Shown: one piece after another, positions 1-64,000 of the stretch
Layout of the letters: each line of letters opens with the position of its first letter
Numbering within the stretch: the first letter of the stretch is position 1
Source of the DNA: Candidatus Mycalebacterium zealandia
Lineage (GTDB): Bacteria; Desulfobacterota_D; UBA1144; Nemesobacterales; Mycalebacteriaceae
Assembly (NCBI GenBank): GCA_014075295.1
Contig: CP046180.1
Location: 954,458-1,018,457, forward strand
Reading direction: 5' to 3'
Length of the DNA stretch: 64,000 bases
The notes under the pieces: generated by a model
Databases searched by the model: none
Told to the model about the DNA's origin: nothing
What the model saw: only the letters and a program-made list of their open reading frames with translations
Program-made: the position numbers and the translations under genes

Positions 1-491
1 TTCACTATGATGCTTTTGTCCGGAAACTCCTCCGCCATTTGAGGCATAAGTTCGGAAATGTGATTCCAAAGCCCTTTGATTCCCCTGTATTGGTCGTGCA
101 TCTCACCCGGAAAATCAAGCGAAATGGCTATCTGATCCATTCCGGCGTCAAAAAGTTCGCGCGCCTTGCCGATGTCAAGCAGGTCGCCTTTGGTAACCAT
201 TGAGGTGAAAATGTAAATGGAAGTCTCTTTGATTTGGCTGAAAATGTCCGGGAGGTCTTTCCTGAGCATTGGCTCGCCGCCGGTTACAACCGTAACAAGC
301 GGGTTGATTTTCCGCATCACGGGTCGGTAGTCGTCAAGGCGGACTTCGTGGCGCGTCTGCCAGTAATCACAAAAATCGCAGGTCGCGTTACAAAGTTTTG
401 TAACTTCAAGATTCGCAAGTATGGGTCTTCCGGAAGCTCTGGAGTAAGCGTATTTCGCTATACCGGCCGCACCTTCTCTAATCGAAAGCAT
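1..491 (-). CDS. radical SAM domain protein, N-terminal part; the gene continues past the window start
   Basis: Minus-strand reading frame from ATG 489-491 encodes MLSIREGAAG...LEVTKLCNATCDFCDYW (CxxxCxxC Fe-S/SAM motif) followed by a GGEP motif. No stop before position 1. Not listed in the ORF track, presumably because it is truncated. Confidence 0.7.
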   Translation of the reverse strand, partial: MLSIREGAAGIAKYAYSRASGRPILANLEVTKLCNATCDFCDYWQTRHEVRLDDYRPVMRKINPLVTVVTGGEPMLRKDLPDIFSQIKETSIYIFTSMVTKGDLLDIGKARELFDAGMDQIAISLDFPGEMHDQYRGIKGLWNHISELMPQMAEEFPDKSIIV

Positions 492-574
492 TGTTGCAGA
501 ATATCATACGAGCGGAGCCGTTTCAATCAATAACTCCTTGCGGGCAATCTCGCGCGCCTGTTACAATCTGGCTA

Positions 575-2134
575 ATGAAAGCCGCTACAAGAGAGGAAAT
601 ACGCGAGATAGACAGAGCGTCGGTTGATGAGCACGGGATTTCCGTAAACGTGCTTATGGAAAACGCCGGGCGCGCCGTTTGTCTGGCGGCGGAAAGAAAA
701 TTTCCCGAAGCCCGGAAAATAGCCGTTGTCTGCGGAGGCGGCAACAACGGCGGAGACGGCTTTGTCGCCGCGCGGCATCTGGCGGCCAAGGGAAAGAAAG
801 TTACCGTTTACACTTCAAAAAAAACAGCCGAATACTCAAAACAACCCCTTGAAAACCTGAAGTCCGCGGAAAAAAGCGGAATTCCAATCGTTGAAATTGG
901 AAAAGACCCGAAAAAAACACTGGAGAAAAAGATTGTCGGATGCGACCTCATAATTGACGCTCTGCTCGGCACGGGACTTGAATCCGAAGTTCGCGCGGCG
1001 GATGCCGGATTGATAGATTTCATCAACGCTTCAAAATGCCCGTGTCTTTCGGTGGATGTTCCGTCCGGCATAGACTCAAACACCGGAGCCGTTCTTGGCA
1101 AAGCCGTCAAAGCGGACGCGACCGTAACCTTCGTGGTTCCAAAAGTGGGCATATCCATTCACCCGGGGGTTGAGCACGCGGGCGAGATTTTTGTCGCGGG
1201 AATTACAACCCCTCCCCGTTTGGAAGAGAGAATCGCCTGCGAAATTACCACTTACCAGACCTGCGCCGGACTGTTGCATCCGCGAGCGGACGACTCCCAC
1301 AAGGGCACATACGGACACACGCTTGTTCTCGCGGGAGGCGTGGGGAAATCCGGCGCGGCGGTTCTCGCGACCGAAGCGGCGGTCAACGCGGGCTCGGGGC
1401 TTGTAACTCTCGGAGTTCCGAAAAGCGTCCACGCGTCCGCCGAACAGAAAGTTGTTGAGGCAATGAGCGAGCCGATTAAGGAATCGGACGGATGTTTCGG
1501 AGAGCCGTCCGTGCAAAAAGCGAAGGAAATACTGTCGGGCAAAAGCGCTCTTGTAACCGGTCCGGGAATCTCAACATCTGAGCAGACCGCGTTTTTTCTG
1601 TCCGAAATTGTGGCGGCGGCTTCCTGCCCAATCGTCATAGACGCTGACGGCTTGAATATAGCGGCTGAAAATCCCGGCATCTTTGACAAAATCCGGGGCG
1701 AAACCGTGTTGACGCCCCACCCCGCCGAGATGGCGCGGCTCTGCGGAAAAACCACCTCGGACATACAGGCGGACAGAATTGGCTCCGCGCGCGAATTGGC
1801 GGCGCGAACCGGCTGCTTTGTAGTTCTAAAGGGCGCACGAACCGTAACGGCTTGCCCGCAAGGCGCTGTTTTTATAAACCCTACGGGCAATCCCGCAATG
1901 GCTTCTGGCGGAATGGGTGACGTTCTTGCCGGGATTATCGGCGGACTTCTCGCTCAAGGGTACTGCGCGCGGGACGCTTGTATTCTTGGAGTTTTCGCGC
2001 ATGGGCTCGCAGGAGACATTGCGGCGCGACAGTCCGGCGGAGTGGCGGTCAGAGCGGGCGCGGTGTCCGGAGTTTTGTCCGCGGCTTTCGCCGCAATCGC
2101 AAAAGCGGACGGACAGTTTTTCACGGTCATTTGA
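575..2134 (+). CDS. nnr: bifunctional NAD(P)H-hydrate epimerase/dehydratase (YjeF_N + YjeF_C)
   Basis: Track ORF 491..2134 trimmed to ATG 575 (MKAATREEIREIDR). The N-terminal half has GGGNNGGDG (YjeF_N); the C-terminal half has a carbohydrate-kinase-like dehydratase region (GPG, GGMGDVLAG). Confidence 0.85.
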   Translation: MKAATREEIREIDRASVDEHGISVNVLMENAGRAVCLAAERKFPEARKIAVVCGGGNNGGDGFVAARHLAAKGKKVTVYTSKKTAEYSKQPLENLKSAEKSGIPIVEIGKDPKKTLEKKIVGCDLIIDALLGTGLESEVRAADAGLIDFINASKCPCLSVDVPSGIDSNTGAVLGKAVKADATVTFVVPKVGISIHPGVEHAGEIFVAGITTPPRLEERIACEITTYQTCAGLLHPRADDSHKGTYGHTLVLAGGVGKSGAAVLATEAAVNAGSGLVTLGVPKSVHASAEQKVVEAMSEPIKESDGCFGEPSVQKAKEILSGKSALVTGPGISTSEQTAFFLSEIVAAASCPIVIDADGLNIAAENPGIFDKIRGETVLTPHPAEMARLCGKTTSDIQADRIGSARELAARTGCFVVLKGARTVTACPQGAVFINPTGNPAMASGGMGDVLAGIIGGLLAQGYCARDACILGVFAHGLAGDIAARQSGGVAVRAGAVSGVLSAAFAAIAKADGQFFTVI

Positions 2135-2147
2135 GGTTTTTGCGGTT

Positions 2148-2597
2148 TTGAAAGGAGAAACGAAAGTTATCACGTCCAACGAGGAGGAAACCGAAAACCT
2201 CGGACGCAAAATCGCGGCGGATTTAAACGTAGGAGACGCGGTTCTGCTCTACGGCGGACTCGGAGCGGGAAAAACTGTTATCGCAAGGGGAATAGCGCGT
2301 GGGCTTGGCGTGGAAGAAATTGTCGCAAGCCCGACTTTTGTAATTATGAACCGCTATGAAACGCGCCTCCCGAATATGCCGCTTTTCCATTTTGACCTTT
2401 ACAGAAATCCCGCGCCCGATGAATTTGCCGGACTCGGTTTTGCGGACATCTTCGCCGGGGAAGGTGTAACCGTGGTTGAATGGGCGGAAAATCTGCCACC
2501 GGGGTTTGCGCGGGACACGGTCAAAATTGAAATCGCGCTTTCAGAAAAAAACACAAACGGACGCGAGATTAAAATCTCCACGCGGAAACAGCCCTAA
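2148..2597 (+). CDS. tsaE: tRNA threonylcarbamoyladenosine biosynthesis ATPase TsaE
   Basis: Walker A LLYGGLGAGKT and the HFDLYR motif are present. The track ORF 1917.. overlaps nnr and was rejected. The likely TTG start at 2148 lies after a GAGG element; the exact start is uncertain. Confidence 0.65.
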   Translation: MKGETKVITSNEEETENLGRKIAADLNVGDAVLLYGGLGAGKTVIARGIARGLGVEEIVASPTFVIMNRYETRLPNMPLFHFDLYRNPAPDEFAGLGFADIFAGEGVTVVEWAENLPPGFARDTVKIEIALSEKNTNGREIKISTRKQP

Positions 2598-3314
2598 TCA
2601 GGCAAGCGACAGCAAATGCCGTGACAGTTCCTCAACTGCGGACATTGCCGGCGAGTGGTCCGTGTCTATCGTGAACACGGGGTCGCAAGGCAACGCGCTT
2701 TGCATCATACGCTGACTTTTGATACTGAAAGTGCGATCTTTTGAACATTCAACATAGGCGCGTTTGACACTGCCAAAATTCCCGTCGCTTATTTCAACCG
2801 GCGTGACCAGAGGAGCCAGCGCCTGTTTTGTGAGAAGCAATTTCGCTTGAGCGACATCTTCGTCCGAACACTGCGCGTAAAGCGCGGGCTTTATCATGTC
2901 ATCTTTGAGGAGAACGGTTTTTTCGTCTTCGGAAACAACAAGGTTGGGAGGAACAAGCGACTCTTCGTCTTTGCTTATGACATCATGCAAACTTTGACCG
3001 TTTTGCAACAGAACCGCCGCCACGTAAACAAGAGTCCGTATTTTGTCCGGACGCCTTTCCGCCACCTGACTTATAATACAGCCCGCCATGCTGTGCCCGA
3101 CCAGAACCACCGGTTCTTTCGCCCGGTCAAGTTGGTCGCAGACGCTGTTGACATAAGCTTCCAGAGTGGCATCTTCGGGTGGCGTCGTATCTTTTCCATG
3201 ACCGGGCAAATCACGCGCTTCCACACTGTGCTCCGCCACTTCAAGCAGAGGTGTCAATTTGTTCCAACACCAACTGCCGTGCCAAGCTCCGTGAACGAGA
3301 ATATAAGAACTCAT
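2598..3314 (-). CDS. alpha/beta hydrolase (methylesterase-like)
   Basis: GHSMAG nucleophile-elbow motif; N-terminal HGAWHGSWCW is typical of the SABP2/methylesterase class; 238 aa. Confidence 0.8.
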   Translation of the reverse strand: MSSYILVHGAWHGSWCWNKLTPLLEVAEHSVEARDLPGHGKDTTPPEDATLEAYVNSVCDQLDRAKEPVVLVGHSMAGCIISQVAERRPDKIRTLVYVAAVLLQNGQSLHDVISKDEESLVPPNLVVSEDEKTVLLKDDMIKPALYAQCSDEDVAQAKLLLTKQALAPLVTPVEISDGNFGSVKRAYVECSKDRTFSIKSQRMMQSALPCDPVFTIDTDHSPAMSAVEELSRHLLSLA

Positions 3315-3472
3315 AAAGATTTCCTCCCGGTGGATGAATACCTGACTACTTTACATACTTTTGTGGAAAACGGGGGAACCGCCGCTTTCCGAATGGCTTT
3401 CATACATCGGGAAATCTCCTCTAATCACGCCGGACACTGTTATAATAAGCCCTTTAACAAATGGGTAGAACA

Positions 3473-4717
3473 ATGAGTCTCGTGGTTCAAAAATACGGCG
3501 GAGCAAGCGTTTCCAACATCGGCTCCATAGGAAAGGTCGCGGAAAACATTATCAAGCGCGCAAAACAGGGCAACCGTATTGTGGCGGTTGTGTCCGCGAT
3601 GGCGGGCGAGACCGACCGGCTCACAAACCTTGCACGCAAAATTATGGACCCGCCAGACCGGCGCGAACTTGATGTCATTATCTCAAGCGGAGAGCAGGTT
3701 TCTTCGGGGCTTTTGTGCATGAAAATAAAGTCACTCGGGCATGAAGCGGTTTCTTTCCAGGGACATCAGGTTCGTGTTACAACTAACAATGTGTTCAGCG
3801 GCGCGAAGATAAAAACCATTGACGACAGAAAAATCAGAGAAGCGCTTGATTCGGGAATGGTTGTTGTAATCGCCGGATTTCAGGGCGTTGACGATGATGG
3901 AAACGTTACAACTCTGGGCAGAGGAGGCTCGGATTTGACCGCGGTCGCGGTCGCATCCGTTCTCGACGCAGATTCCTGCGAACTCTACAAGGATGTTGCC
4001 GGAATCTTCTCCGCAGACCCTCTGGTGTGCAAAGATGCGCGAAAGCTGGATAAAATCTGCTACGAAGAGATGCTCGAAATGGCGAGCGCCGGCTCAAAAG
4101 TTCTTCAGGCAAGAGCGGTTGAGCACGCAAGCAAATTCTCAATTCCCCTTCATGTGCGTCCCATGAACACGCCGGAAAAAGAAGGGACGCTGGTTATGGA
4201 GGAAAGTTCGATGGAGTCAATGGAAGAGGCGATAATCTCAGGTGTGAGTTCGGACAAAAATCAGGCGAAACTTACAATCGCGGATGTTCCCGATCAGCCG
4301 GGAATCGCCGCGAAAATCTTCTCGGTTCTTGCGAGCGAAGACATATCGGTGGACATGATTGTTCAAAACATCAGTCATGACGGAGTCAACGACGTTACCT
4401 TCACGGTTCCGCGCGTGGAATTCAAAAGAGCCTCAAAAGCGACTCGCAAACTGTCAAAGGAAATCGGCGCAAGGCAGGTGGAATCCGAAGACAACATAGC
4501 GAAAATCTCACTCATCGGCATCGGAATGAGGTCTCATTCGGGAGTGGCTTCCAGAATGTTCAAAACGCTCGCGCGTGAGAAAATCAACATAATGATGATA
4601 AGCACTTCGGAAATAAAAATCTCGTGCATAGTGCAGGAGAGAGAAACCGCACGCGCCGTGCGCGCGCTTCATGACGAATTTTTCGGCGGAAAAAAGAAAA
4701 GCGGAAAGAAAAAATGA
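3473..4717 (+). CDS. lysC: aspartate kinase
   Basis: MSLVVQKYGGASV N-terminus, the amino-acid kinase fold and two C-terminal ACT domains. ATG 3473 is preferred over 3461 by homology. Confidence 0.9.
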   Translation: MSLVVQKYGGASVSNIGSIGKVAENIIKRAKQGNRIVAVVSAMAGETDRLTNLARKIMDPPDRRELDVIISSGEQVSSGLLCMKIKSLGHEAVSFQGHQVRVTTNNVFSGAKIKTIDDRKIREALDSGMVVVIAGFQGVDDDGNVTTLGRGGSDLTAVAVASVLDADSCELYKDVAGIFSADPLVCKDARKLDKICYEEMLEMASAGSKVLQARAVEHASKFSIPLHVRPMNTPEKEGTLVMEESSMESMEEAIISGVSSDKNQAKLTIADVPDQPGIAAKIFSVLASEDISVDMIVQNISHDGVNDVTFTVPRVEFKRASKATRKLSKEIGARQVESEDNIAKISLIGIGMRSHSGVASRMFKTLAREKINIMMISTSEIKISCIVQERETARAVRALHDEFFGGKKKSGKKK

Positions 4718-6294
4718 GCGAAACCGTTGAAATATACGATGTAACACTGAGGGACGGCACTCAAGGCGAAGACATATCGTTTTCGGTTGAGGGAAAACTC
4801 CAAATCACGGAGAAACTCGCCGACCTCGGCGTCAATTACATAGAAGGCGGCTGGCCCGGCTCAAACGACCGCGACAGGGAGTATTTTGAGCGCGCCCTCA
4901 AACTGAACACGGCAAACGCGAAAGTAAGCGCTTTTTCAAGCACCCGCCGCGCCGGAGTTTCGTGCGAAGGGGACGCCAACATTCAGTCGCTTCTTCAAAC
5001 CGGCGTTTCAGTTGCGGCGATTGTGGGCAAAAGTTGGGATTTTCAGGTTGAAACTGTCCTGGAAACCACCGAAGACGAGAACCTCGCGATGATAAGCGAC
5101 ACCGTGGAATATCTTAAAGAGAGAATGGAAACAGTGTTTTTTGACGCGGAGCATTTTTTTGACGGTTTCAAGGCAAACCCGGATTACGCAATTGCCGCCG
5201 CGCGTGCGGCGATTGATGCCGGCGCCGATGCCGTTGTGATGTGCGACACAAACGGCGGCTCAATGCCGTGGGAGGTTGAGCAAACCGTGTTGGAAACGAA
5301 AAAACTGCTCGGCGGAGACCCGCCTCTGGGAATCCACTTCCACAACGACACCGAAAATGGAGTTGCCAATACACTGTACGCCATCAAAAACGGAGTTCGC
5401 CATGTGCAAGGAACAATGAACGGCTACGGCGAGAGGTGCGGAAACGCCAACCTCTGTTCAATCATACCGAACATCTGCTTCAAACTTGGAATGGACTGCA
5501 TCACAAACGGTAAAGTGGAAAAACTTTATGAGACCGCTCATTTCATCAACGAACTCGCCAACCTCAACCCTCTGAAGAAAAAAGCGTTTGTCGGCGCAAG
5601 CGCTTTCGCGCACAAAGGAGGGCTTCACGCGAGCGCGGTTCGCAAAAACCCCGAAACATACGAACACATAGATCCCTCTCTTGTGGGAAACCGCAGAAGA
5701 GTACTGGTTTCAGACCTTTCGGGCAGAGCAAACATCATTTCAAAAGCGGCGGAGTTCGGAGTGGAGATAGATTCAAACGACAAACGGGTTGTGGAAATCC
5801 TGCAAAATCTCAAAGAGTTGGAAAACAAGGGATACGAATTTGAAAGGGCCGGAGCGTCATTTGAACTTCTTGTGAGAAAACATCTGGGCTTGTATAAAAA
5901 ACTTTTCTTTGTGGAAAACATCAAAACCGCCGTTGAGCGTGAGGGCAGAGACGGCAAGCCCATATCGTCCGCGGAAGTTTCAGTCAAGGTTGATGAGAAA
6001 TTTGAAAAAGTGAAAGCGCTCGGAAACGGACCCGTGAACGCGCTTGACAAAGCGTTGCGGGAGGCGCTTGAAAGGTTTTTTCCCACGATTCGGGAAATGA
6101 CGCTCAAAGACTACAAAGTGCGCGTAGTGTCGTCCATCAAGGGCACAGACTCGGTGGTGCGGGTTCTTGTTGAATCGGGAGACGGCACAACCGTCTGGAA
6201 TACGGTGGGCGTCTCGGAAAATGTGGTTGAAGCAAGTTGGAAAGCACTCATAGACAGCATTGATTACAAACTGCTCAAAGACGCGCTCTCCTGA
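4714..6294 (+). CDS. cimA: (R)-citramalate synthase / 2-isopropylmalate synthase family protein
   Basis: VEIYDVTLRDGTQGEDISFS and the HxH..D TIM-barrel motifs, plus a LeuA-type C-terminal regulatory domain, in a 526-aa protein of CimA-like length. Its start overlaps the lysC stop (ATGA). Confidence 0.75.
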   Translation: MSETVEIYDVTLRDGTQGEDISFSVEGKLQITEKLADLGVNYIEGGWPGSNDRDREYFERALKLNTANAKVSAFSSTRRAGVSCEGDANIQSLLQTGVSVAAIVGKSWDFQVETVLETTEDENLAMISDTVEYLKERMETVFFDAEHFFDGFKANPDYAIAAARAAIDAGADAVVMCDTNGGSMPWEVEQTVLETKKLLGGDPPLGIHFHNDTENGVANTLYAIKNGVRHVQGTMNGYGERCGNANLCSIIPNICFKLGMDCITNGKVEKLYETAHFINELANLNPLKKKAFVGASAFAHKGGLHASAVRKNPETYEHIDPSLVGNRRRVLVSDLSGRANIISKAAEFGVEIDSNDKRVVEILQNLKELENKGYEFERAGASFELLVRKHLGLYKKLFFVENIKTAVEREGRDGKPISSAEVSVKVDEKFEKVKALGNGPVNALDKALREALERFFPTIREMTLKDYKVRVVSSIKGTDSVVRVLVESGDGTTVWNTVGVSENVVEASWKALIDSIDYKLLKDALS

Positions 6295-6301
6295 ACCCCC
6301 G

Positions 6302-7147
6302 TTATGAAACCGCGCTTTTAAGTCTGTTCCACTCTTTGATGTAATTGTTCAGATGATTGCATCCTGAAGCGGCTTGGATTTCAATCATTTCCATAACAAG
6401 TTCCTGCTCACGCGCGTATTGGTCAGCGTTAAAGAATCCTCCGAAGTGCGCGAAACGTAGCCACAAAAGATAGGTCGTCAGAGCGTCAAACTCGTTGTAT
6501 CTGACTATGTCGTCAATCCGTCCTTCAAGCCACATCGGAGCGACTTCGTTGCCGTCAACACCCATCTTGCCCGGAATACCCGAAAGCCGCGCGAGCTCAT
6601 TGAGTGAAGGCGTTGATTTGTTGCCGCCCACTATGTTCATCATATCCACGTTCCATTCGCTGAAACCGGAAAAATAGTCCGCGCCTTCCCACGGTTTGTC
6701 CGGTCTTTTCGCGAAAGACGGAATGGAAAGCCCGTTTGTAACGGCTCTCTGCACAAGAATTCTCAGGTCCGCACGCACCGAGTTGTAGCCAACCACTTGA
6801 GGTTTGTGTTTGCCGACAGATTCAAGAAAATCGCGGATTATACGGTTTTCGCTCTTTTTGTCTTCCGCAGTCTCGCCAATTTGCGGAAGCGAATGGAGAT
6901 GAACCGTAACATCCTCTCCTTCTTTTTTTCTTGAAACCATTGAGAGGGAAACAACTTTGCACAGAATGGTTTTTAAAAAAGGTCTGGGGTTTTCATCGGT
7001 CGCCCCTCCTCTTTTCCACATCTCGCCCATAACCTCGGCGTCCGGCATATCCTCCGGCAGGTCATAAACAAGCCGTCCGGCAAGCGGGTCAGGAACCCAC
7101 TCAACATCAAAAGCCCATACCTTGTTGTGAACGGATTTGAACATCCG
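6302..7147 (-). CDS. DnaQ/PolB-like 3'-5' exonuclease domain protein
   Basis: Exo motifs FDVEW (ExoI), VGYNSVRADL (ExoII) and YNEFDALTTYLL (ExoIII). Track ORF trimmed to ATG 7147 (MFKSVHNKVWAFDVEW). Confidence 0.6.
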   Translation of the reverse strand, partial: RMFKSVHNKVWAFDVEWVPDPLAGRLVYDLPEDMPDAEVMGEMWKRGGATDENPRPFLKTILCKVVSLSMVSRKKEGEDVTVHLHSLPQIGETAEDKKSENRIIRDFLESVGKHKPQVVGYNSVRADLRILVQRAVTNGLSIPSFAKRPDKPWEGADYFSGFSEWNVDMMNIVGGNKSTPSLNELARLSGIPGKMGVDGNEVAPMWLEGRIDDIVRYNEFDALTTYLLWLRFAHFGGFFNADQYAREQELVMEMIEIQAASGCNHLNNYIKEWNRLKSAVS

Positions 7148-7151
7148 CGTT

Positions 7152-7373
7152 TCAGGATTTGTCTCTGCCCATATGGCGCAGACAGGTTGAAAGCGCAAGC
7201 ATAGTGGGAGCCCAGAGCCCCACAAAGATACCGAGACGCTCCGCAGACGCTCTAACCTCAATCTCTCCGCTCATTCCACCCTGAAAGAACCATGCGCTCA
7301 GAGAAAGAACAATTGAGACAATCCCGCCGAAGAAAAACAGTTTGCTAAGAAACATGTAGTTTGATTTGCTCAT
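7152..7373 (-). CDS. small hypothetical membrane protein (two predicted TM helices)
   Basis: A 73-aa ORF ending 4 nt upstream of the exonuclease gene, with two hydrophobic helices (LSKLFFFGGIVSIVLSLSAWFF and LGIFVGLWAPTMLAL). No recognised family. Confidence 0.35.
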   Translation of the reverse strand: MSKSNYMFLSKLFFFGGIVSIVLSLSAWFFQGGMSGEIEVRASAERLGIFVGLWAPTMLALSTCLRHMGRDKS

Positions 7374-7480
7374 TGAAAGAAACCCCCGTTTCTGAATATA
7401 AATACTAAATTGAAAATGGCAAAAGCCGCACCACTCCGAATTTCATATGAGTAATCTTTGAATTTGAAAATGAATATCCG

Positions 7481-7568
7481 CGGAGAGGGAGGGATTCGAA
7501 CCCTCGATACCCTTGTGAGGTATACTCGCTTAGCAGGCGAGCGCCTTCAACCGCTCGGCCACCTCTCC
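7481..7568 (-). tRNA. tRNA-Ser (GCU)
   Basis: Minus-strand sequence GGAGAGGUGGCCGAGCGGUUGAAGGCG...CUGCUAA...long variable arm...GGUUCGAAUCCCUCCCUCUCCG. Seven-bp acceptor stem, T-loop TTCGAAT, anticodon GCT. Confidence 0.85.
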
Positions 7569-7593
7569 GGTTGGAAAGTTATTCTAACAGAAA

Positions 7594-8979
7594 CTACTCA
7601 TTCGTCCCAAAAGAGATCTCAAGCAGGCGAAGTACGGATTTCCCGCCGTTTTTGACACGCAAAGGAACGTCTTCGGGAATTTCAAGCAAATCCCCTTCCG
7701 ACAAAACTACGCTCTTGTTCGCGAGCGTTGCTGTCGCTTCGCCTTCAAGAACAATCAGACGGCCGGCCGGGGGGTCCGGCTCATACTCCATTTTTTTCTC
7801 AACAGTAACGCTCTTAACCGAAAAACCGCATCCCTTTTCAATTGTTTCTTCAGAACCCCAACCGTGTCTGGAAGAAAAAGGGCGCAGAGCTTCGGGTCTT
7901 TTTTCGCTGATTAGCGTGTCAACAACGGATTTGATTTCCCCGCTGCTTTTTATGTCGGAAACAAACAAAGCGTCCTGCTCTGAGACAATTGCGACATCCT
8001 TCAGTCCGTGAACAACAACCAGCCGCCCGTCGCCGCGAACAAGACAGTTTTCGGACTCCTGAATCACAACATCCCCGCTCAAAGCGTTGCCGCTTGAGTC
8101 CTTTTCCGAAAGGTTGTAGACGGACTCCCACGAACCAACGTCATTCCATCCGAAACTTGCCGGAATAACCGCTCCCAAATCAGTCTTTTCCATGACGGCA
8201 CAATCTATTGATATGTTGGGAGACCGCGCGTAACTCTCCGCATCCGTAACGCCAAAAGAGTTCTCTTTTGAAAGCGCTTTGCGCACCGATGAAAAAACCT
8301 TCGGAGCGTGTTTTTTCATCTCCTCCATCATAACCCGCCCTTTGAAAACAAAGATTCCGCAGTTCCACAAAAAAGAGTCCTTCACATACTTGCGTGCGGT
8401 CTGTAAGTTGGGCTTTTCAACAAACTGCTTTATCTTGAAAACCTTTCCCGAACCATCGTCCGTGTCCACGCCCTTTTCAATATAGCCGTATCCTGTTTCG
8501 GGCCGGGTCGGCGTGGCGCCGATTGTGATTATCAGCCCTTTTTCCGCCGCGGCAATCGCGGTTTTCAAAGCGTGAGACAACTGTTTTTTGTTGCCGATTA
8601 AATGATCGGACGGGGAAACCACAAAAATCGCGTCCTCATCTTCTTCTTCAAATTCGCGCAAAACGCTCATAACTCCCAGAGTGATTGCCGGAGCGGTGTT
8701 TCTTGAAAGCGGCTCGGTTGAAATGTGCGCTTTAACCGGACCAAGATGAGAACGAAGAGCCTTTTCATGTGGCGCACCCGCAAGCACAGTGATTTCAGAC
8801 AGAAAATCAAGCGATGAAAAAAGACCGACCGCCCCCCGGAGAAGGGAATCGCGCCCTTGCAGACTAAAAAGAGGTTTGGGGTAAAACCGCCGCGAAGAGG
8901 GCCAGAGCCTCTTACCGTCTCCACCCGCCATGAGCAGGCAAAAAACGCGCGAATTTTCAGATTGTTCAGTTTCGTTCAC
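7594..8979 (-). CDS. manC: mannose-1-phosphate guanylyltransferase / mannose-6-phosphate isomerase
   Basis: An N-terminal nucleotidyltransferase domain (LLMAGGDGKRLWP) plus a C-terminal cupin domain; 461 aa. Confidence 0.85.
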   Translation of the reverse strand: MNETEQSENSRVFCLLMAGGDGKRLWPSSRRFYPKPLFSLQGRDSLLRGAVGLFSSLDFLSEITVLAGAPHEKALRSHLGPVKAHISTEPLSRNTAPAITLGVMSVLREFEEEDEDAIFVVSPSDHLIGNKKQLSHALKTAIAAAEKGLIITIGATPTRPETGYGYIEKGVDTDDGSGKVFKIKQFVEKPNLQTARKYVKDSFLWNCGIFVFKGRVMMEEMKKHAPKVFSSVRKALSKENSFGVTDAESYARSPNISIDCAVMEKTDLGAVIPASFGWNDVGSWESVYNLSEKDSSGNALSGDVVIQESENCLVRGDGRLVVVHGLKDVAIVSEQDALFVSDIKSSGEIKSVVDTLISEKRPEALRPFSSRHGWGSEETIEKGCGFSVKSVTVEKKMEYEPDPPAGRLIVLEGEATATLANKSVVLSEGDLLEIPEDVPLRVKNGGKSVLRLLEISFGTNE

Positions 8980-10234
8980 TTTGTAAATCCTGATGGCAAT
9001 CGCTCAACAAGTCAAAAATATTTTTTACCGGATTAAAACTTTCAACGGGAATCTCCACAAAAACGGTTTCCCAACCCGCCATTGCGCCGTTCCACAAACC
9101 CGGCATTTCCAGAGCTTTGATTGGACGCCCCTGAAATGTTTTGTCGGCAACCATAAAAGAGTCGTCCGTATAATTTTGAAGATTGAATTTCCGCCCGTCC
9201 GCGCCACGGACGCTACAGACCATATCAACGGGATTAAAATGAGTCGCAGAGCACCAGACTTTCTCCTGCGCGGAGTCCGAATGATTAACCTCAACGGACT
9301 CAACAATCCTTTTGCTGACGCAGCCCGAAGAGTCCCGAACCCAGAACGGCGCGCCGCCCGGCTCGCCCGTGTTTTTTACGACTCCGCAAACGCGAAACGG
9401 CTTGTCCTGAGGGGTTTTCTCCATCTCTTCAATCAAAACACCCGCAAGCGCTTTTCTGTCGCTTTCGGGATTTTTCATGCGCGAGGCGTGGGCGATGTTA
9501 TCTATGTTTGAAATAAAAACAACGTCCGCTTCAACTGCTCCGAAATTTTCAAGCAGAGCGCCGTGCCCGGCGGGGCGCAAAACCGTTTCGCCGTTTTCAT
9601 CCGTAAGAAGATTGCCGTCCGAATCAAGAACGACCGTGTCGGTTCGTGGGTCCTGCGTGGAGAATGATACGGTGAACCCGTCTCCCGATTGTGTGAGGCG
9701 GTTTTTTTCCTCATCGGAAAAACCTGTGGGAACGGTAAAATGAATTTCGTCTGCGTAGGCGCGCGCGAGTTGGGAATAGTCCTCAAAAGCCGTTGTGGAA
9801 ACGCCGTCGTATCTGTGAAATTTCACAAGCCCCTTTGGAAACCCCTCGTATCCAAGTCCTTGCGCGGAGAGGACAAGTTCCGCAATTTCGTCCGGAGCAA
9901 GAGAGGAAACATCGCTCCGGCGCAAGCGCGCGCAAGCGATTTGAAGATCTTCATAGAAAGCGAATCTTTTGATATTTCGCGTGAATTCTTCAAGCGCGCC
10001 GGAGTCCCGAGCGGTCAAGTCCGCGAACATTCTACTTGCCGCTCCCGAAGCGGGAACAAATACGCAGACGCGATAATCCAGACGTTTTTTGTCATACGTC
10101 TGCCGATGGAGTTTTTTATTTTCTCCGGACAGCGAAACAATTCCGTCTCCAACCGCGCAGGGTTTCACAAGACGGACAAAAGACGGGGGGCTTCCGAGAA
10201 TTTCTATTTGAGAACGAACTGAGAGTTTTTTCAT
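8966..10234 (-). CDS. hypothetical nucleotidyltransferase-like protein (DUF4301-like, tentative)
   Basis: Track ORF trimmed to ATG 10234 (MKKLSVRSQ), because the longer N-terminus is the antisense of tRNA-Asp. A VPASGAASRMF motif is present. Overlaps the manC start by 14 nt. Confidence 0.6.
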   Translation of the reverse strand: MKKLSVRSQIEILGSPPSFVRLVKPCAVGDGIVSLSGENKKLHRQTYDKKRLDYRVCVFVPASGAASRMFADLTARDSGALEEFTRNIKRFAFYEDLQIACARLRRSDVSSLAPDEIAELVLSAQGLGYEGFPKGLVKFHRYDGVSTTAFEDYSQLARAYADEIHFTVPTGFSDEEKNRLTQSGDGFTVSFSTQDPRTDTVVLDSDGNLLTDENGETVLRPAGHGALLENFGAVEADVVFISNIDNIAHASRMKNPESDRKALAGVLIEEMEKTPQDKPFRVCGVVKNTGEPGGAPFWVRDSSGCVSKRIVESVEVNHSDSAQEKVWCSATHFNPVDMVCSVRGADGRKFNLQNYTDDSFMVADKTFQGRPIKALEMPGLWNGAMAGWETVFVEIPVESFNPVKNIFDLLSDCHQDLQSERN

Positions 10235-10239
10235 GGCGG

Positions 10240-10318
10240 TGGCGGCGCCGACGGGACTTGAACCCGCGGCCTCTGCCTTGACAGGGCAGCGCTCTAAACC
10301 AAGCTGAGCTACGGCGCC
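10240..10318 (-). tRNA. tRNA-Asp (GUC)
   Basis: Minus strand GGCGCCGUAGCUCAGCUUGGUUAGAGCGCUGCCCUGUCAAGGCAGAGGCCGCGGGUUCAAGUCCCGUCGGCGCCGCCA. Anticodon GTC; the CCA end is encoded. Confidence 0.85.
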
Positions 10319-10348
10319 TTTATCTATACACATCCTGCGGGGACGAAA

Positions 10349-10424
10349 TGGTGGGCGGTACCGGATTTGAACCAGTGACCCTCTGCTTGTAAGGCAGACG
10401 CTCTCCCACTGAGCTAACCGCCCC
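10349..10424 (-). tRNA. tRNA-Val (UAC)
   Basis: Minus strand GGGGCGGUUAGCUCAGUGGGAGAGCGUCUGCCUUACAAGCAGAGGGUCACUGGUUCAAAUCCGGUACCGCCCACCA. Anticodon TAC. Confidence 0.85.
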
Positions 10425-10482
10425 GCATAATGAACGGGCTGTTAATCTAACTGAAAAAACAGGATGTGGAAAAGTAATATGA

Positions 10483-11793
10483 CTACGACCCCACTTTTTT
10501 GCGAAGGTTGTAGTGAAAAAGCGGTTTCCCCTCTCCCCTAACCACTTCTTCAGTAACAACGCAACGGTTCAAATTTTTGTCAGACGGAACATCGTAGAGA
10601 ATATCCAGCATTATTGATTCAAGAATCGAGCGCAGACCTCGCGCGCCGGTTTTCCTTTTTATTGACTCTTTCGCGATAAGACTGAGCGCGGAATCGGTAA
10701 ACTCCAAATCAACGCCTTCAAGCCCCATGAGTTTTGTGTATTGCTTCACAAGGGCATTGCGCGGCTTTGTGAGAATGGAAATGAGAGACTCCTCATCCAA
10801 TTCATCAAGCGTGGCGATAACGGGAACTCTTCCGACAAATTCGGGTATCAAGCCGTATTGAATCTGGTCTTCCATCTGCACATCCTTGATTATGGAAGAC
10901 GCGTCTTCCAAGCCAGCTCCTTTGGTGATTTCAGCATTGAAGCCGATTGCGTTTTTGCCCTTTCTTCTCCTGATTATGTCCTCAAGCCCGAAGAACGCTC
11001 CGCCACAAATGAACAAAATGTTAGTTGTGTCCACCTGAACAAAATCCTGCTGCGGATGTTTTCTTCCGCCTTTTGGAGGCACATTTGTTTTGGCGCCCTC
11101 CATAATTTTCAGAAGCGACTGCTGCACGCCTTCGCCTGACACATCACGTGTTATTGAGGGGCTGTCGCCGCTTTTGCGCGCCAACTTGTCTATTTCGTCA
11201 ATGTAGATAATTCCCTTTGACGCCCGCTCAATGTCGTAGTCGGCGTCCTGAAGGAGGCTGACTATCATGTTCTCCACATCCTCGCCGACGTATCCCGCTT
11301 CGGTGTAGCAGGTTGCGTCAACAATCGCGAAGGGAACCTTGAGCATTCTGGCAAAGGTCTGGGCAATCAGGGTTTTTCCGGAACCCGTGGGACCGACAAG
11401 CATTACGTTGCTCTTCTGTATTTCAACATCTGAGTCTTCTCCGTTTTTGGCTTTGAGACGGCTGCCCGCTTCAATTGTCTCTATGCGCCTGTAATGGTTG
11501 TGAACCGCGACCGAAAGAACCTTCTTCGCATGATCCTGACCGATTACATACTCATCAAGAAAACTCTTAATCTCGGACGGCGTCATCAGAGTTGCCACGG
11601 ACTCTTTACGCTTTGAGTAGCCGACTTTGGTGCGCTCTTTCTCTTCCTCTTCTTTGATGATGTCGTTGCAGAGGTCTATGCACTCATTGCAGATATAAAC
11701 ATCATTAGGACCCGCGATGAGTTTTGACACATCGTTTTTGCCCTTACTGCAAAAAGAACAGAGTTGGCCTTCTTCTCTTCCGCCTCGCCTCAT
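10483..11793 (-). CDS. clpX: ATP-dependent Clp protease ATP-binding subunit ClpX
   Basis: N-terminal C4 zinc finger (CSFCSK...CNEC), Walker A GPTGSGKT and the AAA+ fold; the start overlaps the clpP stop. Confidence 0.95.
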
Positions 11794-12407
11794 TTCGCCG
11801 CCTCCCCAACCTCTTTAAGCTGATCCCTGCTGTCTATTATTGAGTCTATAACTCCGTAACTCATCGCTTCTTCCGCGGTCATAAAGAAATCCCTGTCGGT
11901 GTCTTTTTCAATGTTTTCAAGGGTTTGCCCGGTGTGCGTTTTCAGAATGCCGTTGAGTTCCTGCCGCACTCTCAAAATTTCCTTCGCGTGTATCTCAATG
12001 TCGCTCGCCTGCCCCTGAATTCCTCCGAGAACCTGATGAATCATAATGCGTGAGTGCGGAAGCGCTTGCCTGCGCCCCGCAGAACCGCCTGCAAGCAGAA
12101 CCGCCGCCATGCTCGCCGCCTGTCCAATGCAGAGGGTCGAAATTTCGTTTTTCACATACTGCATCGTGTCGTAAATCGCGAGGCCCGCCGTAACGTTGCC
12201 GCCCGGAGAATTGATATACAGATTCACGGGCTTGTCCGGATCCTCCGACTCAAGAAACACAAGCTGAGCAATAACAAGATTGGCAATCGCGTCATCTATG
12301 ACCGAACCTATGAAAATAATCCTGTCTCTCAATAGACGGGAAAAAATGTCATAGGAACGCTCGCCTCTTCCTGTCTGCTCCACCACAAATGGAACATAAC
12401 TAGACAT
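11790..12407 (-). CDS. clpP: ATP-dependent Clp protease proteolytic subunit
   Basis: Canonical ClpP sequence ([10 protein letters not shown]..., GQAASMAA catalytic-Ser region); 205 aa. Confidence 0.95.
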
Positions 12408-12457
12408 TATTAGCCACTCGGATTTTATTTTATGATTTTTTGAAGACGGATGTCAAT

Positions 12458-13765
12458 CTAACTTTCGGGATTTGACTCGGGCGTTTTCGGAGGGTCTTCG
12501 GTTTTGATTTCAGCATTTTCGCGCATGAGCTTCATAACTTTGGCGCTCACAATCTGTGAATTGAGTCCGTTGAGAAGACTGTTTTTTTCATAATATTCCC
12601 TAATCTGTTCGTTGGAAACTCCCGTCTGCGAGGCAATGGCGGAAAAACGTTCAGTGAGATCGTTTTCGTTCGCTTCAATTGATTCCGCTTCGGCAATTCT
12701 GCTTATAATCAGAGACAGTTTCACATTTTCGCCCGCTCTTTTATTCAAACTTTCAGACGCCTTTTCATCGATTGGCGGAACATCAATGCCGCGACCTTCA
12801 AAATCCCTTTTCATTTCGGCTTCAAGCCGCTCTCTTTCATCCGCGACAAGACGCGCGGGAACATCAAACTTGGCAACGTCTCCGAGTTTGGCGCATATCT
12901 GCTCGTCAAGACTCGCGTCTCTCATCGCTTCAAGGCGCGCCGTCAAATCTTTTTCTACGTTGCTTTTGAGTCCGGCAACATTGTCGCTTCCCAACTTCTT
13001 GGCAAACTCATCGTCCACCGCGGGAACTTTTCTGTCAAAAACCTGTGTCACCTTCAAAGTGAACTTGACGGATTTGCCCGCCGCCTCTTTTATTTGAAAA
13101 TCCTCAGGGTAGGCAATCTCAAACTCCTTTTCTTCACCGTCCGACATACCGGTTATGTTTTTTTCAAAATCCTCTAGAAGCCGCCCCTTTCCAAGAAGAA
13201 ATCTCACGCCGCTCTTTTCAAGCCCTTCTATGGTTTTGCCGTCTATGGTTCCCCGGTAGTCCACTTCAACAACATCTTCGGCGGCACACGGTCTTTTTTC
13301 CTTAACGGGCTCCACAGTCGCCGAGCCCTCAACTATTTGCTCCAGCGCCTGCTCAACATCCTGCGCGGAAACGGAAATCGGCGCCTGTTTTAATCCCAAT
13401 CCCTTGTAAACCGGCAGTTCAAAAGCCGGCAGAACATCAAAAACCGCCGAATAGGAAAACTCTTTTTCCAAATCAAGATCATTGGGAGTAATGGCGGGTC
13501 TGCTGACCGGAGAGGCGGAAACCTCTTTCAAAGCGTCCTGAAAACTGTTTGTTACGAGGTTTGAAACAAGTTCCTCTTTGATTTCACCCGCGAAAAGTTT
13601 CTCTATTTCCGCTTCGGGAACTTTTCCCTGTCTGAACCCGTCCACTTTGGCGTTGCGCTGGAGTTTTCTGACAATCCCCTCACGCTCAAGACGCACCGTT
13701 TCAGCGGAAATTACGACATCAATCTTTTTCTCTGTGGAACTCCGGTCCTCAACACTAACTTTCAT
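12458..13765 (-). CDS. tig: trigger factor
   Basis: 435 aa with ribosome-binding N-domain signature (GFRQGKVP), a PPIase domain and a C-terminal domain; upstream of clpP-clpX as usual. Confidence 0.9.
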   Translation of the reverse strand: MKVSVEDRSSTEKKIDVVISAETVRLEREGIVRKLQRNAKVDGFRQGKVPEAEIEKLFAGEIKEELVSNLVTNSFQDALKEVSASPVSRPAITPNDLDLEKEFSYSAVFDVLPAFELPVYKGLGLKQAPISVSAQDVEQALEQIVEGSATVEPVKEKRPCAAEDVVEVDYRGTIDGKTIEGLEKSGVRFLLGKGRLLEDFEKNITGMSDGEEKEFEIAYPEDFQIKEAAGKSVKFTLKVTQVFDRKVPAVDDEFAKKLGSDNVAGLKSNVEKDLTARLEAMRDASLDEQICAKLGDVAKFDVPARLVADERERLEAEMKRDFEGRGIDVPPIDEKASESLNKRAGENVKLSLIISRIAEAESIEANENDLTERFSAIASQTGVSNEQIREYYEKNSLLNGLNSQIVSAKVMKLMRENAEIKTEDPPKTPESNPES

Positions 13766-14099
13766 AAATCACCCTCACCTTGAAAGCAGGGAAGGATACA
13801 CATAGGGGCGGGAAAGTTCAAAAATTACGGCAACTCATACCCAATTTCCCCAACTGTCCTGAAAAATGCACGGAACACCCTCGCGCCTGCAAACTCTGAT
13901 TGTGTGCCCGGTTCCACCGGCTTCAGGGTCGGAAAAATTAACATAAAATAAAGCCGCAACCGGCCTTGGAAACGTATTCACCAGGAATTTCCCTGCGTCC
14001 CTCAAGAAGCACAACAGGGGCATCGGCGCCTCTCACAATCCCGGCAAATTCATCAAGAGTCATCTGTTTGTGTTGCATTTGAAAAAACCAAATTAAAAT

Positions 14100-14183
14100 G
14101 CGAGAGGAGGGACTTGAACCCCCACGGGAAAAATCCCACCAGATCCTAAATCTGGCGCGTCTGCCAATTCCGCCACTCTCGCG
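14100..14183 (-). tRNA. tRNA-Leu (UAG)
   Basis: Minus strand GCGAGAGUGGCGGAAUUGGCAGACGCGCCAGAUUUAGGAUCUGG...long variable arm...GGUUCAAGUCCCUCCUCUCGCA. Anticodon TAG. Confidence 0.8.
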
Positions 14184-14252
14184 GATTATGTGTCGCGGCA
14201 ATGCCGCTCCGCTTTTTCACCCTCACCCTGCCCTCTCCCGGCGGGAGAGGAT

Positions 14253-14325
14253 GGGCCGCAAGGGATTCGAACCCCTGACCATTTGATTAAGAGTCAACTG
14301 CTCTACCAACTGAGCTAGCGGCCCC
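14253..14325 (-). tRNA. tRNA-Lys (CUU)
   Basis: Minus strand GGGGCCGCUAGCUCAGUUGGUAGAGCAGUUGACUCUUAAUCAAAUGGUCAGGGGUUCGAAUCCCUUGCGGCCCA. Anticodon CTT. Confidence 0.8.
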
Positions 14326-14359
14326 GTGTCTGAAAACCTACCAATACACGCGGGGAAAT

Positions 14360-17008
14360 TCACCCGCCTTCACCCCGCACAACCGAAACAACGCGCGAAT
14401 CAGGTTTGATGTATTTCCTCGCCACGCGCAGAACATCTTCGGGCGTAACGGCTGAAACCTTGCGCGCGAAATCTTTATGTTCGTCCCAACCGACGCCGTA
14501 AAGTTCATCAAAACCCATAATAGACGCCCGCGCCGAGTTACGTTGCAATCCAATTTCAAAATCACCGACCATTTTATTCCGCGCCCTTTTCACTTCATCT
14601 TCGGTTACGCCGTTTTCCAGAAGCGCGTCAAACTGAGCCAGAATTTCATCTCTGGCGGTTTTTTCCTTCTGCGGAGTAGTACCGATGTAAACGCCAAAAT
14701 AACCCGACTCCACACGTGCGCCGTAAAAAGATGAAAGTGAATAAGCAAGGCTCATCTCATCTCTCAGACGGAGAAAAAGCCGCCCGCCCTGACCGGAAAG
14801 AACGGCATTGAGAACCTGCAACGGATAGTAATCCGCGCCGCCTATTTTTGGAGCCGGAAAACCAACCGCGATATGAGTCTGCTGTTTTCCGGGCATTTTT
14901 TTCACCTTAACAACCGGTTTACCCGAAGACTTGCCGCCCGCGGCATGATAGGCAAGGGGTTTAGGCACCCTGCGAAGCGAAGAAAAATCTTTTTCAAGGC
15001 GCGCCATAACTTTCCGCGCGTCAACATCGCCGACAACAACAACAACCATATCTTCGGGGTTCAGTGCTTTTGCGTAAAAATCCGCCGCGTCTTTGCGAGA
15101 AAACTTTTTGACGCGCCCGGGCGTTCCCTCAACCTGCCGTGAATAGGAACCGTTTTTGAACAGCAAGGCGAAAAACCCGTCCAGACAAATTGAAGCAAGG
15201 TTGTCATTTTTTTTGTTAATGGCGGCGAGGATTTCCCTTTTAGCCCTGTGCGCCTCATCTTCGGGGAAAGATGGATTGAGCACCACATCTGAAAAAACAT
15301 CCATCGCGGAATCAAATCCCGAACTGAGCGCCTCCATTGAAATTCCCGCGCTGTCTCTGCCGGAAAAACCCCCTATGTATCCCGCGATGGATTCCATTTC
15401 GGTCGCTATCTGTTCCGCGGAGCGAGTCGCCGTTCCGCGCGTCAGCATATTTACGGTGAAGTTTGAGATGCCGTTTGAGTTTTTGTTTTCAAATCTCAAA
15501 CCGCCCGGAAAAAGCAACTGCGCCGCAAAAAGCGGAACGGATTTGTCTTCCTCAATTATGACCTTGATTCCGTTTTTGAGTTTACGGATGCCTGTTTTGT
15601 AATTTTTGTCCGGGGCGGAAGATGATGGCTTGACGCTCAAAATACTTTGCTTCAAACGCCTGCCTTCAAGCACGGAAGCAATGGGAACAACGGCGACCGC
15701 CGAAAGATTGAAAGGAGTAAAATATTTTGCGGCAACTCTGCGTATGTCGTCCAAAGTAACCGAGCGAACTTTATCCATATATGTTTTTTCAAACTGATAA
15801 TCCCCGGCAATCGCCTCGTAAAAGCCCAGCGCGTGTGCCCTGCCTTGCATTGTTTCCTTTGAGCGCACACCTGCGCTCTCAATGTTGAGTTTCGCCTTTT
15901 CAATCTCCGAATTTTTGAGCCCCTCATCGGCGAGCCCGTAAAACATCCGCAGTATTTCCTCATAAGCGGCAACGGCATTTTCCGGCTTGACTGTTCCGCC
16001 AACAACAAAAATTCCGCCCATACGCGGCGTGTAAGAGTATGAATAAACATTATTTACAAGTCCTTTTTTCTCTTTCACAACCCTGAACAGACGCGAACTC
16101 TCACCCTCTCCCATCGCTTCGGAAATAACGTCAAGCGCGGCAACGTCTTCTTCTCTCAAACCGGGAATTCTGAACGCGAGACCGAAATAGCCCTCGTTCA
16201 CTTCTTTTTTCAAAACTGAAACCGAAGGGGATTTTCGCCCGGAGTCCTTGCGCGCGGAGCACGAAGCGGTTTTGCGTTCTTTGAGCGCGCCAAACCCCTT
16301 CTTCACTCTCGCGAGAGCCTCACGCTTTTCAAAATCGCCCGTAACTACAACAACTATGTTGCCCGGCGAATACCACTTGCGGTAAAAATCCAGAAGTTTG
16401 CCGCGCTTGAAAGACGACACGCTTTTTGCAGTGCCGAGAATGGGATACCCGTACGGGTGTTTTTCGTAAGCCGAGGCGAAAAGCCGCCTGCTCATTACAC
16501 TTTCGGGAGAATCTTTGTCGCGCCGGATTTCCTCTAACACAACTTCAATCTCTTTCTCTATCTCGCCGGGGTCAAAAACTGAATTTGCAACGCTGTCCGC
16601 AAGCAAATCTATGCTTCGGTTAAGCGATCTGCTCGCCACGGTAATGTGATAAACCGTTTGGTCAAAAGAAGTGTGGGCGTTTATTCGCCCGCCTGAAGAT
16701 TCAACCTCAAGCGCGAGGTCGCCCGGAGCAAGCGTGCTTGTGCCCTTGAAAAGCATATGCTCGTGAAAATGCGCGATTCCACGTTCGTTCTCGCCTTCGC
16801 ACGCGCTCCCAACCTTCACCCAGACATTTATCGCCGCCACGGGCGAGGAATGGTTTGGCTCAAGAATGACCGTAAGACCGTTTTTGAGTTTCACTCTGGT
16901 AACTGATGAAATTTCTTTCGCCGCCAAAACATCAACCTCCGCACAAAAAACCATGCTCAACAAAGCAATAACAAAAAGAAAACAGTGCCTCAAAACCAAA
17001 ACCCGCAA
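14360..17008 (-). CDS. M16 family zinc metallopeptidase (insulinase-like, duplicated domains)
   Basis: HFHEHMLFKGT (HxxEH zinc motif), an N-terminal signal peptide, and 882 aa containing two M16 units. Confidence 0.85.
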   Translation of the reverse strand: MRVLVLRHCFLFVIALLSMVFCAEVDVLAAKEISSVTRVKLKNGLTVILEPNHSSPVAAINVWVKVGSACEGENERGIAHFHEHMLFKGTSTLAPGDLALEVESSGGRINAHTSFDQTVYHITVASRSLNRSIDLLADSVANSVFDPGEIEKEIEVVLEEIRRDKDSPESVMSRRLFASAYEKHPYGYPILGTAKSVSSFKRGKLLDFYRKWYSPGNIVVVVTGDFEKREALARVKKGFGALKERKTASCSARKDSGRKSPSVSVLKKEVNEGYFGLAFRIPGLREEDVAALDVISEAMGEGESSRLFRVVKEKKGLVNNVYSYSYTPRMGGIFVVGGTVKPENAVAAYEEILRMFYGLADEGLKNSEIEKAKLNIESAGVRSKETMQGRAHALGFYEAIAGDYQFEKTYMDKVRSVTLDDIRRVAAKYFTPFNLSAVAVVPIASVLEGRRLKQSILSVKPSSSAPDKNYKTGIRKLKNGIKVIIEEDKSVPLFAAQLLFPGGLRFENKNSNGISNFTVNMLTRGTATRSAEQIATEMESIAGYIGGFSGRDSAGISMEALSSGFDSAMDVFSDVVLNPSFPEDEAHRAKREILAAINKKNDNLASICLDGFFALLFKNGSYSRQVEGTPGRVKKFSRKDAADFYAKALNPEDMVVVVVGDVDARKVMARLEKDFSSLRRVPKPLAYHAAGGKSSGKPVVKVKKMPGKQQTHIAVGFPAPKIGGADYYPLQVLNAVLSGQGGRLFLRLRDEMSLAYSLSSFYGARVESGYFGVYIGTTPQKEKTARDEILAQFDALLENGVTEDEVKRARNKMVGDFEIGLQRNSARASIMGFDELYGVGWDEHKDFARKVSAVTPEDVLRVARKYIKPDSRVVSVVRGEGG

Positions 17009-17019
17009 ACAAAATCCGG

Positions 17020-17865
17020 TCAGTTTCCACCGTCCGCGCCGGGGGGTCTGAAATTCCGCGCTCCGGTTTCATCTTCCGCACCCCGTTTTTTGAAATGCTT
17101 CAGAATTGAAAACAGGGGACCGGACGCAAGATAGGAAAACGAAACAAACGCAACCGACACACCGGGACTTGCCGCCACAACCGCTATGAGAATTGACGAG
17201 GTTACAAGAATATCAAATTTTTTGCCGCCGCTGAATCTGCCCAGATTGAAAAATCCTATTTTACGATACCGGACTCCGCTTACCATAAAGAAACCCGTAA
17301 CAGGAGCAATGACCGCATACAAAATCCCCAAATCCATTGGTGGAGCACCGCCAAGTTCGCTCACGATTAAAATCGGTGAAATCATAACTCCGGCCGCCAT
17401 CGGGCTCGGAAGCCCCATAAAGGATCTTTTTTCAACGGAGGATGACTGCATATTGAATCTGGCGAGTCGCAAGACTACGCAAACCGAGTATATGAGAAGC
17501 CCCGTTTTGAGAACGGCTCCGCCCGCGCCTCCGAAAAGCGCGTAAACAAGCAGAGCGGGAGCAACACCGAAGCAAACAGCATCTGAAAGAGAGTCATACA
17601 CAACGCCAAAGCGGTTTTCATCTATGCCGAAAGCGCGAGCGACCTTGCCATCAAGCATGTCAAGAACCATTGCTATGGCAATGAAAGCGGCGGCGCGCCA
17701 AATGAGGTCGCCACTTGCGGAGTAACCGCCCGAAGCGGCTATCTCAACCGAAGAGCCGATGGACAAAAGACCGAAGCACAACCCCGCAGTCGTTACAATG
17801 CTGGGAAGAAAAGTCGTTATACCGCCGTTTTTCACTCTGTTACGAATTCTCTCTCTTTTCATCAC
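17020..17865 (-). CDS. pssA: CDP-diacylglycerol--serine O-phosphatidyltransferase
   Basis: CDP-alcohol phosphatidyltransferase motif D..DG..AR...G....G...D...D (DMLDGKVARAFG...YDSLSD); polytopic membrane protein. Confidence 0.8.
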   Translation of the reverse strand: MMKRERIRNRVKNGGITTFLPSIVTTAGLCFGLLSIGSSVEIAASGGYSASGDLIWRAAAFIAIAMVLDMLDGKVARAFGIDENRFGVVYDSLSDAVCFGVAPALLVYALFGGAGGAVLKTGLLIYSVCVVLRLARFNMQSSSVEKRSFMGLPSPMAAGVMISPILIVSELGGAPPMDLGILYAVIAPVTGFFMVSGVRYRKIGFFNLGRFSGGKKFDILVTSSILIAVVAASPGVSVAFVSFSYLASGPLFSILKHFKKRGAEDETGARNFRPPGADGGN

Positions 17866-18527
17866 CCTGCTCCAGCGCCCGCCGTAAAACGCGCGATGAC
17901 AGTTTCGGATCCGACAACCCTGTCTCCCTTTTTAACTCTAACTTCGTATTCGGGAGGAAGAAACAGGTCAATCCTTGAGCCGAACTTTATGATGCCGAAT
18001 CTGTCTCCGCGCTTCAAGCGCGCGCCCTGCGGTGCATGGGAAATTATCCTTCTTGCGATAAAACCCGCGACCTGCGCCACAACGATTTCGGGCGCGCCGC
18101 CGTCCGGCTTCACGAGGGTGGCAAGCTGTTCATTGTGTTTTGAAGCGTTTTTGTCAAATCCGAAAGAAAATCTCCCTTTCCTGTAAACGCTCGCCGTAAC
18201 TTCGCCTGAAACGGGAAACCAGTTCACATGGCAGTCAAATATGGAAAGGAACACGCTCACCCTGGTAACATCGCTGTGAAGAAAACCGTCTTCGCGCTCG
18301 CTTGAAACCTCTATCACCCTGCCATCGGAAGGCGAAATCACCAAGCCATTTTCGGAGGGAGTTGTTCGCGAAGGGTCTCTGAAAAAAAACAGCGTAAACC
18401 CAAACGCGACCAGAAAAAGGAATGACAAAAACACGAAGCCGAAAATCGCGAACACCCAGCCCAGCACTGCAACAGCACAGATAATTGGCAACCCCTCAGG
18501 CGCAATTCTGAAAAACGGTGTGTTCAT
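17862..18527 (-). CDS. psd: phosphatidylserine decarboxylase (short-type proenzyme)
   Basis: Psd-like sequence with the GSR self-cleavage region (FGSRIDLFLP); its stop overlaps the pssA start (ATGA). Confidence 0.75.
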   Translation of the reverse strand: MNTPFFRIAPEGLPIICAVAVLGWVFAIFGFVFLSFLFLVAFGFTLFFFRDPSRTTPSENGLVISPSDGRVIEVSSEREDGFLHSDVTRVSVFLSIFDCHVNWFPVSGEVTASVYRKGRFSFGFDKNASKHNEQLATLVKPDGGAPEIVVAQVAGFIARRIISHAPQGARLKRGDRFGIIKFGSRIDLFLPPEYEVRVKKGDRVVGSETVIARFTAGAGAG

Positions 18528-18564
18528 TTTCGCTTTAACCTAAAAACCCGCTCTCACGATTTTT

Positions 18565-20102
<1,538 letters not shown>

Positions 20103-20135
20103 CGTTTAGTCTCCACCGTTCCGCGCGCGGGGCGC

Positions 20136-21851
20136 TCACGCGACATCAACCGGGTCAAAGATCATCTGATTCATCGCCTCGCCGGGCGAAATCATCGGAT
20201 AGACCATCTCTTCGGGGTCAACTTTGATTTCCATCAAAACAACTCCTTTGGCTTCAAGTCCCTGTTTAAAAACCCCTTCAAGCTCTTCGGTTTTTTCGGC
20301 TTTCAAACCGGTCGCTCCGAAGGATTCGGCAAGTTTGACGAAATCCGGAAGGACGTTGAATTTGGAGCATGAGTAGTTTCCGTCAAAAAACATTGTCTGC
20401 CACTGCCGCACCATTCCGTGGTGTTCGTTGTTGAAAACCACAATTTTGAGGTCAAGCCCGTATTCAACGGCGACCGCGAGTTCCTGCATATTCATCTGGA
20501 AACTCCCGTCTCCGGAAACGCTTATGACAAGGTCGTTGGGCTTTGCGAATTTCGCGCCCATCGCGGCGGGAAACCCGAATCCCATTGTTCCAAGTCCGCC
20601 GGACGTTATGTGGCTGCGCGGACGGTTGAATTTGTAGAACTGCGCCACCCACATCTGATGCTGACCGACATCGCTCACAATTGTGGCTTCCCCGTCCGTC
20701 ATCGTGTGCAACATGTCAATGGCGTGGGTCGTCTGGATTTTGTCCGCATGCTCTTTGTGCTTGAGAGGGTGCTGTTTGTCCCACTTGCTTATCTGCTCTC
20801 TCCACGCGTCTCTCTCTGAGAGGTCAATGTCAGCCGGAAGGGCATCCATTATCTGCTCCAGAACCTGCTTCGCGTCCCCGACAATAGGACAGTCAACGTT
20901 GATGTTTTTGTCTATCGTTGAGGGGTCAATATCTATATGAATTATCTTTGCGTTCGGCGCAAACTGGTCAAAATTGCCTCCGGTCGCCCTGTCGTCAAAT
21001 CTTGCGCCAATTGAGACGACAAGGTCGGATTCGTGAACGGCCAGATTGGCGGCGTATGAACCGTGCATTCCAATCATATTGACAAAAAGCGGGTCGTTCG
21101 CGGGAAATCCGCCGAGCCCCATAAGGGTTGAGGTAACGGGTATGCGCAACCTGTGGGCGAACTCTTTAAGCCGCTCGGTGGCGCCGGACAAAATAACTCC
21201 GCCGCCCGAAAAAATTATGGGCTTCTTCGCTTTCTCTATGAAGGAAACCGCTCTCTTGATTTGAGCCGGATTCCCTTTCAGTTTCGGTTTGTAGCCCCTG
21301 ATGTTGACATCTTCAGGAATGCAAAGCTCACCCTCGCCGATAAGAACATCCTTGGGCATATCAACCAGAACCGGGCTGGGTCTTCCAGTTGTTGCTATGT
21401 GAAGCGCCTCTTTCATCGCTCTGGGAAGATCCTCGGTTTTCCGCACAAGCGTGTTGTGCTTCGTACAGGGTCTTGTTATACCGATGTGGTCGGCTTCTTG
21501 AAACGCATCGCTCCCAAGATACTGAGTCGGAACCTGTCCGGTGAATATGACGATCGGCGCAGAATCCATCTGAGCGGTCGCTATGCCGGTTACGGTGTTT
21601 GTCGCGGCGGGTCCGGAAGTGCAAAGCACAACTCCGGGCTTGCCGGACGCTCTGGCATAACCGTCCGCCATGTGGGTTGCCCCCTGTTCGTGGCGCGCCA
21701 TAACATGAAGGAACTTTCCTTCCTTCTCGTATTCGGTCATAACATCGTAAACCTTGAGGACATAGCCCCCGGGCAGACCGAAAACGACTTCAATACCCTC
21801 GTGAATGAGGGTCTCAAAAAACATCTGCGCTCCGAGCATTTGTTTTGACAT
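20136..21851 (-). CDS. ilvB: acetolactate synthase large subunit
   Basis: ThDP-enzyme motifs (GDGSFQMNMQELA) and the AHAS family signature. Trimmed to ATG 21851 (MSKQMLGAQMFFETL), which follows an AAGGAGG ribosome-binding site. Confidence 0.95.
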   Translation of the reverse strand: MSKQMLGAQMFFETLIHEGIEVVFGLPGGYVLKVYDVMTEYEKEGKFLHVMARHEQGATHMADGYARASGKPGVVLCTSGPAATNTVTGIATAQMDSAPIVIFTGQVPTQYLGSDAFQEADHIGITRPCTKHNTLVRKTEDLPRAMKEALHIATTGRPSPVLVDMPKDVLIGEGELCIPEDVNIRGYKPKLKGNPAQIKRAVSFIEKAKKPIIFSGGGVILSGATERLKEFAHRLRIPVTSTLMGLGGFPANDPLFVNMIGMHGSYAANLAVHESDLVVSIGARFDDRATGGNFDQFAPNAKIIHIDIDPSTIDKNINVDCPIVGDAKQVLEQIMDALPADIDLSERDAWREQISKWDKQHPLKHKEHADKIQTTHAIDMLHTMTDGEATIVSDVGQHQMWVAQFYKFNRPRSHITSGGLGTMGFGFPAAMGAKFAKPNDLVISVSGDGSFQMNMQELAVAVEYGLDLKIVVFNNEHHGMVRQWQTMFFDGNYSCSKFNVLPDFVKLAESFGATGLKAEKTEELEGVFKQGLEAKGVVLMEIKVDPEEMVYPMISPGEAMNQMIFDPVDVA

Positions 21852-22006
21852 CGGAACACCTCCTTTGAACACTCGGCTCCGAAACAACCGCGATGCTTTC
21901 GCCGCGCTCCGGCAGAACCGAAATTTGCTCCCGTTTGCTACGGAAGCGGTGAAATTATATGCGCACAGAAAAAATTTTCAAGAAAATTGTTAAATGTGAA
22001 GAAATA

Positions 22007-22915
22007 CTAACTGTCTAATCTTACCTTTTTCTCCAGCAAGTAGTTGCAAAACGCACTACATATAACAAGCATAAATTTTGCATCTTCAAAAGAGGCTTTC
22101 ATATCATTTGTTGTTCCGTGGCGAATACCATCTTCATCACTTGTGTATGCATACAACTTTTCCAAGGCAATTTTGAATGCCGGATGCAATTGTGTAGCAG
22201 ATTCTACTTCGTTTATACAATCTGATAATGTCGCATTGGACTTGCTGGCAATCTCTTTGCAGATTTGTTCTACGGCACTAATTGATTCTTTGATGGAATT
22301 TTCGTAGTCGGGGTTTTTTCTGTCATATAAGTGGTCGATTGCTTTCTCTATGTGAGGAGAGTGTTGAACAGCTTTCTCTACGGACTGTTTTTCCTCTTCG
22401 CTATCAAGGTCTGTTATTTGACCTTTTATAAGTCGGTATCCAACACATTGTTCTCTGAATACATCATTAAACTCATTGGTAAGTTGCTGAATAATTTCTG
22501 ATGATTGGTCATCAACAAGAAGGTCAATGAAGTCAAGTTTGTCATTATAAGAACTATCAAAAAAGAAACTACGATATTGTTTATATGAATCATCATTAAG
22601 CTTATATGACCATTCGTTGATAAGTTTACGTCCTATGGATTTAGGTCTAGGGTGAGAATCGTAAATTCCAGTAAATCTATCTAGGGGTTTTTCTAACAAT
22701 TCAGAGTGAATTTTTCTCATAGAATTAGTGACTTTCTGCCTATGTTCTTCCAGTTCTTCTATGCGGGAATAGGAACTTCCGAAATCCTGATTCCCCCCTT
22801 CAAAGAATTTAGTAACAACATCCCAAATTTTATTCTCTGTTACGGCATCAAACTCATCCTTTTGGAGAGTGGGCGACTCTTTCAAACCCTTTCTATAAGA
22901 AAATGTTTTCTTCAT
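22007..22915 (-). CDS. low-GC orphan protein, Abi/HEPN-type abortive-infection-like (tentative)
   Basis: A 302-aa ORF at about 38% GC (by eye) versus about 55% in neighbours. C-terminal ...DEDGIRHGTTNDMKASFEDAKFMLVICSAF resembles the R..HG core of Abi_C/HEPN-like domains; the N-terminus is a K/E-rich helical region. An AAAGG ribosome-binding site lies 8 nt upstream of the ATG. Confidence 0.6.
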   Translation of the reverse strand: MKKTFSYRKGLKESPTLQKDEFDAVTENKIWDVVTKFFEGGNQDFGSSYSRIEELEEHRQKVTNSMRKIHSELLEKPLDRFTGIYDSHPRPKSIGRKLINEWSYKLNDDSYKQYRSFFFDSSYNDKLDFIDLLVDDQSSEIIQQLTNEFNDVFREQCVGYRLIKGQITDLDSEEEKQSVEKAVQHSPHIEKAIDHLYDRKNPDYENSIKESISAVEQICKEIASKSNATLSDCINEVESATQLHPAFKIALEKLYAYTSDEDGIRHGTTNDMKASFEDAKFMLVICSAFCNYLLEKKVRLDS

Positions 22916-22933
22916 TGTATTTGCCTTTACAAA

Positions 22934-23113
22934 TCAACCCCTGATTTCTCGGAGAATATCGGCTTGACTACCAAGTGCATACGCCGAGTTCACAATAAAG
23001 AAGCCAAAATTGTTGGACTTGGCTTCGTCTATGGCGGAGAGAACCAACTTCTTCTGTTTGCCCTCAATGCCATTCCTCGCAAAAAACTCATCAACACGCT
23101 CACCATTAATCAC
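22934..23113 (-). CDS. 59-aa hypothetical small protein, translationally coupled to nuoL
   Basis: The GTG start overlaps the nuoL TGA stop (GTGA). It encodes VINGERVDEFFARNGIEGKQKKLVLSAIDEAKSNNFGFFIVNSAYALGSQADILREIRG and stops 17 nt before the ATG of the Abi-like gene. Absent from the ORF track, whose apparent cutoff is 60 aa. Confidence 0.35.
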   Translation of the reverse strand: MINGERVDEFFARNGIEGKQKKLVLSAIDEAKSNNFGFFIVNSAYALGSQADILREIRG

Positions 23114-25041
23114 ATCTTCACCGACACAATCACAAGCAGAACAATAAATACCACCATAGCGGCGGTATAAGCCCTCACAAAACCGCTTTGGAGAATACTG
23201 AAAAACCGCGCGAGCCTTTTCGTCGCGTCCGCAACACCGTTCACCGCGCCGTCCACAACGGAAGTATCAAACTCCGCGAAAGATTTTGAAAAATGCCTGA
23301 ATGGAACCGAAAACACCTTTTCGTAAAACTCATTGAGCAGAATTTGAGAATGCGAAAACCTTCTCGCCGCGCCGATTGCCGTGGTTTCCACAATTTTCTC
23401 CCGCAAGCGCGGAGAGGCTTGGTATAACAGAAGCGCGGCACCGATTCCGCCAAACGCGGCAATCACCGAAACAAGCGCAAGGGTGTAATGGCTGAGCCCG
23501 CCGTTGGCGGAGGGAACAAACACGCCCGTAACAGGCTCAAGAAAATGCGTAAGAAACTCTTCACCGAACGGAAAAAACTCCGAGAGAAAATGTGGGACGG
23601 AAAGAAAACCGCCAAAAATCGCGAGCGCCGCAAGGCACACGAGAGGAATCGTCATAACTGGCGGAGACTCATAGATTTTTTCCGCCGCTTCGGGCGGAGT
23701 GTTGTTTCCGCCCTCAAAAACGCGGAGATAAAGCCGCATCATATAAAACGCCGTCAGCATCGCGCCGAAAACAGCGGCGACCCAGTGCAAAACAAAACCG
23801 CCGTCATAAACAGCGGCAAGAATGGAATCCTTGCTGAAAAATCCCGCAAAAAACGGCACGCCTGAAATTGCCAGAGTTCCAATGAGAAAAGTGAACGCGG
23901 TAACGGGGATTTTTTTTCTCAATCCACCCATAAATTTCATATCCTGCTCGCCGCCCAGAGCGTGAATAACACTGCCCGCTCCGAGAAAAAGTAACGCCTT
24001 GAAAAAAGCGTGCGTTACAAGATGAAAAATTGCCACTCCGAACGCTCCCGCTCCCGCCGCCATAAACATAAAACCGAGTTGGCTAACGGTTGAATACGCA
24101 AGAACTTTTTTTATGTCGGTCTGGGAAACCGCGATGTAAGCCGCCACAAGAGCGGTAAAAACCGCCACTGTTAGAATGACAAACTGCGCGTCCGGCGCCG
24201 AGGAATAAAGAACGGCGAGTCGCGCGAGCATATAAACTCCGGCGGTAACCATGGTCGCCGCATGGATAAGAGCGCTTACGGGAGTGGGTCCCGCCATCGC
24301 GTCCGGAAGCCATACATAAAGCGGAAACTGCGCGCTTTTTCCAACCGCTCCGATAAAAAGAAGCAAACACACGGCGGTAAGAGCCCACTGCGGAGCGGCG
24401 GGAGCGGCGGAAATAATTTCAGAAAATTCAAGGGAGCCGAAAACCGCAAACACCAGAAAAATTCCCAGCATAAAACCGAAATCCCCTATGCGGTTCACGA
24501 CAAACGCTTTTCTGCCGGCATCAGATTTTGCTGAGTCATTGAACCAGAAACCGATGAGCAGGTAGGAGACAAAACCCACTCCCTCCCAACCGGCAAACAT
24601 TACGACAAACCCCGAGCCGAGAACGAGCAGAAGCATAAAAAACACAAACAAATTCAGAAGCGCGAAATAGCGCGGAACCGCGCCGTCTCCTTTCATGTAT
24701 CCGGCTGAATACACGTGAATCAAAAACCCCACCCACGTTATGACAAGTGTCATCACCGCGGACAGGCGGTCAAAAACAAAACTGAAAGATACCGCGAGTG
24801 AGCCGGAGGAGAACCATTCAAAAAATCTGAACTGCTCGGGCGAGCCGGAATAAACACCGTACGCGAGAACCGAAGCGCAAAGCGCGGAAATCAGAACTGC
24901 CACCGAACCGACAAAAGCGGACGCCTTCGCCTCAAAACCGGGCGACACAGCGTGCAAACGCCGGAGAAGTCCGGTTGAAATCAAAATGCCGTTGATGAAC
25001 GCTCCGGCAAGAGGGGTTAAAAGTATTAAAGGCAACATCAT
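23110..25041 (-). CDS. nuoL: NADH-quinone oxidoreductase subunit L
   Basis: 643-aa polytopic antiporter-like subunit with the long C-terminal amphipathic helix; overlaps the nuoK stop. Confidence 0.9.
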   Translation of the reverse strand: MMLPLILLTPLAGAFINGILISTGLLRRLHAVSPGFEAKASAFVGSVAVLISALCASVLAYGVYSGSPEQFRFFEWFSSGSLAVSFSFVFDRLSAVMTLVITWVGFLIHVYSAGYMKGDGAVPRYFALLNLFVFFMLLLVLGSGFVVMFAGWEGVGFVSYLLIGFWFNDSAKSDAGRKAFVVNRIGDFGFMLGIFLVFAVFGSLEFSEIISAAPAAPQWALTAVCLLLFIGAVGKSAQFPLYVWLPDAMAGPTPVSALIHAATMVTAGVYMLARLAVLYSSAPDAQFVILTVAVFTALVAAYIAVSQTDIKKVLAYSTVSQLGFMFMAAGAGAFGVAIFHLVTHAFFKALLFLGAGSVIHALGGEQDMKFMGGLRKKIPVTAFTFLIGTLAISGVPFFAGFFSKDSILAAVYDGGFVLHWVAAVFGAMLTAFYMMRLYLRVFEGGNNTPPEAAEKIYESPPVMTIPLVCLAALAIFGGFLSVPHFLSEFFPFGEEFLTHFLEPVTGVFVPSANGGLSHYTLALVSVIAAFGGIGAALLLYQASPRLREKIVETTAIGAARRFSHSQILLNEFYEKVFSVPFRHFSKSFAEFDTSVVDGAVNGVADATKRLARFFSILQSGFVRAYTAAMVVFIVLLVIVSVKM

Positions 25042-25337
25042 CCGCGAAAGTTTCTTATCAAATCTATGTTCAGACTTTTCAGCCCGGAGTAGAGAACAAT
25101 AACCAGCGCAAGCCCGATTGCGACCTCCGCCGCCGCCACCGTTATGGAAACCAGAACCAGCACATTGCCCGCTCCGTCTTCAAAAAGCCGCGAAAACGCT
25201 ATGAGGCAAAGGTTTGCCGCATTAAGCATAATCTCAACCGACATCAGAACAACAAGAATGTTTTTTCTTGTGAACACACCGAAAGCCCCAATGACAAAAA
25301 GGGCAAACGCAAGCGCGATGTATCCGTCCGGCGTCAA
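25038..25337 (-). CDS. nuoK: NADH-quinone oxidoreductase subunit K
   Basis: 99 aa with three TM helices and conserved glutamates (MSVEIMLNAANL, AAAEVAIGLAL). Confidence 0.9.
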   Translation of the reverse strand: MTPDGYIALAFALFVIGAFGVFTRKNILVVLMSVEIMLNAANLCLIAFSRLFEDGAGNVLVLVSITVAAAEVAIGLALVIVLYSGLKSLNIDLIRNFRG

Positions 25338-25870
25338 CGCAGACCCCTTGAAATCGCCACCGTTCCGACAATCGCCGCCACAATGAGAATTGAAGTTACT
25401 TCAAAAGCAAACAGATAGTCCGTGAGCAAAAGCCACGACATCTCCGAAACTGTTCCGTCAAAATCTCCCGTGCGGGCTGGCGCGGCGAACGGGGCAATTT
25501 TCAGCCCGAAATACACCGCCGCGACAATCGCGGGCAGAAGAAATGACAGTTTTTTCGGAATCTCCGACGGACCGAATTCCTCGTCGCTTTTGCGCACATT
25601 GAGAAAAACAATCGTGAAAAGAAAAAGAACGACAATTGCGCCCGCATAAACAAGCACCTGAACCGCCGCCAGAAAATGAGCGTCAAGAATACCGAAAAGC
25701 ACGGCGGATGAAACGATTGTTACAACAAGTGAAATCGCGCACAGAGCCGTGTTTGGAAGCAAAACAACCGCAATCGCGGACACAACGGCGAGCGCGGAAA
25801 ATATGTAAAAGAAAAGCGACTCGGCAACGGGCATTTGGTTGAACTTTACAGGAAATAGGGGGTGAGGCAA
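25334..25870 (-). CDS. nuoJ: NADH-quinone oxidoreductase subunit J
   Basis: NuoJ-like TM protein (VQVLVYAGAIVVLFLFTIVFL). Confidence 0.85.
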   Translation of the reverse strand: MPHPLFPVKFNQMPVAESLFFYIFSALAVVSAIAVVLLPNTALCAISLVVTIVSSAVLFGILDAHFLAAVQVLVYAGAIVVLFLFTIVFLNVRKSDEEFGPSEIPKKLSFLLPAIVAAVYFGLKIAPFAAPARTGDFDGTVSEMSWLLLTDYLFAFEVTSILIVAAIVGTVAISRGLR

Positions 25871-25904
25871 TAGAAAGTCTCAGTATTCAACACCTTGCTT
25901 ATCC

Positions 25905-27032
25905 TTATCTGTCCACCTTGTTAACAGTAGGTTTTGGTATATGCAATGGCATATTCGGATTTCCTTTTACAAATGGGGCAATACAAATAAGTCGGTGGGC
26001 ATTCTTGCTTGGATACCACTGTTTCCGCCAATGCATACGGACCCACCAACGCTTGTCCCACTCTGATTTACCTGTGCCTGGTTGATCTTTTATTTTTCTC
26101 CAAGTTACTACATTAACTTCAGTTTGGCTTACTGGTAAATCCATACCTATGCGCTTTCGGTCCGGTCGTTTCAATGCCTTTTCGCTTAGCACATCTACAA
26201 GTTTTTGCTCTAAGAAAGCAGTCATTTTTGCCGCAATAAAAAACCATGGATGATGAGCCGGTACGGCTGGTGCTACTAGCCTGAGAATATCTTTTTCAAG
26301 AGCTTCTGCTATAACCACTTGTTTATTATCAGGAATATTTTCCTCTACAGGGTTAGGATATATTCCCAACACTTCTCTCTGAGGCGTAATGATTATTGCA
26401 AAAGGAAAAAAGTTTTTTGAAAGATGTAATCTGTCAGCGACTTTGCCTTCATTAATCTTTCTAAACAGGTGAAACCCTACACCAATACCTTCAGGAAGTA
26501 TGAGCGACTCTGTTTCCAAGTTGTCAACATCGGGCATTGACAACACCTCTTCAATTTGTTCCGTGTGCCAATACCATGTCGGCATATCATCAAAAAACAA
26601 ATCCTCGAAATGAGATTCTAGCATTTGTTTTACAGCCTCTGCTTCCCCCGCACTGCTAGTAGAAAAATGAGAATTGACTATGCGGTCCCAACGTTTTTTA
26701 TCTGGTATATATCTTTTTATAATTTCATGTTTGGACAACATCTGTTGTTGTTTTGTTGTTTCCGCAATTTCTTTCCAGCTATCAGCGCCCTGAAAACAAC
26801 CCCGATTAATAAGGGTCTCCGTTATTCTTTCCACTGTGGGATGGCACTTTGAACATAGGGCTACAAGATTCTCTAGATTATCTGTCCCGCCGCGTCTTCT
26901 TGAAACAATATGATGAACATGAAGATTTTGCTTTTCAGGTTTATCCCCGCAAATCCGACACACCTTATCTCTTTCTCTTACTTCGGTGTATATGTCCGTC
27001 TCTGCTATTTTTTCCCATTTCCCCGACTTCAC
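25905..27032 (-). CDS. low-GC HNH endonuclease domain protein with an uncharacterised roughly 270-aa C-terminal region
   Basis: GTG start 1 nt after the nth stop. The N-terminus has CRICGDKPEKQNLHVHHIVSRRRGGTDNLENLVALCSKCH (HNH/zinc-binding). The C-terminus has no motif I recognise. GC is about 41% by eye. Confidence 0.75.
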   Translation of the reverse strand: MKSGKWEKIAETDIYTEVRERDKVCRICGDKPEKQNLHVHHIVSRRRGGTDNLENLVALCSKCHPTVERITETLINRGCFQGADSWKEIAETTKQQQMLSKHEIIKRYIPDKKRWDRIVNSHFSTSSAGEAEAVKQMLESHFEDLFFDDMPTWYWHTEQIEEVLSMPDVDNLETESLILPEGIGVGFHLFRKINEGKVADRLHLSKNFFPFAIIITPQREVLGIYPNPVEENIPDNKQVVIAEALEKDILRLVAPAVPAHHPWFFIAAKMTAFLEQKLVDVLSEKALKRPDRKRIGMDLPVSQTEVNVVTWRKIKDQPGTGKSEWDKRWWVRMHWRKQWYPSKNAHRLICIAPFVKGNPNMPLHIPKPTVNKVDR

Positions 27033-27033
27033 T

Positions 27034-27747
27034 TTATTTCACCCCGACCCTCATGCACCACTTACTCACCGGACAAACATCGCACTTTGGCGAGATGGGT
27101 TTGCAGATTGTCTGCCCGAACGCGACAAGCAGACCGTTGTATTCAATCCAGTATTTTCCCGGCAGTTTTTCGCGTAGCGCAAACTCGGTTTTTTCCGGCG
27201 TTTTTGTGCGCACATAGCCAAGCCTATTGGAAATTCTGTGAACGTGTATGTCAACACAAATCCCGGGTTTGCCGTAACCGAGTGTTACGACAAGATTGGC
27301 GGTTTTTCTTCCGACTCCATCAAAATCCAGAAGTTCATCAATCGTGTCCGGCACTTCACCGCCGCGCTCATTTTCAAGCCGCTTGCAAAGTTTGATTATG
27401 TTCGCCGCTTTTGTTCTGTAAAAACCAACCGGATAGATCAGTTTTTGAACCGTTTTCTCTCCCAGAGAGATAATCGCACGAGGCGTTTTCGCTTCGGCAA
27501 ATAATCTTCTTGAAGCCGCCGCGGTTGTTTCGTCTCTTGTGCGCAAACTCAAGATTGTGGAAATCAAAATCCTGAACGGGTCGCCGCCGTGCGTTTCCTC
27601 AAGGTTCATAACGGGCGGATTCCACTTTCGGGACTTAGTCCTCAAAATTGAGATGACTTTTGAAATGTTGGCGTCCGCAAACGCACCCTTATCAAAAGCC
27701 CGTATTGCGCGGGATGTTTTCGGCAACGGTCTATTGAAGCGGCTCAT
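27034..27747 (-). CDS. nth: endonuclease III
   Basis: HhH-GPD fold (LVAFGQTIC), catalytic K/D residues, and a C-terminal 4Fe-4S motif CKPISPKCDVCPVSKWC. Confidence 0.9.
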   Translation of the reverse strand: MSRFNRPLPKTSRAIRAFDKGAFADANISKVISILRTKSRKWNPPVMNLEETHGGDPFRILISTILSLRTRDETTAAASRRLFAEAKTPRAIISLGEKTVQKLIYPVGFYRTKAANIIKLCKRLENERGGEVPDTIDELLDFDGVGRKTANLVVTLGYGKPGICVDIHVHRISNRLGYVRTKTPEKTEFALREKLPGKYWIEYNGLLVAFGQTICKPISPKCDVCPVSKWCMRVGVK

Positions 27748-28534
27748 CGCCGCCCGCGGCGGCGCACATCTGCCTCAAATCCTCCCATTTTTGAAAGAAG
27801 CGCGCGGAAATTTCGTAAGACTCTTTCCACTTGCCCTCGTCAAGCAGGGAGAAAATCTTGGCGACCTGCTCAACCGAACGCTCCCTGTCAAGCGACTGCG
27901 GCGTCAGAACCGAGCACACATCGCCGTAGTTCAAAACCGCATAGCCGCCCTCCTCACGCCCTGAAAACCATCTGTCCATATTTCTCACACCTTTTTCCAT
28001 CCACTCAACCATCGCACGCAGTTTTTCGTGATCTGTTTTGTCAAACGCGCGCGAAAGAGTCTCTTCGGCGGCGGCGAGTTTTTCCCGCGTGGGGCCGACC
28101 TTTGTGTTGTAATGAATTGAACTAAAACCCCAGTGGGAATAAAAATTACGCCTGCCCGATTCCTCAAAAGCGGCAAACCATTCAAACGGAACCGCGTTCT
28201 CGCACGAAAGTATGTTGGGATTTTCCGCGCCGCCCAGAGGACAGACGTATAGAACCCCGTCTTCGCTTCTGATGAAAAAACAGTCTCTCACGGCGGGCTC
28301 TTCAACCCCCATGTGGTCGGCAATGGCGCGGCGGAAGTTCCCGTATTCATTACCGAACCAGATGCCAAACGGAGACATGGGACCTCCCCAATACTGCTCG
28401 TAAAAATCTATGTATTGCCGCCAGTATGAACGCTCATCTTCGGGCACGCTTTCAATGGAATCGTAGATAATGAGAGTGCTCTGCGCCACGCGGCAAATAC
28501 CTCTCAGCAAGTATAAGGGCGTCTGTGCCGGCAC
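27731..28534 (-). CDS. hypothetical protein
   Basis: A 267-aa ORF at native GC whose stop overlaps the nth start by 17 nt; rich in aromatic residues (W/F/Y); no recognised motif. Confidence 0.55.
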   Translation of the reverse strand: MPAQTPLYLLRGICRVAQSTLIIYDSIESVPEDERSYWRQYIDFYEQYWGGPMSPFGIWFGNEYGNFRRAIADHMGVEEPAVRDCFFIRSEDGVLYVCPLGGAENPNILSCENAVPFEWFAAFEESGRRNFYSHWGFSSIHYNTKVGPTREKLAAAEETLSRAFDKTDHEKLRAMVEWMEKGVRNMDRWFSGREEGGYAVLNYGDVCSVLTPQSLDRERSVEQVAKIFSLLDEGKWKESYEISARFFQKWEDLRQMCAAAGGDEPLQ

Positions 28535-28553
28535 GCAAAACCGCCGGCCGGTT

Positions 28554-29597
28554 TCAAACCTCGTCTATGGTTTCTATAACGGTTTCCACCACCCACTTTT
28601 CGATGGATTTTTGCGAAATGCCACCGAGCAGTTTTTTGAACTCTCTCACGGGAACAACCACTTTTGCCGCAGAACTGTGTCCACCGCCTCCGCCCTGCTT
28701 CATCTGTTCGCGAAGAACTTTGCCGTTTTTGCCGTTTTCGGACCCGAACATATGGAAAAGGTGCCGCGCCACCCTGCCCGCGCTCTTAACATAGCCAACA
28801 TTGCGCAACGAAAGCAGAAAGTAGGAATCCCGCAAAATCCCGAACGAAGCGACCCATTCGGTGTCTTTTACCTGCATACAGAAATCAGCCATTTTTGGAA
28901 TCATGTATTCATGATTCACCTTGCCCAGATTAACAAAAAGCACACCGTCTTTAACCCGGTGACGCGCAAGCGATTTGCCGAACACCTTAAGTTGGTCGGA
29001 GGGAATTTCCGCCTTTTCTATTTTCCTCAAAAGTCCGAGGTTGGCTTTTTGATAGAGAAAGGTGAACGCTTCAATGTCGTCATCACCGGCATCGCGGGCG
29101 AGGGAAAATGTGTCGGTCTTTATCCCGTAGAGCAGAGCGGTCGCGAGCCGTTCGGAAATTTCCATCCCTGAAGCGCGCAACAATCCCGTCATTATTGTTG
29201 AGGTAGCTCCCTCATCGGCGCTTATCCTCACAAAACTGGCTTTGTAGTTTTCCACTTCGGGATGGTGGTCAATAACGGAATCCACCTTTGGAAGAATATC
29301 GCCGAAAAAAGACGGCTGAACATCAACCATGGCTACCGAATCAAAGTTTTTCGCCTGCCGCAGGGTGACGGAAACAACATCAATTTCAAGCATATCCATC
29401 ATCGCAACATTTTCCGGGCGCGAAACGGTTGTGCCAAAATGCCCGATTGTCGCCGTCTGGCGATTCCTTCCCAGCAGAGTTCTCAAGGCAAGCGCACTTG
29501 CCATCGCGTCCGGGTCGGGATGGTCGTGAAGGAGAATCAGAATTTTATCCGCGCCTTCGTGAACCTTCTTCAATTTTGCTACACCAGATTTACTCAT
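28554..29597 (-). CDS. nrnA: DHH-family phosphoesterase (NrnA-like oligoribonuclease/pAp phosphatase)
   Basis: DHH motif (ILILLHDHPDPDAMAS) and a DHHA1 GGGH motif (QGGGGGHSSAAK). Start set to ATG 29597, which overlaps the trpA stop (ATGA). Confidence 0.8.
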   Translation of the reverse strand: MSKSGVAKLKKVHEGADKILILLHDHPDPDAMASALALRTLLGRNRQTATIGHFGTTVSRPENVAMMDMLEIDVVSVTLRQAKNFDSVAMVDVQPSFFGDILPKVDSVIDHHPEVENYKASFVRISADEGATSTIMTGLLRASGMEISERLATALLYGIKTDTFSLARDAGDDDIEAFTFLYQKANLGLLRKIEKAEIPSDQLKVFGKSLARHRVKDGVLFVNLGKVNHEYMIPKMADFCMQVKDTEWVASFGILRDSYFLLSLRNVGYVKSAGRVARHLFHMFGSENGKNGKVLREQMKQGGGGGHSSAAKVVVPVREFKKLLGGISQKSIEKWVVETVIETIDEV

Positions 29598-30409
29598 GAC
29601 CTCTGACCGCTTCGGCACGCTTTTGAAAGATCGGAAACAAAATCCGCAATTTTATCAAGCATGGCGGCGTCCGCCGAAAACTCTTCCACCATGCGCATTA
29701 TAGAGCTTCCCACAACCACCGCATCCGCAAAAGACGCGACTCTGCCCGCCTGCTCCGGGGTTGAAATTCCGAACCCGACACCGACCGGAAGACCGGTTTT
29801 GTTTCTTATTTTTTCAACAAGCCCTTTCACGTTCCCGTAGTCCATTTCAGGACGCTCTCCCGTAACGCCCGTGATTGAGACAAGATATATGAACCCTCCG
29901 GCAAGACGCGCGACCGCCTCTATGCGCTTGTCGGTTGTGTTGGGAGACAGCAGAAAAATCTCGTCCAGCCCTTTCTCTTTCAGGGAGGAGTTGAACTCCG
30001 CCGCCTCTTCGGGCGGCAGGTCAACGGTTAGAATGCCGTCCGCTCCGGCGGCTTTGGCATCCGCTGTGAGACGCTCAATACCGTAACGGTAAAACGGGTT
30101 GTAATAACCGAAAAGAAGAATAGGAATATCAGAGCGGTCCCTGATTTTCCGCACGGTTTTCAAGATCTTTTCAAGAGTCGCGCCTGACTCAAGAGCCCTT
30201 TCGCAAGCCCTTTGAATAACGGGCCCGTCCGCCATGGGGTCTGAAAACGGAATGCCTATCTCAAGTATGTCCGCGCCGCTTGAAGCTATTCGCACGGCGA
30301 TTTCCTCAGTCAGTTGAAGAGATGGGTCTCCCGCGGTGAGATAGCACACAAGAGCCGCATCGCCGCGCTCTTTCAGTTCGGAAAATTTTTGATTGATTGC
30401 CTTAGGCAT
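29594..30409 (-). CDS. trpA: tryptophan synthase alpha chain
   Basis: Canonical TrpA sequence (ALVCYLTAGDP, GADILEIGIPFSDPMADGPVIQ). Confidence 0.9.
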   Translation of the reverse strand: MPKAINQKFSELKERGDAALVCYLTAGDPSLQLTEEIAVRIASSGADILEIGIPFSDPMADGPVIQRACERALESGATLEKILKTVRKIRDRSDIPILLFGYYNPFYRYGIERLTADAKAAGADGILTVDLPPEEAAEFNSSLKEKGLDEIFLLSPNTTDKRIEAVARLAGGFIYLVSITGVTGERPEMDYGNVKGLVEKIRNKTGLPVGVGFGISTPEQAGRVASFADAVVVGSSIMRMVEEFSADAAMLDKIADFVSDLSKACRSGQRS

Positions 30410-30533
30410 TGTGAAAAAAGGAATTTGCGTCTTTGAAGGAAAAGACGCCCGCCCGCCTCATTTTGGAAATGGAAATTATAACAGCAAAAAGTAAGCGGTC
30501 AATTAAACGGAAAAGTTGCCGGCGGCGGACGGT

Positions 30534-31034
30534 CTAATAATCCCCAAACGCGTAGTATTTGGTAAGGACGAAATTCAAGAAAAAACCTATGCAAATTGAA
30601 AAGCCGTTCGCAAGAAATATACCGTCAAAAGGAAGAATCGGCAGACTCTGTATTTCGCCGAAATGAAAACCGTCAACCAGAAGCCAGAGAATCAGCAAAC
30701 TTACAACAAGCGCCGCCACGCCCGACAAAAATTTACGCCACGAAGCCATGGCAAGCGAGCGCCCTCTGATTCTGAAAACAAAATTCATGCAGATAAGAAA
30801 ATTAACAGTCGTCCCGATTGAGAAAGAAATGGTTTTCGCCACAAACCATTCCGTCACCACAAACTGCGCTCCGCCCGGTAGGAAAACGGTAATTGAGCCA
30901 AACACGAGAATCTGTCTGACAATCTCAAAAACCATCAAATCAATCGTTGCCGAAACCACACCCACAAGCGCGTATTTCAAAAAATGGCGCGCCCACTGAG
31001 GTAACCGGCTCTCAATTTTCGTAACTTCTTCCAT
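30534..31034 (-). CDS. GtrA-family membrane protein
   Basis: 166 aa with four TM helices and the typical GtrA N-terminus (FLKYALVGVVSATIDLMVFEI); inserted between trpB and trpA. Confidence 0.7.
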   Translation of the reverse strand: MEEVTKIESRLPQWARHFLKYALVGVVSATIDLMVFEIVRQILVFGSITVFLPGGAQFVVTEWFVAKTISFSIGTTVNFLICMNFVFRIRGRSLAMASWRKFLSGVAALVVSLLILWLLVDGFHFGEIQSLPILPFDGIFLANGFSICIGFFLNFVLTKYYAFGDY

Positions 31035-31040
31035 CTCTTC

Positions 31041-32228
31041 CTATCCATCCGCCCTCTGGGCGACCACGTCTATATCTTTGTCCCCCCTGCCCGAAAGGCA
31101 AACCACAACAGTCGCGCTTGCGGGCATGTCCGTAGCAACCTTCATTACATAAGAAACTGCGTGAGCGCTCTCAAGAGCGGGAATTATACCTTCGGTTTCA
31201 GAGAGAAAATAGAACGCTTCAAGCGCATCATCATCTGACACCGAAACGTATTCGGCAAGACCCGCATCGTGGAAAAACGAGTGCTCGGGACCCACGCCCG
31301 GATAGTCAAGACCGGCGGCAATAGAGTGCGCCTTCTCTATCTGCCCGTCATCGTCTTGAAGAACAAATGTTCTGCTACCGTGCAAAACCCCTTGAGAGCC
31401 CCGCGTGATTGTCGCTGAATTGTTGCCCGGCTCAAGTCCGCCGCCACCCGCCTCAACACCGACTTTCACCACTTCCGAATCTTCAATAAACGGATAAAAC
31501 AAACCCGCCGCGTTTGAGCCGCCGCCAACACACGCAACAAGCAGATTCGGTTTTCCAACTCCGGCGGATGTGAATTGCTTTTTCACTTCGGTACCGATGA
31601 CGGATTGAAAATCCCTGACCATTGTGGGATACGGATGCGGTCCCGCTACGCTACCGATAACATAAAAAGTGTCCGCAACGTTTGTTACCCAGTCTCTCAT
31701 CGCTTCGTTCAGAGCGTCTTTGAGAGTCGCGCTTCCGGTATCAACGGGATGAATTGTCGCACCGAGAGCACGCATCCGCAAAAGGTTCATTTTCTGCCGT
31801 TCGGTGTCTTTTCGCCCCATGTAAACTTCGCATTTTTTCCCTGAAAGAGCGGCGACCGTGGCGGTGGCAACTCCATGCTGCCCCGCTCCGGTTTCTGCGA
31901 TAATGCGGTTTTTGCCCATTCTGTCGGCAAGCATAATCTGCCCGATTGTGTTGTTTATCTTGTGCGCTCCGGTGTGCGCCAAATCTTCGCGTTTAAGATA
32001 GATTTGCGCGCCGCCGAGTTTTTTTGTCATTCTTTCGGCAAAATAAAGAGGCGTGGGTCTGCCCGCAAAATCCGCAAGACATTTGCCAACCGCGTTTGTG
32101 AAATCGGGGTCGGATATGGCTTTTTTATAAGCCTCTTCCAGTTCAAGAAGCGGGGGCATCAGGGTTTCCGAAACAAAACGCCCCCCAAAATCTCCGAAAA
32201 AACCTTCCTTATTCATTGTTGTCGGCAA
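31041..32228 (-). CDS. trpB: tryptophan synthase beta chain
   Basis: PLP-lysine region (HTGAHKINN) and the GGGSNAAG motif. Confidence 0.95.
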
Positions 32229-32835
32229 TTTGTACTTCTTCCATAAACTTTTTCAGTTTGCCCAAATCTTTCACGCCCGGGGTTTTTTCAACCCCGGAAC
32301 AAACATCAACCGCGTAGGGCTTTGCCGCTCCAATGGACTCGGCGACATTGCCGGAATTAAGCCCGCCTGAAAGAAACAGTTTTTTGCCCTTCAAGTCAAT
32401 CCCGCTCAATAAATCCCAGTTAAAGGTTCTGCCGGTTCCACCGAACTGCCTGTCGGCAAAAGTGTCAAGCAACACAAAATTTGAGTCGTAATCGTCTATC
32501 TCCTTCAAACTGTCTCTGTCTTTGACTCTAACCGCTTTCATATAGACGCCGGGGATTTGGCTGCAGAACTGCGGCGTTTCATCGCCGTGAATTTGAGCCA
32601 GATCAAGCCCGACCGATTTCATAACACCGCCGATAAAATCAACTTCCTGATTTACAAAAACCCCGGCCTTCACAACATCTGACGGCAGAAGAGACGCTAT
32701 ACGCGCCGCCGATTCGGGTTCAATATGCCTTCTGCTACCCGGATAAAAGATGAAACCCACAGCCGCCGCGCCCATATCCGCCGCCATAATGGCGTCATCG
32801 GCGTTAGTTATTCCGCAAACCTTAACTCTTGTCAT
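32209..32835 (-). CDS. trpF: phosphoribosylanthranilate isomerase
   Basis: [11 protein letters not shown]-terminus; 208-aa TIM-barrel PRAI. Confidence 0.85.
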
Positions 32836-32930
32836 CGGAAAACCACTATAACAGGCGCAAACGGGTTTTGGAATTACCGTTCAGGCGTTACCGGACTCAC
32901 TGAAAAACAGGACGAACGGACGGCGGACCG

Positions 32931-34223
32931 TTATCTTTTTCTGGCGGACATCGGAACAAAATTCCTTTTGTTCTTTCCCGTATACACCTGACGCGGACGC
33001 GCTATTTTAGTCTCCGGATTCGTTATCATCTCTTCCCACTGAGCCAGCCACCCGGTGGTTCGCGCGATGGCAAAAAGAACAGTAAACATGCTCACCGGAA
33101 GTCCGAGACTCTGGTATATAAGACCGGAGTAGAAATCCACGTTGGGGTAGAGTTGCCTCTTTACGAAGTAGTCGTCTTCAAGAGCGATTCTCTCAAGCTC
33201 AAGCGCGATTTCAAGAAGCGGATTTTTGCCGACTTTAGAGAAAACCTTGTGCGCTATGTCCTTGATTATCGCGGCGCGCGGGTCGTATGCTTTATAAACT
33301 CTGTGCCCAAATCCCATAAGGCGGAATTCACCGTTTTTCGCCCTCTTTATGTAGTCCGGTATCCGCTTTTTATCACCTATCTCCGCAAGCATTTTCAGCA
33401 CCGCTTCGTTTGCCCCTCCGTGCAGAGGCCCGTAAAGCGCGCTCACTGCGGCGGCGGTCGCGGAATAAGGGTCGGGCAAACTGCTTCCCGCGTCTCTCAT
33501 AACACTTGTGCTACAGTTCTGCTCATGGTCAGCGTGAAGTATGAAAAGCACATCCATCGCTTTTTCAACAACGGGGTCCGGCTTGTATTTTCTCGTTCCC
33601 ACTCTGAACATCATATTAAGGAAATTCCCCGTATAACTCAGGTCGTTGTCGGGATAGTTATACGGAAGCCCTATCGCGTGCCGATACGAAAACGCCGCGA
33701 TTGTCGGCATTTTTGCGATAAGCCGATGAATTTGAATCATGCGATTGTCGCGGTCTTCCACGTCCTTGGCTTCGGGATAGAAGGTTGAAAGCGCGCCCAC
33801 GGTGCTCATCATCATCCCCATCGGGTGAGCGTCATAGCGGTAACCGTCCATGAATTTCTTGATGTTTTCGTGCAGAAAAGTGTGGTGAGTGATGTTATAA
33901 CCCCATTCGTCATACTGTTTTTTATTGGGTAACTCGCCATGAATCAACAAATAGGCAACCTCGAGAAAATTGCTTTTTTTCGCGAGTTGCTCAATGGGAT
34001 ATCCCCTGTATCTGAGAATCCCTTTTTCGCCGTCTATGAAGGTTACTGAGCTCTGGCAAGATGCCGTGTTTGTGAAAGCGGGGTCGTAACTCATCATTCC
34101 GAAATCGGTCTTTTTGACCTTAATCTGCCTTAAATCGGCGGCTTTGATGGTACTGTTGTCAACGGGAATTTCATATTTGCTCCCCGTTCTGTTATCCGTG
34201 ATTGTAAGAGTGTTCTTAGGCAT
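32931..34223 (-). CDS. gltA: citrate synthase
   Basis: GFGHRVYK active-site motif. Trimmed to ATG 34223 (MPKNTLTITDN), which follows an AAGGAGGG ribosome-binding site. The track's longer version starts at an upstream TTG. Confidence 0.9.
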   Translation of the reverse strand: MPKNTLTITDNRTGSKYEIPVDNSTIKAADLRQIKVKKTDFGMMSYDPAFTNTASCQSSVTFIDGEKGILRYRGYPIEQLAKKSNFLEVAYLLIHGELPNKKQYDEWGYNITHHTFLHENIKKFMDGYRYDAHPMGMMMSTVGALSTFYPEAKDVEDRDNRMIQIHRLIAKMPTIAAFSYRHAIGLPYNYPDNDLSYTGNFLNMMFRVGTRKYKPDPVVEKAMDVLFILHADHEQNCSTSVMRDAGSSLPDPYSATAAAVSALYGPLHGGANEAVLKMLAEIGDKKRIPDYIKRAKNGEFRLMGFGHRVYKAYDPRAAIIKDIAHKVFSKVGKNPLLEIALELERIALEDDYFVKRQLYPNVDFYSGLIYQSLGLPVSMFTVLFAIARTTGWLAQWEEMITNPETKIARPRQVYTGKNKRNFVPMSARKR

Positions 34224-34351
34224 TTGTTTATCCCTCCTTTTCAACTACGACAACCGGACTGAAGCACCCTGAAAATAGAGAATTCGGTTGCTTAAAACTG
34301 TGATTGGCAGTTTACACGCAACAGCGCGCTTTATCAAACATCCCGGGCGGT

Positions 34352-36655
34352 CTAATCAAACTCCACAAGGGCGGAATCAATGCTTTCAAGACTGTTCGCA
34401 AGCAGTCTTTCGATGTCCGCTTCGCTTTTCGCGCGCATAAGTTTTCTCCTCAAACCTGCAAGAAATTCGGCGTCCGTGTGGTTTGCAATAAATCTGACAA
34501 TCGGAATCCTGTATGGCGAAACGCTCAAGTTTTTGTATCCGAGCGCGGAAATCAGAAGAGCGCCCTTCGGAGAACCCGCTATTTCACCGCAAATCGAGAC
34601 CTCAATCCTGTTTCTGTCCGAGCTTTTTCGTATTGTGTCAAGCACGCGCAAAACCGCCGGATGAAAAGAGGTGTAAAGATGCCCTACCGCACTTGAGTTC
34701 CTGTCAACCGCGAGCAAATACTGAACAAGATCGTTCGTGCCAACAGAAATGAAATCAACAATTTCAGCGTATTCATTAAGAAGCGGAACAAGCGCGGGCA
34801 CCTCAAGCATAACACCGAGCGGCGGAATCTTGTCCGGCGCAAGCCCCGCTTCGGACGCGGTGTCGTCCATAATCTGTTTCGCGGTCTCAACCTCCCAGAT
34901 GTTTGAAACCATCGGAAGCAAAATCCTCAGGCGCGCGCCGCCCACAGCGGCAAGCATTATGGATTTTATCTGCTCCCTGAACAGGTCAAGATATTCCATT
35001 GAGAACCGAATCGCCCTCAAACCGAGAAGAGGATTCTCCTCTTCGGGAATATTGAAATACGGAAGCACCTTGTCCGCGCCGATGTCAAGCGTTCTGACTG
35101 TTACGCTTCCGCCGAATTTGCGCGATATGTCACCGTAGATTTTTGTCTGCTCATCAACGCCGGGCGGTTTTTCAAAGCTCGCGAACGCAAACTCCGTTCT
35201 GAAAAGCCCCACATCGGAAACTCCGTGTCGCACAGCGGTTTCAATATCGTCCGGAAAACCTATATTCGCCGTGAGAATCATTTCCCGCGCCACGTCCGTA
35301 ATCTTCTCATCGGACTCAAAAAGATGGCGGATTTCCTCAATTCTCCTGCCGCTACTTTCATACTCCTTCACAAGCATTTCATCGGGATTGACAAAAACAA
35401 AACCCGTTCTGCCGTCAACGATGACTTTGTCGCCGGAGTTAATGAGGTCGCAAACATTCTCTATCCCGATAACAACGGGTATGCCGAGCGATTTGGCAAT
35501 TATGACCGCATGCGAAGTTTCCCCGCCTCTTTCGGTTATAACGCCCGCTATTTTGTTTTTACCAAGCATTGAAACAAACGAGGGGCCTATCTCCCGCGCG
35601 ACCAGTATTGTGGAACTGTCGGAGCCCTCTAACGGCTCCGCTTCTTTTTTCTTGAACCTTACAAGTTCGTGAAGAAGTTTCTCGCCTATGTCTCTAAAAT
35701 CCTGCGCTTTTTCCCTCACATACCTGTCCGAGTGGTGCTCAAATCTCCCGGCAATTGACTCAATACCCTGAACAACGGCTGTTTCTGCGGAAACATCGCC
35801 CTTTTCAACGCGCGAAATAATCACACCCCGAACCGAATCCGAGCTTTCGCTTGAAAGAAGCATCAGATGGGCTTCAAAAATCTCAATCTCGCTCGCGGAA
35901 AGAACATCGTCTTTTTGCAAAACCCCTATGAGGTCTTTCATATCTTTTTCAACGCGCAAGAACGCTTCAAAAAGACGTTTTTTCTCCTCATCCGCGGACT
36001 GCGGAGGCGGAGAGAACATGCCCGCGCTTCCGAAAAGCCCGCTTATGAGAAAAGCGTTTCCGACCGCGACTCCGGAAGACACTCCTTTGCCCTGATAGGT
36101 TCTGGTTTTGTGCTCAATGATGGAAGGCGTATGAAGCCGGTCAAGGGTGTCCGCAACTTCAAGAAGTCCGGCCAGACGCGAAGCGATAATCTCAAAAAGC
36201 GTCTGCTCGGCGGGGGTAATGTGGCGCCGCTGGCTTGTCTGCCCCACCAAAACGCCGACACAGTGGTTTTTAAGAACAATGGGAACGCCGAGATAACATT
36301 CGTATTTTTCCTCTCCGGTGTTTTCAATCGGTTTGTATTTAGGATGGCTGGAAACATTCATGGTCACAAAAGGACGCATGGTTTTGAATATCATTCCCGC
36401 TATTCCCTCACCGCTTGAAATTGTTATTTCGGCGTCCGTTTCGCTGTCAAATCCTGTGTTGGCCCTCAGGCGTAAGGTGCTGTTGTCGCCGTCAATTATG
36501 TATACTGAAACGACTTCGAAATGAAGCGACTCACTTATTTTGTTGACAACTCCCTTGAGAATAGTGTTCAGGCCTGTGGATTTATTCACAAAATCGCTTA
36601 TTTCCTGAACTATTTTCAGATGGAGATGCTCTCTGTCCACGGTTGTTCGTGACAT
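34352..36655 (-). CDS. ptsP: phosphoenolpyruvate-protein phosphotransferase with N-terminal GAF domain (enzyme I-Ntr type)
   Basis: An N-terminal GAF domain followed by PEP-utilizing enzyme domains (phospho-His region and PEP-binding TIM barrel); 767 aa. Confidence 0.85.
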   Translation of the reverse strand: MSRTTVDREHLHLKIVQEISDFVNKSTGLNTILKGVVNKISESLHFEVVSVYIIDGDNSTLRLRANTGFDSETDAEITISSGEGIAGMIFKTMRPFVTMNVSSHPKYKPIENTGEEKYECYLGVPIVLKNHCVGVLVGQTSQRRHITPAEQTLFEIIASRLAGLLEVADTLDRLHTPSIIEHKTRTYQGKGVSSGVAVGNAFLISGLFGSAGMFSPPPQSADEEKKRLFEAFLRVEKDMKDLIGVLQKDDVLSASEIEIFEAHLMLLSSESSDSVRGVIISRVEKGDVSAETAVVQGIESIAGRFEHHSDRYVREKAQDFRDIGEKLLHELVRFKKKEAEPLEGSDSSTILVAREIGPSFVSMLGKNKIAGVITERGGETSHAVIIAKSLGIPVVIGIENVCDLINSGDKVIVDGRTGFVFVNPDEMLVKEYESSGRRIEEIRHLFESDEKITDVAREMILTANIGFPDDIETAVRHGVSDVGLFRTEFAFASFEKPPGVDEQTKIYGDISRKFGGSVTVRTLDIGADKVLPYFNIPEEENPLLGLRAIRFSMEYLDLFREQIKSIMLAAVGGARLRILLPMVSNIWEVETAKQIMDDTASEAGLAPDKIPPLGVMLEVPALVPLLNEYAEIVDFISVGTNDLVQYLLAVDRNSSAVGHLYTSFHPAVLRVLDTIRKSSDRNRIEVSICGEIAGSPKGALLISALGYKNLSVSPYRIPIVRFIANHTDAEFLAGLRRKLMRAKSEADIERLLANSLESIDSALVEFD

Positions 36656-36706
36656 GTCGCCTAATTATACCGACAAAAAGAGAGCTAACGGCCGGGCTGA
36701 ACTGAA

Positions 36707-38092
36707 ATGAGAAAAGAAAACCAAAAACTGCGTGTGGCGATTATAGGGTCCGGTCCGGCGGGTTTTTACACAGCGGACAGGATTTTTAAAAAAAGTCCCG
36801 TTCCGGTACAGATTGACATGTTTGATTTGCTGCCAACCCCTCACGGACTCGTGCGGCAGGGTGTTGCGCCTGACCACCAGAAAATCAAAAGTGTATCAAA
36901 GATGTTTGACAAAATTGCCTCAGAACCCGGTTTTCGTTTTTTTGGATTTGTGGAGTTTGGAAAAGACATAACTCTCAGCGATATAAGGAAAAATTATCAT
37001 CAAATAGTTTTCGCCACCGGAGCGCAAACGGACAAAAAAATTCAAATTCCCGGCGAAGATCTGGTCCGGAGCCACACGGCGACCGAGTTTGTCGCGTGGT
37101 ACAACGGTCACCCGCACTTTTCAAATCTTGATTTCGACTTGTCGGGCGAACGCGCCGTTATAATCGGGGTGGGTAATGTCGCAGTTGATGTGGCGAGGAT
37201 ATTGTGCCTCAGTCCGGCGGAGATGCTCAAAACTGACATCGCCGACTACGCGCTTGAAAAACTCTCATCAAGCGGCATCAAAGAAGTATTCATAATCGGG
37301 CGCAGGGGACCCGCGCAGGCGGCTTTCACAAACCCCGAACTGAAAGAGCTTGGCAACCTTGAAGAGGCGGACGCGCAGGCGCGCCCGGAAGATGTGCGAC
37401 TTGACACCGTAACGAGCAAGTTTCTTGAAAAAAATCCTGACGCGGCAACTGAGAAAAAACTTGAAATTCTCCGTGGGTTTTCACAACGGCGCTCAGGGAA
37501 AAAGAAAACCCTGCATTTCAGATTTCTGCTTTCCCCGTTGAGCATCGACCCCGGTACGGACGGCGGAGTGCAAAGTGTGACTTTCGCGAAAAACCGTCTT
37601 GTAAAAAAGGATGACGGAACCCTCGCCGCAAATGCCACCGGGGAAACCGAAACAATGGAAGTGGCGATTATTTTCCGCTCAATCGGTTACACGGGAGTCG
37701 CCCTGAAAGACGTTCCTTTTGACGAAAAATCGGGAGTTATTCCCAACGACGCGGGCAGAGTCCTGGATAAACCCGGCGGGAAGCAACTTGAAGGTCTCTA
37801 TACGACCGGCTGGATTAAAAGAGGCGCGACCGGAATTATCGGGACAAATAAAATGGACTCCACCGAAACGGTTGATTTGATGCTTGAGGATTTTGCCGAA
37901 GGGAAAACCCTGAGCCCCTCCGCGCCTCAGGATGCGGTTGACAAACTGCTTCAGAAAACAAAACCGGACTACGTAAGTTACCGAAAGTGGTCTTATATAG
38001 ACGGCAAGGAAAAGACAAAAGGCGAAAAAACGGGACGCCCGAGGGTTAAATACACAAGCATCGAAGACATCTTCAAAGCGTTGAAAAAATAA
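36707..38092 (+). CDS. fpr: ferredoxin--NADP+ reductase (adrenodoxin-reductase-like, FprA type)
   Basis: FAD-binding VAIIGSGPAGFYTA and NADP-binding AVIIGVGNVAVDVARIL motifs; 461 aa. Confidence 0.8.
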   Translation: MRKENQKLRVAIIGSGPAGFYTADRIFKKSPVPVQIDMFDLLPTPHGLVRQGVAPDHQKIKSVSKMFDKIASEPGFRFFGFVEFGKDITLSDIRKNYHQIVFATGAQTDKKIQIPGEDLVRSHTATEFVAWYNGHPHFSNLDFDLSGERAVIIGVGNVAVDVARILCLSPAEMLKTDIADYALEKLSSSGIKEVFIIGRRGPAQAAFTNPELKELGNLEEADAQARPEDVRLDTVTSKFLEKNPDAATEKKLEILRGFSQRRSGKKKTLHFRFLLSPLSIDPGTDGGVQSVTFAKNRLVKKDDGTLAANATGETETMEVAIIFRSIGYTGVALKDVPFDEKSGVIPNDAGRVLDKPGGKQLEGLYTTGWIKRGATGIIGTNKMDSTETVDLMLEDFAEGKTLSPSAPQDAVDKLLQKTKPDYVSYRKWSYIDGKEKTKGEKTGRPRVKYTSIEDIFKALKK

Positions 38093-38109
38093 ATCCCGCG
38101 TCCGGCACG

Positions 38110-40098
38110 TTAAACAGCCGTAAGTTTCAATCTGCGTCTTACAGGGTCAACTTTGCGTATCTTCGCTCTGACTTGCCCGCCTTCCTTTAAAACGTCCTTT
38201 TTTTCGCCGTGAAGCGGGAACTCCAGACAATACTGCGGGAAATACGCGAACACTCTCCCGTCCGCGATACGCGAAACAGTTCCCTCAAGCCGCGCTTGCG
38301 AGTCCATCATTCTGAAATGCTCAAAAAGCCAAAACCGTGTTCTGCTTCTCTGAACAACGCGCCTGTCATGAATTATCTGTTCGGTTTCGGAGATGATTTG
38401 CAGAATAGATTTTTCATCAAGCCCCGCTTCGCGGCGAATTTCGGACATAATCTGCCTCTGCACAATCAGGTCGCGGTATCTCCTTATGGGCGAGGTCGCC
38501 TGCGCGTAACACTCAACTCCGAGCGAGCGGTGCGAGTCCGGATAAATGTTGATTTTGGATGGCTTCATAAATCTGCCTATCCGAACCGGGAAAAGCGGGT
38601 CTTTTTCATCAACATCTCGCGCGGCGGGAGAAATGGGCTCGGTCTGGGAACGGAAAATTGCGGGCACGGAGTTTTGTTTGAGAAAGACGGCGGAAACATT
38701 GTTCGTGGCTATCATAAGTTCGGAAACAACAAGGTGTGCCTGGCCTTTGGGCTGCGCGAAGCCGGCTTTGATGTTTCCGTCCGCGTCCACGCGGATTTTT
38801 AACTCCGGAACATTCACTATCAACGCGCCCCGCTCAATCCTTTTGTGCTTCAATGCCGCGCATATCTCCGCAAGTTTCTTCCAATCGCCCCCGGTCTCAA
38901 TTAACCCCTCCGCTTCGTCGTAAGTCATGTTGCGTTTGACGGAAATTTTTGTCGCGGCGAAACGAAAATCGCTCATCTCAAGGGTACACGGGTCAAAATC
39001 CATAAAAACCGAAAGCGCGGCGCGCTCGGTTTTCTCAATTAAACTGAGCCGCCCCTTTATCAGTTCCGAGGGGAAAATATCTACCCTGCGCTCGGGAAAA
39101 TACATAGTTTCAGCTGCTTGCTTCGCCTCGCGATCAAGCGCGCCGTCCGGGCGAATGATTAGAGCGACATTGGAAATATGAACCCCTACGCGCAAACAGG
39201 TTTCGGAAGTCTCAAGGGAAATTGCGTCATCAATATCCTCTGTCGTCTCATCGTCAATTGAAAAAGTTTCAAGCGCGGTCAAATCCTCAAGAGAACCGGT
39301 TTCTGTTTTTCCGGAAATCAGGCGCGCTGACTCTTCAAGCGCTTCGGGCGAAAAACCGTCCTTGATTCGGGCGGCTATCATCACGGGGTCGGAACCTTCG
39401 GGCAAGTCACCTGATTCAATCAGCAATTCGGTCGCCTCTGCGGAATCTTTTATTCCGGTGTTTGATAAAATCGCGTGCGCGGTTTTGAAAGCGGGATTCT
39501 CCTCGGCATTTTCAATATAAGCAATCACGGCTTTCACGCACCTTTGCCTGTCAAAACCTTCAGGTTCGAACTCCGAGCCTGAAAGAACCGACCGTATCCA
39601 CTGCTCCGACAAATCACCCTGTATTTTGTCCATGGCGCGTTTTTTGACACGGGCAAGCACTTTTTCAACGCATTTTTCGGCAAGCGGGCGGTAACCACCC
39701 TTGTACCGTTTGAAATAGACCGTGTCTTTGTCAACAGCCCAGAATAGTTTGAGGATTTCGTCCGCATCCGGCTCGGAGCCGGATGAATAAACCGACAAAA
39801 TTTCGCCAAAGGAAACCGTCTCTCCCGCGCCGGCAAAATGCTCCCATAGAGGTTTTAAATCAAAACCGTCTTTGGCGGCTTCAAGATTTTTTCTGAGACG
39901 CCGCATCTCCATTTTCCACTCGGCGTCCGTTTTCAGGTCAAGCGTTATGCCCGCGCTGAACGCGACTTTGTCATCTGAAACCCGCATGTTTTTTCCTTCT
40001 TCGGAAAAAACCGTTACAGCGCCGTCCTCTGAGGAAATAAAAATTCCGCAACACGGCTCCTTTCTCTTTCTGAAAATTACAATTTCGCCCGGTTTCAT
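38110..40098 (-). CDS. rnr: RNase II/R family 3'-5' exoribonuclease
   Basis: RNB catalytic domain with a C-terminal S1-like region. Start set to ATG 40098, directly after the pyrG stop; the longer track start at 40134 would overlap pyrG by 35 nt. Confidence 0.8.
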   Translation of the reverse strand: MKPGEIVIFRKRKEPCCGIFISSEDGAVTVFSEEGKNMRVSDDKVAFSAGITLDLKTDAEWKMEMRRLRKNLEAAKDGFDLKPLWEHFAGAGETVSFGEILSVYSSGSEPDADEILKLFWAVDKDTVYFKRYKGGYRPLAEKCVEKVLARVKKRAMDKIQGDLSEQWIRSVLSGSEFEPEGFDRQRCVKAVIAYIENAEENPAFKTAHAILSNTGIKDSAEATELLIESGDLPEGSDPVMIAARIKDGFSPEALEESARLISGKTETGSLEDLTALETFSIDDETTEDIDDAISLETSETCLRVGVHISNVALIIRPDGALDREAKQAAETMYFPERRVDIFPSELIKGRLSLIEKTERAALSVFMDFDPCTLEMSDFRFAATKISVKRNMTYDEAEGLIETGGDWKKLAEICAALKHKRIERGALIVNVPELKIRVDADGNIKAGFAQPKGQAHLVVSELMIATNNVSAVFLKQNSVPAIFRSQTEPISPAARDVDEKDPLFPVRIGRFMKPSKINIYPDSHRSLGVECYAQATSPIRRYRDLIVQRQIMSEIRREAGLDEKSILQIISETEQIIHDRRVVQRSRTRFWLFEHFRMMDSQARLEGTVSRIADGRVFAYFPQYCLEFPLHGEKKDVLKEGGQVRAKIRKVDPVRRRLKLTAV

Positions 40099-40099
40099 C

Positions 40100-41743
40100 T
40101 CATCTGGATTTCCGGAAATTGAGAGCCGCGCCAATGAAATCCCTGAAAAGAGGATGCGGACACAAAGGAGTTGAAAGAAATTCGGGGTGAAACTGACATC
40201 CTACAAACCACGGGTGTTTTTTGAGTTCAACAATCTCCACAAGCGAAGAATCCGGCGACTCGCCACTTGCCACAAGTCCGCCCGCCTTGAGTTCTGAAAG
40301 GTAATCGTTATTGAATTCAAGACGGTGTCTGTGCCGCTCTGATATGCGCTTTTTCCCATATGCCTTGTGTGCGCGCGTGCCGTTTCGCAACACACACGGG
40401 AAAGCGCCGAGCCTCATAGTCCCCCCTTTCTTTTCAATGTCTTTCTGCCCGCTCAGAAAGTCAATCACCGGATGTGGCGAGTGGGCGTCCACCTCACTTG
40501 AATGGGCTTTTTTTATTCCGCAAACGTCTCGCGCGAATTCCACAACCGCCATTTGCATTCCGAGACAAATTCCAAAAAACGGAATGTTGTTTTTTCTTGC
40601 GCGCGCTATCGCTTTTATCTTGCCCTCATAACCTCTCTCTCCAAAACCGCCGGGCACCAGAATGCCGTCCGCGTCTTTGAGAAGTAACGAACTCTCATTT
40701 TTGATTTCCGCGGAATCAATGTATTTGATGTTCACCTCGCAACCGTTTGCCATTCCTCCATGAACAAGGGCTTCGTGAAGACTTTTGTAGGTGTCGCTCT
40801 GTCCCGTTACATATTTGCCCACAACCGCTATCGTAACGGTCTTTGACATTTTGCCGATGCTTTCAAACATCCTGCGCCAACCCGTCAGTCTGGGGTTTCT
40901 CGTCCATATGTTCAGCTGTGAGGCGACCGTTTCGTCAAAACCCTCACCGTGCAACACAAGCGGCACTTCATAGACTGAGTCCACATCCTTGCCGGATACA
41001 ACCGAATTGAAATCAACATTGCAGAAAAGCGCGATTTTCCGTTTGATTTCATCGGGGAGTTGCTTTTCGGTGCGGCACAGAAGAACATCGGGCTGAATTC
41101 CAATCTTCAGCAACTCCTTCACGCTGTGCTGTGTGGGTTTTGTCTTAAATTCCCCCGAAGCGCCTGCGTAGGGAACGTATGTCAGATGTATGAAAACGGT
41201 GTTTTCCCTTCCAAGTTCAGACCGCAACTGGCGCACGGCTTCAAGGAACGGCAGACTTTCAATGTCTCCCACGGTGCCGCCTATCTCAACAATCACAACA
41301 TCTTTTTCGCCGCTGTTGCCCAGCAATTCTATTCTGGATTTAATCTCATCGGTGATGTGAGGAATAACCTGAACGGTTTTGCCGAGAAACTCGCCCTCTC
41401 TTTCTTTTGTTATGACCGAATGATAGACCGTTCCCGAAGTAAAATTGCACGCGCGTGTAAGTTCGGCTTTTGTAAAACGCTGGTAGTGACCAAGGTCAAG
41501 ATCGGTTTCGGCTCCGTCATCGGTAACAAAAACCTCTCCGTGCTCATAGGGGTTCATCGTTCCGGGGTCAACATTGATATAGGGGTCAAGTTTCTGAACG
41601 CCGATTGTGAGTCCTCTGCTTTCAAGCAGAAGCCCCAGAGACGCGGCGGCTATGCCCTTGCCAAGAGACGACATCACGCCGCCCGTAACAAAAACGTATT
41701 TGACGGGGCGGACTTTCTTTTGCGTGGAAGGTTTTCTGTTCAT
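40100..41743 (-). CDS. pyrG: CTP synthase
   Basis: N-terminal synthetase domain ([16 protein letters not shown]) and a C-terminal glutamine amidotransferase with the GICLGMQ catalytic Cys. Confidence 0.95.
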
Positions 41744-42354
41744 TAAGCTATCTCCCGCACACGCAAGGCAATCTCTCTTGACGCCTTGCCCCTGTGGCTT
41801 ATGCGGTTTTTCTCTTCAGCGGAAATTTCAGCCATTGTTTTCCCTAAAGACGGGAGAAAGAAAACAGGGTCATAGCCAAATCCGCCATCACCTTTTTTTG
41901 CCTCCGCTATCACTCCTTCGCACACTCCGTCCACAACAATTTTCTCCCCGTCCGGCAAAATCAGAGTCAGAACGCAAACATAGCGTGCGCCTCTGTCCTG
42001 AACGCCTTTGAGTTCCGACATCAATTTATCCAAGTTTTCCTCATCGGTGGAGTTTTCGCCCGCGTAACGCGCGCTGCGCACTCCGGGTCTGCCGCCGAGC
42101 GCGTGAATTTCAATTCCCGAATCGTCCGCGAGCACGGCGGGCACAACGGAGCGTTCGGAACGAACAGTTTCAAAAACCGCTCGGGCTTTAAGAAGCGAAT
42201 TTCCCGCGAAGGTTTCGCCGGTTTCCTCCGGCATAACAACCGAAGGAAAATCTTTGAGGGATAAAATTTTGTTGAAAACTCCGCTCATCAGGCAGCCGAA
42301 TTCACGCGCTTTGCCTTCATTGCCGGTCGCAACAATGATTTCATCAAGGTTCAC
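41743..42354 (-). CDS. rdgB: non-canonical purine NTP pyrophosphatase (RdgB/Ham1)
   Basis: [18 protein letters not shown] and the C-terminal motifs. Start trimmed to GTG 42354, because the track ORF extension overlaps the 3' end of ssrA. Confidence 0.8.
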
Positions 42355-42373
42355 AGAATTATTCCATTTAATC

Positions 42374-42726
42374 TGGTGGAGGCGGCGGGAATTGAACCCG
42401 CGTCCGCAAAAGAGAATCACCCAGCCTCTACATGCTTATCCCGCCGTAATTTGACGGAGAAAGTTGCCGGCGGGCGAGCGCTTTTTCCGTTTTCCCGATG
42501 AGTTTTCTCACCCGTTCGCGCACCGGAAGCCGCGAACAAGCCAGCCTGCTGGATGCCGCCTCACGAAGCCCGCAGGCATTGCCGCGTGAAGCGCTGCGGC
42601 GTTAATTAGGCCGCAAGTGCGTTAATTGGTTCGCCGTTTAATAAGCGAGAGGTCAGTTTAACGAGTTAGCCAAGCTCGGCATGCAACATGAGCTGTCTTC
42701 AGATACGTCGAAGCCAGTTCGCCCCC
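42374..42726 (-). ncRNA. ssrA: transfer-messenger RNA (tmRNA, SsrA)
   Basis: 5' GGGGGCGAACUGGCUUCGACG and 3' GGACGCGGGUUCAAUUCCCGCCGCCUCCACCA, i.e. a tRNA-Ala-like acceptor with the G3-U wobble pair. An internal tag ORF reads ...NGEPINALAA-stop. About 353 nt. Confidence 0.85.
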
Positions 42727-42739
42727 TGTCGGGATACGG

Positions 42740-42768
42740 ATACTAATGAATTGAAGGCGATATTTCAA
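42740..42768 (-). promoter_or_regulatory. putative sigma-70 promoter of ssrA (TTGAAA, 17-nt spacer, TAGTAT)
   Basis: Minus-strand -35 TTGAAA (42768..42763) and -10 TAGTAT (42745..42740), about 13 nt upstream of the mature tmRNA 5' end. Confidence 0.35.
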
Positions 42769-42793
42769 GAATGGGTTTTGAGCAACTGTAATT

Positions 42794-43468
42794 TCAATTA
42801 AAAATGTGCCGCCGAAGTTTCCGCGCCAAAGAGGGATTTAATTTGTTCAACCGCTCCCACGCTTCTTTTGCCTTCTTGTCCTGACGGTTGAGTTTGTAAG
42901 AACCTGCCAAGTTATACCACGCTTCCGCAAACTCAGGATTTATTCGGAGTACCTCTCTATATGACTCTACCGCTTCCCCGTATCTGCCTTGTCTGCCATA
43001 AACATTCCCCAAGTTATACCACGCTTCCGCATACTCAGGATTTATTCGGAGTGCCTCTCTGTATGACTCTACCGCTTCCCCGTATCTGCCTTGTTTAGCA
43101 TAAGAAAGTCCCAAGTTATTCCACGCACCCGCAAGCTCAGGATTTATTCGGAGTGCCTCTCTATATGACTCTACCGCTTCCCCGTATCTGCCTTGGTTAT
43201 AATAAGAAACTCCCAAGTTATTCCACGCTTCCGCATCCTCAGGATCTATTCGCAACGCCTCACGAAAAGACTCTATTTCTTCCCCGTATCTGCCTTGTTT
43301 TGCATAAGTAGTTCCCAAGTTATTCCACGCTTCCGCAAGCTCAGGATTTATTCGGAGTGCCTCTCTATATGACTCTATCGCTTGTCCGTGTCTGCCTTGT
43401 TTGGCATAAGAAAATCCCAAATAAAACCACCCCAAAGAATCAGAAGGTAAAAGTTCAATCCACTTCAA
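42794..43468 (-). CDS. tetratricopeptide repeat protein
   Basis: Six near-identical 34-aa TPR units (AWNNLGxSYAKQGRYGEAVESYREALRINPEx) in a 224-aa protein. Confidence 0.85.
   Translation of the reverse strand: MKWIELLPSDSLGWFYLGFSYAKQGRHGQAIESYREALRINPELAEAWNNLGTTYAKQGRYGEEIESFREALRIDPEDAEAWNNLGVSYYNQGRYGEAVESYREALRINPELAGAWNNLGLSYAKQGRYGEAVESYREALRINPEYAEAWYNLGNVYGRQGRYGEAVESYREVLRINPEFAEAWYNLAGSYKLNRQDKKAKEAWERLNKLNPSLARKLRRHIFN
42900..43440. repeat. tandem 102-bp coding repeats (TPR units) within the TPR gene
   Basis: Near-identical DNA units recur with a 102-bp period (e.g. ...ctcaggatttattcggagtgcctctctatatgactctaccgcttccccgtatctgcc...). Confidence 0.6.
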
Positions 43469-43495
43469 GGAGTGCTTTTCAAGTTCAACCCAATC

Positions 43496-44221
43496 CTAAC
43501 TATCAACCAGAGAATTTGCCAAGATGAGATTCAGCAAACGAAAACCGGCAATCAGTGTTTCGGAGCTTATAGTAGAATCGGTCTCAATCCCGCTTACACG
43601 GACTTCCTCTATCCATTCAACTGGAGTTGCAAACCCTATGTTTTGTGCCTCTTCCAAAACAAAAGACACAATGCCGACAAGATTGCCTTTCTTATCAAAA
43701 AGCCCACCCCCTGAGGAACCTGATGAAACTGATGCGTCAGTCTGAATAATCGGGGGAGAGTCTTTCTTATCTCTGCGCAGTTGAGAAACCAGCCCCGCGC
43801 TTAAACTGTAATCCATTCCTTCGGGCGAACCGATTGCGTAAACGGATTCACCAATTTTCAGAGAATTTGATGGGCGAATTTTTGCCTTTTTGCTTTTCAA
43901 TCCCGGAACATTCAGCAAACAGACATCTTTTTCCCAATCGGCGCGGAAAAGCGTGGCGGTTTTTGGCTGCCCCGTTTTGGTATGAACGGTTATTTTTTCT
44001 CCGTTTTCTATAACATGACAGTTTGTAACAACTTCGCCTTTGCCGATGACAACACCGCTACCCTGTGATGTATTTTTCCCTTCGTCATCATAAACATAGA
44101 CAACCACAACTGAGCGGGACGCTTTCTTAAAAACCTTTGAAGCGTCTTGCGCGAACGCAAAGGAAGCAAGTGCGAAAAACGCAATTGGCAACAGAAAAAT
44201 TGTTTTCAATCTCACAGACAT
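43496..44221 (-). CDS. secreted trypsin-like (S1) serine protease
   Basis: Signal peptide (LKTIFLLPIAFFALASFAFA) and the catalytic triad context TNCHV / DVCLL / GSSGGGLF. No PDZ domain. Start set to ATG 44221. Confidence 0.75.
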   Translation of the reverse strand: MSVRLKTIFLLPIAFFALASFAFAQDASKVFKKASRSVVVVYVYDDEGKNTSQGSGVVIGKGEVVTNCHVIENGEKITVHTKTGQPKTATLFRADWEKDVCLLNVPGLKSKKAKIRPSNSLKIGESVYAIGSPEGMDYSLSAGLVSQLRRDKKDSPPIIQTDASVSSGSSGGGLFDKKGNLVGIVSFVLEEAQNIGFATPVEWIEEVRVSGIETDSTISSETLIAGFRLLNLILANSLVDS

Positions 44222-44396
44222 TCCGTTGATTTTATCACAAGTTTTCTCAATGCCACGGATAGGGGTCTTTATCAACGGGATTGCTGATATTTATCGTATC
44301 GATTGGGGTTGTAGTTTTGATTTTTGTTTTTGCGTTTAACCTTTGCTCTCAGTTCGACGGGCGCGGTTTTGAGGCATAAGCGCCTGCCGGATTTTC

Positions 44397-44636
44397 TCAC
44401 GCTCCGGTATGTTCGGGGTCCGCTTTGACCGTTTTTTTATAAAATTCAATCGCTTTGGAGTAAAGCCTCTGCGTCTTGTAAGCGACTCCCGCCGGATGCA
44501 GAGTTTCGGCTTTACCGTAAAAACCTTTTTCCGCCTGAACAATTCAGGACTACCGGGCTGCGGAACCTCCGAACGCCGACACGGAAGTTGCCGCAAACAA
44601 AACGAGAACCGCAAAAAATGCCAAACAGCGCGTCAT
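44397..44636 (-). pseudogene. small secreted TPR-like ORF interrupted by two in-frame stops; alternatively a 27-aa peptide gene coupled to smpB
   Basis: The ATG overlaps the smpB TGA stop (ATGA). The frame reads MTRCLAFFAVLVLFAATSVSAFGGSAAR, then TAG, S, TGA, then IVQAEKGFYGKAETLHPAGVAYKTQRLYSKAIEFYKKTVKADPEHTGA (TPR-like), then stop. Confidence 0.3.
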
Positions 44637-45088
44637 CTTCTTTTCATTTCCCTTTTCATCGCTCTTTCCATTTCCCTGTCGGCTTCGCGTTTTTTGACGT
44701 CGGAACGCTTGTCGTAAAGCTTCTTTCCTTTTGCGAGCGCGACTTCCACCTTCGCAAAACCGCCGCGAAAATAGATTGAGGTTGGCACAAGCGTGTAGCC
44801 CTTCATTTGAGTTTTACCGATAAGTTTGTCTATTTCGCGCTTTTTCAAAAGCAGTTTGCGCGAACGGTTGGGCTCATGATCAAGCGCGCCCGCCGCCTCA
44901 TACGGCGCGATGTAGCTGCCTACGAGATGAACCTCGCCGCGCTGTGCAACCGCATAACTCTCTTTTATGCTCGCCTTGCCGTTTCGCAGGGATTTGACTT
45001 CGGAGCCCGTCAGCACAAGACCGGCTTCAAACTTCTCCTCTATGTGATAATCCCTGTTAACGGTCGGATGTTTGCATACACGCTTCAT
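44633..45088 (-). CDS. smpB: SsrA-binding protein
   Basis: 151 aa with a canonical SmpB sequence (NRDYHIEEKFEAGLVLTGSEVKSLR... and a basic C-terminal tail). Confidence 0.9.
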   Translation of the reverse strand: MKRVCKHPTVNRDYHIEEKFEAGLVLTGSEVKSLRNGKASIKESYAVAQRGEVHLVGSYIAPYEAAGALDHEPNRSRKLLLKKREIDKLIGKTQMKGYTLVPTSIYFRGGFAKVEVALAKGKKLYDKRSDVKKREADREMERAMKREMKRR

Positions 45089-45174
45089 CGGAAATCACCG
45101 TGCGGCTCCCGGCATTGCCGGACAAACCGCATCTTCCATAATAAAAATAACTCCGATAAAACAGAATATGAAAA

Positions 45175-45831
45175 TTAGTAGAAAGTTCCCGCCACTCCAA
45201 GAACCGCCGCTATAAAACTTACCGGAGCCAAATCCTCTATTGTGTCCAGACTTGTGTTGGCTTTGAAAATCATCTCCTGCGCGGCTTCATAGAGGTCTTC
45301 CTCGTTGATAATTTTGCCGACTGAACCCTCGCCTTTGTCCACTTTTGTGAGTATGGAATTGAGCCGAGTCGCGGCTTGCGCGGCTTCATCAAGAAATTCT
45401 CCGGCGTCCTGAATGATTTTGTCGAAATCATGCGGAGTTTTGCCATCCAGAGACTCCCCGGACGCAAGCGCGCGCCCTTGCGGAGAACCTAATGAAAGAT
45501 TGACGTAACTTGTTCCCAGAAGGCTGCTGAGACGCACGGTGGCGACTGTGTTTGTGTTCAGGGGAATATCTTTGCGCACTCTCACGCTCACTTTTATTCT
45601 GCCGCCGTCCGAAGAAAAACCTATGCTTCTTACATTGCCCACCCTGACTCCCTCCATCTTGACAAGCGAGCCCTCTTCAAGCCCCGAAACGGAGTCAAAA
45701 TACACATCCAGATTTCTATAACCGGAAAGAAAAGACGACGAGCCCGCGAACTCAAGCACAACCATAATCGCCAGAATACCGGCAAGAAAAAAACCGCCGA
45801 TTTGCAAATCTCTTTTTTTCAATCCCTTCAA
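45175..45831 (-). CDS. mlaD: MCE-domain protein MlaD (ABC transporter substrate-binding component)
   Basis: N-terminal TM anchor plus a single MCE domain; operon with mlaE and mlaF. Confidence 0.8.
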   Translation of the reverse strand: MKGLKKRDLQIGGFFLAGILAIMVVLEFAGSSSFLSGYRNLDVYFDSVSGLEEGSLVKMEGVRVGNVRSIGFSSDGGRIKVSVRVRKDIPLNTNTVATVRLSSLLGTSYVNLSLGSPQGRALASGESLDGKTPHDFDKIIQDAGEFLDEAAQAATRLNSILTKVDKGEGSVGKIINEEDLYEAAQEMIFKANTSLDTIEDLAPVSFIAAVLGVAGTFY

Positions 45832-46613
45832 CTTTGCTCCTCTAAACTCTCTTCAGCATTGGAACCGGAGAAAAAACCGCGCACAAGCGGATTTTTGCTG
45901 GTGGAGATTTCCTCATATGTGCCAGTCTCAACAATCTGTCCACTGTGCATTATAGATAACCGTTCAGCGAGAGCAAAAGCAAGTTCAACATCGTGCGTTA
46001 CCACAATCTGGGTTATTCCAATTTCGCGTCTGATAATAAGCAGTAAATCCCTGACGGATTTTTTTGTCGCGGGGTCAAGCCCGGTTGTGGGCTCGTCAAA
46101 AAGTATTACATCGGGATTGGTCAAAAGCGCGCGGGCGATTGCAACACGCCTGCGCATCCCGCCGCTCAATTCTGAAGGCATGGCGGACTCCCTGCCCGCG
46201 AGCCCGACAAGCGAAAGAACCGCAGTGGAAAGTTCTTTTATGGCGCTTTCGCAATCAATAACCCCGTGCTCCCTGATAAACAGTTCCACATTTTCCGAAA
46301 CGCTCATTGAATTAAAAAGCGCCGAGGACTGAAAAACAAAAGAAACAGTTGTGCGCGTAACCTCAATAGGCTCCGAACCTATCAACACCTCTCCCGCGTC
46401 CGGAGTTTCAAGCCCCGAAATGTGCCTCATGAGCAATGTTTTTCCCGAACCGCTTCTGCCGAGAAGAACAATCATCTCGCCGGCGGAAACTTTGAAGTCA
46501 ACCCCTTTGAGAACTTCCTGCCCGTCAAACGATTTTCTCAAACCCCGAACTTCAACCGAAACCGGTTTTCCGTTCAGAAATGACAGGAGTTTATCAATAT
46601 TGTTGCCGCTCAT
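45828..46613 (-). CDS. mlaF: ABC transporter ATP-binding protein MlaF
   Basis: Walker A GRSGSGKT, the ABC signature LSGGMRRRVAIARAL and a Walker B motif. Confidence 0.85.
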   Translation of the reverse strand: MSGNNIDKLLSFLNGKPVSVEVRGLRKSFDGQEVLKGVDFKVSAGEMIVLLGRSGSGKTLLMRHISGLETPDAGEVLIGSEPIEVTRTTVSFVFQSSALFNSMSVSENVELFIREHGVIDCESAIKELSTAVLSLVGLAGRESAMPSELSGGMRRRVAIARALLTNPDVILFDEPTTGLDPATKKSVRDLLLIIRREIGITQIVVTHDVELAFALAERLSIMHSGQIVETGTYEEISTSKNPLVRGFFSGSNAEESLEEQS

Positions 46614-46634
46614 CAGACTTCGCGCGCTCCGCCC

Positions 46635-47417
46635 TTAAATTATCCCCGCAAGGAACAGGATTTTTGATATGAAATAGTCGCATACGAGAATCATCACTAT
46701 TGACGCGACAACCGCGCGCGTAACCGAAACCCCGATTTGGCGAGGCCCGCCGGTTGTTTCAAGCCCGATTTTGCAACAAATCACCAAAATAACAAAACCG
46801 AAAACAAGCGCTTTTATAACGCCGTTCAAAACCGTTTTCAGATCAACGAAATCACCCAGATTATTGAAATAGGTAACCGCCGGAAGAGAAATCTCCGGAT
46901 TTGTCGCTCCAACGAGCGCACCGCCGAGCCAGCCCGTAACAATCATTAAAAGCACAAGAATTGGCATTGAAACCGCAAAAGCCACGAGGCGGGGCATCAC
47001 AAGAAATTTTACGGGGTCTATTTTCATTGTTTTGAGCGCATCAATCTCATCGTAAACCCTCATTGACGCAAGTTCCGCGGTTATTGATGAACCCAAACGC
47101 CCGGCAACCAGAATTGAACACATAACAGGCCCGATTTCCCTTGAAACCGCCACGCCTATGAGCCCGCCGAGAGTTTCCTGAATTCCAAAATCGGCAAGAA
47201 GCGGACCCGTTTGAAGGGCAAGAACCGCGCCGCCCGAAAGCCCGATAACCGAAGCGACAAGAAGCGTGTCTGAGCCGATTACGACTATTTGAAAAAACAC
47301 CTTGTCCGCGTTCGCTCTGATGTCTTTACACCAGTAAGCGGAGAGAAAAAACAAACGAAGCGCGCCGCCCGTGAAAAACGCAAAACGGTTTAGAATTCCC
47401 TCTTTCATCTGCGGCAA
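46635..47417 (-). CDS. mlaE: ABC transporter permease MlaE
   Basis: 260-aa MlaE/Ttg2B-type permease with about five TM segments. Confidence 0.85.
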   Translation of the reverse strand: MPQMKEGILNRFAFFTGGALRLFFLSAYWCKDIRANADKVFFQIVVIGSDTLLVASVIGLSGGAVLALQTGPLLADFGIQETLGGLIGVAVSREIGPVMCSILVAGRLGSSITAELASMRVYDEIDALKTMKIDPVKFLVMPRLVAFAVSMPILVLLMIVTGWLGGALVGATNPEISLPAVTYFNNLGDFVDLKTVLNGVIKALVFGFVILVICCKIGLETTGGPRQIGVSVTRAVVASIVMILVCDYFISKILFLAGII

Positions 47418-48805
47418 TTCTCCACACTTTTTACGGGACTTCCAACCTTAAGCGGTAAAAACAAGAATCGTATTCTGCGCCCCTGCAAGTCTGACGCGTA
47501 GCCAAACGCCTTTCCGGCAATATGAAAAAAACTCTCATCGCATGATTTTCTGAAATTCAAAGTTCCGAACAAAAGAGAAACCGCAGTTCCCTTTCCGCGT
47601 TTTCTGCGGACTTCAAAAACTCTCCATAGAAAAGAGTAGTTTCTGTAAAACTTCGCGCTTGAACCGACAAACGGCTCAAAAGGCGCAAGCATGTGAAAAT
47701 AAGAACGTCCCTTGTCATCGCGTTTGTATGAAAACACGGGCCACAAATCAACCTTGAGCGAACTGCCCCTCCGAATTTTGTCAAACGGGGTTTCGCGCAC
47801 AACTTTAAGAGCAATCAGAAAACTGTCTTTTTTATATTCATGATGTTTGAATTTCAGTCTGGAAGACGTGTAAAGCGGCCATAGGAGAAACTTTGTTTTC
47901 TTCACCCCAAACGTCTCGGATGTTTCAAAAAAAGGAAAAAATCTCACTCTTCTCTCCGTATCGCTTTTTTTGAAATTTATAATGGGCCACGGCAAATGAA
48001 TAGAACGCAGATTACGTTCCGGATCAACGCTTTTCTGAAAAAAGGGCCACATATACATTGTGTGTGATTCGGTTCCGTAATTAATTCTGTAATAAAAAGG
48101 AAAAAACGCCCTGTAGCGTCTGTAGGTTTCACCGCTTCCTTTTTTCACATCAAAATGAAAAGGCCACAGCAAAAATCTGGAATGGGAATTCTTTCCTTTA
48201 GACCACCCGAACAGGGGCCAGAAGCGAATCCCTTTTTTCTTGCCCGAATAAAACGCGAAGACGGGCCACAAGAAATTGCGGGAAATCTCGCCATCTGAAC
48301 TGACGGTACGAAAATAGAGAGGGAAAAGAACAAATTTTGTTTTCCCGCCAAAATTTCCGTAAAACGGCGCAAACGCAAAAGACCTTTCCGCCGGATTCGG
48401 AGATGAGCGGTGAAAAATCAGAGGGTATATTCTGAGACTTTTTCCGCCGGAGCCGGTCAAGCCGGTTTGTTTTGAAAACGAAAGAGAATTAAAGAAAATC
48501 CCCATCCTGTATCCTCTCGGAGTTGCCCGATAGTGAAAAAAAGGATACAGAAAATCAAGGGACATAGAATCAAGCGACCTGTCTTTTTTAACATAAAACA
48601 GGGGCCTGAACGCAAACTCGGTTCTTTTTTCGTCTTTCACTCTGAGGAATGGTCCAAATGAATACGCGGACACAGAACTGTCTTCGCGGGAAACCCCAAA
48701 TGGGTCAGGTCTGAGAAAAAGCGCGTCCGCCGGGCGGGTTTGAACCACAATCATGAAAAAGACAATTAGCGAAAAAATCGCACGCGATGTTATACGGCAA
48801 CTCAA
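47405..48805 (-). CDS. secreted hypothetical protein with about 15 degenerate W-P-aromatic repeats
   Basis: The TTG start overlaps the alr TGA stop (TTGA), giving a signal peptide MSCRITSRAIFSLIVFFMIVVQTRPADA. Repeated [FL][WYF]P[LVFI][FY] cores (LWPVFAF, FWPLFGW, LWPFHFD, MWPFFQK, FFPFFET, LWPLYTS...). The stop overlaps the mlaE start. Confidence 0.6.
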   Translation of the reverse strand: MSCRITSRAIFSLIVFFMIVVQTRPADALFLRPDPFGVSREDSSVSAYSFGPFLRVKDEKRTEFAFRPLFYVKKDRSLDSMSLDFLYPFFHYRATPRGYRMGIFFNSLSFSKQTGLTGSGGKSLRIYPLIFHRSSPNPAERSFAFAPFYGNFGGKTKFVLFPLYFRTVSSDGEISRNFLWPVFAFYSGKKKGIRFWPLFGWSKGKNSHSRFLLWPFHFDVKKGSGETYRRYRAFFPFYYRINYGTESHTMYMWPFFQKSVDPERNLRSIHLPWPIINFKKSDTERRVRFFPFFETSETFGVKKTKFLLWPLYTSSRLKFKHHEYKKDSFLIALKVVRETPFDKIRRGSSLKVDLWPVFSYKRDDKGRSYFHMLAPFEPFVGSSAKFYRNYSFLWRVFEVRRKRGKGTAVSLLFGTLNFRKSCDESFFHIAGKAFGYASDLQGRRIRFLFLPLKVGSPVKSVENCRR

Positions 48806-49920
48806 TTTTCCTGATGTGGCTCCGCCGGCTCGTTTGAAATTCTTACACGAACTTTGCCCCCGATGAGCGTCATGATTTCGTAAGGTATGGTGCCCGCCCA
48901 CTGCGCCACATCTTCAACGAAAATTCCCTCGCCCCCGAATAAAATCACTTCATCCCCGATTTTAACCTGCGGAACACCGGTAATATCCAGAGTTGTAAAA
49001 TCCATGCACACTTCTCCCACGACCGGAACGGAAACACCGTTTACCGAAACACGGGCGCGGTTGGAAAGGCTTCTGTAATACCCGTCCTTGTATCCGACCG
49101 GAATGGTCGCGAGCAGCGAGGATTTTTTTGTTTTAAAAGTCCCGCCGTAACCAATCGGCTTGCCCGCGCCGATTTTTCTTATTCTTACAACCGAAGTTTT
49201 AACCTTCATGACCGGAGCCAGCCCGTTTTTTTCAAAAGACGAGCCGTAAAGCATAATTCCGGGCCTTACCATGTTGCCAAACGATTCTGAAAATCTCTGA
49301 ATCGCCGCGCTGTTCGCCATATGTTTGAAGTATGGACGCACGCCTGAATTTTCAAGATCCGAAACAACCGAATTAAATTCGGCAATCTGCTTAAAAGTCG
49401 GTTCGGGTTCAGAAGCCGAAGAATGGGCGAAATGAGTAAACACACCCGCGAGATTCAAGCCCGGTAAGGTGCGCGCTTTTTCCATTAAATCAAAAACATC
49501 TTCCCTTGTGGCGCCGAGGCGTGCCATTCCGGTGTCTATCTTAAGGTGGTATTCCACCTTTTTGCCGGATTTTTTTGCGGCTTTGGAAAGAGAATTAAGA
49601 CAGTTTTCCGTAAAAACCGAAAGCGTAAGCCCGGCTTTGACGGCATCCGCGACCAAACAGTCCTGCGTCACGCCCATAACAAGAACGGGCGCCGAAACAC
49701 CGGACTCCCTTATCTCCAGCCCCTCCTCAACCGAGGAAACTCCAAGCATCACAACCGGAGGAAGTTTCGCGAGTTTTCTGCTGATTTCAACCGCGCCGTG
49801 CCCGTACGCATCCGCCTTGACGACAGCCGTTATCCCGACATCCTTTCCGACCGTCCGCGCCGACAATTCCACATTGCTTCTCAATGCATTGAAATCAATT
49901 TCAGTCCATACGCGGTTCAT
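48802..49920 (-). CDS. alr: alanine racemase
   Basis: PLP-lysine context (AVVKADAYGHG). Start chosen at ATG 49920 (MNRVWTEIDFNALRSNVE); the track's longer start is 49989. Confidence 0.85.
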   Translation of the reverse strand: MNRVWTEIDFNALRSNVELSARTVGKDVGITAVVKADAYGHGAVEISRKLAKLPPVVMLGVSSVEEGLEIRESGVSAPVLVMGVTQDCLVADAVKAGLTLSVFTENCLNSLSKAAKKSGKKVEYHLKIDTGMARLGATREDVFDLMEKARTLPGLNLAGVFTHFAHSSASEPEPTFKQIAEFNSVVSDLENSGVRPYFKHMANSAAIQRFSESFGNMVRPGIMLYGSSFEKNGLAPVMKVKTSVVRIRKIGAGKPIGYGGTFKTKKSSLLATIPVGYKDGYYRSLSNRARVSVNGVSVPVVGEVCMDFTTLDITGVPQVKIGDEVILFGGEGIFVEDVAQWAGTIPYEIMTLIGGKVRVRISNEPAEPHQEN

Positions 49921-50003
49921 CAAACAGAGGTTTGTGAGAAAATTAAAACCTTTCGTTATGATAAGATACCGTCGCTTGGAAAGCAACACGGGCCTTTACT
50001 GCA

Positions 50004-51161
50004 ATGAATCCGACCGAGTCAAAATCAACAAAAATCATAGGAGCGATACTAGCGACAAGACTTCTCGGAATTTTCCTTATTCTTCCCGTTTTCAGTTCCT
50101 ACGCTTTGCAGTATCCGGGCTCTTCACATTTTCTCACGGGGCTGGCTTTCGGCATATACGCGCTAACGCAGGCTCTTTTTCAAATTCCATTCGGAAGGGC
50201 GAGTGACAGATTCGGAAGAAAACCCGTAATCGTGGGAGGGCTCATGCTTTTCTGCGCGGGCAGCATCGGTTGCGGGCTGGCGGAAAACATCTGGCAACTC
50301 ATAATCGCGAGAGCGGTTCAGGGGAGCGGCGCTGTAGGCGCGGTAGCAATAGCCGCACTCGGAGATTTCACAAGACCTGAAGTTCGGGGGCAGTCTTTCG
50401 CGATAACAGGCCTGATCATCGGCGCGAGTTTTATGGTTTCGCTTCTCGCGGGTCCCGTTATGGCGTCATGGATGGGGTTTGAAACGCTTTTTTACGTTCT
50501 CGCCGCTCTCGGAGTCGCTTCAATTACAATAACTCTCGCGTTTTTCCCCAATGAAAAAACAGATGTCGTACACGAGCCTGAAGAACCCGCACCCACGCTC
50601 CGGAAAAACTCAAAAATAAAGGAAATACTCGTAAGTTCTTTCATACTGTCTTCCATTCTCAACATCTTCCTGTTTGTATATCCGCTCAGTTGGGAAAGCA
50701 CGGCGGGAGAAAGAATTTCCCATATCTGGGAAGCGTATTTTATTATGCTTCTTCCCGCGGCGTTTTTCGCTTATCCTTTCCTGAAAATTATGGAGAGAAG
50801 AAAGAAAATGAACATTCCCCCACCTGTGGCGATTGCTCTTCTGGCCACGGGAACGGCTATCGCGGCACTGATTCCGGGCAAGACCGGATTGATTGTCGCG
50901 GGCACGATTTTCTTTCTCGGACACTCAATCTTTCAACCACTTCTTCCCGCTTTTCTCACTCAAGTGGTGTCAAGCGGGTCGCGCGGAAATGTGGCGGGAT
51001 TGCTCAACCTCGCGAGTTTTCTCGGAGCGTTTACGGGAAGCATGCTCGCGGGATTGTTGTTTCCCGCAGGATTCGGCTTAGCTTTGGCTCTGTGTTTTGT
51101 GCTCATAGCGGCTTGGCCGCTCGTGGGAATTCCCAAACCTCCAAGCAGTGGAGCGGTTTAG
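50004..51161 (+). CDS. MFS transporter
   Basis: Twelve predicted TM segments and the MFS loop motif GRASDRFGRKPV. Confidence 0.85.
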   Translation: MNPTESKSTKIIGAILATRLLGIFLILPVFSSYALQYPGSSHFLTGLAFGIYALTQALFQIPFGRASDRFGRKPVIVGGLMLFCAGSIGCGLAENIWQLIIARAVQGSGAVGAVAIAALGDFTRPEVRGQSFAITGLIIGASFMVSLLAGPVMASWMGFETLFYVLAALGVASITITLAFFPNEKTDVVHEPEEPAPTLRKNSKIKEILVSSFILSSILNIFLFVYPLSWESTAGERISHIWEAYFIMLLPAAFFAYPFLKIMERRKKMNIPPPVAIALLATGTAIAALIPGKTGLIVAGTIFFLGHSIFQPLLPAFLTQVVSSGSRGNVAGLLNLASFLGAFTGSMLAGLLFPAGFGLALALCFVLIAAWPLVGIPKPPSSGAV

Positions 51162-51177
51162 AGGCGTACAACATAAG

Positions 51178-52062
51178 ATGACTTTCCCCGAACTTTACAG
51201 AAATCCGTCCAAACCGGTCATATCATTTGAGATATTTCCTCCGAAAACACCGGAGGGAAAGGGAAACCTCCTGTCCTCTCTGGAAGTCCTTGCGAAACTC
51301 TCCCCGGGATTTATCTCAGTTACATACGGCGCAATGGGGTCAACCCGCGGAAACAGTTTTGAGATTGCGTCCCACATAAAAGACAAACTGAAAATTGAGA
51401 CCGCAAGCCACCTGACCTGCGTGGGATCCTCAAGCGCGGAAATAGATTTGATTCTAAAAAACCTGCGCGAGCGCGGCATAGAAAACATCGTGGCGTTGCG
51501 GGGAGACCCGCCCGACAACCGGAAGAAGTTCACCACGGCGCATGGCGGATATTCACACGCAAACGAATTGGTGGAACATATACGGGGTTTTGAAAGTGAA
51601 AACCGAAACGGGCGTTTCGGCGTGGCAGTGGCTGGATATCCGGAAAAACACATTGAAGCCCCCTCGCTTGAGAAAGACATAGAAAACCTTGCGAAAAAAA
51701 TTCACGCCGGTGCGGATACAATAATCACGCAACTGTTTTATGACAACCGGTTCTATTTTGACTATGTGAAAAAAGTCAGGCGCGCCGGACTTGAAAATCC
51801 CGTAATACCGGGGCTCATGCCAATTCTCTCAATGCGGCAGGTCTTGAAAATAACATCAATGTGCGGAACTACGGTCCCCGAGTCTATAATGAAACGCCTT
51901 GAAGAGTGCGAAAGAAAAAACGGCGACATTGGACAGGTCGCAATAGACATCTGTGCCGAACAGGCGGAAAACCTTCTGAGCGAAGGCGTGCCGGGAATAC
52001 ATTTTTATGTTCTGAACAGGGCTTCGTATGTCAAATCCGTGCTGAAACGGCTCGGCTTGTGA
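51178..52062 (+). CDS. metF: 5,10-methylenetetrahydrofolate reductase
   Basis: MTFPELYRN..ISFEIFPPKT N-terminus in a TIM-barrel MTHFR. ATG 51178 is preferred over the upstream GTG. Confidence 0.85.
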   Translation: MTFPELYRNPSKPVISFEIFPPKTPEGKGNLLSSLEVLAKLSPGFISVTYGAMGSTRGNSFEIASHIKDKLKIETASHLTCVGSSSAEIDLILKNLRERGIENIVALRGDPPDNRKKFTTAHGGYSHANELVEHIRGFESENRNGRFGVAVAGYPEKHIEAPSLEKDIENLAKKIHAGADTIITQLFYDNRFYFDYVKKVRRAGLENPVIPGLMPILSMRQVLKITSMCGTTVPESIMKRLEECERKNGDIGQVAIDICAEQAENLLSEGVPGIHFYVLNRASYVKSVLKRLGL

Positions 52063-52069
52063 GCACAAG

Positions 52070-52702
52070 TCAGGGCGCAAGCCGTTCCACAATCCAATCT
52101 GATTCCTCTTTGCGATATCTTATTCTGTCGTGCATGCGGTTTGCCCTGCCCTGCCAAAATTCAAAAACCGAAGGCACCACCCTATACCCCTTCCAGAACG
52201 GCGGGCGCGGGATTGTTTCGGAATTCTCAAATTGCACCGCACGCCGTGCGAATTCTTTATCAATTTCATCCCTGCCGCTTACGACACGCCCTTGAATCGA
52301 AGCCCACGCCCCTATGCGGCTCTCGCGGGGTCTTTGCGCAAAATAGTCATCCGCTTCGGAGTCTTCCACGGACTCAATTTGACCCCCAATCCTTACCTGC
52401 CTCTCAAGAACATTCCAGAAAAAACATATTGCCACATGTGGATTGGAGTCCATCTCCGAAGCTTTTCTGCTAAGCGAATTTGTGTAGAAAACAAAGCTGT
52501 TTTCATTGAAATTTTTGAGGAGCAACACCCTTGACGAAGGCGCGCCGTCTTTGGACGCGGTTGAAAGCGTGAACGCATTCGGCAAATCCATGCCGGAGTC
52601 GCAGGCGTCTTTATACCAGACAAGAAACTGCTTGAACGGGTCGCAGTCAATATCGGACTCATCAAGACCCATAAGCAAATATTGTCTGTCGTTTTTCTTC
52701 AC
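52070..52702 (-). CDS. pdxH: pyridoxamine 5'-phosphate oxidase
   Basis: PNPOx fold with the conserved C-terminus (RIRYRKEESDWIVERLAP). Confidence 0.85.
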   Translation of the reverse strand: MKKNDRQYLLMGLDESDIDCDPFKQFLVWYKDACDSGMDLPNAFTLSTASKDGAPSSRVLLLKNFNENSFVFYTNSLSRKASEMDSNPHVAICFFWNVLERQVRIGGQIESVEDSEADDYFAQRPRESRIGAWASIQGRVVSGRDEIDKEFARRAVQFENSETIPRPPFWKGYRVVPSVFEFWQGRANRMHDRIRYRKEESDWIVERLAP

Positions 52703-53646
52703 AACTCCGTTCTCCCGAGTTCGGCGCGGAGAAATGTCTCCAAATTTCCGTCTTCAAAATGGAATCCGGCGTTTATTAGTTTTTCGGGAACAACCCGCAC
52801 GCTACTCATAATAACTTCCTCTCCCATCTCTCCTAAAACAAATTTTATAAGCGGCTCGCTCAATGACAAAAAAACCGGTCGCCTCAAAGCCCGCGAGAGA
52901 CAGCGGGTGAAGTCGGCGTTTGGCATCGGCGTGGGCGATACTATGTTCACCGGCCCCGAAACGGAATCGTTTGCGAGAATAAACTCCATAGCCCTGACGG
53001 CGTCCCGTTTTGATATCCAACTCATATAACCGCTTCCGTCCCCTATTCGGGCCCCAAGACCCAGCAGAAACGGAATTCTCATCATTTTCAGAGCCGCGCC
53101 ATCGCGCGCGAGCACGATTCCAAACCGCAAGTTCACAACCCTTGTCGCGGAACCGGCGGCTCTTGCCGCGTTTTCCCATTTTTCCGCGACCCGCGCGAGA
53201 AAGCCCTGTCCAGCGCCGCTACGCTCGGAAAGAACCTCATCATCCCTGTTCCCGTAAAAACCGGTTGCGGACGCGCAAATAAAAACCTTCGGCGGATTTT
53301 CAAGTCCCAACAGAGCGGAAGCCAGAAACTCCGTGCCTGCCACTCTGCTGTGCTCAATTTCGGCTTTTACAGAATCCGTCCATCTGCGCATTATGTTCCT
53401 TCCGGCAAGATGAATGACGGCGTCCGCTCCTTCAAAATCGCGCGGGTTGAACTTGCCCCGTACGGGGTCGCACAGAACCGCTCCCTCTTGCTTGCGCGCT
53501 CCGCGGCTGTCTCTGACAATGAGCAAAACCTCATGCCCACGGGCTTTGAGGGAAGAGACGAGGCTTTTTCCGATAAAACCTCCCGAACCGGATACTAAAA
53601 CCTTCACAGTTTTCGGAATAGTCTTTAATAAAATGTAAAAAATCAA
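52699..53646 (-). CDS. TIGR01777-type NAD-dependent epimerase family protein (YfcH-like)
   Basis: Rossmann motif VSGSGGFIG, short-chain dehydrogenase/epimerase family, with a C-terminal DUF1731-like region. Confidence 0.75.
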   Translation of the reverse strand: MIFYILLKTIPKTVKVLVSGSGGFIGKSLVSSLKARGHEVLLIVRDSRGARKQEGAVLCDPVRGKFNPRDFEGADAVIHLAGRNIMRRWTDSVKAEIEHSRVAGTEFLASALLGLENPPKVFICASATGFYGNRDDEVLSERSGAGQGFLARVAEKWENAARAAGSATRVVNLRFGIVLARDGAALKMMRIPFLLGLGARIGDGSGYMSWISKRDAVRAMEFILANDSVSGPVNIVSPTPMPNADFTRCLSRALRRPVFLSLSEPLIKFVLGEMGEEVIMSSVRVVPEKLINAGFHFEDGNLETFLRAELGRTEL

Positions 53647-53670
53647 TGGGCGGAACGCGCACGGGCGTTC

Positions 53671-54696
53671 TTAACCGCCGAAAGTTTCAATAATTCTTTT
53701 CTGATACATCTCAACCTGTTCGGGTTCAAGATAGTAATGAGGAGCGCTCAAAATCGGCAAATCCAGATAGTCCGAGCAGCCGTCAAGTTTCTTTCTACAC
53801 TCATCAGCCGTGCCGACAATGGCAAAAGTGTCAAGCATATCATCGGTCACATTCTCAATCATCGCACGCACGTCGCCTTTGAAATAGGAATCACGGATTT
53901 TTTCCGCTTGCCCGATAAAACCGTGAAGCGTAAACGGCTTCCAATAAGTCTTTACGGTGGCGTAAAAAGCGACTGTGGCTTTGGCGGCTCTGCGCGTTTC
54001 TTCCAGATCGTTTTTTCCGCAAACCGCGCAGATAAAAATTGAAGAAACGCAAAAATCCGACCGTGCGCGCCCGGCGGACTCAAGCCCTTCACGTAGAACG
54101 GGAACAATAGTCTCCTCAATATATTTCTTTGAACAGACTATGTGCCCAATGTAACCGTCCGCGCATAAAGCCGCCGCGCGCGCCATTCCGCCGCCGACTG
54201 CCGCGAGAAAAATCGGCACATCGGTGCGGACGGGCTTGAAGGGCCTTGTGAACCCTTTGATGTTAATATCGTAATATTCGCCACCGTAAGCAACATCATT
54301 TCCGGTATGCGAACCCAGAATAACGCGCCTGACGACGTCAACACACTCTTTTATTCTCGTAACGGGTTTGCCGTGCGGTTGTCCGTGCCACGTTTCGTTC
54401 GTGCGTCTGGCGCCGGAACCGAGCCCGAGTATCAGCCGTCCGTCCGAAGCCTCGTCTATGTCCATCGCGCTTATCGCCGTAATCAGCGGGCTTCTGACAA
54501 AAGCAAGCGCAACTGAGCTGCCAAGTTTAATTTTGGAGGTATGCTGAGCAATCGCGGCAAGTTGCTGAAAAGCGGTTCTGTAAAGTTCGGTCGCCCAGAC
54601 GGAATGGAACCCCGCGCTTTCAGCGTATTTGGAAATTTCCACTATGCCTTTGAGAGAGTGGGAGTCAACTATCAGTCCAAGAGGAGTTTTTTTCAT
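53671..54696 (-). CDS. LLM-class (luciferase-like) flavin-dependent oxidoreductase
   Basis: TIM-barrel luciferase-like monooxygenase family (LGLGSGARR motif region). Confidence 0.75.
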   Translation of the reverse strand: MKKTPLGLIVDSHSLKGIVEISKYAESAGFHSVWATELYRTAFQQLAAIAQHTSKIKLGSSVALAFVRSPLITAISAMDIDEASDGRLILGLGSGARRTNETWHGQPHGKPVTRIKECVDVVRRVILGSHTGNDVAYGGEYYDINIKGFTRPFKPVRTDVPIFLAAVGGGMARAAALCADGYIGHIVCSKKYIEETIVPVLREGLESAGRARSDFCVSSIFICAVCGKNDLEETRRAAKATVAFYATVKTYWKPFTLHGFIGQAEKIRDSYFKGDVRAMIENVTDDMLDTFAIVGTADECRKKLDGCSDYLDLPILSAPHYYLEPEQVEMYQKRIIETFGG

Positions 54697-54707
54697 TCCG
54701 GAAGGAA

Positions 54708-55388
54708 TTACCCTTTTTTCTCGTCGCCGTTTTCTCCGGCATCGGTATCGGATGGTTGTTCATCCTGCGCGGGCGTGTTTGTTTCAGCGGGTTTAGCCTC
54801 CGCTTCGTGCTGTTTTTCCTCGTTCTGAAGCTGGTTACTTTGAGGTTGTGCGGCTTCGGGGTTTTCCTTTTTCTCTTTCTTCGCTTCCTTTACACCCTCT
54901 TTCGCTTCGGCGGATTCAGGGGATTTCTCCTCCTCTTTTTTCGGAGGCGGAGGCGAAGGCAGACTTGATTTACGAGGCGTTTTTGTGCGGGTGGACGGCT
55001 GGTATTCCTCGGTTACAAGCTCTATCTGGGAAATCGGCGTCTGGTCTCCTTTTCTGTAATCCAGACTGATAATTCTTGAGTAACCGCCGGGACGCTGTTT
55101 GTATCTTTCCGCAATCTCGGTAAACACCTTGCGCGCGACTTCTTTGTCCCTTATGTAACCGAAAATCCGTCTTTTGTAAGATAGCCCTCCGTTCGAAGCT
55201 CCTTTTTCCAAGCCGTTTTTGGCAAGCGTGATAATTTTATCCACCACCCGCTTCAACTCTTTTGCTTTTGTATCAGTTGTGCGGATTTTTTCGTGTCTGA
55301 AGAGTTCAGTCGCCAAATTGCGAAACATCGCCTTTCTGTGCTTGGTCGTAACGCCAAGTTTTCTTCCCAATCTTCTGTTTCTCATCAC
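54708..55388 (-). CDS. rplQ: 50S ribosomal protein L17 with a roughly 100-aa low-complexity C-terminal extension
   Basis: N-terminal L17 core (RKLGVTTKHRKAMFRNLATELF...RPGGYSRIISL), followed by a K/E/P/A/Q-rich tail (...PPPPKKEEEKSPESAEAKEGVKEAKKEKKENPEAAQPQ...). Confidence 0.85.
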   Translation of the reverse strand: MMRNRRLGRKLGVTTKHRKAMFRNLATELFRHEKIRTTDTKAKELKRVVDKIITLAKNGLEKGASNGGLSYKRRIFGYIRDKEVARKVFTEIAERYKQRPGGYSRIISLDYRKGDQTPISQIELVTEEYQPSTRTKTPRKSSLPSPPPPKKEEEKSPESAEAKEGVKEAKKEKKENPEAAQPQSNQLQNEEKQHEAEAKPAETNTPAQDEQPSDTDAGENGDEKKG

Positions 55389-55416
55389 ACAATTTTCCCA
55401 AAGCGCAACAAACCTG

Positions 55417-56442
55417 TTACTTGGCGCGGCTTTCTTTTACCTTTTCGTAAATCTCCTGATTGATTTTCATGTCAAGAGTGAGCGACGGCGAAAGAGTTTT
55501 GAGTTTGTCGCTCACATCTTCAAGCGAACTTTTACCGAAACTCGGAAGATGCAGCAGTTCTCTCTCACTTTTCTGAACCAAATCCCCGACATACTTCATA
55601 TCCGCACTGGTCATACAATTCAGCGACCTGACGGAAAAATCCACTTCATCAAGCGGCGTGAACAGAACATCTTCATCGCCTTTAATTACGAGAGTCTCTT
55701 CGGTACTCTCCTCCTGTTCCAATTCCTGTTCGTTGAAATTGATAAATCTGCCGAGCTGGTGAGTGATTATTTTCGCCGCGTAGGCAAGCGCGTTTTCAGC
55801 AAGCACCGAACCCTTTGTCCATATCTCAATTTCAAGATTTTCGTAGTCGGTTTTTCTGCCAACACGAGCGTTTTTGATTGTGTAATTCACCTTTGTGACC
55901 GGAGAGAAAAAAGCGTCAACGGGCAGATACTCTTCCCCCATTGAACGCGCGTTCTCTCTTTCCTCAACGGGTTGATAGCCTCTGCCGGTTTCAACCACCA
56001 GACTCATCTCAAGTTTTGTTTTGTCTGAAACGGTCGCTATGAAATGGTCGCCGTTGAGAACCTCAATTTTGTTCGTTGATTTGATGTCCGAAGCCGTAAC
56101 CTCTCCGGGACCCTGAAAGACCATCTCCACAATTTGAGACTCGGAGGTTGTCGTTTTGAAATTCACGCCTTTGAGGTTGATGAGGATTTCCACAGCGTCC
56201 TCAACAACTCCGGGGATTGAAGAAAACTCGTGAAGAACTCCCTCTATTTTGACCGCCGTGACGGCCGGACCTTGCAACGAGGAAAGAAGAACTCGCCTGA
56301 GCGCGTTACCTATCGTAACGCCGTAACCCCTTTCAAGCGGCTCGAAACTGAATTTCCCGTAGAAAGGCGTCGCGGTCTTTTCGTCTTTGTTGACTTTCTT
56401 CGGTACTACAAGCGTTGTCCAATTATTCTGAAAATCTTTCAA
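55417..56442 (-). CDS. rpoA: DNA-directed RNA polymerase subunit alpha
   Basis: Canonical N-terminal-domain and C-terminal-domain sequence; located between rpsD and rplQ. Confidence 0.95.
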   Translation of the reverse strand: MKDFQNNWTTLVVPKKVNKDEKTATPFYGKFSFEPLERGYGVTIGNALRRVLLSSLQGPAVTAVKIEGVLHEFSSIPGVVEDAVEILINLKGVNFKTTTSESQIVEMVFQGPGEVTASDIKSTNKIEVLNGDHFIATVSDKTKLEMSLVVETGRGYQPVEERENARSMGEEYLPVDAFFSPVTKVNYTIKNARVGRKTDYENLEIEIWTKGSVLAENALAYAAKIITHQLGRFINFNEQELEQEESTEETLVIKGDEDVLFTPLDEVDFSVRSLNCMTSADMKYVGDLVQKSERELLHLPSFGKSSLEDVSDKLKTLSPSLTLDMKINQEIYEKVKESRAK

Positions 56443-56495
56443 TATCTATGTCCTCCACTAAAAAAAAGCAAAATGCTTCAATATCACACCACGAA

Positions 56496-57128
56496 TCATA
56501 CTCTTGAGTAAAATTCAACAATCAAGTTTTCACTGACCGGAATCTGAACATCCTCCCTTTCAGGCGTTTTGTTCATGATTCCTTTGTACTTTTCCCTGTC
56601 GAGGCTCAGCCAACCGGGAATTCCTTTTTTCTCCGAAAGCCCCAGCGATTTGTTGACGCTTGGCATCTTTCTGCTCCGCTCCCTGACTTCAACAACACTT
56701 GAAGGGGTTACTCTGTAAGATGACACGTCCACGCGCCTGCCGTCAACATTGATGTGCCCGAGATTCACAAGTTGGCGAGCCTGATTTCGGGACGAGGCAA
56801 AGCCGAGCCGGAATACAACATTGTCAAGTCGTGTTTCAATAATTGAGAGAAGCAATGACCCCGTAACACCTTTCGTTCTTGCCGCCTCTCTGAAATAGAT
56901 TTTGAACTGACGCTCGGTCATTCCGTAAATCCTTTTGGCTTTCTGTTTCTCCCTGAGCCTCAATCCGTATTCGGTAATCCTTCTGCGTATTCTCTTGCCC
57001 TGCAAACCGGGAGGATACGGCTTTCTCTCTATGGCGCACTTACTTGTCATACACCTTTCGCCTTTGAGAAACAACTGTTCCCCTTCTCTTCTGCATAATT
57101 TGCACGCGGGTCCTGTATATCTTGCCAT
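56496..57128 (-). CDS. rpsD: 30S ribosomal protein S4
   Basis: MARYTGPACKLCRREG... zinc-finger N-terminus and an S4 domain. Confidence 0.95.
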   Translation of the reverse strand: MARYTGPACKLCRREGEQLFLKGERCMTSKCAIERKPYPPGLQGKRIRRRITEYGLRLREKQKAKRIYGMTERQFKIYFREAARTKGVTGSLLLSIIETRLDNVVFRLGFASSRNQARQLVNLGHINVDGRRVDVSSYRVTPSSVVEVRERSRKMPSVNKSLGLSEKKGIPGWLSLDREKYKGIMNKTPEREDVQIPVSENLIVEFYSRV

Positions 57129-57143
57129 CTACAACTCTCCCTC

Positions 57144-57527
57144 TTAAACCCGTCTCTTACCCGGAGGTCTGCATCCGTTGTGAGGAATAGGTGTAACGTC
57201 TCTGATTGACGCGACCCGCAAACCCGCCGCCTGAATTGATCTTATTGCCGATTCCCTTCCGGGACCGGGTCCCTTCACATACACACGCACGGACTTCATT
57301 CCGGAACTCAGCGCCCTTTTTGCCGCATCTTCAGCTGCAACCTGAGCCGCAAACGGGGTTCCCTTTCTCGTGCCTTTGAAGCCTCTGGTTCCTCCGCTTG
57401 ACCACGCAATCACATCTCCCTGAGGATCGGACACGGTAATAATCGTGTTGCCAAAAGTGGCGTGTATATTTACCAGCCCCTCTTCAACAGACCTTTTTAC
57501 TTTTTTCTTTGTTCCTTTCTTCGCCAC
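57144..57527 (-). CDS. rpsK: 30S ribosomal protein S11
   Basis: Canonical S11 sequence. Confidence 0.95.
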
Positions 57528-57543
57528 TGCGTTCTATCCCCTG

Positions 57544-57927
57544 CTATTTTTTGCTAACCTTGTTTTTCTTTGCTATCGCCGTACCTCTGGGACCCTTCCT
57601 TGTTCTCGCGTTCGCCTTTGTTTTCTGTCCGCGCACCGGAAGCCCCATCCGGTGTCTTATTCCCCTGTAACATCCAATCTCCACCAGACGCTTGATGTTC
57701 ATTTGCACATCTTTGCGCAAATCACCCTCAACAACGCATTTTTCTTCAATAAAATTCCTGATGTTCGCCAACTCTTTGTCGTTCAGATCTTTAGCCCGCT
57801 TCGTTGGGTCTATTTTCAAAGAATCCACTATGTCTCCGGCCATGGCTCTGCCTATCCCGTATATGTGGGTCAAAGCGAACTGAACCCTCTTTTCCGAGGG
57901 GATATCTATTCCCGCTATTCTTGGCAT
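57544..57927 (-). CDS. rpsM: 30S ribosomal protein S13
   Basis: MPRIAGIDIP N-terminus. Confidence 0.95.
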   Translation of the reverse strand: MPRIAGIDIPSEKRVQFALTHIYGIGRAMAGDIVDSLKIDPTKRAKDLNDKELANIRNFIEEKCVVEGDLRKDVQMNIKRLVEIGCYRGIRHRMGLPVRGQKTKANARTRKGPRGTAIAKKNKVSKK

Positions 57928-57929
57928 CT

Positions 57930-58043
57930 CTACCCCTGTCTCTGCTTACAACGTTTGTTTACGCAGATAACCCTCACTACGCCTCTGCGCTTGATAATCC
58001 TGCACTTGTTACAGATTTTTTTTACTGATGACCTTACCTTCAA
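57930..58043 (-). CDS. rpmJ: 50S ribosomal protein L36
   Basis: A 37-aa protein, (M)[36 protein letters not shown], with a zinc ribbon. Its TTG start overlaps the infA TGA stop (TTGA). Not in the ORF track because it is under 60 aa. Confidence 0.8.
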
Positions 58044-58300
58044 TTTACCCTGTCCGTCCTCATTCTGTATGTAATCCTGCCACGCGACAAATCGTACGGA
58101 GAAATTTCAATCTTTACCTTGTCGCCTGGAACAATTCTCACAAACCTCGACCTCGCTCTTCTCATCTTACCTGAAACATATGCTAAAACCTTTCTACCAT
58201 TTCCCATTTCCACTCTGAACATGGCGTTTGGCAACGCCTCAACAACCGTTCCCTCAAATTCAACTGCGTCTCCCTTTGGCATTAAAACATCTGTCCTCAA
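58040..58300 (-). CDS. infA: translation initiation factor IF-1
   Basis: Canonical IF-1 S1-fold sequence ([22 protein letters not shown]). Confidence 0.95.
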
Positions 58301-58306
58301 CTGCTC

Positions 58307-59068
58307 CTAATTAAAACTCGTGAGCACTTCCGGACCATTTTCCGTTATGGCAACCGTGTGCTCAAAATGAGCGGACATTTTACCATCACTTGTAACAACA
58401 GTCCAATTATCAGACAAAGTTTTTATATCCGCTTCCCCTTCGTTAACCATTGGTTCTATCGCCAAAGCCATGCCGGGACGCAGTATCGGACCTGCTCCCG
58501 CCCCTCCGGGGGGAAGAAAATTCGGCACTTGCGGCTCTTCGTGAAGATTTTCACCAATGCCGTGCCCAACAAACGCTTTTACGACCGAAAAGCCCTTATT
58601 TTCAGCGTGTTGCTGTATGGTTTCGGATATATAATAGAGTCGTTTTGAGGGAAACGCCTTCTCTATGCCCCTGTCAAGAGACTCTTTGGCGGCTTGAAGA
58701 AGTTTCTCAGTCCGTGGTGTTGTTGTGCCGATGGGAACAGTTATGGCGGAATCGCCGTAAAACCCGTCCACAAAAGCGCCGAAGTCAATTCCCACAATGT
58801 CGCCGTCTTTAAGTATTCTGTCTTTTGAAGGTATGCCGTGAACAACTTCGTCATTTACCGAAGCGCAAATTGAACACGGAAAATCCATATACCCCTTGAA
58901 AGCAGGTCTGGCAGAGCGTTTCTCGGCAATTTCCTCGGCGATTCGGTTGAGTTCCCATGTGGAAACACCCTCACGTACGGTTTCGCTGAGTTTTTCAAGA
59001 ACCTCGGATACAACCGAAGCCGCAACCTTCATTCCGTTAAATTTCCGTTTTATTTCACCCGCGGTCAT
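58307..59068 (-). CDS. map: type I methionine aminopeptidase
   Basis: Metal-ligand residues in the pita-bread fold (DIVGIDFGA, HGIGENLHE, the EPM region). Confidence 0.9.
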   Translation of the reverse strand: MTAGEIKRKFNGMKVAASVVSEVLEKLSETVREGVSTWELNRIAEEIAEKRSARPAFKGYMDFPCSICASVNDEVVHGIPSKDRILKDGDIVGIDFGAFVDGFYGDSAITVPIGTTTPRTEKLLQAAKESLDRGIEKAFPSKRLYYISETIQQHAENKGFSVVKAFVGHGIGENLHEEPQVPNFLPPGGAGAGPILRPGMALAIEPMVNEGEADIKTLSDNWTVVTSDGKMSAHFEHTVAITENGPEVLTSFN

Positions 59069-59071
59069 GTG

Positions 59072-59635
59072 TTACAATCCCGAAACCACCGAATTGATTC
59101 TTTCCCTGACATCATCAATGGTTCCCGTTCCCTCTATGTCATTAAAAATCCCTTTTGACCTGTAATAGTCGGCAAGCGGAAGTGTCTGTTTGCGATAAAC
59201 GTCAAGACGGTTTCGTATAACGCCTTCGTTGTCATCTTCGCGCCCCTCCAGTTCCGCCCTCTTCAAAAGCCTTTCCACAACTTCGTCCTCGTCCACTTTG
59301 AGGTACAAAACCGCCTCAATAAATAGATTCTGACTCTCAAGCATGCCATCAAGCGAGCGCGCCTGCTCAATTGTTCTCGGAAAGCCATCAAACAGAAAAC
59401 CGGCCCCGTCCAAGCTGCCTATCTTCTCTCTGATAATATCTATGACAACCTCGTCCGGCACCAGTTCGCCCTTGTCCATGTAGCTTTTTGCCATCACTCC
59501 CGTTTCGGTTTGCCTCTTCACGGCATCTCTGAGTAAATCACCCGTGGATATGTGCTCCGCGTTGTAGGTGCTCGTGATAAAACTGGCTTGAGTCCCTTTT
59601 CCCGCTCCCGGCGGTCCGAATATTATCAAATTCAT
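59072..59635 (-). CDS. adk: adenylate kinase
   Basis: P-loop GPPGAGKGTQ. Trimmed to ATG 59635 (MNLIIFGPPGAGKGTQ). A short LID domain without the zinc knuckle. Confidence 0.9.
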   Translation of the reverse strand: MNLIIFGPPGAGKGTQASFITSTYNAEHISTGDLLRDAVKRQTETGVMAKSYMDKGELVPDEVVIDIIREKIGSLDGAGFLFDGFPRTIEQARSLDGMLESQNLFIEAVLYLKVDEDEVVERLLKRAELEGREDDNEGVIRNRLDVYRKQTLPLADYYRSKGIFNDIEGTGTIDDVRERINSVVSGL

Positions 59636-59651
59636 AATTTCACCCGGTTTT

Positions 59652-60983
59652 TTAAAAACGTTTCCTACGACGGCCGCCCTGCCCTCGTGGGCGGCGTGCC
59701 CCACCACCGCCACCCGCAGTTGCGAATGAATCATAATTGCGAGTTATCACAAAAGACTGAACGCGCTGCATAAAATCAAGCGTTACGCCGATTATAATCA
59801 GAAGCGATGTGCCGCCGAAATAAAACGGCAGGTTGAAAGGATCCCTCTGGAGAAAACTCGGCAACACACAAACGGCTACAAGATAGATTGAGCCGATAAG
59901 GGTGATTTTGTTCAGAATTGAGCCGATATACTCCGAAGTTTTCGCCCCGGGTCTTATCCCCGGCACATTTGCCCCGCTGTTTTTAATGTTGTCTGAAAGG
60001 TCATTCGGATCATACACAATTCCTGTGTAAAAAAATGAAAAGAAAATAATAAGAACCGCAAAGACAATGTTGTAAACAAAGGGGTTTTGTATCACCTCCT
60101 CCGAAATTGTTCTCATAAAAGGCGTGTCCGTAATGGCGACTAAAGTCGCCGGAAATATAAGAAGCGAAGACGCAAAGATGGGCGGAATAACCCCCGAAGG
60201 ATTGATTTTAAGAGGAAGATGCGTCGTGCCGCCTTCCATCATTTTTCTTCCCATAACCTTTCTGGGGTGCTGAATGGGAATCTTCCTTGAAGCGGTCTCA
60301 ACAAAAACAATTATTGCCATCACAAAAACCAGAAAAACAAAGATTAAAAGCATTCCGAGCACGGTTATGTCTCCCACACGCACAAGCCGCAGCATGTTCC
60401 ACAGAGCGCCGGGGGTGCCAGCAAGAATTGACATTGTGATTATCAGAGAAACGCCGTTTCCTATACCCTTCTCAGATATCTGTTCTCCGAGCCACATAAC
60501 AAGCATCGAGCCTGAGGTGAGCGTCAAAATTGTGCTCAGGCGAAAGCCGAGCCCCGGTGCTTCGGCAGCCCCGGTTTCAAGAGCGAGAGTAAGAACGGTT
60601 GCCTGAATAATTGAGATCGGTACCGTGCCGTAGCGTGAATACTGGTTGATTTTTCTCCTTCCCGCCTGCCCCTCTTCTTTTTGAAGAGCTTCAAGAGAAG
60701 GAATCGCCTTGACCATAAGCGACATAAGAATTGAAGCCGTAATGTAGGGAATTACCCCAAGGGCAAAAATCGACGCCTGTTCAAGGGCGCCGCCCGAAAA
60801 CACATTAAAAAGGTCAAACGCCGTTCCGCTCGTCCTTTCAAAAAGCTGAGTGATTTGCGCCGGAGATATGCCCGGAACCGGAATAAAAACTCCGAGCCTG
60901 TAAACAATTAGAATAAACAGCGTAAAAAGCAGTCTTCTGTTCAGTTCCGAAATACGGGGAATTCCAGAAGCAGACGCGCTCAT
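59652..60983 (-). CDS. secY: preprotein translocase subunit SecY
   Basis: 443 aa with ten TM segments and a canonical SecY sequence. Confidence 0.95.
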   Translation of the reverse strand: MSASASGIPRISELNRRLLFTLFILIVYRLGVFIPVPGISPAQITQLFERTSGTAFDLFNVFSGGALEQASIFALGVIPYITASILMSLMVKAIPSLEALQKEEGQAGRRKINQYSRYGTVPISIIQATVLTLALETGAAEAPGLGFRLSTILTLTSGSMLVMWLGEQISEKGIGNGVSLIITMSILAGTPGALWNMLRLVRVGDITVLGMLLIFVFLVFVMAIIVFVETASRKIPIQHPRKVMGRKMMEGGTTHLPLKINPSGVIPPIFASSLLIFPATLVAITDTPFMRTISEEVIQNPFVYNIVFAVLIIFFSFFYTGIVYDPNDLSDNIKNSGANVPGIRPGAKTSEYIGSILNKITLIGSIYLVAVCVLPSFLQRDPFNLPFYFGGTSLLIIIGVTLDFMQRVQSFVITRNYDSFATAGGGGGARRPRGQGGRRRKRF

Positions 60984-61411
60984 ACAATCTCTACCTTGCC
61001 GCCGGAACGCTCTATTTTTTCCATTGAAGAGCTGCTCGCGGCGTCAACCTTGAGAGTCAGTTTCTTTTCAGTTTTTCCATTGCCGAGAAGTTTTACGGGG
61101 CGTTTTCCGCTTATAAGGCGTTTCTGGACAAGCGCCTCGGTATCCACTGTGGCGCCGTCTTCAAAACGCTCAAGCGCGCTTATATTTACGGTGTCGTAGG
61201 AAACCTTGAACCTGTTTTTGAAACCTCTTTTCGGAATCCTCATTTTCAGGGGTGTCTGTCCACCCTCAAACCAGCGCGAGACTCCTTTTCCGGAACGCGA
61301 CCCCTGCCCATTCTGTCCGCGTCCGGCGGTTTTTCCTTTTGAACCGGCTCCCCTTCCAACTCTCTGGCGGGACTTGGCTGAACCGGCGGGTTTTGGTAAT
61401 CTGTCAAGCAT
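60980..61411 (-). CDS. rplO: 50S ribosomal protein L15
   Basis: Gly/Arg-rich N-terminus (GRGAGSKGKTAGRGQNGQGSRSG). Confidence 0.9.
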   Translation of the reverse strand: MLDRLPKPAGSAKSRQRVGRGAGSKGKTAGRGQNGQGSRSGKGVSRWFEGGQTPLKMRIPKRGFKNRFKVSYDTVNISALERFEDGATVDTEALVQKRLISGKRPVKLLGNGKTEKKLTLKVDAASSSSMEKIERSGGKVEIV

Positions 61412-61425
61412 TTCAGTTTAAACCT

Positions 61426-61971
61426 CTAAAACTTGTAATACGGAGGAAGATCAAGATCGGAAACTTCCTTTTCGCGCTCAAGCGCGACCTGCTCCGGAAG
61501 TGTAAGTTGGGAAAGCGCTTTTATGGTCGCCGCCACAACATTAATGGGATTTCTTGAGCCTACAACCTTGGAAAGAATATCACTGATACCCGCAAGGTCC
61601 GCGACCGCGCGAACGGGGCCTCCGGAAATAACTCCCGTTCCCGGAGCCGCCGGCAGAAGCACGACACGGCTTGATGAACTCTCACACGAAACCTCGTGCG
61701 GTATGGTTGAACCGTGCAGAGAAACTTTTATAAGATTTTTGCGCGCTTTGTCCGTTCCTTTCTTAATCGCGTTCGGGACTTCGTTTGACTTGCCCAGCCC
61801 GTAACCCACTATGCCGTTGCCGTTGCCGACAACCGTCATCGCGGTGAAATGGAAACGTTTTCCGCCCTTTGTAACCTTGGCGACACGCCTGATGTCAACT
61901 ACTTTCTCTTCCAGTTCAAGCCCCGCGGGGTCAACGAAACCGGAACCCGTAATACTGTTATTAGAACTCAA
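61426..61971 (-). CDS. rpsE: 30S ribosomal protein S5
   Basis: Canonical S5 dsRBD plus C-terminal domain. Confidence 0.95.
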   Translation of the reverse strand: MSSNNSITGSGFVDPAGLELEEKVVDIRRVAKVTKGGKRFHFTAMTVVGNGNGIVGYGLGKSNEVPNAIKKGTDKARKNLIKVSLHGSTIPHEVSCESSSSRVVLLPAAPGTGVISGGPVRAVADLAGISDILSKVVGSRNPINVVAATIKALSQLTLPEQVALEREKEVSDLDLPPYYKF

Positions 61972-62326
61972 GACCTTTCTCCCTTAAACCTGCGGCGAGT
62001 GACTTCACCCTTCCGTGAAACGGATATCCGCCTCTGTCAAAAACTACTTTTTTCACTCCGCCCGCGACTGAAACCTCTCCGAGATATTCGCCGACCGCTT
62101 TTGCCTGCTCCACCTTTGAATCCTTCTCACTGATGTTTTTTTTGACTTCAGGAGTAAGTGAAGACGCGGCAAACATTGTTCTTCCGACTACATCGTCAAC
62201 AATCTGGGCGTAGATATATCTGGAGGATTTGAAAACGCACAGCCTCGGAACACTCATTGTGCCGGACACTTTTCTCCTTATCCTTTTATGCCTTCTGTTT
62301 CTCAGAGTTTTCCTGTCCCTAATCAT
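61961..62326 (-). CDS. rplR: 50S ribosomal protein L18
   Basis: Canonical L18 sequence. Confidence 0.9.
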   Translation of the reverse strand: MIRDRKTLRNRRHKRIRRKVSGTMSVPRLCVFKSSRYIYAQIVDDVVGRTMFAASSLTPEVKKNISEKDSKVEQAKAVGEYLGEVSVAGGVKKVVFDRGGYPFHGRVKSLAAGLREKGLEF

Positions 62327-62868
62327 TTCTTCACACCTGATTTTCCGGGCTTCAATCTTATATTTTCGCCGGCAAATCTCACGCCTTTCCCTTTGTAAGC
62401 GTCAGGCTCGCGTAGTTTTCTTATATTCGCCGCCGCCTCGCCGACAACCTGTTTGTTAATCCCCTCAAGTGTCAGCCTTGTTCCCCGTCCTTCCACTTTC
62501 GCCGTTACACCCTGAGGCAACGAGAATGTGATGGGGTGGGAATAACCAAGCGACATCTTAAGCGAGTCTTTACCCGACATCTCGGCTTTATATCCCGTGC
62601 CGACTATCTCAAGCGTTCTCGTAAATCCTTCGGAAACGCCCTGAACGGAATTCGCTATGAGCATTCTTACAAGACCATGGTGGGATTTCATTTTCTTTGT
62701 TTCATCCGTTTTCACATTTACAAACCCGTCTGCGATTTCAACACTTAGGCCTTCGGGAACCCTAACCGGCAACTCGCCTTTGGGCCCCTTTACGCTGAGA
62801 AGACCGCCTGACTGGCTGATGTCAACCTTTTCCGGTAACGGCACTGGTTTGTTTCCTATTCTTGACAT
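62323..62868 (-). CDS. rplF: 50S ribosomal protein L6
   Basis: Trimmed to ATG 62868 (MSRIGNKPVPLP). Confidence 0.9.
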   Translation of the reverse strand: MSRIGNKPVPLPEKVDISQSGGLLSVKGPKGELPVRVPEGLSVEIADGFVNVKTDETKKMKSHHGLVRMLIANSVQGVSEGFTRTLEIVGTGYKAEMSGKDSLKMSLGYSHPITFSLPQGVTAKVEGRGTRLTLEGINKQVVGEAAANIRKLREPDAYKGKGVRFAGENIRLKPGKSGVKK

Positions 62869-62875
62869 ATTAAAC

Positions 62876-63268
62876 TCACACCACAGTGCAGATAACTTCT
62901 CCACCTATGCCCATGTCTCTGGCGTGGCGACCAGTCATTATACCTTTTGAAGTTGAAAGTATCGCAGTGCCCATGCCCGTAACAACACGAGGAATTCTGT
63001 CTTTTCCTACGTAAATCCTTCCACTGGGTTTGCTCACTCTTTTGAAGTTTTTGATTCCCGGAGCACCCTGCGTAGAGTATTTGAGTTTGACCACAATCTC
63101 CTTCTTCACACCTTCTCCCGAGATATTAAAATCGGCGATATACCCTTCTTCCTTCAACACCCTTCCTATCTCAACCTTGATGTTGGAGTGTGGAATCAAA
63201 ACCTCGGCGTGCCGGACCATAAGGGCGTTTTTTATTCTCGCAAGCATGTCTGCTATTGGATCTGTCAT
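62876..63268 (-). CDS. rpsH: 30S ribosomal protein S8
   Basis: MTDPIADMLARIKNA N-terminus. Confidence 0.95.
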   Translation of the reverse strand: MTDPIADMLARIKNALMVRHAEVLIPHSNIKVEIGRVLKEEGYIADFNISGEGVKKEIVVKLKYSTQGAPGIKNFKRVSKPSGRIYVGKDRIPRVVTGMGTAILSTSKGIMTGRHARDMGIGGEVICTVV

Positions 63269-63285
63269 TCTTACCTTCCCGCAAG

Positions 63286-63471
63286 TTAGAAACTTGCTTT
63301 TCTCACTCCCACGATTTCACCCCGGCTCGCAAGTTCCCTGAAACACAGACGGCACATACCGAACTGTCTTAAGAAAGCCCTCGGCCTCCCGCACAAAGAA
63401 CAACGGTTAACCTTGCGAACCTTGTATTTCGGTTTCCTCAGAGATTTTTCCCAAAGCGCTTTTCTTGCCAT
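63286..63471 (-). CDS. rpsZ: 30S ribosomal protein S14 type Z
   Basis: A 61-aa zinc-binding form ([20 protein letters not shown]). Confidence 0.9.
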
Positions 63472-64000
63472 TATTCAGTCTCCCGGGCAAAGGGCATGCC
63501 CATTTCTTCAAGAAGCACTTTTGCCTCTTCGTTACTATTTGAAGTTGTTACAAAGGTTATATTGAGCCCCTTCACCCTTGAAACCTTGCTGTAATCAATT
63601 TCGAGGAAGATGATGTGCTCCCTTATTCCCAGCGTGTAGTTTCCTCCGCCGTCAAATGAAGTCAAACTCACTCCTCTGAAATCCCTTACTCTCGGCAGCG
63701 CAAGATTCACAAAACGGTCAAAAAACTCGTACATCATTTTCCCTCTGAGTGTAACTGCGCAACCAATCGGCAGACCTTCACGGAGTTTGAAGCCCGCTAT
63801 GGATTTTTTGGACTTTGTAATAATAGGCTTTTGACCGGCAATAAGAGCAAGTTCCTGCACAGCTTCATCAACCACATTCTTGTTGCGCCCCGCCTCGCTC
63901 AAGCGGCCGAGTCCCATGTTCAAAACAACGCGCTCAAGGCGCGGAACCATCATTGAGTTTGAGTAAGAATTCCTTTCCATAATCCGGGGAATCACTTGCT
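63471..64000 (-). CDS. rplE: 50S ribosomal protein L5 (N-terminus beyond the window end)
   Basis: Canonical L5 sequence. The track ORF begins at GTG 63995, which aligns about 11 residues into L5; the frame stays open to the window end, so the true start is probably past 64000. Confidence 0.9.

What the first reader, a model, noticed from the sequence alone, without database searches (positions are those of the whole stretch)
21950..22930. AT-rich, roughly 1-kb insertion carrying an Abi/HEPN-reminiscent single gene between nuoL and ilvB
Base composition switches abruptly near 21955 and returns near 22935. The enclosed gene (22007..22915) is about 38% GC by eye. It encodes a 302-aa K/E/D-rich protein whose C-terminus (...SDEDGIRHGTTNDMKASFEDAKFMLVICSAFCNYL) is reminiscent of the R..HG core of Abi_C/HEPN abortive-infection domains. 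The canonical Rx4-6H spacing is absent, so this may be a divergent or new variant.

It is transcribed co-directionally right after nuoL and the 59-aa ORF. This is a horizontally acquired orphan with probable defence or toxin function.
Basis: partly seen in the sequence, partly recalled or inferred. Interest (0 to 1): 0.6.

Follow-up and report, generated by a model that had tools for sequence, protein, structure and literature searches.

The report
Surviving Abi-like gene of a decayed defence island
The AT-rich patch between nuoL and ilvB is real and carries a member of a large, already catalogued but untested family of candidate anti-phage proteins; here it is the last intact gene of an older restriction-modification island that related sponge-symbiont genomes have partly or wholly lost.

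Summary
Window 22007..22915 (minus strand) is a 302-aa ORF with 36.2% GC (GC3 0.33), the lowest-GC stretch of the whole 64-kb window (mean 0.494 ± 0.029).

It is not an orphan. It matches Pfam AbiJ_NTD4 (76 bits, cut-off 34) and, over its full length, the PADLOC candidate defence family PDC-S32 (E 4e-79). A profile search finds 6,772 cluster representatives.

The C-terminal domain is helical and HEPN-like only weakly (Foldseek, nothing significant). It lacks Rx4-6H. Instead R-H is adjacent and nearly universal (120/120 close homologues). A small sister subfamily has R[NG]x6H, which resembles the tested Abi_C motif RNEYGDAH.

Six related genomes date the island. Three carry the gene at the same site, at 55–67% identity, with a gene tree congruent with the species tree and dN/dS of 0.07–0.23. 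Three have nuoL abutting the ilvB promoter. One relative has a type II methyltransferase and restriction enzyme upstream of the gene. The window's 59-aa ORF is the C-terminal remnant of that restriction enzyme. The true indel is 21983..23113.

Verdict: a new member of a known candidate family. The defence role and RNase mechanism are inferred, not shown.

The parts
21983..23113 (.). Inserted segment (1,131 bp) relative to relatives in which nuoL directly abuts the ilvB promoter. This is the remains of a defence island.
   Evidence: blastn of the empty site in L092 against the window loses homology at 23114 and regains it at 21982. L092, L093 and L094 have only 190-215 bp between nuoL and ilvB.
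22007..22915 (-). 302-aa gene of the AbiJ-NTD4 / PADLOC PDC-S32 family (GKS04_04935, close to QMU56473.1, of Ca. Mycalebacterium zealandia).
   Evidence: ORF. Pfam PF18863 at 76 bits against a cut-off of 34. PDC-S32 PDLC04997 at E 4.4e-79 over residues 3-297. GC 0.362. Organism.
22364..22906 (-). N-terminal AbiJ-NTD4 domain (residues 4-184), alpha+beta. Proposed sensor or regulatory module. It carries a clade-specific insertion that forms a beta-hairpin (about residues 85-106).
   Evidence: Pfam match to residues 4-184. AlphaFold2 model with mean pLDDT 85.5 and strands 85-94 and 97-106. The insertion is visible in alignment A1. No structural match in PDB or BFVD.
22010..22363 (-). C-terminal helical domain (residues 185-302), HEPN-like. 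Proposed RNase effector.
   Evidence: AF2 model of the domain has pLDDT 84.2 and pTM 0.80 and is all-helical. The highest-probability Foldseek hits are HEPN proteins: 2hsb (prob 0.93, TM 0.61), then 1ufb, 2q00, 1wol and 3mfn. All have E > 0.1. No Pfam HEPN-clan hit.
22268..22300 (-). Codons for the NSIKESISAVE helix (residues 206-216). All but I208 are invariant in the 40-sequence alignment, and a near-exact form is present in all 120 listed homologues.
   Evidence: Alignment A1 invariant columns. The regular expression NS[IV]KES[IV]SA[VI]E is present in 120 of 120.
22118..22129 (-). Codons for G263-I264-R265-H266: the adjacent R-H pair that stands where HEPN proteins have Rx4-6H, in the loop before the last helix.
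   Evidence: The reverse complement of 22118..22129 is GGT ATT CGC CAC. [IV]RH is found in 120/120 close homologues and in 144/145 newly returned 50%-identity representatives. The sister subfamily has R[NG]x6H with A or S before the H.
22934..23113 (-). 59-codon ORF (GKS04_04940). It is the C-terminal remnant of a type II restriction endonuclease gene, not an independent partner gene. Its GTG start overlaps the nuoL stop codon.
   Evidence: Residues 7-56 align with residues 345-394 of the 397-aa protein in L003 (42% identity). That protein matches PADLOC REase_II at E 3.3e-71. The L002 counterpart is a fusion of the methyltransferase N-terminus and the REase C-terminus.
21954..21981 (-). ilvB promoter (TTGAAA-16-TATAAT). 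It marks the downstream edge of the insertion, so ilvB does not depend on read-through from the island.
   Evidence: 11 of 12 consensus matches. Conserved in position in occupied and empty sites.
23110..25041 (-). nuoL, the upstream flank.
   Evidence: ORF. Identical to QMU56475.1.
20136..21851 (-). ilvB, the downstream flank (the start is the ATG at 21851).
   Evidence: ORF. The 571-aa product is identical to QMU56472.1.

Best explanation
The gene encodes a two-domain, single-polypeptide candidate anti-phage protein of the AbiJ-NTD4 / PDC-S32 family. The N-terminal alpha+beta AbiJ-NTD4 domain is proposed to sense a phage component and to keep the effector off. The C-terminal helical domain is proposed to be a divergent HEPN-type RNase. 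Its active site would be built from the NSIKESISAVE helix and an adjacent R265-H266 pair. On activation it would degrade RNA and arrest the infected cell (abortive infection).

In this genome (Ca. Mycalebacterium zealandia, a 1.16-Mb sponge symbiont) it is the last intact gene of a roughly 3.3-kb island. That island held a type II methyltransferase, a restriction enzyme and the AbiJ-like gene. It was inserted between nuoL and the ilvB promoter in an ancestor of this clade. The restriction-modification pair was later deleted, leaving a 59-codon remnant. Sister lineages lost the whole island.

Shown: family membership, conserved residues, insertion boundaries, shared ancestry of the island, purifying selection, and defence-island contexts elsewhere.

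Inferred: RNase chemistry, the sensing role of the N-terminal domain, and the abortive-infection phenotype.
For: Family membership:
- Pfam AbiJ_NTD4 at 76 bits against a cut-off of 34.
- PDC-S32 at E 4.4e-79 over the full length.
- 6,772 profile hits among cluster representatives, with a uniform length of about 280 aa among the 150 best listed.

Enzyme-like conservation in the C-terminal domain:
- Invariant N206, S207, K209, E210, S211, S213, E216, H188, H244, Y255, R265 and H266 in the 40-sequence alignment.
- [IV]RH in 120/120 close homologues and 144/145 newly returned representatives.

Link to HEPN:
- The highest-probability Foldseek hits are HEPN proteins.
- Family member P0053 gives a sub-threshold Abi_C match over the IRHG motif plus the last helix (E 0.048).
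- Arginine placement is mutually exclusive between subfamilies. The sister subfamily has YGYR[NG]xxxG[VI][AS]H, and the window subfamily has Y.Y[TSA][SNG]xxxG[IV]RH.
- The sister motif resembles SadR's RNEYGDAH, in which R225, N226 and H232 are needed for RNase and defence activity (PMC13590631).

Defence context of the family:
- Beside a type II R-M pair in L003.
- In a Thermodesulfovibrio island with an AAA_15/21 ATPase, DUF6602, EMARD_N and two R-M systems.
- Near R-M genes in L084.
- On 23 plasmids and 4 phages.
- Anantharaman et al. 2013 defined AbiJ-NTD4 as an N-terminal domain fused to AbiJ-family HEPN domains. They proposed the sensor/antitoxin plus RNase model (PMC3710099).

History at this locus:
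- Occupied sites in the window, L002 and L003; empty sites in L092, L093 and L094.
- Species tree ((W,L092),L002),(L093,L003),L094. AbiJ-like identities are W-L002 65%, W-L003 55% and L002-L003 54%, which is congruent with that tree.
- REase and methyltransferase remnants with different deletion end-points in the window and in L002.
- dN/dS of 0.07-0.23.
Against: No member of PDC-S32 or of this AbiJ-NTD4 subfamily has been tested, as far as the searchable literature shows.

The HEPN assignment is weak by every direct test available here:
- No Pfam HEPN-clan match for the query.
- No PDB sequence match, even with a profile.
- All Foldseek E-values are above 0.1.

The positions that hold the essential R and N in SadR are T258 and S259 here. 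The domain could therefore be catalytically dead or use different chemistry.

GC3 has stayed at 0.31-0.33 in all three lineages, against about 0.55-0.63 for their ilvB genes, even though synonymous sites are saturated. That is unexpected for a long-resident gene.

No promoter of its own was found.

The restriction-modification partner has decayed, and three sister lineages lost the gene. It is therefore dispensable.
Confidence: 0.65

Rival explanations
1. Recent or recurrent horizontal transfer. The island is not ancestral. It moves among related symbionts, for example by homologous recombination through the conserved nuoL and ilvB flanks. This would give a patchy distribution and an unameliorated AT-rich composition.
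For: GC3 of 0.31-0.33 in all three carriers, against a median of 0.53 for long ORFs in the window and 0.55-0.63 for the carriers' ilvB genes. Presence and absence alternate even between close relatives: the window has it, while L092, at 91.6% concatenated identity, does not. The family is mobile elsewhere, on plasmids and phages.
Against: The three copies are each other's closest relatives among 5.8 billion protein clusters; the next best hits are 38-45% identical. Their branching order matches that of the hosts. Their dN (0.24-0.32) is in the range of host genes such as psd (0.245). All three share the same insertion point and the same restriction-modification ancestry, with lineage-specific deletion scars.
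Confidence: 0.15
2. The C-terminal domain is a non-catalytic HEPN-like or unrelated helical bundle. The protein would act by binding, as a regulator or scaffold or as an inhibitor of a phage or host factor, and not as an RNase.
For: The canonical R and polar residue of R-phi-x(3-5)-H are replaced by T/S/A and S/N/G in 120/120 members. These residues are essential in SadR. There is no significant HEPN match by sequence or by Foldseek. Only 3 of 2,815 Abi_C proteins carry AbiJ-NTD4, so the usual partner of NTD4 is not recognised as Abi_C (PMC13590631).
Against: A dozen polar residues are invariant, including an R-H pair in the loop before the last helix, roughly where HEPN motifs lie. The complementary placement of the arginine in the sister subfamily suggests that the arginine is required and has merely moved.
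Confidence: 0.2
3. The gene is a functionless relic on its way to loss in a reduced symbiont genome.
For: The restriction-modification partner has been deleted. The whole island has been lost in L092 and L093, and is lost or never present in L094. There is an apparent frameshift in the L002 copy. No promoter of its own was detected.
Against: The ORF is intact and every family-invariant residue is present. dN/dS is 0.07-0.23 over long divergence. The L002 frameshift lies in a T7 run on a contig labelled 4x coverage, so it may be a sequencing error.
Confidence: 0.12
4. A two-gene toxin-antitoxin pair in which the 59-aa ORF is the antitoxin of the HEPN-like toxin.
For: The small ORF lies 18 bp upstream on the same strand, and a counterpart exists in L002.
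Against: The small ORF is homologous to the C-terminus of a type II restriction enzyme. In L002 it is a methyltransferase/REase fusion scar. It is absent from L003 and from the other family contexts examined. It has no family match.
Confidence: 0.03

Closest known systems
PADLOC PDC-S32 (single-gene 'phage defence candidate')
   Same: Full-length match to both PDC-S32 models (E 4.4e-79 and 7.5e-65). The L003 orthologue matches the same models. Same length and same two-domain layout.
   Different: Nothing structural separates it. PDC-S32 is itself only a candidate, and I found no paper naming it or testing it.
AbiJ-NTD4 proteins of Anantharaman et al. 2013 (prototype CBY_0614; Pfam PF18863; NCBIfam NF046078 STM4504/CBY_0614)
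   Same: The N-terminal domain matches PF18863 above the cut-off. The architecture, an NTD followed by a C-terminal helical effector, is the one described.
   Different: Only a weak partial match to the NCBIfam model of the prototype (19.3 bits against a cut-off of 150). The paper lists Rx4-6H as conserved in the AbiJ HEPN family, and here it is not.
Abi_C / AbiJ HEPN RNases (Lactococcus AbiJ = Abi-859; S. aureus SadR)
   Same: One polypeptide carrying a C-terminal helical domain with an essential His near the last helix. The sister subfamily motif RNxxxxGVAH resembles SadR's RNEYGDAH. The family is linked to defence islands.
   Different: The query gives no Abi_C (PF14355) match. The best in the family is 14.2 bits against a cut-off of 24. 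No PADLOC model other than PDC-S32 matched at E <= 1. R and N at the canonical positions are replaced, and the arginine sits next to the His.
HEPN domains embedded in restriction-modification operons (Anantharaman et al. 2013)
   Same: In L003 the gene follows a type II methyltransferase and restriction enzyme on the same strand, with a 21-bp gap. The window retains the scar of that arrangement.
   Different: Here the restriction-modification pair is gone and the HEPN-like gene survives alone. The paper also notes that it is mainly AbiJ proteins without N-terminal domains that sit in R-M operons.
Minimal HEPN proteins of HEPN-MNT toxin-antitoxin pairs (PDB 2hsb, 1ufb, 2q00, 1wol)
   Same: These are the best fold-level matches of the C-terminal domain (TM 0.5-0.6).
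   Different: No sequence similarity, no MNT partner gene, a different motif, and statistically insignificant structural scores.

Membership tests
Pfam AbiJ_NTD4 (PF18863) | Match to the family HMM at or above the gathering score (34 bits) | tested here: met
   76 bits, E 5.8e-21, residues 4-184 on profile positions 2-151 of 152. All 40 aligned homologues match.
PADLOC PDC-S32 | Full-length match to the PDC-S32 HMMs | tested here: met
   PDLC04997 at E 4.4e-79 and 264 bits, residues 3-297 on 8-281 of 285. PDLC04996 at E 7.5e-65.
PADLOC PDC-S32 | Occurrence next to known defence genes (my understanding of the rationale for a 'defence candidate'; not checked against PADLOC's documentation) | tested here: met
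   A type II R-M pair is adjacent in L003. R-M systems, an AAA_15/21 ATPase, DUF6602 and EMARD_N surround P0097. R-M genes lie near P0011. In the window itself only a restriction-enzyme remnant is left.
PADLOC PDC-S32 | Demonstrated protection against phage | not testable with these tools
   No paper in the library names PDC-S32.
HEPN superfamily | Four-helix up-and-down bundle of the HEPN type | tested here: inconclusive
HEPN superfamily | Rx4-6H motif before the last core helix | tested here: not met
   The sequence is T258-S259-D-E-D-G-I-R265-H266, so R and H are adjacent. 120/120 close homologues have [IV]RH and lack R at the -8 position. The sister subfamily has R[NG]x6H, i.e. Rx7H.
HEPN superfamily | Conserved polar or acidic residue on an earlier core helix | tested here: met
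   N206, K209, E210 and E216 are invariant on the helix spanning residues 204-223.
HEPN superfamily | Metal-independent RNase activity | not testable with these tools
   Needs purified protein.
Pfam Abi_C (PF14355), the AbiJ-type HEPN domain | Match to the family HMM at or above the gathering score (24 bits) | tested here: not met
   No hit for the query at E <= 1. The best among members is P0053 at 14.2 bits, E 0.048, over residues 233-266. A precomputed PF14355 hit is listed for P0101 only.
NCBIfam NF046078 (STM4504/CBY_0614 family) | Score at or above the curated cut-off (150 bits) | tested here: not met
   19.3 bits, E 5.5e-4, residues 136-227 only.
Type II toxin-antitoxin pair | A conserved adjacent partner gene encoding the antitoxin | tested here: not met
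   The adjacent 59-aa ORF is a restriction-enzyme remnant. No common small neighbour appears in the other contexts.
Genomic island acquired by horizontal transfer | Present or absent at an otherwise syntenic site, with atypical composition | tested here: met
   There are three empty sites and three occupied sites. GC is 0.34-0.36 against about 0.50. The acquisition predates the split of the carriers.

The most novel reading that the evidence does not exclude
PDC-S32 / AbiJ-NTD4 proteins could be a HEPN lineage in which the catalytic arginine has moved. It would have shifted from the canonical R-phi position, retained as R[NG]x6H in a small sister subfamily, to the residue directly before the histidine. 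The 'RH' form is found in 120/120 close homologues and 144/145 representatives.

This would give an active site that current HEPN motif definitions and Pfam clan models miss. If so, several thousand 'AbiJ-NTD4 domain-containing' proteins would be active RNase defence effectors of an undescribed motif type. The persistently AT-rich coding sequence might then be selected, for example to limit expression of a toxic enzyme.
Probability: 0.4. Interest if true: 0.5.

Novelty: new member of a known kind. Interest (0 to 1): 0.33.

Why it matters
For this genome, the finding turns two 'hypothetical proteins' (GKS04_04935 and GKS04_04940) into a candidate Abi-type defence gene and a restriction-enzyme scar. 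It also shows a defence island eroding step by step in a 1.16-Mb sponge-symbiont lineage: R-M plus Abi, then Abi alone, then nothing. That gives a concrete series for studying which immune genes reduced symbionts keep.

For the family, the complementary R placement (RH against RN...H) gives a simple experiment. Mutate R265 and H266, and swap in T258R/S259N with R265A. This would show whether a very large catalogued but untested family (6,772 cluster representatives) consists of real HEPN RNases with a non-canonical motif.

It is not a new kind of system.

Tried and rejected
- **Genome-contig scan with nuoL.** I replaced it with a nuoL protein search plus contig look-ups.
- **Metagenome-contig scan.** A 28-base pattern from the conserved ilvB leader gave 0 hits.
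- **PDB by sequence.** Neither the single protein nor the C-terminal profile gave anything meaningful; phosphoglycerate kinase, NDUFA9 and designed coiled coils appeared at E > 0.01.
- **Foldseek.** The full-length model and the domain model against PDB, and the full-length model against viral structures, gave no significant match. The N-terminal domain has no structural neighbour.
- **Supplement of the 2013 HEPN paper.** It held no alignment text.
- **Search with the Leptospira plasmid homologue.** I hoped to find NTD4 proteins with a recognisable Abi_C domain. It returned 12 proteins, none with Abi_C, but it exposed the RN...H sister motif.
- **Divergent plasmid members.** All are NTD4 proteins and none has a Pfam HEPN hit.
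- **The 59-aa ORF as antitoxin or partner.** Rejected.
- **A known RNA between the gene and ilvB.** No Rfam match.
- **Literature on PDC-S32 and on Mycalebacterium.** Nothing found.
Full report
**What is at the coordinates.**

The window carries, on the minus strand, nuoJ (25334..25870), nuoK (25038..25337) and nuoL (23110..25041). These are followed by a 59-codon ORF (22934..23113), a 302-codon ORF (22007..22915), and then ilvB (20136..21851), ilvN, ilvC and psd.

The 302-codon ORF is 36.2% GC (GC3 0.327), against 51-52% for nuoL and ilvB. Among all 909-bp stretches of the window the mean GC is 0.494 with sd 0.029. The minimum, 0.354, begins at 21951. The ORF also has the lowest GC3 of the 32 ORFs of at least 250 aa in the window.

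Exact look-ups place the window in Candidatus Mycalebacterium zealandia, or a near-identical strain. This is a Dadabacteria-class sponge-associated MAG whose largest contig is 1.16 Mb. The nuoL, ilvB and 59-aa products are identical to QMU56475.1, QMU56472.1 and QMU56474.1. The 302-aa product is in the same 90% cluster as QMU56473.1.

**What the protein is.**

It matches Pfam AbiJ_NTD4 (PF18863) over residues 4-184 at 76 bits, against a gathering score of 34. It matches both PADLOC models of the single-gene 'phage defence candidate' PDC-S32 over its whole length, with E 4.4e-79. NCBIfam gives only a weak partial match to the STM4504/CBY_0614 family (19 bits against 150). PHROGs gives nothing useful.

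The protein is far from an orphan:
- 3,398 clusters at 90% identity match at E <= 0.001.
- A profile of 40 members finds 6,772 representatives of 50%-identity clusters, of which 3,138 are at E <= 1e-30.
- The 150 best of these are nearly all 270-310 aa and match end to end.

Members occur on 23 plasmids (Pseudomonas, Leptospira, Piscirickettsia and others) and in 4 phage records. Where contexts could be read, the neighbours are defence genes:
- The Thermodesulfovibrio member lies between an AAA_15/AAA_21 ATPase gene and DUF6602, EMARD_N and two restriction-modification (R-M) systems.
- Another member lies near a cytosine methylase with an NgoFVII-type enzyme and a second methylase.
- A third lies beside Bro-N and a ResIII helicase.

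AbiJ-NTD4 was defined by Anantharaman et al. (2013) as one of five N-terminal domains fused to AbiJ-family HEPN domains. They proposed that such domains sense phage components and hold the C-terminal RNase in check (PMC3710099).

**The C-terminal domain and the missing Rx4-6H.**

Residues 185-302 give no Pfam match. Among 40 homologues scanned one by one, the only HEPN-clan signals are DUF4145 in two members (E about 0.02) and Abi_C in P0053. The Abi_C match is 14.2 bits against a cut-off of 24, and covers the IRHG motif plus the last helix. Neither the protein nor a profile of the domain finds a relative in the PDB by sequence.

Conservation is enzyme-like. The helix NSIKESISAVE (206-216) is invariant at every position except I208 in the 40-sequence alignment. 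H188, H244, Y255, G263, R265 and H266 are also invariant there. [IV]RH is present in 120 of 120 listed homologues and in 144 of 145 newly returned 50%-cluster representatives.

A small sister subfamily adds something new. It comprises a Leptospira plasmid protein and twelve relatives, and keeps the NSIKE helix. Its motif reads YGYR[NG]xxxG[VI][AS]H, with an arginine eight residues before the His and Ala or Ser directly before it. The window's subfamily has [TSA][SNG] at those two upstream positions and Arg directly before the His. The two placements are mutually exclusive in every sequence examined.

The sister motif resembles RNEYGDAH of SadR, an Abi_C protein of Staphylococcus aureus. In SadR, R225A, N226A and H232A each abolish RNase activity and phage defence (PMC13590631). 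That paper also reports that only 3 of 2,815 Abi_C proteins carry AbiJ-NTD4. This agrees with my finding that the C-terminal domain of NTD4 proteins escapes the Abi_C model.

My reading is that the arginine is needed and has relocated. The alternative is that the domain has lost catalysis, and I keep that as a rival.

**History of the island.**

The two closest homologues in the protein collection (67% and 55% identity; the next are 38-45%) lie at the same place, directly upstream of ilvB and downstream of nuoL. They belong to two related uncultured genomes, L002 and L003. Both copies are also AT-rich, with GC 0.342 and GC3 0.31.

A nuoL search found further relatives. In three of them nuoL is followed directly by ilvB, with only 190-215 bp between the two genes:
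- L092, nuoL 90% identical to the window's.
- L093, nuoL 75% identical.
- L094, nuoL 71% identical, from a 1.4-Mb contig.

Aligning the L092 empty site to the window places the break points at 23114 and 21982. The indel is therefore 21983..23113 and includes the 59-codon ORF. Its downstream edge is the -35 box of a near-consensus ilvB promoter (TTGAAA-16-TATAAT, 21981..21954). That promoter is conserved in both occupied and empty sites.

A neighbour-joining tree of six concatenated flanking proteins (1,976 ungapped columns) gives ((window, L092), L002), (L093, L003), L094. The W+L092 and L093+L003 pairs were recovered in all 200 bootstrap resamples, and the W+L092+L002 grouping also had the top count. 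The AbiJ-like proteins are 65% (window-L002), 55% (window-L003) and 54% (L002-L003) identical, which is the same branching order.

Nei-Gojobori dN/dS is 0.23, 0.07 and 0.09 for the three pairs. Synonymous sites are saturated, and dN (0.24-0.32) is similar to that of psd.

In L003 the gene is preceded by a 373-aa N6/N4 methyltransferase (PADLOC MTase_II, E 9.6e-57) and a 397-aa protein that matches PADLOC REase_II at E 3.3e-71. The two small ORFs elsewhere are scars of these genes:
- The window's 59-aa ORF aligns with residues 345-394 of that restriction enzyme (42% identity).
- The corresponding 61-aa ORF in L002 is a fusion. Its first 28 residues are the methyltransferase N-terminus (89% identity). 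Its last 33 are the restriction-enzyme C-terminus (58% identity).

Because the window keeps restriction-enzyme residues that L002 has lost, the two deletions were independent.

The simplest history has three steps:
1. One insertion of a methyltransferase + restriction enzyme + AbiJ-like island before these lineages split.
2. Two independent deletions of the R-M pair.
3. At least two losses of the whole island.

The L002 copy has an apparent frameshift in a T7 run on a contig labelled 4x coverage. It is otherwise open, so I treat the frameshift as a possible sequencing error.

**What does not fit.**

If the gene has been resident long enough for synonymous sites to saturate, its GC3 should have drifted towards the host value. 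In fact GC3 is 0.31-0.33 in all three lineages, while their ilvB genes are at about 0.55-0.63. The R-M genes of L003 are intermediate, with GC3 0.42-0.47.

There are two possible explanations. Either selection keeps the gene AT-rich, or the island has been exchanged within the clade more recently than the tree suggests. I cannot decide between these with six genomes.

I also found no promoter of its own. The gene starts 18 bp after the remnant ORF, which overlaps the nuoL stop codon. Transcription may therefore depend on read-through from nuoJKL.

**Verdict.**

It is an inserted, Abi/HEPN-type, probable defence gene with a non-canonical motif. It is not an orphan, not recent, and not originally a single-gene island.

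It is a new member of a catalogued but untested candidate family (PDC-S32 / AbiJ-NTD4). The RNase mechanism and the defence phenotype are inferences from family, conservation and context, so interest is modest. The relocated-arginine pattern is the only element that might repay an experiment.

Noticed in passing
window 25859..27037 (ORF 25905..27032, minus strand): A second low-GC insertion (about 0.41 GC, 1,179 bp) lies on the other side of nuoJKL, between an endonuclease-III-like gene and nuoJ. It holds a 375-aa protein with an N-terminal HNH nuclease motif (Pfam HNH, E 7.7e-13). NCBIfam IscB matches only over the HNH part, and PHROG 15934 matches residues 300-370. Relatives L092, L003, L093 and L094 have only a few tens of bp there.
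   Followed up: partly
window about 21854..21950 (minus strand): A roughly 90-nt 5' leader of ilvB, downstream of the TTGAAA-16-TATAAT promoter, is highly conserved in all six related genomes. It is predicted to form two hairpins, the second followed by a U-rich run. Covariation is slight (2 of 32 pairs) and there is no Rfam family. It may be an attenuator or an unknown regulatory RNA of the ilvBNC operon.
   Followed up: partly
window 23110..25870 and loci L003, L092-L094: nuoJ, nuoK and nuoL form a three-gene cluster with no nuoM or nuoN beside them. The cluster sits between an endonuclease-III-like gene and ilvBNC in all five genomes whose locus covers that side (L002 begins inside nuoL).
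   Followed up: no
L002 about 1600..1612: The L002 orthologue of the gene is split by an apparent frameshift in a T7 run. The contig name indicates about 4x coverage, so this may be a sequencing error and not pseudogenisation.
   Followed up: partly
L003 18489..19819: Downstream of the M16 peptidase gene, L003 carries a convergent pair: a 119-aa DUF4325 protein and a 324-aa protein with no family. No such pair is called at the corresponding place in L001, which is near-identical to the window. This may be another small accessory module.
   Followed up: no
window 42374..42726; 7481..7568; 10243..10423; 14099..14324: A tmRNA gene and five tRNA genes, all on the minus strand, are the only Rfam gathering-score matches in the window.
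   Followed up: no
L095 4314..6101 and L096 3888..5054: In two plasmids (Pseudomonas aeruginosa pF076 and Leptospira kirschneri pLiSL22) the AbiJ-NTD4 gene is followed on the same strand by a gene annotated 'ATP-binding protein'. This could be a recurrent partner in some subfamilies.
   Followed up: no

Follow-up and report, generated by a model that had tools for sequence, protein, structure and literature searches.

The evidence supports the conclusion that the open reading frame (ORF) at 25905..27032 (minus strand) of the window, the whole 64,000-nt stretch of Candidatus Mycalebacterium zealandia DNA analysed here, is a compositionally foreign, accessory, nuclease-encoding gene, and that its relatives are phage or mobile-element genes. 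On the best reading, it belongs neither to the core genes nor to the recognised defence systems. We give about an even chance to the fuller proposal that it is a phage-derived selfish or conflict gene, stranded as an insertion of one gene within the nth-nuoJKL transcription unit of a sponge symbiont from the Dadabacteria. What the earlier note on this DNA had observed was confirmed, and its interpretation was partly supported.

Genomic position, ortholog and selection

The ORF encodes a protein of 375 amino acid residues from a GTG start to the stop codon at 25905-25907. Its product has exactly the sequence of NCBI QMU56478.1, which is annotated as a "hypothetical protein" from Candidatus Mycalebacterium zealandia. 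The gene nth (endonuclease III; 27034..27747, minus strand) lies directly upstream and nuoJ (25334..25870, minus strand) directly downstream on the same strand, followed by nuoK and nuoL. The nth stop codon (27034-27036) is separated by the single base 27033 from the GTG at 27032-27030, and these coordinates confirm the 1-nt spacing read earlier from the letters. The start region (27033..27062, minus strand) comprises the nth stop TAA, the 1-nt spacer and a G-rich GGGGTGA located 7-13 nt upstream of the GTG, which is a possible ribosome-binding site; its sequence is also kept in the only ortholog found (L001). This layout suggests that the ORF may be translationally coupled to nth, and in the window genome its expression probably comes by read-through from nth. 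The distance to nuoJ is 34 nt, as the earlier note gave it, if nuoJ starts with the TTG at 25870, but 70 nt from the ATG of public gene calls. No promoter or terminator signals above shuffled expectation were found at the ORF borders, including the border with nuoJ.

The GC content of the ORF is 0.408, against 0.486 in nth, 0.503 in nuoJ, 0.514 in nuoL and 0.534 in the DUF8083 gene, and its third-codon-position GC is 0.34 against 0.53-0.55 in the neighbours. The dip in GC reported earlier is therefore real for the ORF (40.8%), but the neighbours stand at about 49-53% and not at 55%. The low-GC stretch (25801-27100) corresponds to the extent of the ORF. No direct or inverted repeats beyond chance-sized matches flank the ORF, no flanking integrase was found, the closest tRNA is more than 11 kb away, and an Rfam search near the ORF gave no family match; the earlier statement that att-like repeats, an integrase and a tRNA flank are missing was thus borne out. 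With no terminase, portal or other phage gene within 10 kb in addition, an integrated element or prophage remnant was ruled out.

The ortholog L001 occupies the same nth-nuoJ junction and is AT-rich too; it carries a 1-nt frameshift between the HNH domain and the core, plus a 72-nt duplication. According to the earlier note, an ordinary core gene would be conserved at this locus with native GC. In the one other genome available for this comparison the gene is indeed there, AT-rich instead of native in GC, but as a frameshifted copy. No gene-less nth-nuoJ allele was found, the sole other genome sharing the junction being the one that carries the gene. A comparison of presence and absence was uninformative because the 160 more distant nth loci (80 from GTDB and 80 from metagenomes, at most 68% identity) share no synteny with the junction. 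Within Candidatus Mycalebacterium zealandia, 12 contigs carry the gene intact and without sequence differences. The dN/dS values of its three parts were 0.42, 0.64 and 0.56, compared with 0.08 for the 3′ end of nth, and pN was 0.164 against a pS of 0.265 (Fisher p=8e-4), so dN/dS lies significantly below 1 and the gene is under selection that is relaxed yet significant. Since the copies on the 12 contigs are identical and dN/dS is below 1, the gene may still do something for its host.

The HNH domain, the core and the phrog_15934 family

The HNH nuclease domain spans residues 19-74 (26811..26978, minus strand). Pfam PF01844 was matched over residues 25-65 (E=7.7e-13; 48.8 bits against a cut-off of 21.4), and the translation contains the zinc ligands C25, C28, C60 and C63, in two CxxC pairs, and the catalytic residues H41 (with H40), N52, N55 and H64. 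The PF01844 match and the full residue set confirm the N-terminal HNH/zinc-binding motif recognised in the earlier note; the motif is intact in L001 too, with all zinc and catalytic residues present. The AF2 model of this region (pLDDT about 82-89) matched the HNH domains of 4h9d, Cas9, McrA and ZRANB3, and its comparison showed the beta-beta-alpha metal-finger fold expected of PF01844. Among solved structures, the best Foldseek match was 4h9d, an HNH from a Geobacter prophage; when solved structures were searched by sequence, with the single protein or the family profile, the matches were to HNH domains only, or there were none. As predicted from the intact motif, residues 1-97 hold a catalytically complete HNH nuclease.

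The best NCBIfam match was the IscB/Cas9-type HNH model NF040563 (residues 19-74, E=1e-11), and PDB sequence matches to the IscB and Cas9 HNH domains were found as well. An IscB or guide-RNA reading was discarded, the match reaching 44.6 bits against a cut-off of 175 in the HNH region only, with no RuvC and no PLMP. There is no adjacent guide-RNA gene, because the intergenic space is 1 nt on one side and 34-70 nt on the other and Rfam gave none. The resemblance to IscB and Cas9 is limited to the HNH fold.

A linker (residues 75-97; 26742..26810, minus strand) separates the HNH domain from an internal ATG (M98) and is part of a long predicted helix (residues 83-108). Public gene callers used M98 as the start, giving a 278-aa product (P0001); no ribosome-binding-site-like sequence was found ahead of it. 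The family core begins with residues 98-144 (26601..26741, minus strand), which carry the conserved motifs (K/R)YIP..W and GEAEA(V/I)K, common to the HNH-less stand-alone relatives L175 and L177. The variable middle domain (residues 145-255; 26268..26600, minus strand) opens with a PTWYW strand; it evolves faster than the other parts of the gene (dN/dS 0.64) and shows little conservation among family members. The conserved C-terminal module (residues 256-375; 25908..26267, minus strand) consists, in order, of a helix (262-275), an arginine-rich RPDRKR segment and a four-strand beta-meander, and it is the part that matches phrog_15934 and the 2,425 representatives described below. It includes the signature motif at residues 329-357 (25962..26048, minus strand), WWVRMHWRKQWYPSKNAHRLICIAPFVKG, for which the family consensus is RWxVxGHWRxQWYPS...H..IWIxPxxKG. 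Conservation is at least 90% at W329, V331, H334, R336, Q338 and K356 and complete at G357; at position 333, the window protein has M where 90% of the members have G.

Residues ~100-375 found no match in Pfam, NCBIfam or PADLOC, and scans of the window protein and its relatives with the three resources (50 relatives for Pfam) returned nothing besides HNH. The C-terminus is nevertheless not unrecognisable, as the earlier note had called it: it belongs to phrog_15934, a very large catalogued family that is uncharacterised. The window protein matched this profile with E=2.2e-12, residues 300-370 aligning to positions 226-300 of 305; only the last quarter of the profile was matched, and the N-terminal and middle parts align solely with the nearest relatives. 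All of the 50 aligned relatives matched phrog_15934 (best E=8.5e-32). A word-indexed search of a 5.8-billion-protein database gave just 2-3 matches, even with a profile, and it was an exhaustive HMMER search that revealed the family, with 2,425 representative proteins; each represents a cluster at 50% identity, which puts the family at no fewer than 2,400 clusters. Its archetype is gp029 of Corynebacterium phage phi16, with an end-to-end profile match (E=3e-112), and gp103 of Streptomyces phage Yara is another member. Members typically have ~300 aa; their front half varies, while the basic, strand-rich C-terminus (GHWRxQWYPS...KG) is conserved. The window protein has in common with the family the RWxVxGHWRxQWYPS...KG module and the mobile-element habitat of its relatives. 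Unlike most members, it has an extra N-terminal HNH and is chromosomal in a non-actinobacterial symbiont. An N-terminal HNH was found by Pfam in 7 of the 50 closest members (~14%), the majority having none; a regular expression applied to 150 representatives detected 3 fusions, its pattern being too strict, and the Pfam count was taken instead. Because the function of the family is uncharacterised, membership explains little.

The HNH-fused relatives lie inside phage head and packaging operons, at non-equivalent positions on four phage contigs. The gene order is TerL-portal-fusion-protease-capsid in L087 and TerL-portal-x-fusion-x-methyltransferase-protease-capsid in L086; in L090 the fusion follows a head-tail adaptor, with the tape measure gene further on, and in L089 it is upstream of the capsid gene. 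Actinobacterial plasmids (78) and phages (3) carry unfused members, with primase, helicase or recombinase genes close by, and further unfused, chromosomal members adjoin a Bub-type E1/E2 cluster, an AriA/HEC-02A-like ATPase or a Fic gene.

Resemblance to AcrVA2 and FinQ

Several weak, mutually consistent results suggest a possible distant relationship between the conserved C-terminus and two proteins, AcrVA2, an anti-CRISPR, and FinQ, which is encoded by plasmids (Pfam PF26125; PDB 7CI1/7CI2); the module aligns weakly to their C-terminus. In hhalign the C-terminal motifs of the two families fell into a single register; small profiles gave E=0.0018 and large profiles 0.03-0.05, the probability was 1-15%, and 4 of 150 column shuffles attained the observed score. 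In independent AF2 models, the elements of the final 100-120 residues (~262-357 in the window protein, 196-315 in AcrVA2) follow one another in the same order, among them two 7-residue central strands that both start with HW, and AcrVA2 was the top non-HNH structural match of the window protein. Both families end with a ..GHW[HR]x[YQ]W.. strand, a hydrophobic strand and P..V[KN]G, and the proteins of both are about 300-350 aa long, variable in their N-terminal part and conserved only at the C-terminus. Both families are spread widely over plasmids and phages; for AcrVA2 this distribution and the layout of a variable front and a conserved end have been described, along with its binding of a nascent polypeptide and the loss of the mRNA of that polypeptide (Marino et al., bioRxiv 10.1101/2022.11.29.518452).

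Against these likenesses, cross-searches of HMMs with sequences (hmmsearch --max, both directions) between this family and AcrVA2 homologs gave nothing beyond the reversed-sequence control, and none of the 50 members matched PF26125 at E<=0.01. Of the essential AcrVA2 triad H286/R288/H291, the equivalent of H291 alone is kept in the hhalign register (H334, at least 90% conserved), H286 and R288 corresponding to W329 and V331. The AcrVA2 helix 258-274 is a loop in the window protein model, and none of the AcrVA2 homologs in this analysis has an HNH, which the window protein has. In the reading given about an even chance above, the unfused core would probably be a sister family of AcrVA2/FinQ, proteins with which mobile elements knock down specific rival or host genes. 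It is unlikely, though conceivable, that phrog_15934 as a whole is an unrecognised sister family with a common C-terminal effector module, in which the HNH-fused members show that the scaffold brings a nuclease to a selected target. If this kinship were true, a family with unexplained target-specific mRNA destruction would be greatly widened, the HNH fusions would be a natural clue to the cleavage route and so indicate the missing nuclease step of the AcrVA2/FinQ mechanism, and a broad class of programmable knock-down proteins would emerge in conflicts between mobile elements and hosts.

Competing origins and the fate of the gene

In HNH homing enzymes such as I-HmuI, an N-terminal HNH is usually followed by a C-terminal binding region. 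The window gene could likewise be a classical free-standing HNH homing endonuclease whose whole core is a sequence-specific DNA-binding domain, a reading that we consider unlikely. It would have cut gene-less nth-nuoJ sites (in phages, sites between head genes) and been copied in by repair, and the core proteins that stand alone would regulate mobile elements by binding DNA. A homing-type feature is present both in the window and in the phage relatives, where the nuclease gene lies between conserved genes without mobility genes of its own. The precise insertion of a single AT-rich gene 1 nt after a conserved gene, without repeats, fits this origin, and so do the usual order of an HNH followed by a C-terminal region, the arginine-rich, strand-rich C-terminus, the varying positions of the fusion among conserved phage structural genes, and relaxed selection with a frameshifted ortholog, which would suit the gain-then-decay cycle of homing genes. 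However, the core occurs mostly by itself, as a protein of ~300 aa, the nuclease occurring only in the above fraction of the closest members, and the known DNA-binding modules NUMOD, IENR1, AP2 and HTH were not detected in the window protein. Neither an empty target site nor a second insertion site was found, and both gene-bearing genomes have the gene in the same place with a divergence similar to that of the flanks, which fits vertical descent.

The earlier note had favoured a single-gene anti-phage nuclease, in which the core would sense infection and free the HNH, and which would form a small defence hotspot with an AbiJ-like gene 3 kb away; we regard this as quite unlikely. The neighbouring gene itself (22007..22915, minus strand; GC 0.36) is as described, with matches to AbiJ_NTD4 (E=6e-21) and to the PADLOC candidate system PDC-S32 (E=4e-79). 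Close unfused relatives stand beside defence-type genes, namely a Bub-like E1/E2/BubE cluster, Fic and an AriA/HEC-02A-like ATPase, the last in what looks like an operon of three genes, and HNH effectors are common in defence systems, which also counts in favour of a defence role. No known system could be tied to the gene, however. PADLOC-DB 2.0 gave the window protein weak, generic, HNH-only matches (DpdF, 4e-06; ZorE, about 1e-04), with only weak HNH-type matches for the fused relative P0007 and none for five HNH-less relatives, so that no model matched the core in any of the 6 members. Phages encode the nearest HNH-fused relatives, in structural operons, a large part of the wider family is carried by plasmids and phages, and relaxed selection and the frameshifted ortholog also speak against defence, while AcrVA2 and FinQ, the closest characterised proteins resembling the family, act in counter-defence or competition between elements and not in host defence. 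In place of a hotspot or defence island, two separate single-gene low-GC insertions flank nuoJKL.

Packaging HNH proteins have about 100-130 aa and are not known to carry a 270-aa core. The gene might nevertheless be the remnant of such a phage DNA-packaging HNH of the HK97 gp74 type, once accompanied by terminase and portal and now functionless, which we consider very unlikely. The HNH is of the same type, with two CxxC zinc pairs, as that of the Gme HNH (PDB 4H9D), the best Foldseek match, and a fused relative comes directly after TerL and portal in 2 of the 4 phage contigs. The genes of the 4H9D class are described as neighbours of cos and terminase genes (PMC3592412). The proteins of that class are small and single-domain, the matched structures (4h9d) being short chains of 81-97 residues, whereas the window protein adds the 270-aa core. 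The remaining phage contigs have the fusion after a head-tail adaptor or among small ORFs; phage genes are missing around the window gene, as given above, and a dN/dS below 1 speaks against a fully dead gene.

We return to the phage-derived selfish or conflict gene. In such a gene, the variable middle domain of the core would select a specific target, and the arginine-rich, beta-meander C-terminus (RPDRKR ... HWRKQWYPS ... FVKG) would hold nucleic acid, with H334, R336 and Q338 probably on one face of a strand; the HNH would supply cleavage in cis. The sensor or specificity role that the earlier note proposed for the C-terminus found an echo in the layout after the HNH, a variable, specificity-like half and then a conserved module. 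The fused version in phages would be a free-standing homing-type or mobile accessory nuclease, inserted between conserved head genes.

For the window genome alone, the gene is of small importance, being weakly constrained and probably on its way to decay, an accessory passenger among the housekeeping genes of an operon. What gives it value is that it points to a very large phage and plasmid family, uncharacterised and made up of thousands of clusters, for which Pfam, NCBIfam and the defence database have no model and which stands out by its sharply conserved C-terminal motif and recurrent HNH fusion. In another Dadabacteria genome, a related core gene adjoins a DUF8083 gene, which hints at long residence in the lineage and not at a recent arrival.

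The HNH-fused gene between nth and nuoJ

The ORF between nth and nuoJ occupies 25905..27032 on the minus strand. As the earlier note had described, it encodes 375 amino acids from a GTG start, which follows the nth stop codon (27034-27036, minus strand) after 1 base. A G-rich stretch, GGGGTGA, is located 7-13 nt upstream of the GTG and could, judged by its sequence, be the ribosome-binding site. The gap between the gene and nuoJ is 34 nt with the TTG start of nuoJ, or 70 nt with the ATG of public gene calls. NCBI lists the same protein (100% identity) as QMU56478.1, annotated "hypothetical protein", from Candidatus Mycalebacterium zealandia (class Ca. Dadabacteria). Other gene callers begin it at an internal ATG (M98), which gives a 278-aa protein (P0001) with the HNH lost.

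The gene has a GC content of 0.408 and a third-codon-position GC (GC3) of 0.34. The low-GC stretch (25801-27100) coincides with the extent of the ORF. The dip is real, and the gene is foreign in composition. The neighbours (nth, 0.486; nuoJ, 0.503; nuoL, 0.514; DUF8083, 0.534) are at about 50% GC and not at 55% as first estimated. No flanking repeats above chance size were found around the gene and the closest tRNA is >11 kb off, in agreement with the initial reading that att-like repeats and a tRNA flank are missing. No RNA family in Rfam was matched near the gene. Since no promoter or terminator signal above shuffled expectation was detected at its borders, the gene appears to be read within a DUF8083-nth-X-nuoJKL string.

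The N-terminal HNH motif recognised at first sight was borne out by Pfam (HNH, residues 25-65, E=7.7e-13). Both CxxC zinc pairs (C25/C28 and C60/C63) are present and the catalytic residues H40-H41, N52, N55 and H64 are all kept, so that the HNH is complete. The top NCBIfam match was IscB, which scored 44.6 bits (cut-off, 175) over the HNH region alone. This identity was rejected because the protein has no RuvC domain and there is no space for a guide RNA.

A mobile-element family defined by the C-terminal core

The ∼270 residues after the HNH (the core) had been regarded as unrecognisable. This holds for Pfam, NCBIfam and PADLOC models, none of which matched them, but not for PHROG: the final 70 residues match phrog_15934 (E=2e-12), a family of unknown function. 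A word-indexed database search returned, besides the window protein, a single relative (67% identity). With residues 75-375 as query, an exhaustive HMMER search (E<=1e-3) yielded 2,425 representative proteins. Their median length is 300 aa, and the part they have in common is the last ∼110 residues. The consensus of a 50-member alignment, in which every member matches phrog_15934, is R..RRR...V.VV.LR.....V.W..RW.V.GHWR.QWYPS...H..IWI.P..KGP.D.PL. G357 (window numbering) is invariant, and R289, R312, W329, V331, H334, R336, Q338 and K356 are conserved in at least 90% of the members, while the front half is highly variable. In the window protein the core combines a variable middle with an end that is conserved, basic and rich in strands.

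An N-terminal HNH was found in 7 of the 50 aligned members. The closest HNH-less relatives, on contigs L175 and L177, start at the counterpart of window residue ∼100 and have the segment '(K/R)YIP..W..GEAEA(V/I)K' in common with the window protein. Sequence comparison therefore presents the window protein as a stand-alone core with an HNH module added in front.

The HNH-fused relatives are phage genes within structural operons, at non-equivalent positions. The gene order is terminase-large, portal, fusion, protease, capsid in L087; terminase-large, portal, small ORF, fusion, small ORF, methyltransferase, protease, capsid in L086; and head-tail adaptor, fusion, ..., tape measure in L090. In L089 the fusion is upstream of the capsid gene. 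Among unfused members, that of Streptomyces phage Yara abuts the DNA primase gene, directly downstream of it, and gp029 of Corynebacterium phage phi16, a full-length phrog_15934 member, adjoins a second tyrosine recombinase. Others are encoded on 78 actinobacterial plasmids, where all of them carry the annotation hypothetical. The family is distributed like an accessory or conflict gene of mobile elements. Three alternative readings of the window gene are less probable, each being weakened by the evidence: a remnant of a packaging HNH, a classical homing endonuclease that would bind DNA through the core, and a single-gene anti-phage nuclease. The last is the interpretation preferred in the earlier note, and no database match supports it. 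The window gene is an HNH-fused, chromosomal, Dadabacteria variant of a catalogued but uncharacterised mobile-element family, and this variant is new. In such a protein the variable middle of the core would pick the target, the conserved C-terminus would bind nucleic acid and the HNH would cut. The phage fusions may act as free-standing selfish or accessory nuclease genes, of which the window gene would be a stranded copy expressed via read-through from nth.

Unfused members also occur in chromosomes. In L177 (5352-8657) a Bub-type cluster (Multi_ubiq/Prok-E2, ThiF E1, BubE) is followed after 85 nt by an HNH-less member. The 218-aa gene call of this member is probably truncated: extension of the ORF to a GTG at 7875 gives 260 aa that contain the conserved 'KYIP..GEAEAIK'. 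In L085 (3289-6134) an AAA_15/AAA_21 ATPase, a 192-aa protein and an HNH-less member form an apparent three-gene operon followed by a Fic gene. The best PADLOC matches of the ATPase are HEC-02A, PD-T4-4_A and AriA, and the 192-aa protein had no match in any library. This operon is a candidate for an as yet undescribed module of defence or counter-defence. L175, from another Dadabacteria MAG, has its HNH-less relative (35-43% identical to the window gene; GC 0.49 vs 0.57-0.63 for its genome) beside a DUF8083 gene. The latter (8912-9694) is convergent to the family gene and 32% identical to the window DUF8083 (PF26312; 27731-28534, minus strand), which overlaps the nth start. The two families thus occur close together in both of these divergent Dadabacteria genomes.

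History at the nth-nuoJ junction

One further contig, L001 (JGI metagenome 3300002516), carries the gene in an identical layout (nth stop, 1-nt spacer, GTG). HNH and core are in different frames there, because an A-run near position 565 has lost 1 nt. A 72-nt tandem-like duplication at 600-700 doubles the linker GEAEA(V/I)KQ segment. The gene has diverged between the window and L001 about as much as the flanks have, in agreement with inheritance from a shared ancestor in which it was already present. None of 160 more distant nth loci (genomes and metagenomes) is syntenic, so they offered no gene-less allele to examine. dN/dS was 0.42 for the HNH, 0.64 for the middle domain and 0.56 for the conserved C-terminal end, compared with 0.08 for the nth 3′ end; for the whole gene, pN was 0.164 vs pS 0.265 (Fisher p=8e-4). 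The gene is therefore weakly constrained, not dead.

In L001, resemblance to nuoJ persists for only ∼130 bp beyond the family gene, interrupted by a 19-nt deletion, and the sequence then diverges, so nuoJKL may be truncated or rearranged there. In the window, nuoJ, nuoK and nuoL (23110-25870, minus strand) are isolated, and the 10 kb on each side of them contain no further nuo genes. They are flanked by two low-GC insertions, the window gene and, on the other side, the single AbiJ_NTD4 gene (22007-22915, minus strand; GC 0.36), whose 302-aa product is matched over its full length by the PADLOC candidate system PDC-S32 (E=4e-79).

Comparison with AcrVA2 and FinQ

The most interesting outcome, although tentative, is a connection of the family to the anti-CRISPR AcrVA2 and the plasmid fertility inhibitor FinQ. 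AcrVA2 (∼320 aa) has a variable N-terminal part and conservation confined to the C-terminus, where H286, R288 and H291 are essential; it binds the nascent Cas12a polypeptide and brings about the loss of Cas12a mRNA. Its ∼1,800 homologs, including FinQ, are spread over plasmids and phages and mostly do not occur together with Cas12a (bioRxiv 10.1101/2022.11.29.518452). The C-terminal sequences are RPHIRRGHWHGYWQG..FRVRWQPAVFVNSG in AcrVA2, HMRRAHWRTYWTGP..VKVLRWIPPTFVKG in a megaphage homolog and RWWVRMHWRKQWYPS..HRLICIAPFVKG in the window protein. In this register hhalign gave E=0.0018 (50 vs 6 sequences) and, with larger profiles (153 vs 85 sequences), E 0.03-0.05. The probabilities were low, and 4 of 150 column shuffles reached the observed score.

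An independent AF2 model of AcrVA2 (pLDDT 88) has the same element order as the window model in the aligned region: a long helix, a strand, a short helix, a strand and a four-strand meander, whose two 7-residue central strands each start with HW. A loop in the window model takes the place of one AcrVA2 helix. Of the essential triad, H291 alone is retained (as H334); W329 and V331 occupy the positions of H286 and R288. None of the 50 aligned members matched Pfam PF26125, the AcrVA2/FinQ family model, and HMM-against-sequence cross-searches gave nothing beyond the reversed control. These two results, the loss of two triad residues and the low hhalign probabilities speak against the connection. 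As defined, the AcrVA2 family does not include the window protein. We lean slightly towards distant homology of the C-terminal module to AcrVA2/FinQ.

Two other features of the window were recorded. A third low-GC stretch (47401-48500) falls in a 498-aa ORF (47405-48901, minus strand) with abundant repeated F/W/R/K motifs (LWP.F-like). Immediately downstream of this ORF, with a 13-nt overlap, follows a gene at 46635-47417 whose product is predicted from sequence to be a multi-pass membrane protein, at a guess MlaE-like. A tmRNA gene (42374-42726, minus strand; Rfam 152.6 bits) has an unusually long tag peptide as predicted by ARAGORN, ARPPATFSVKLRRDKHVEAG.
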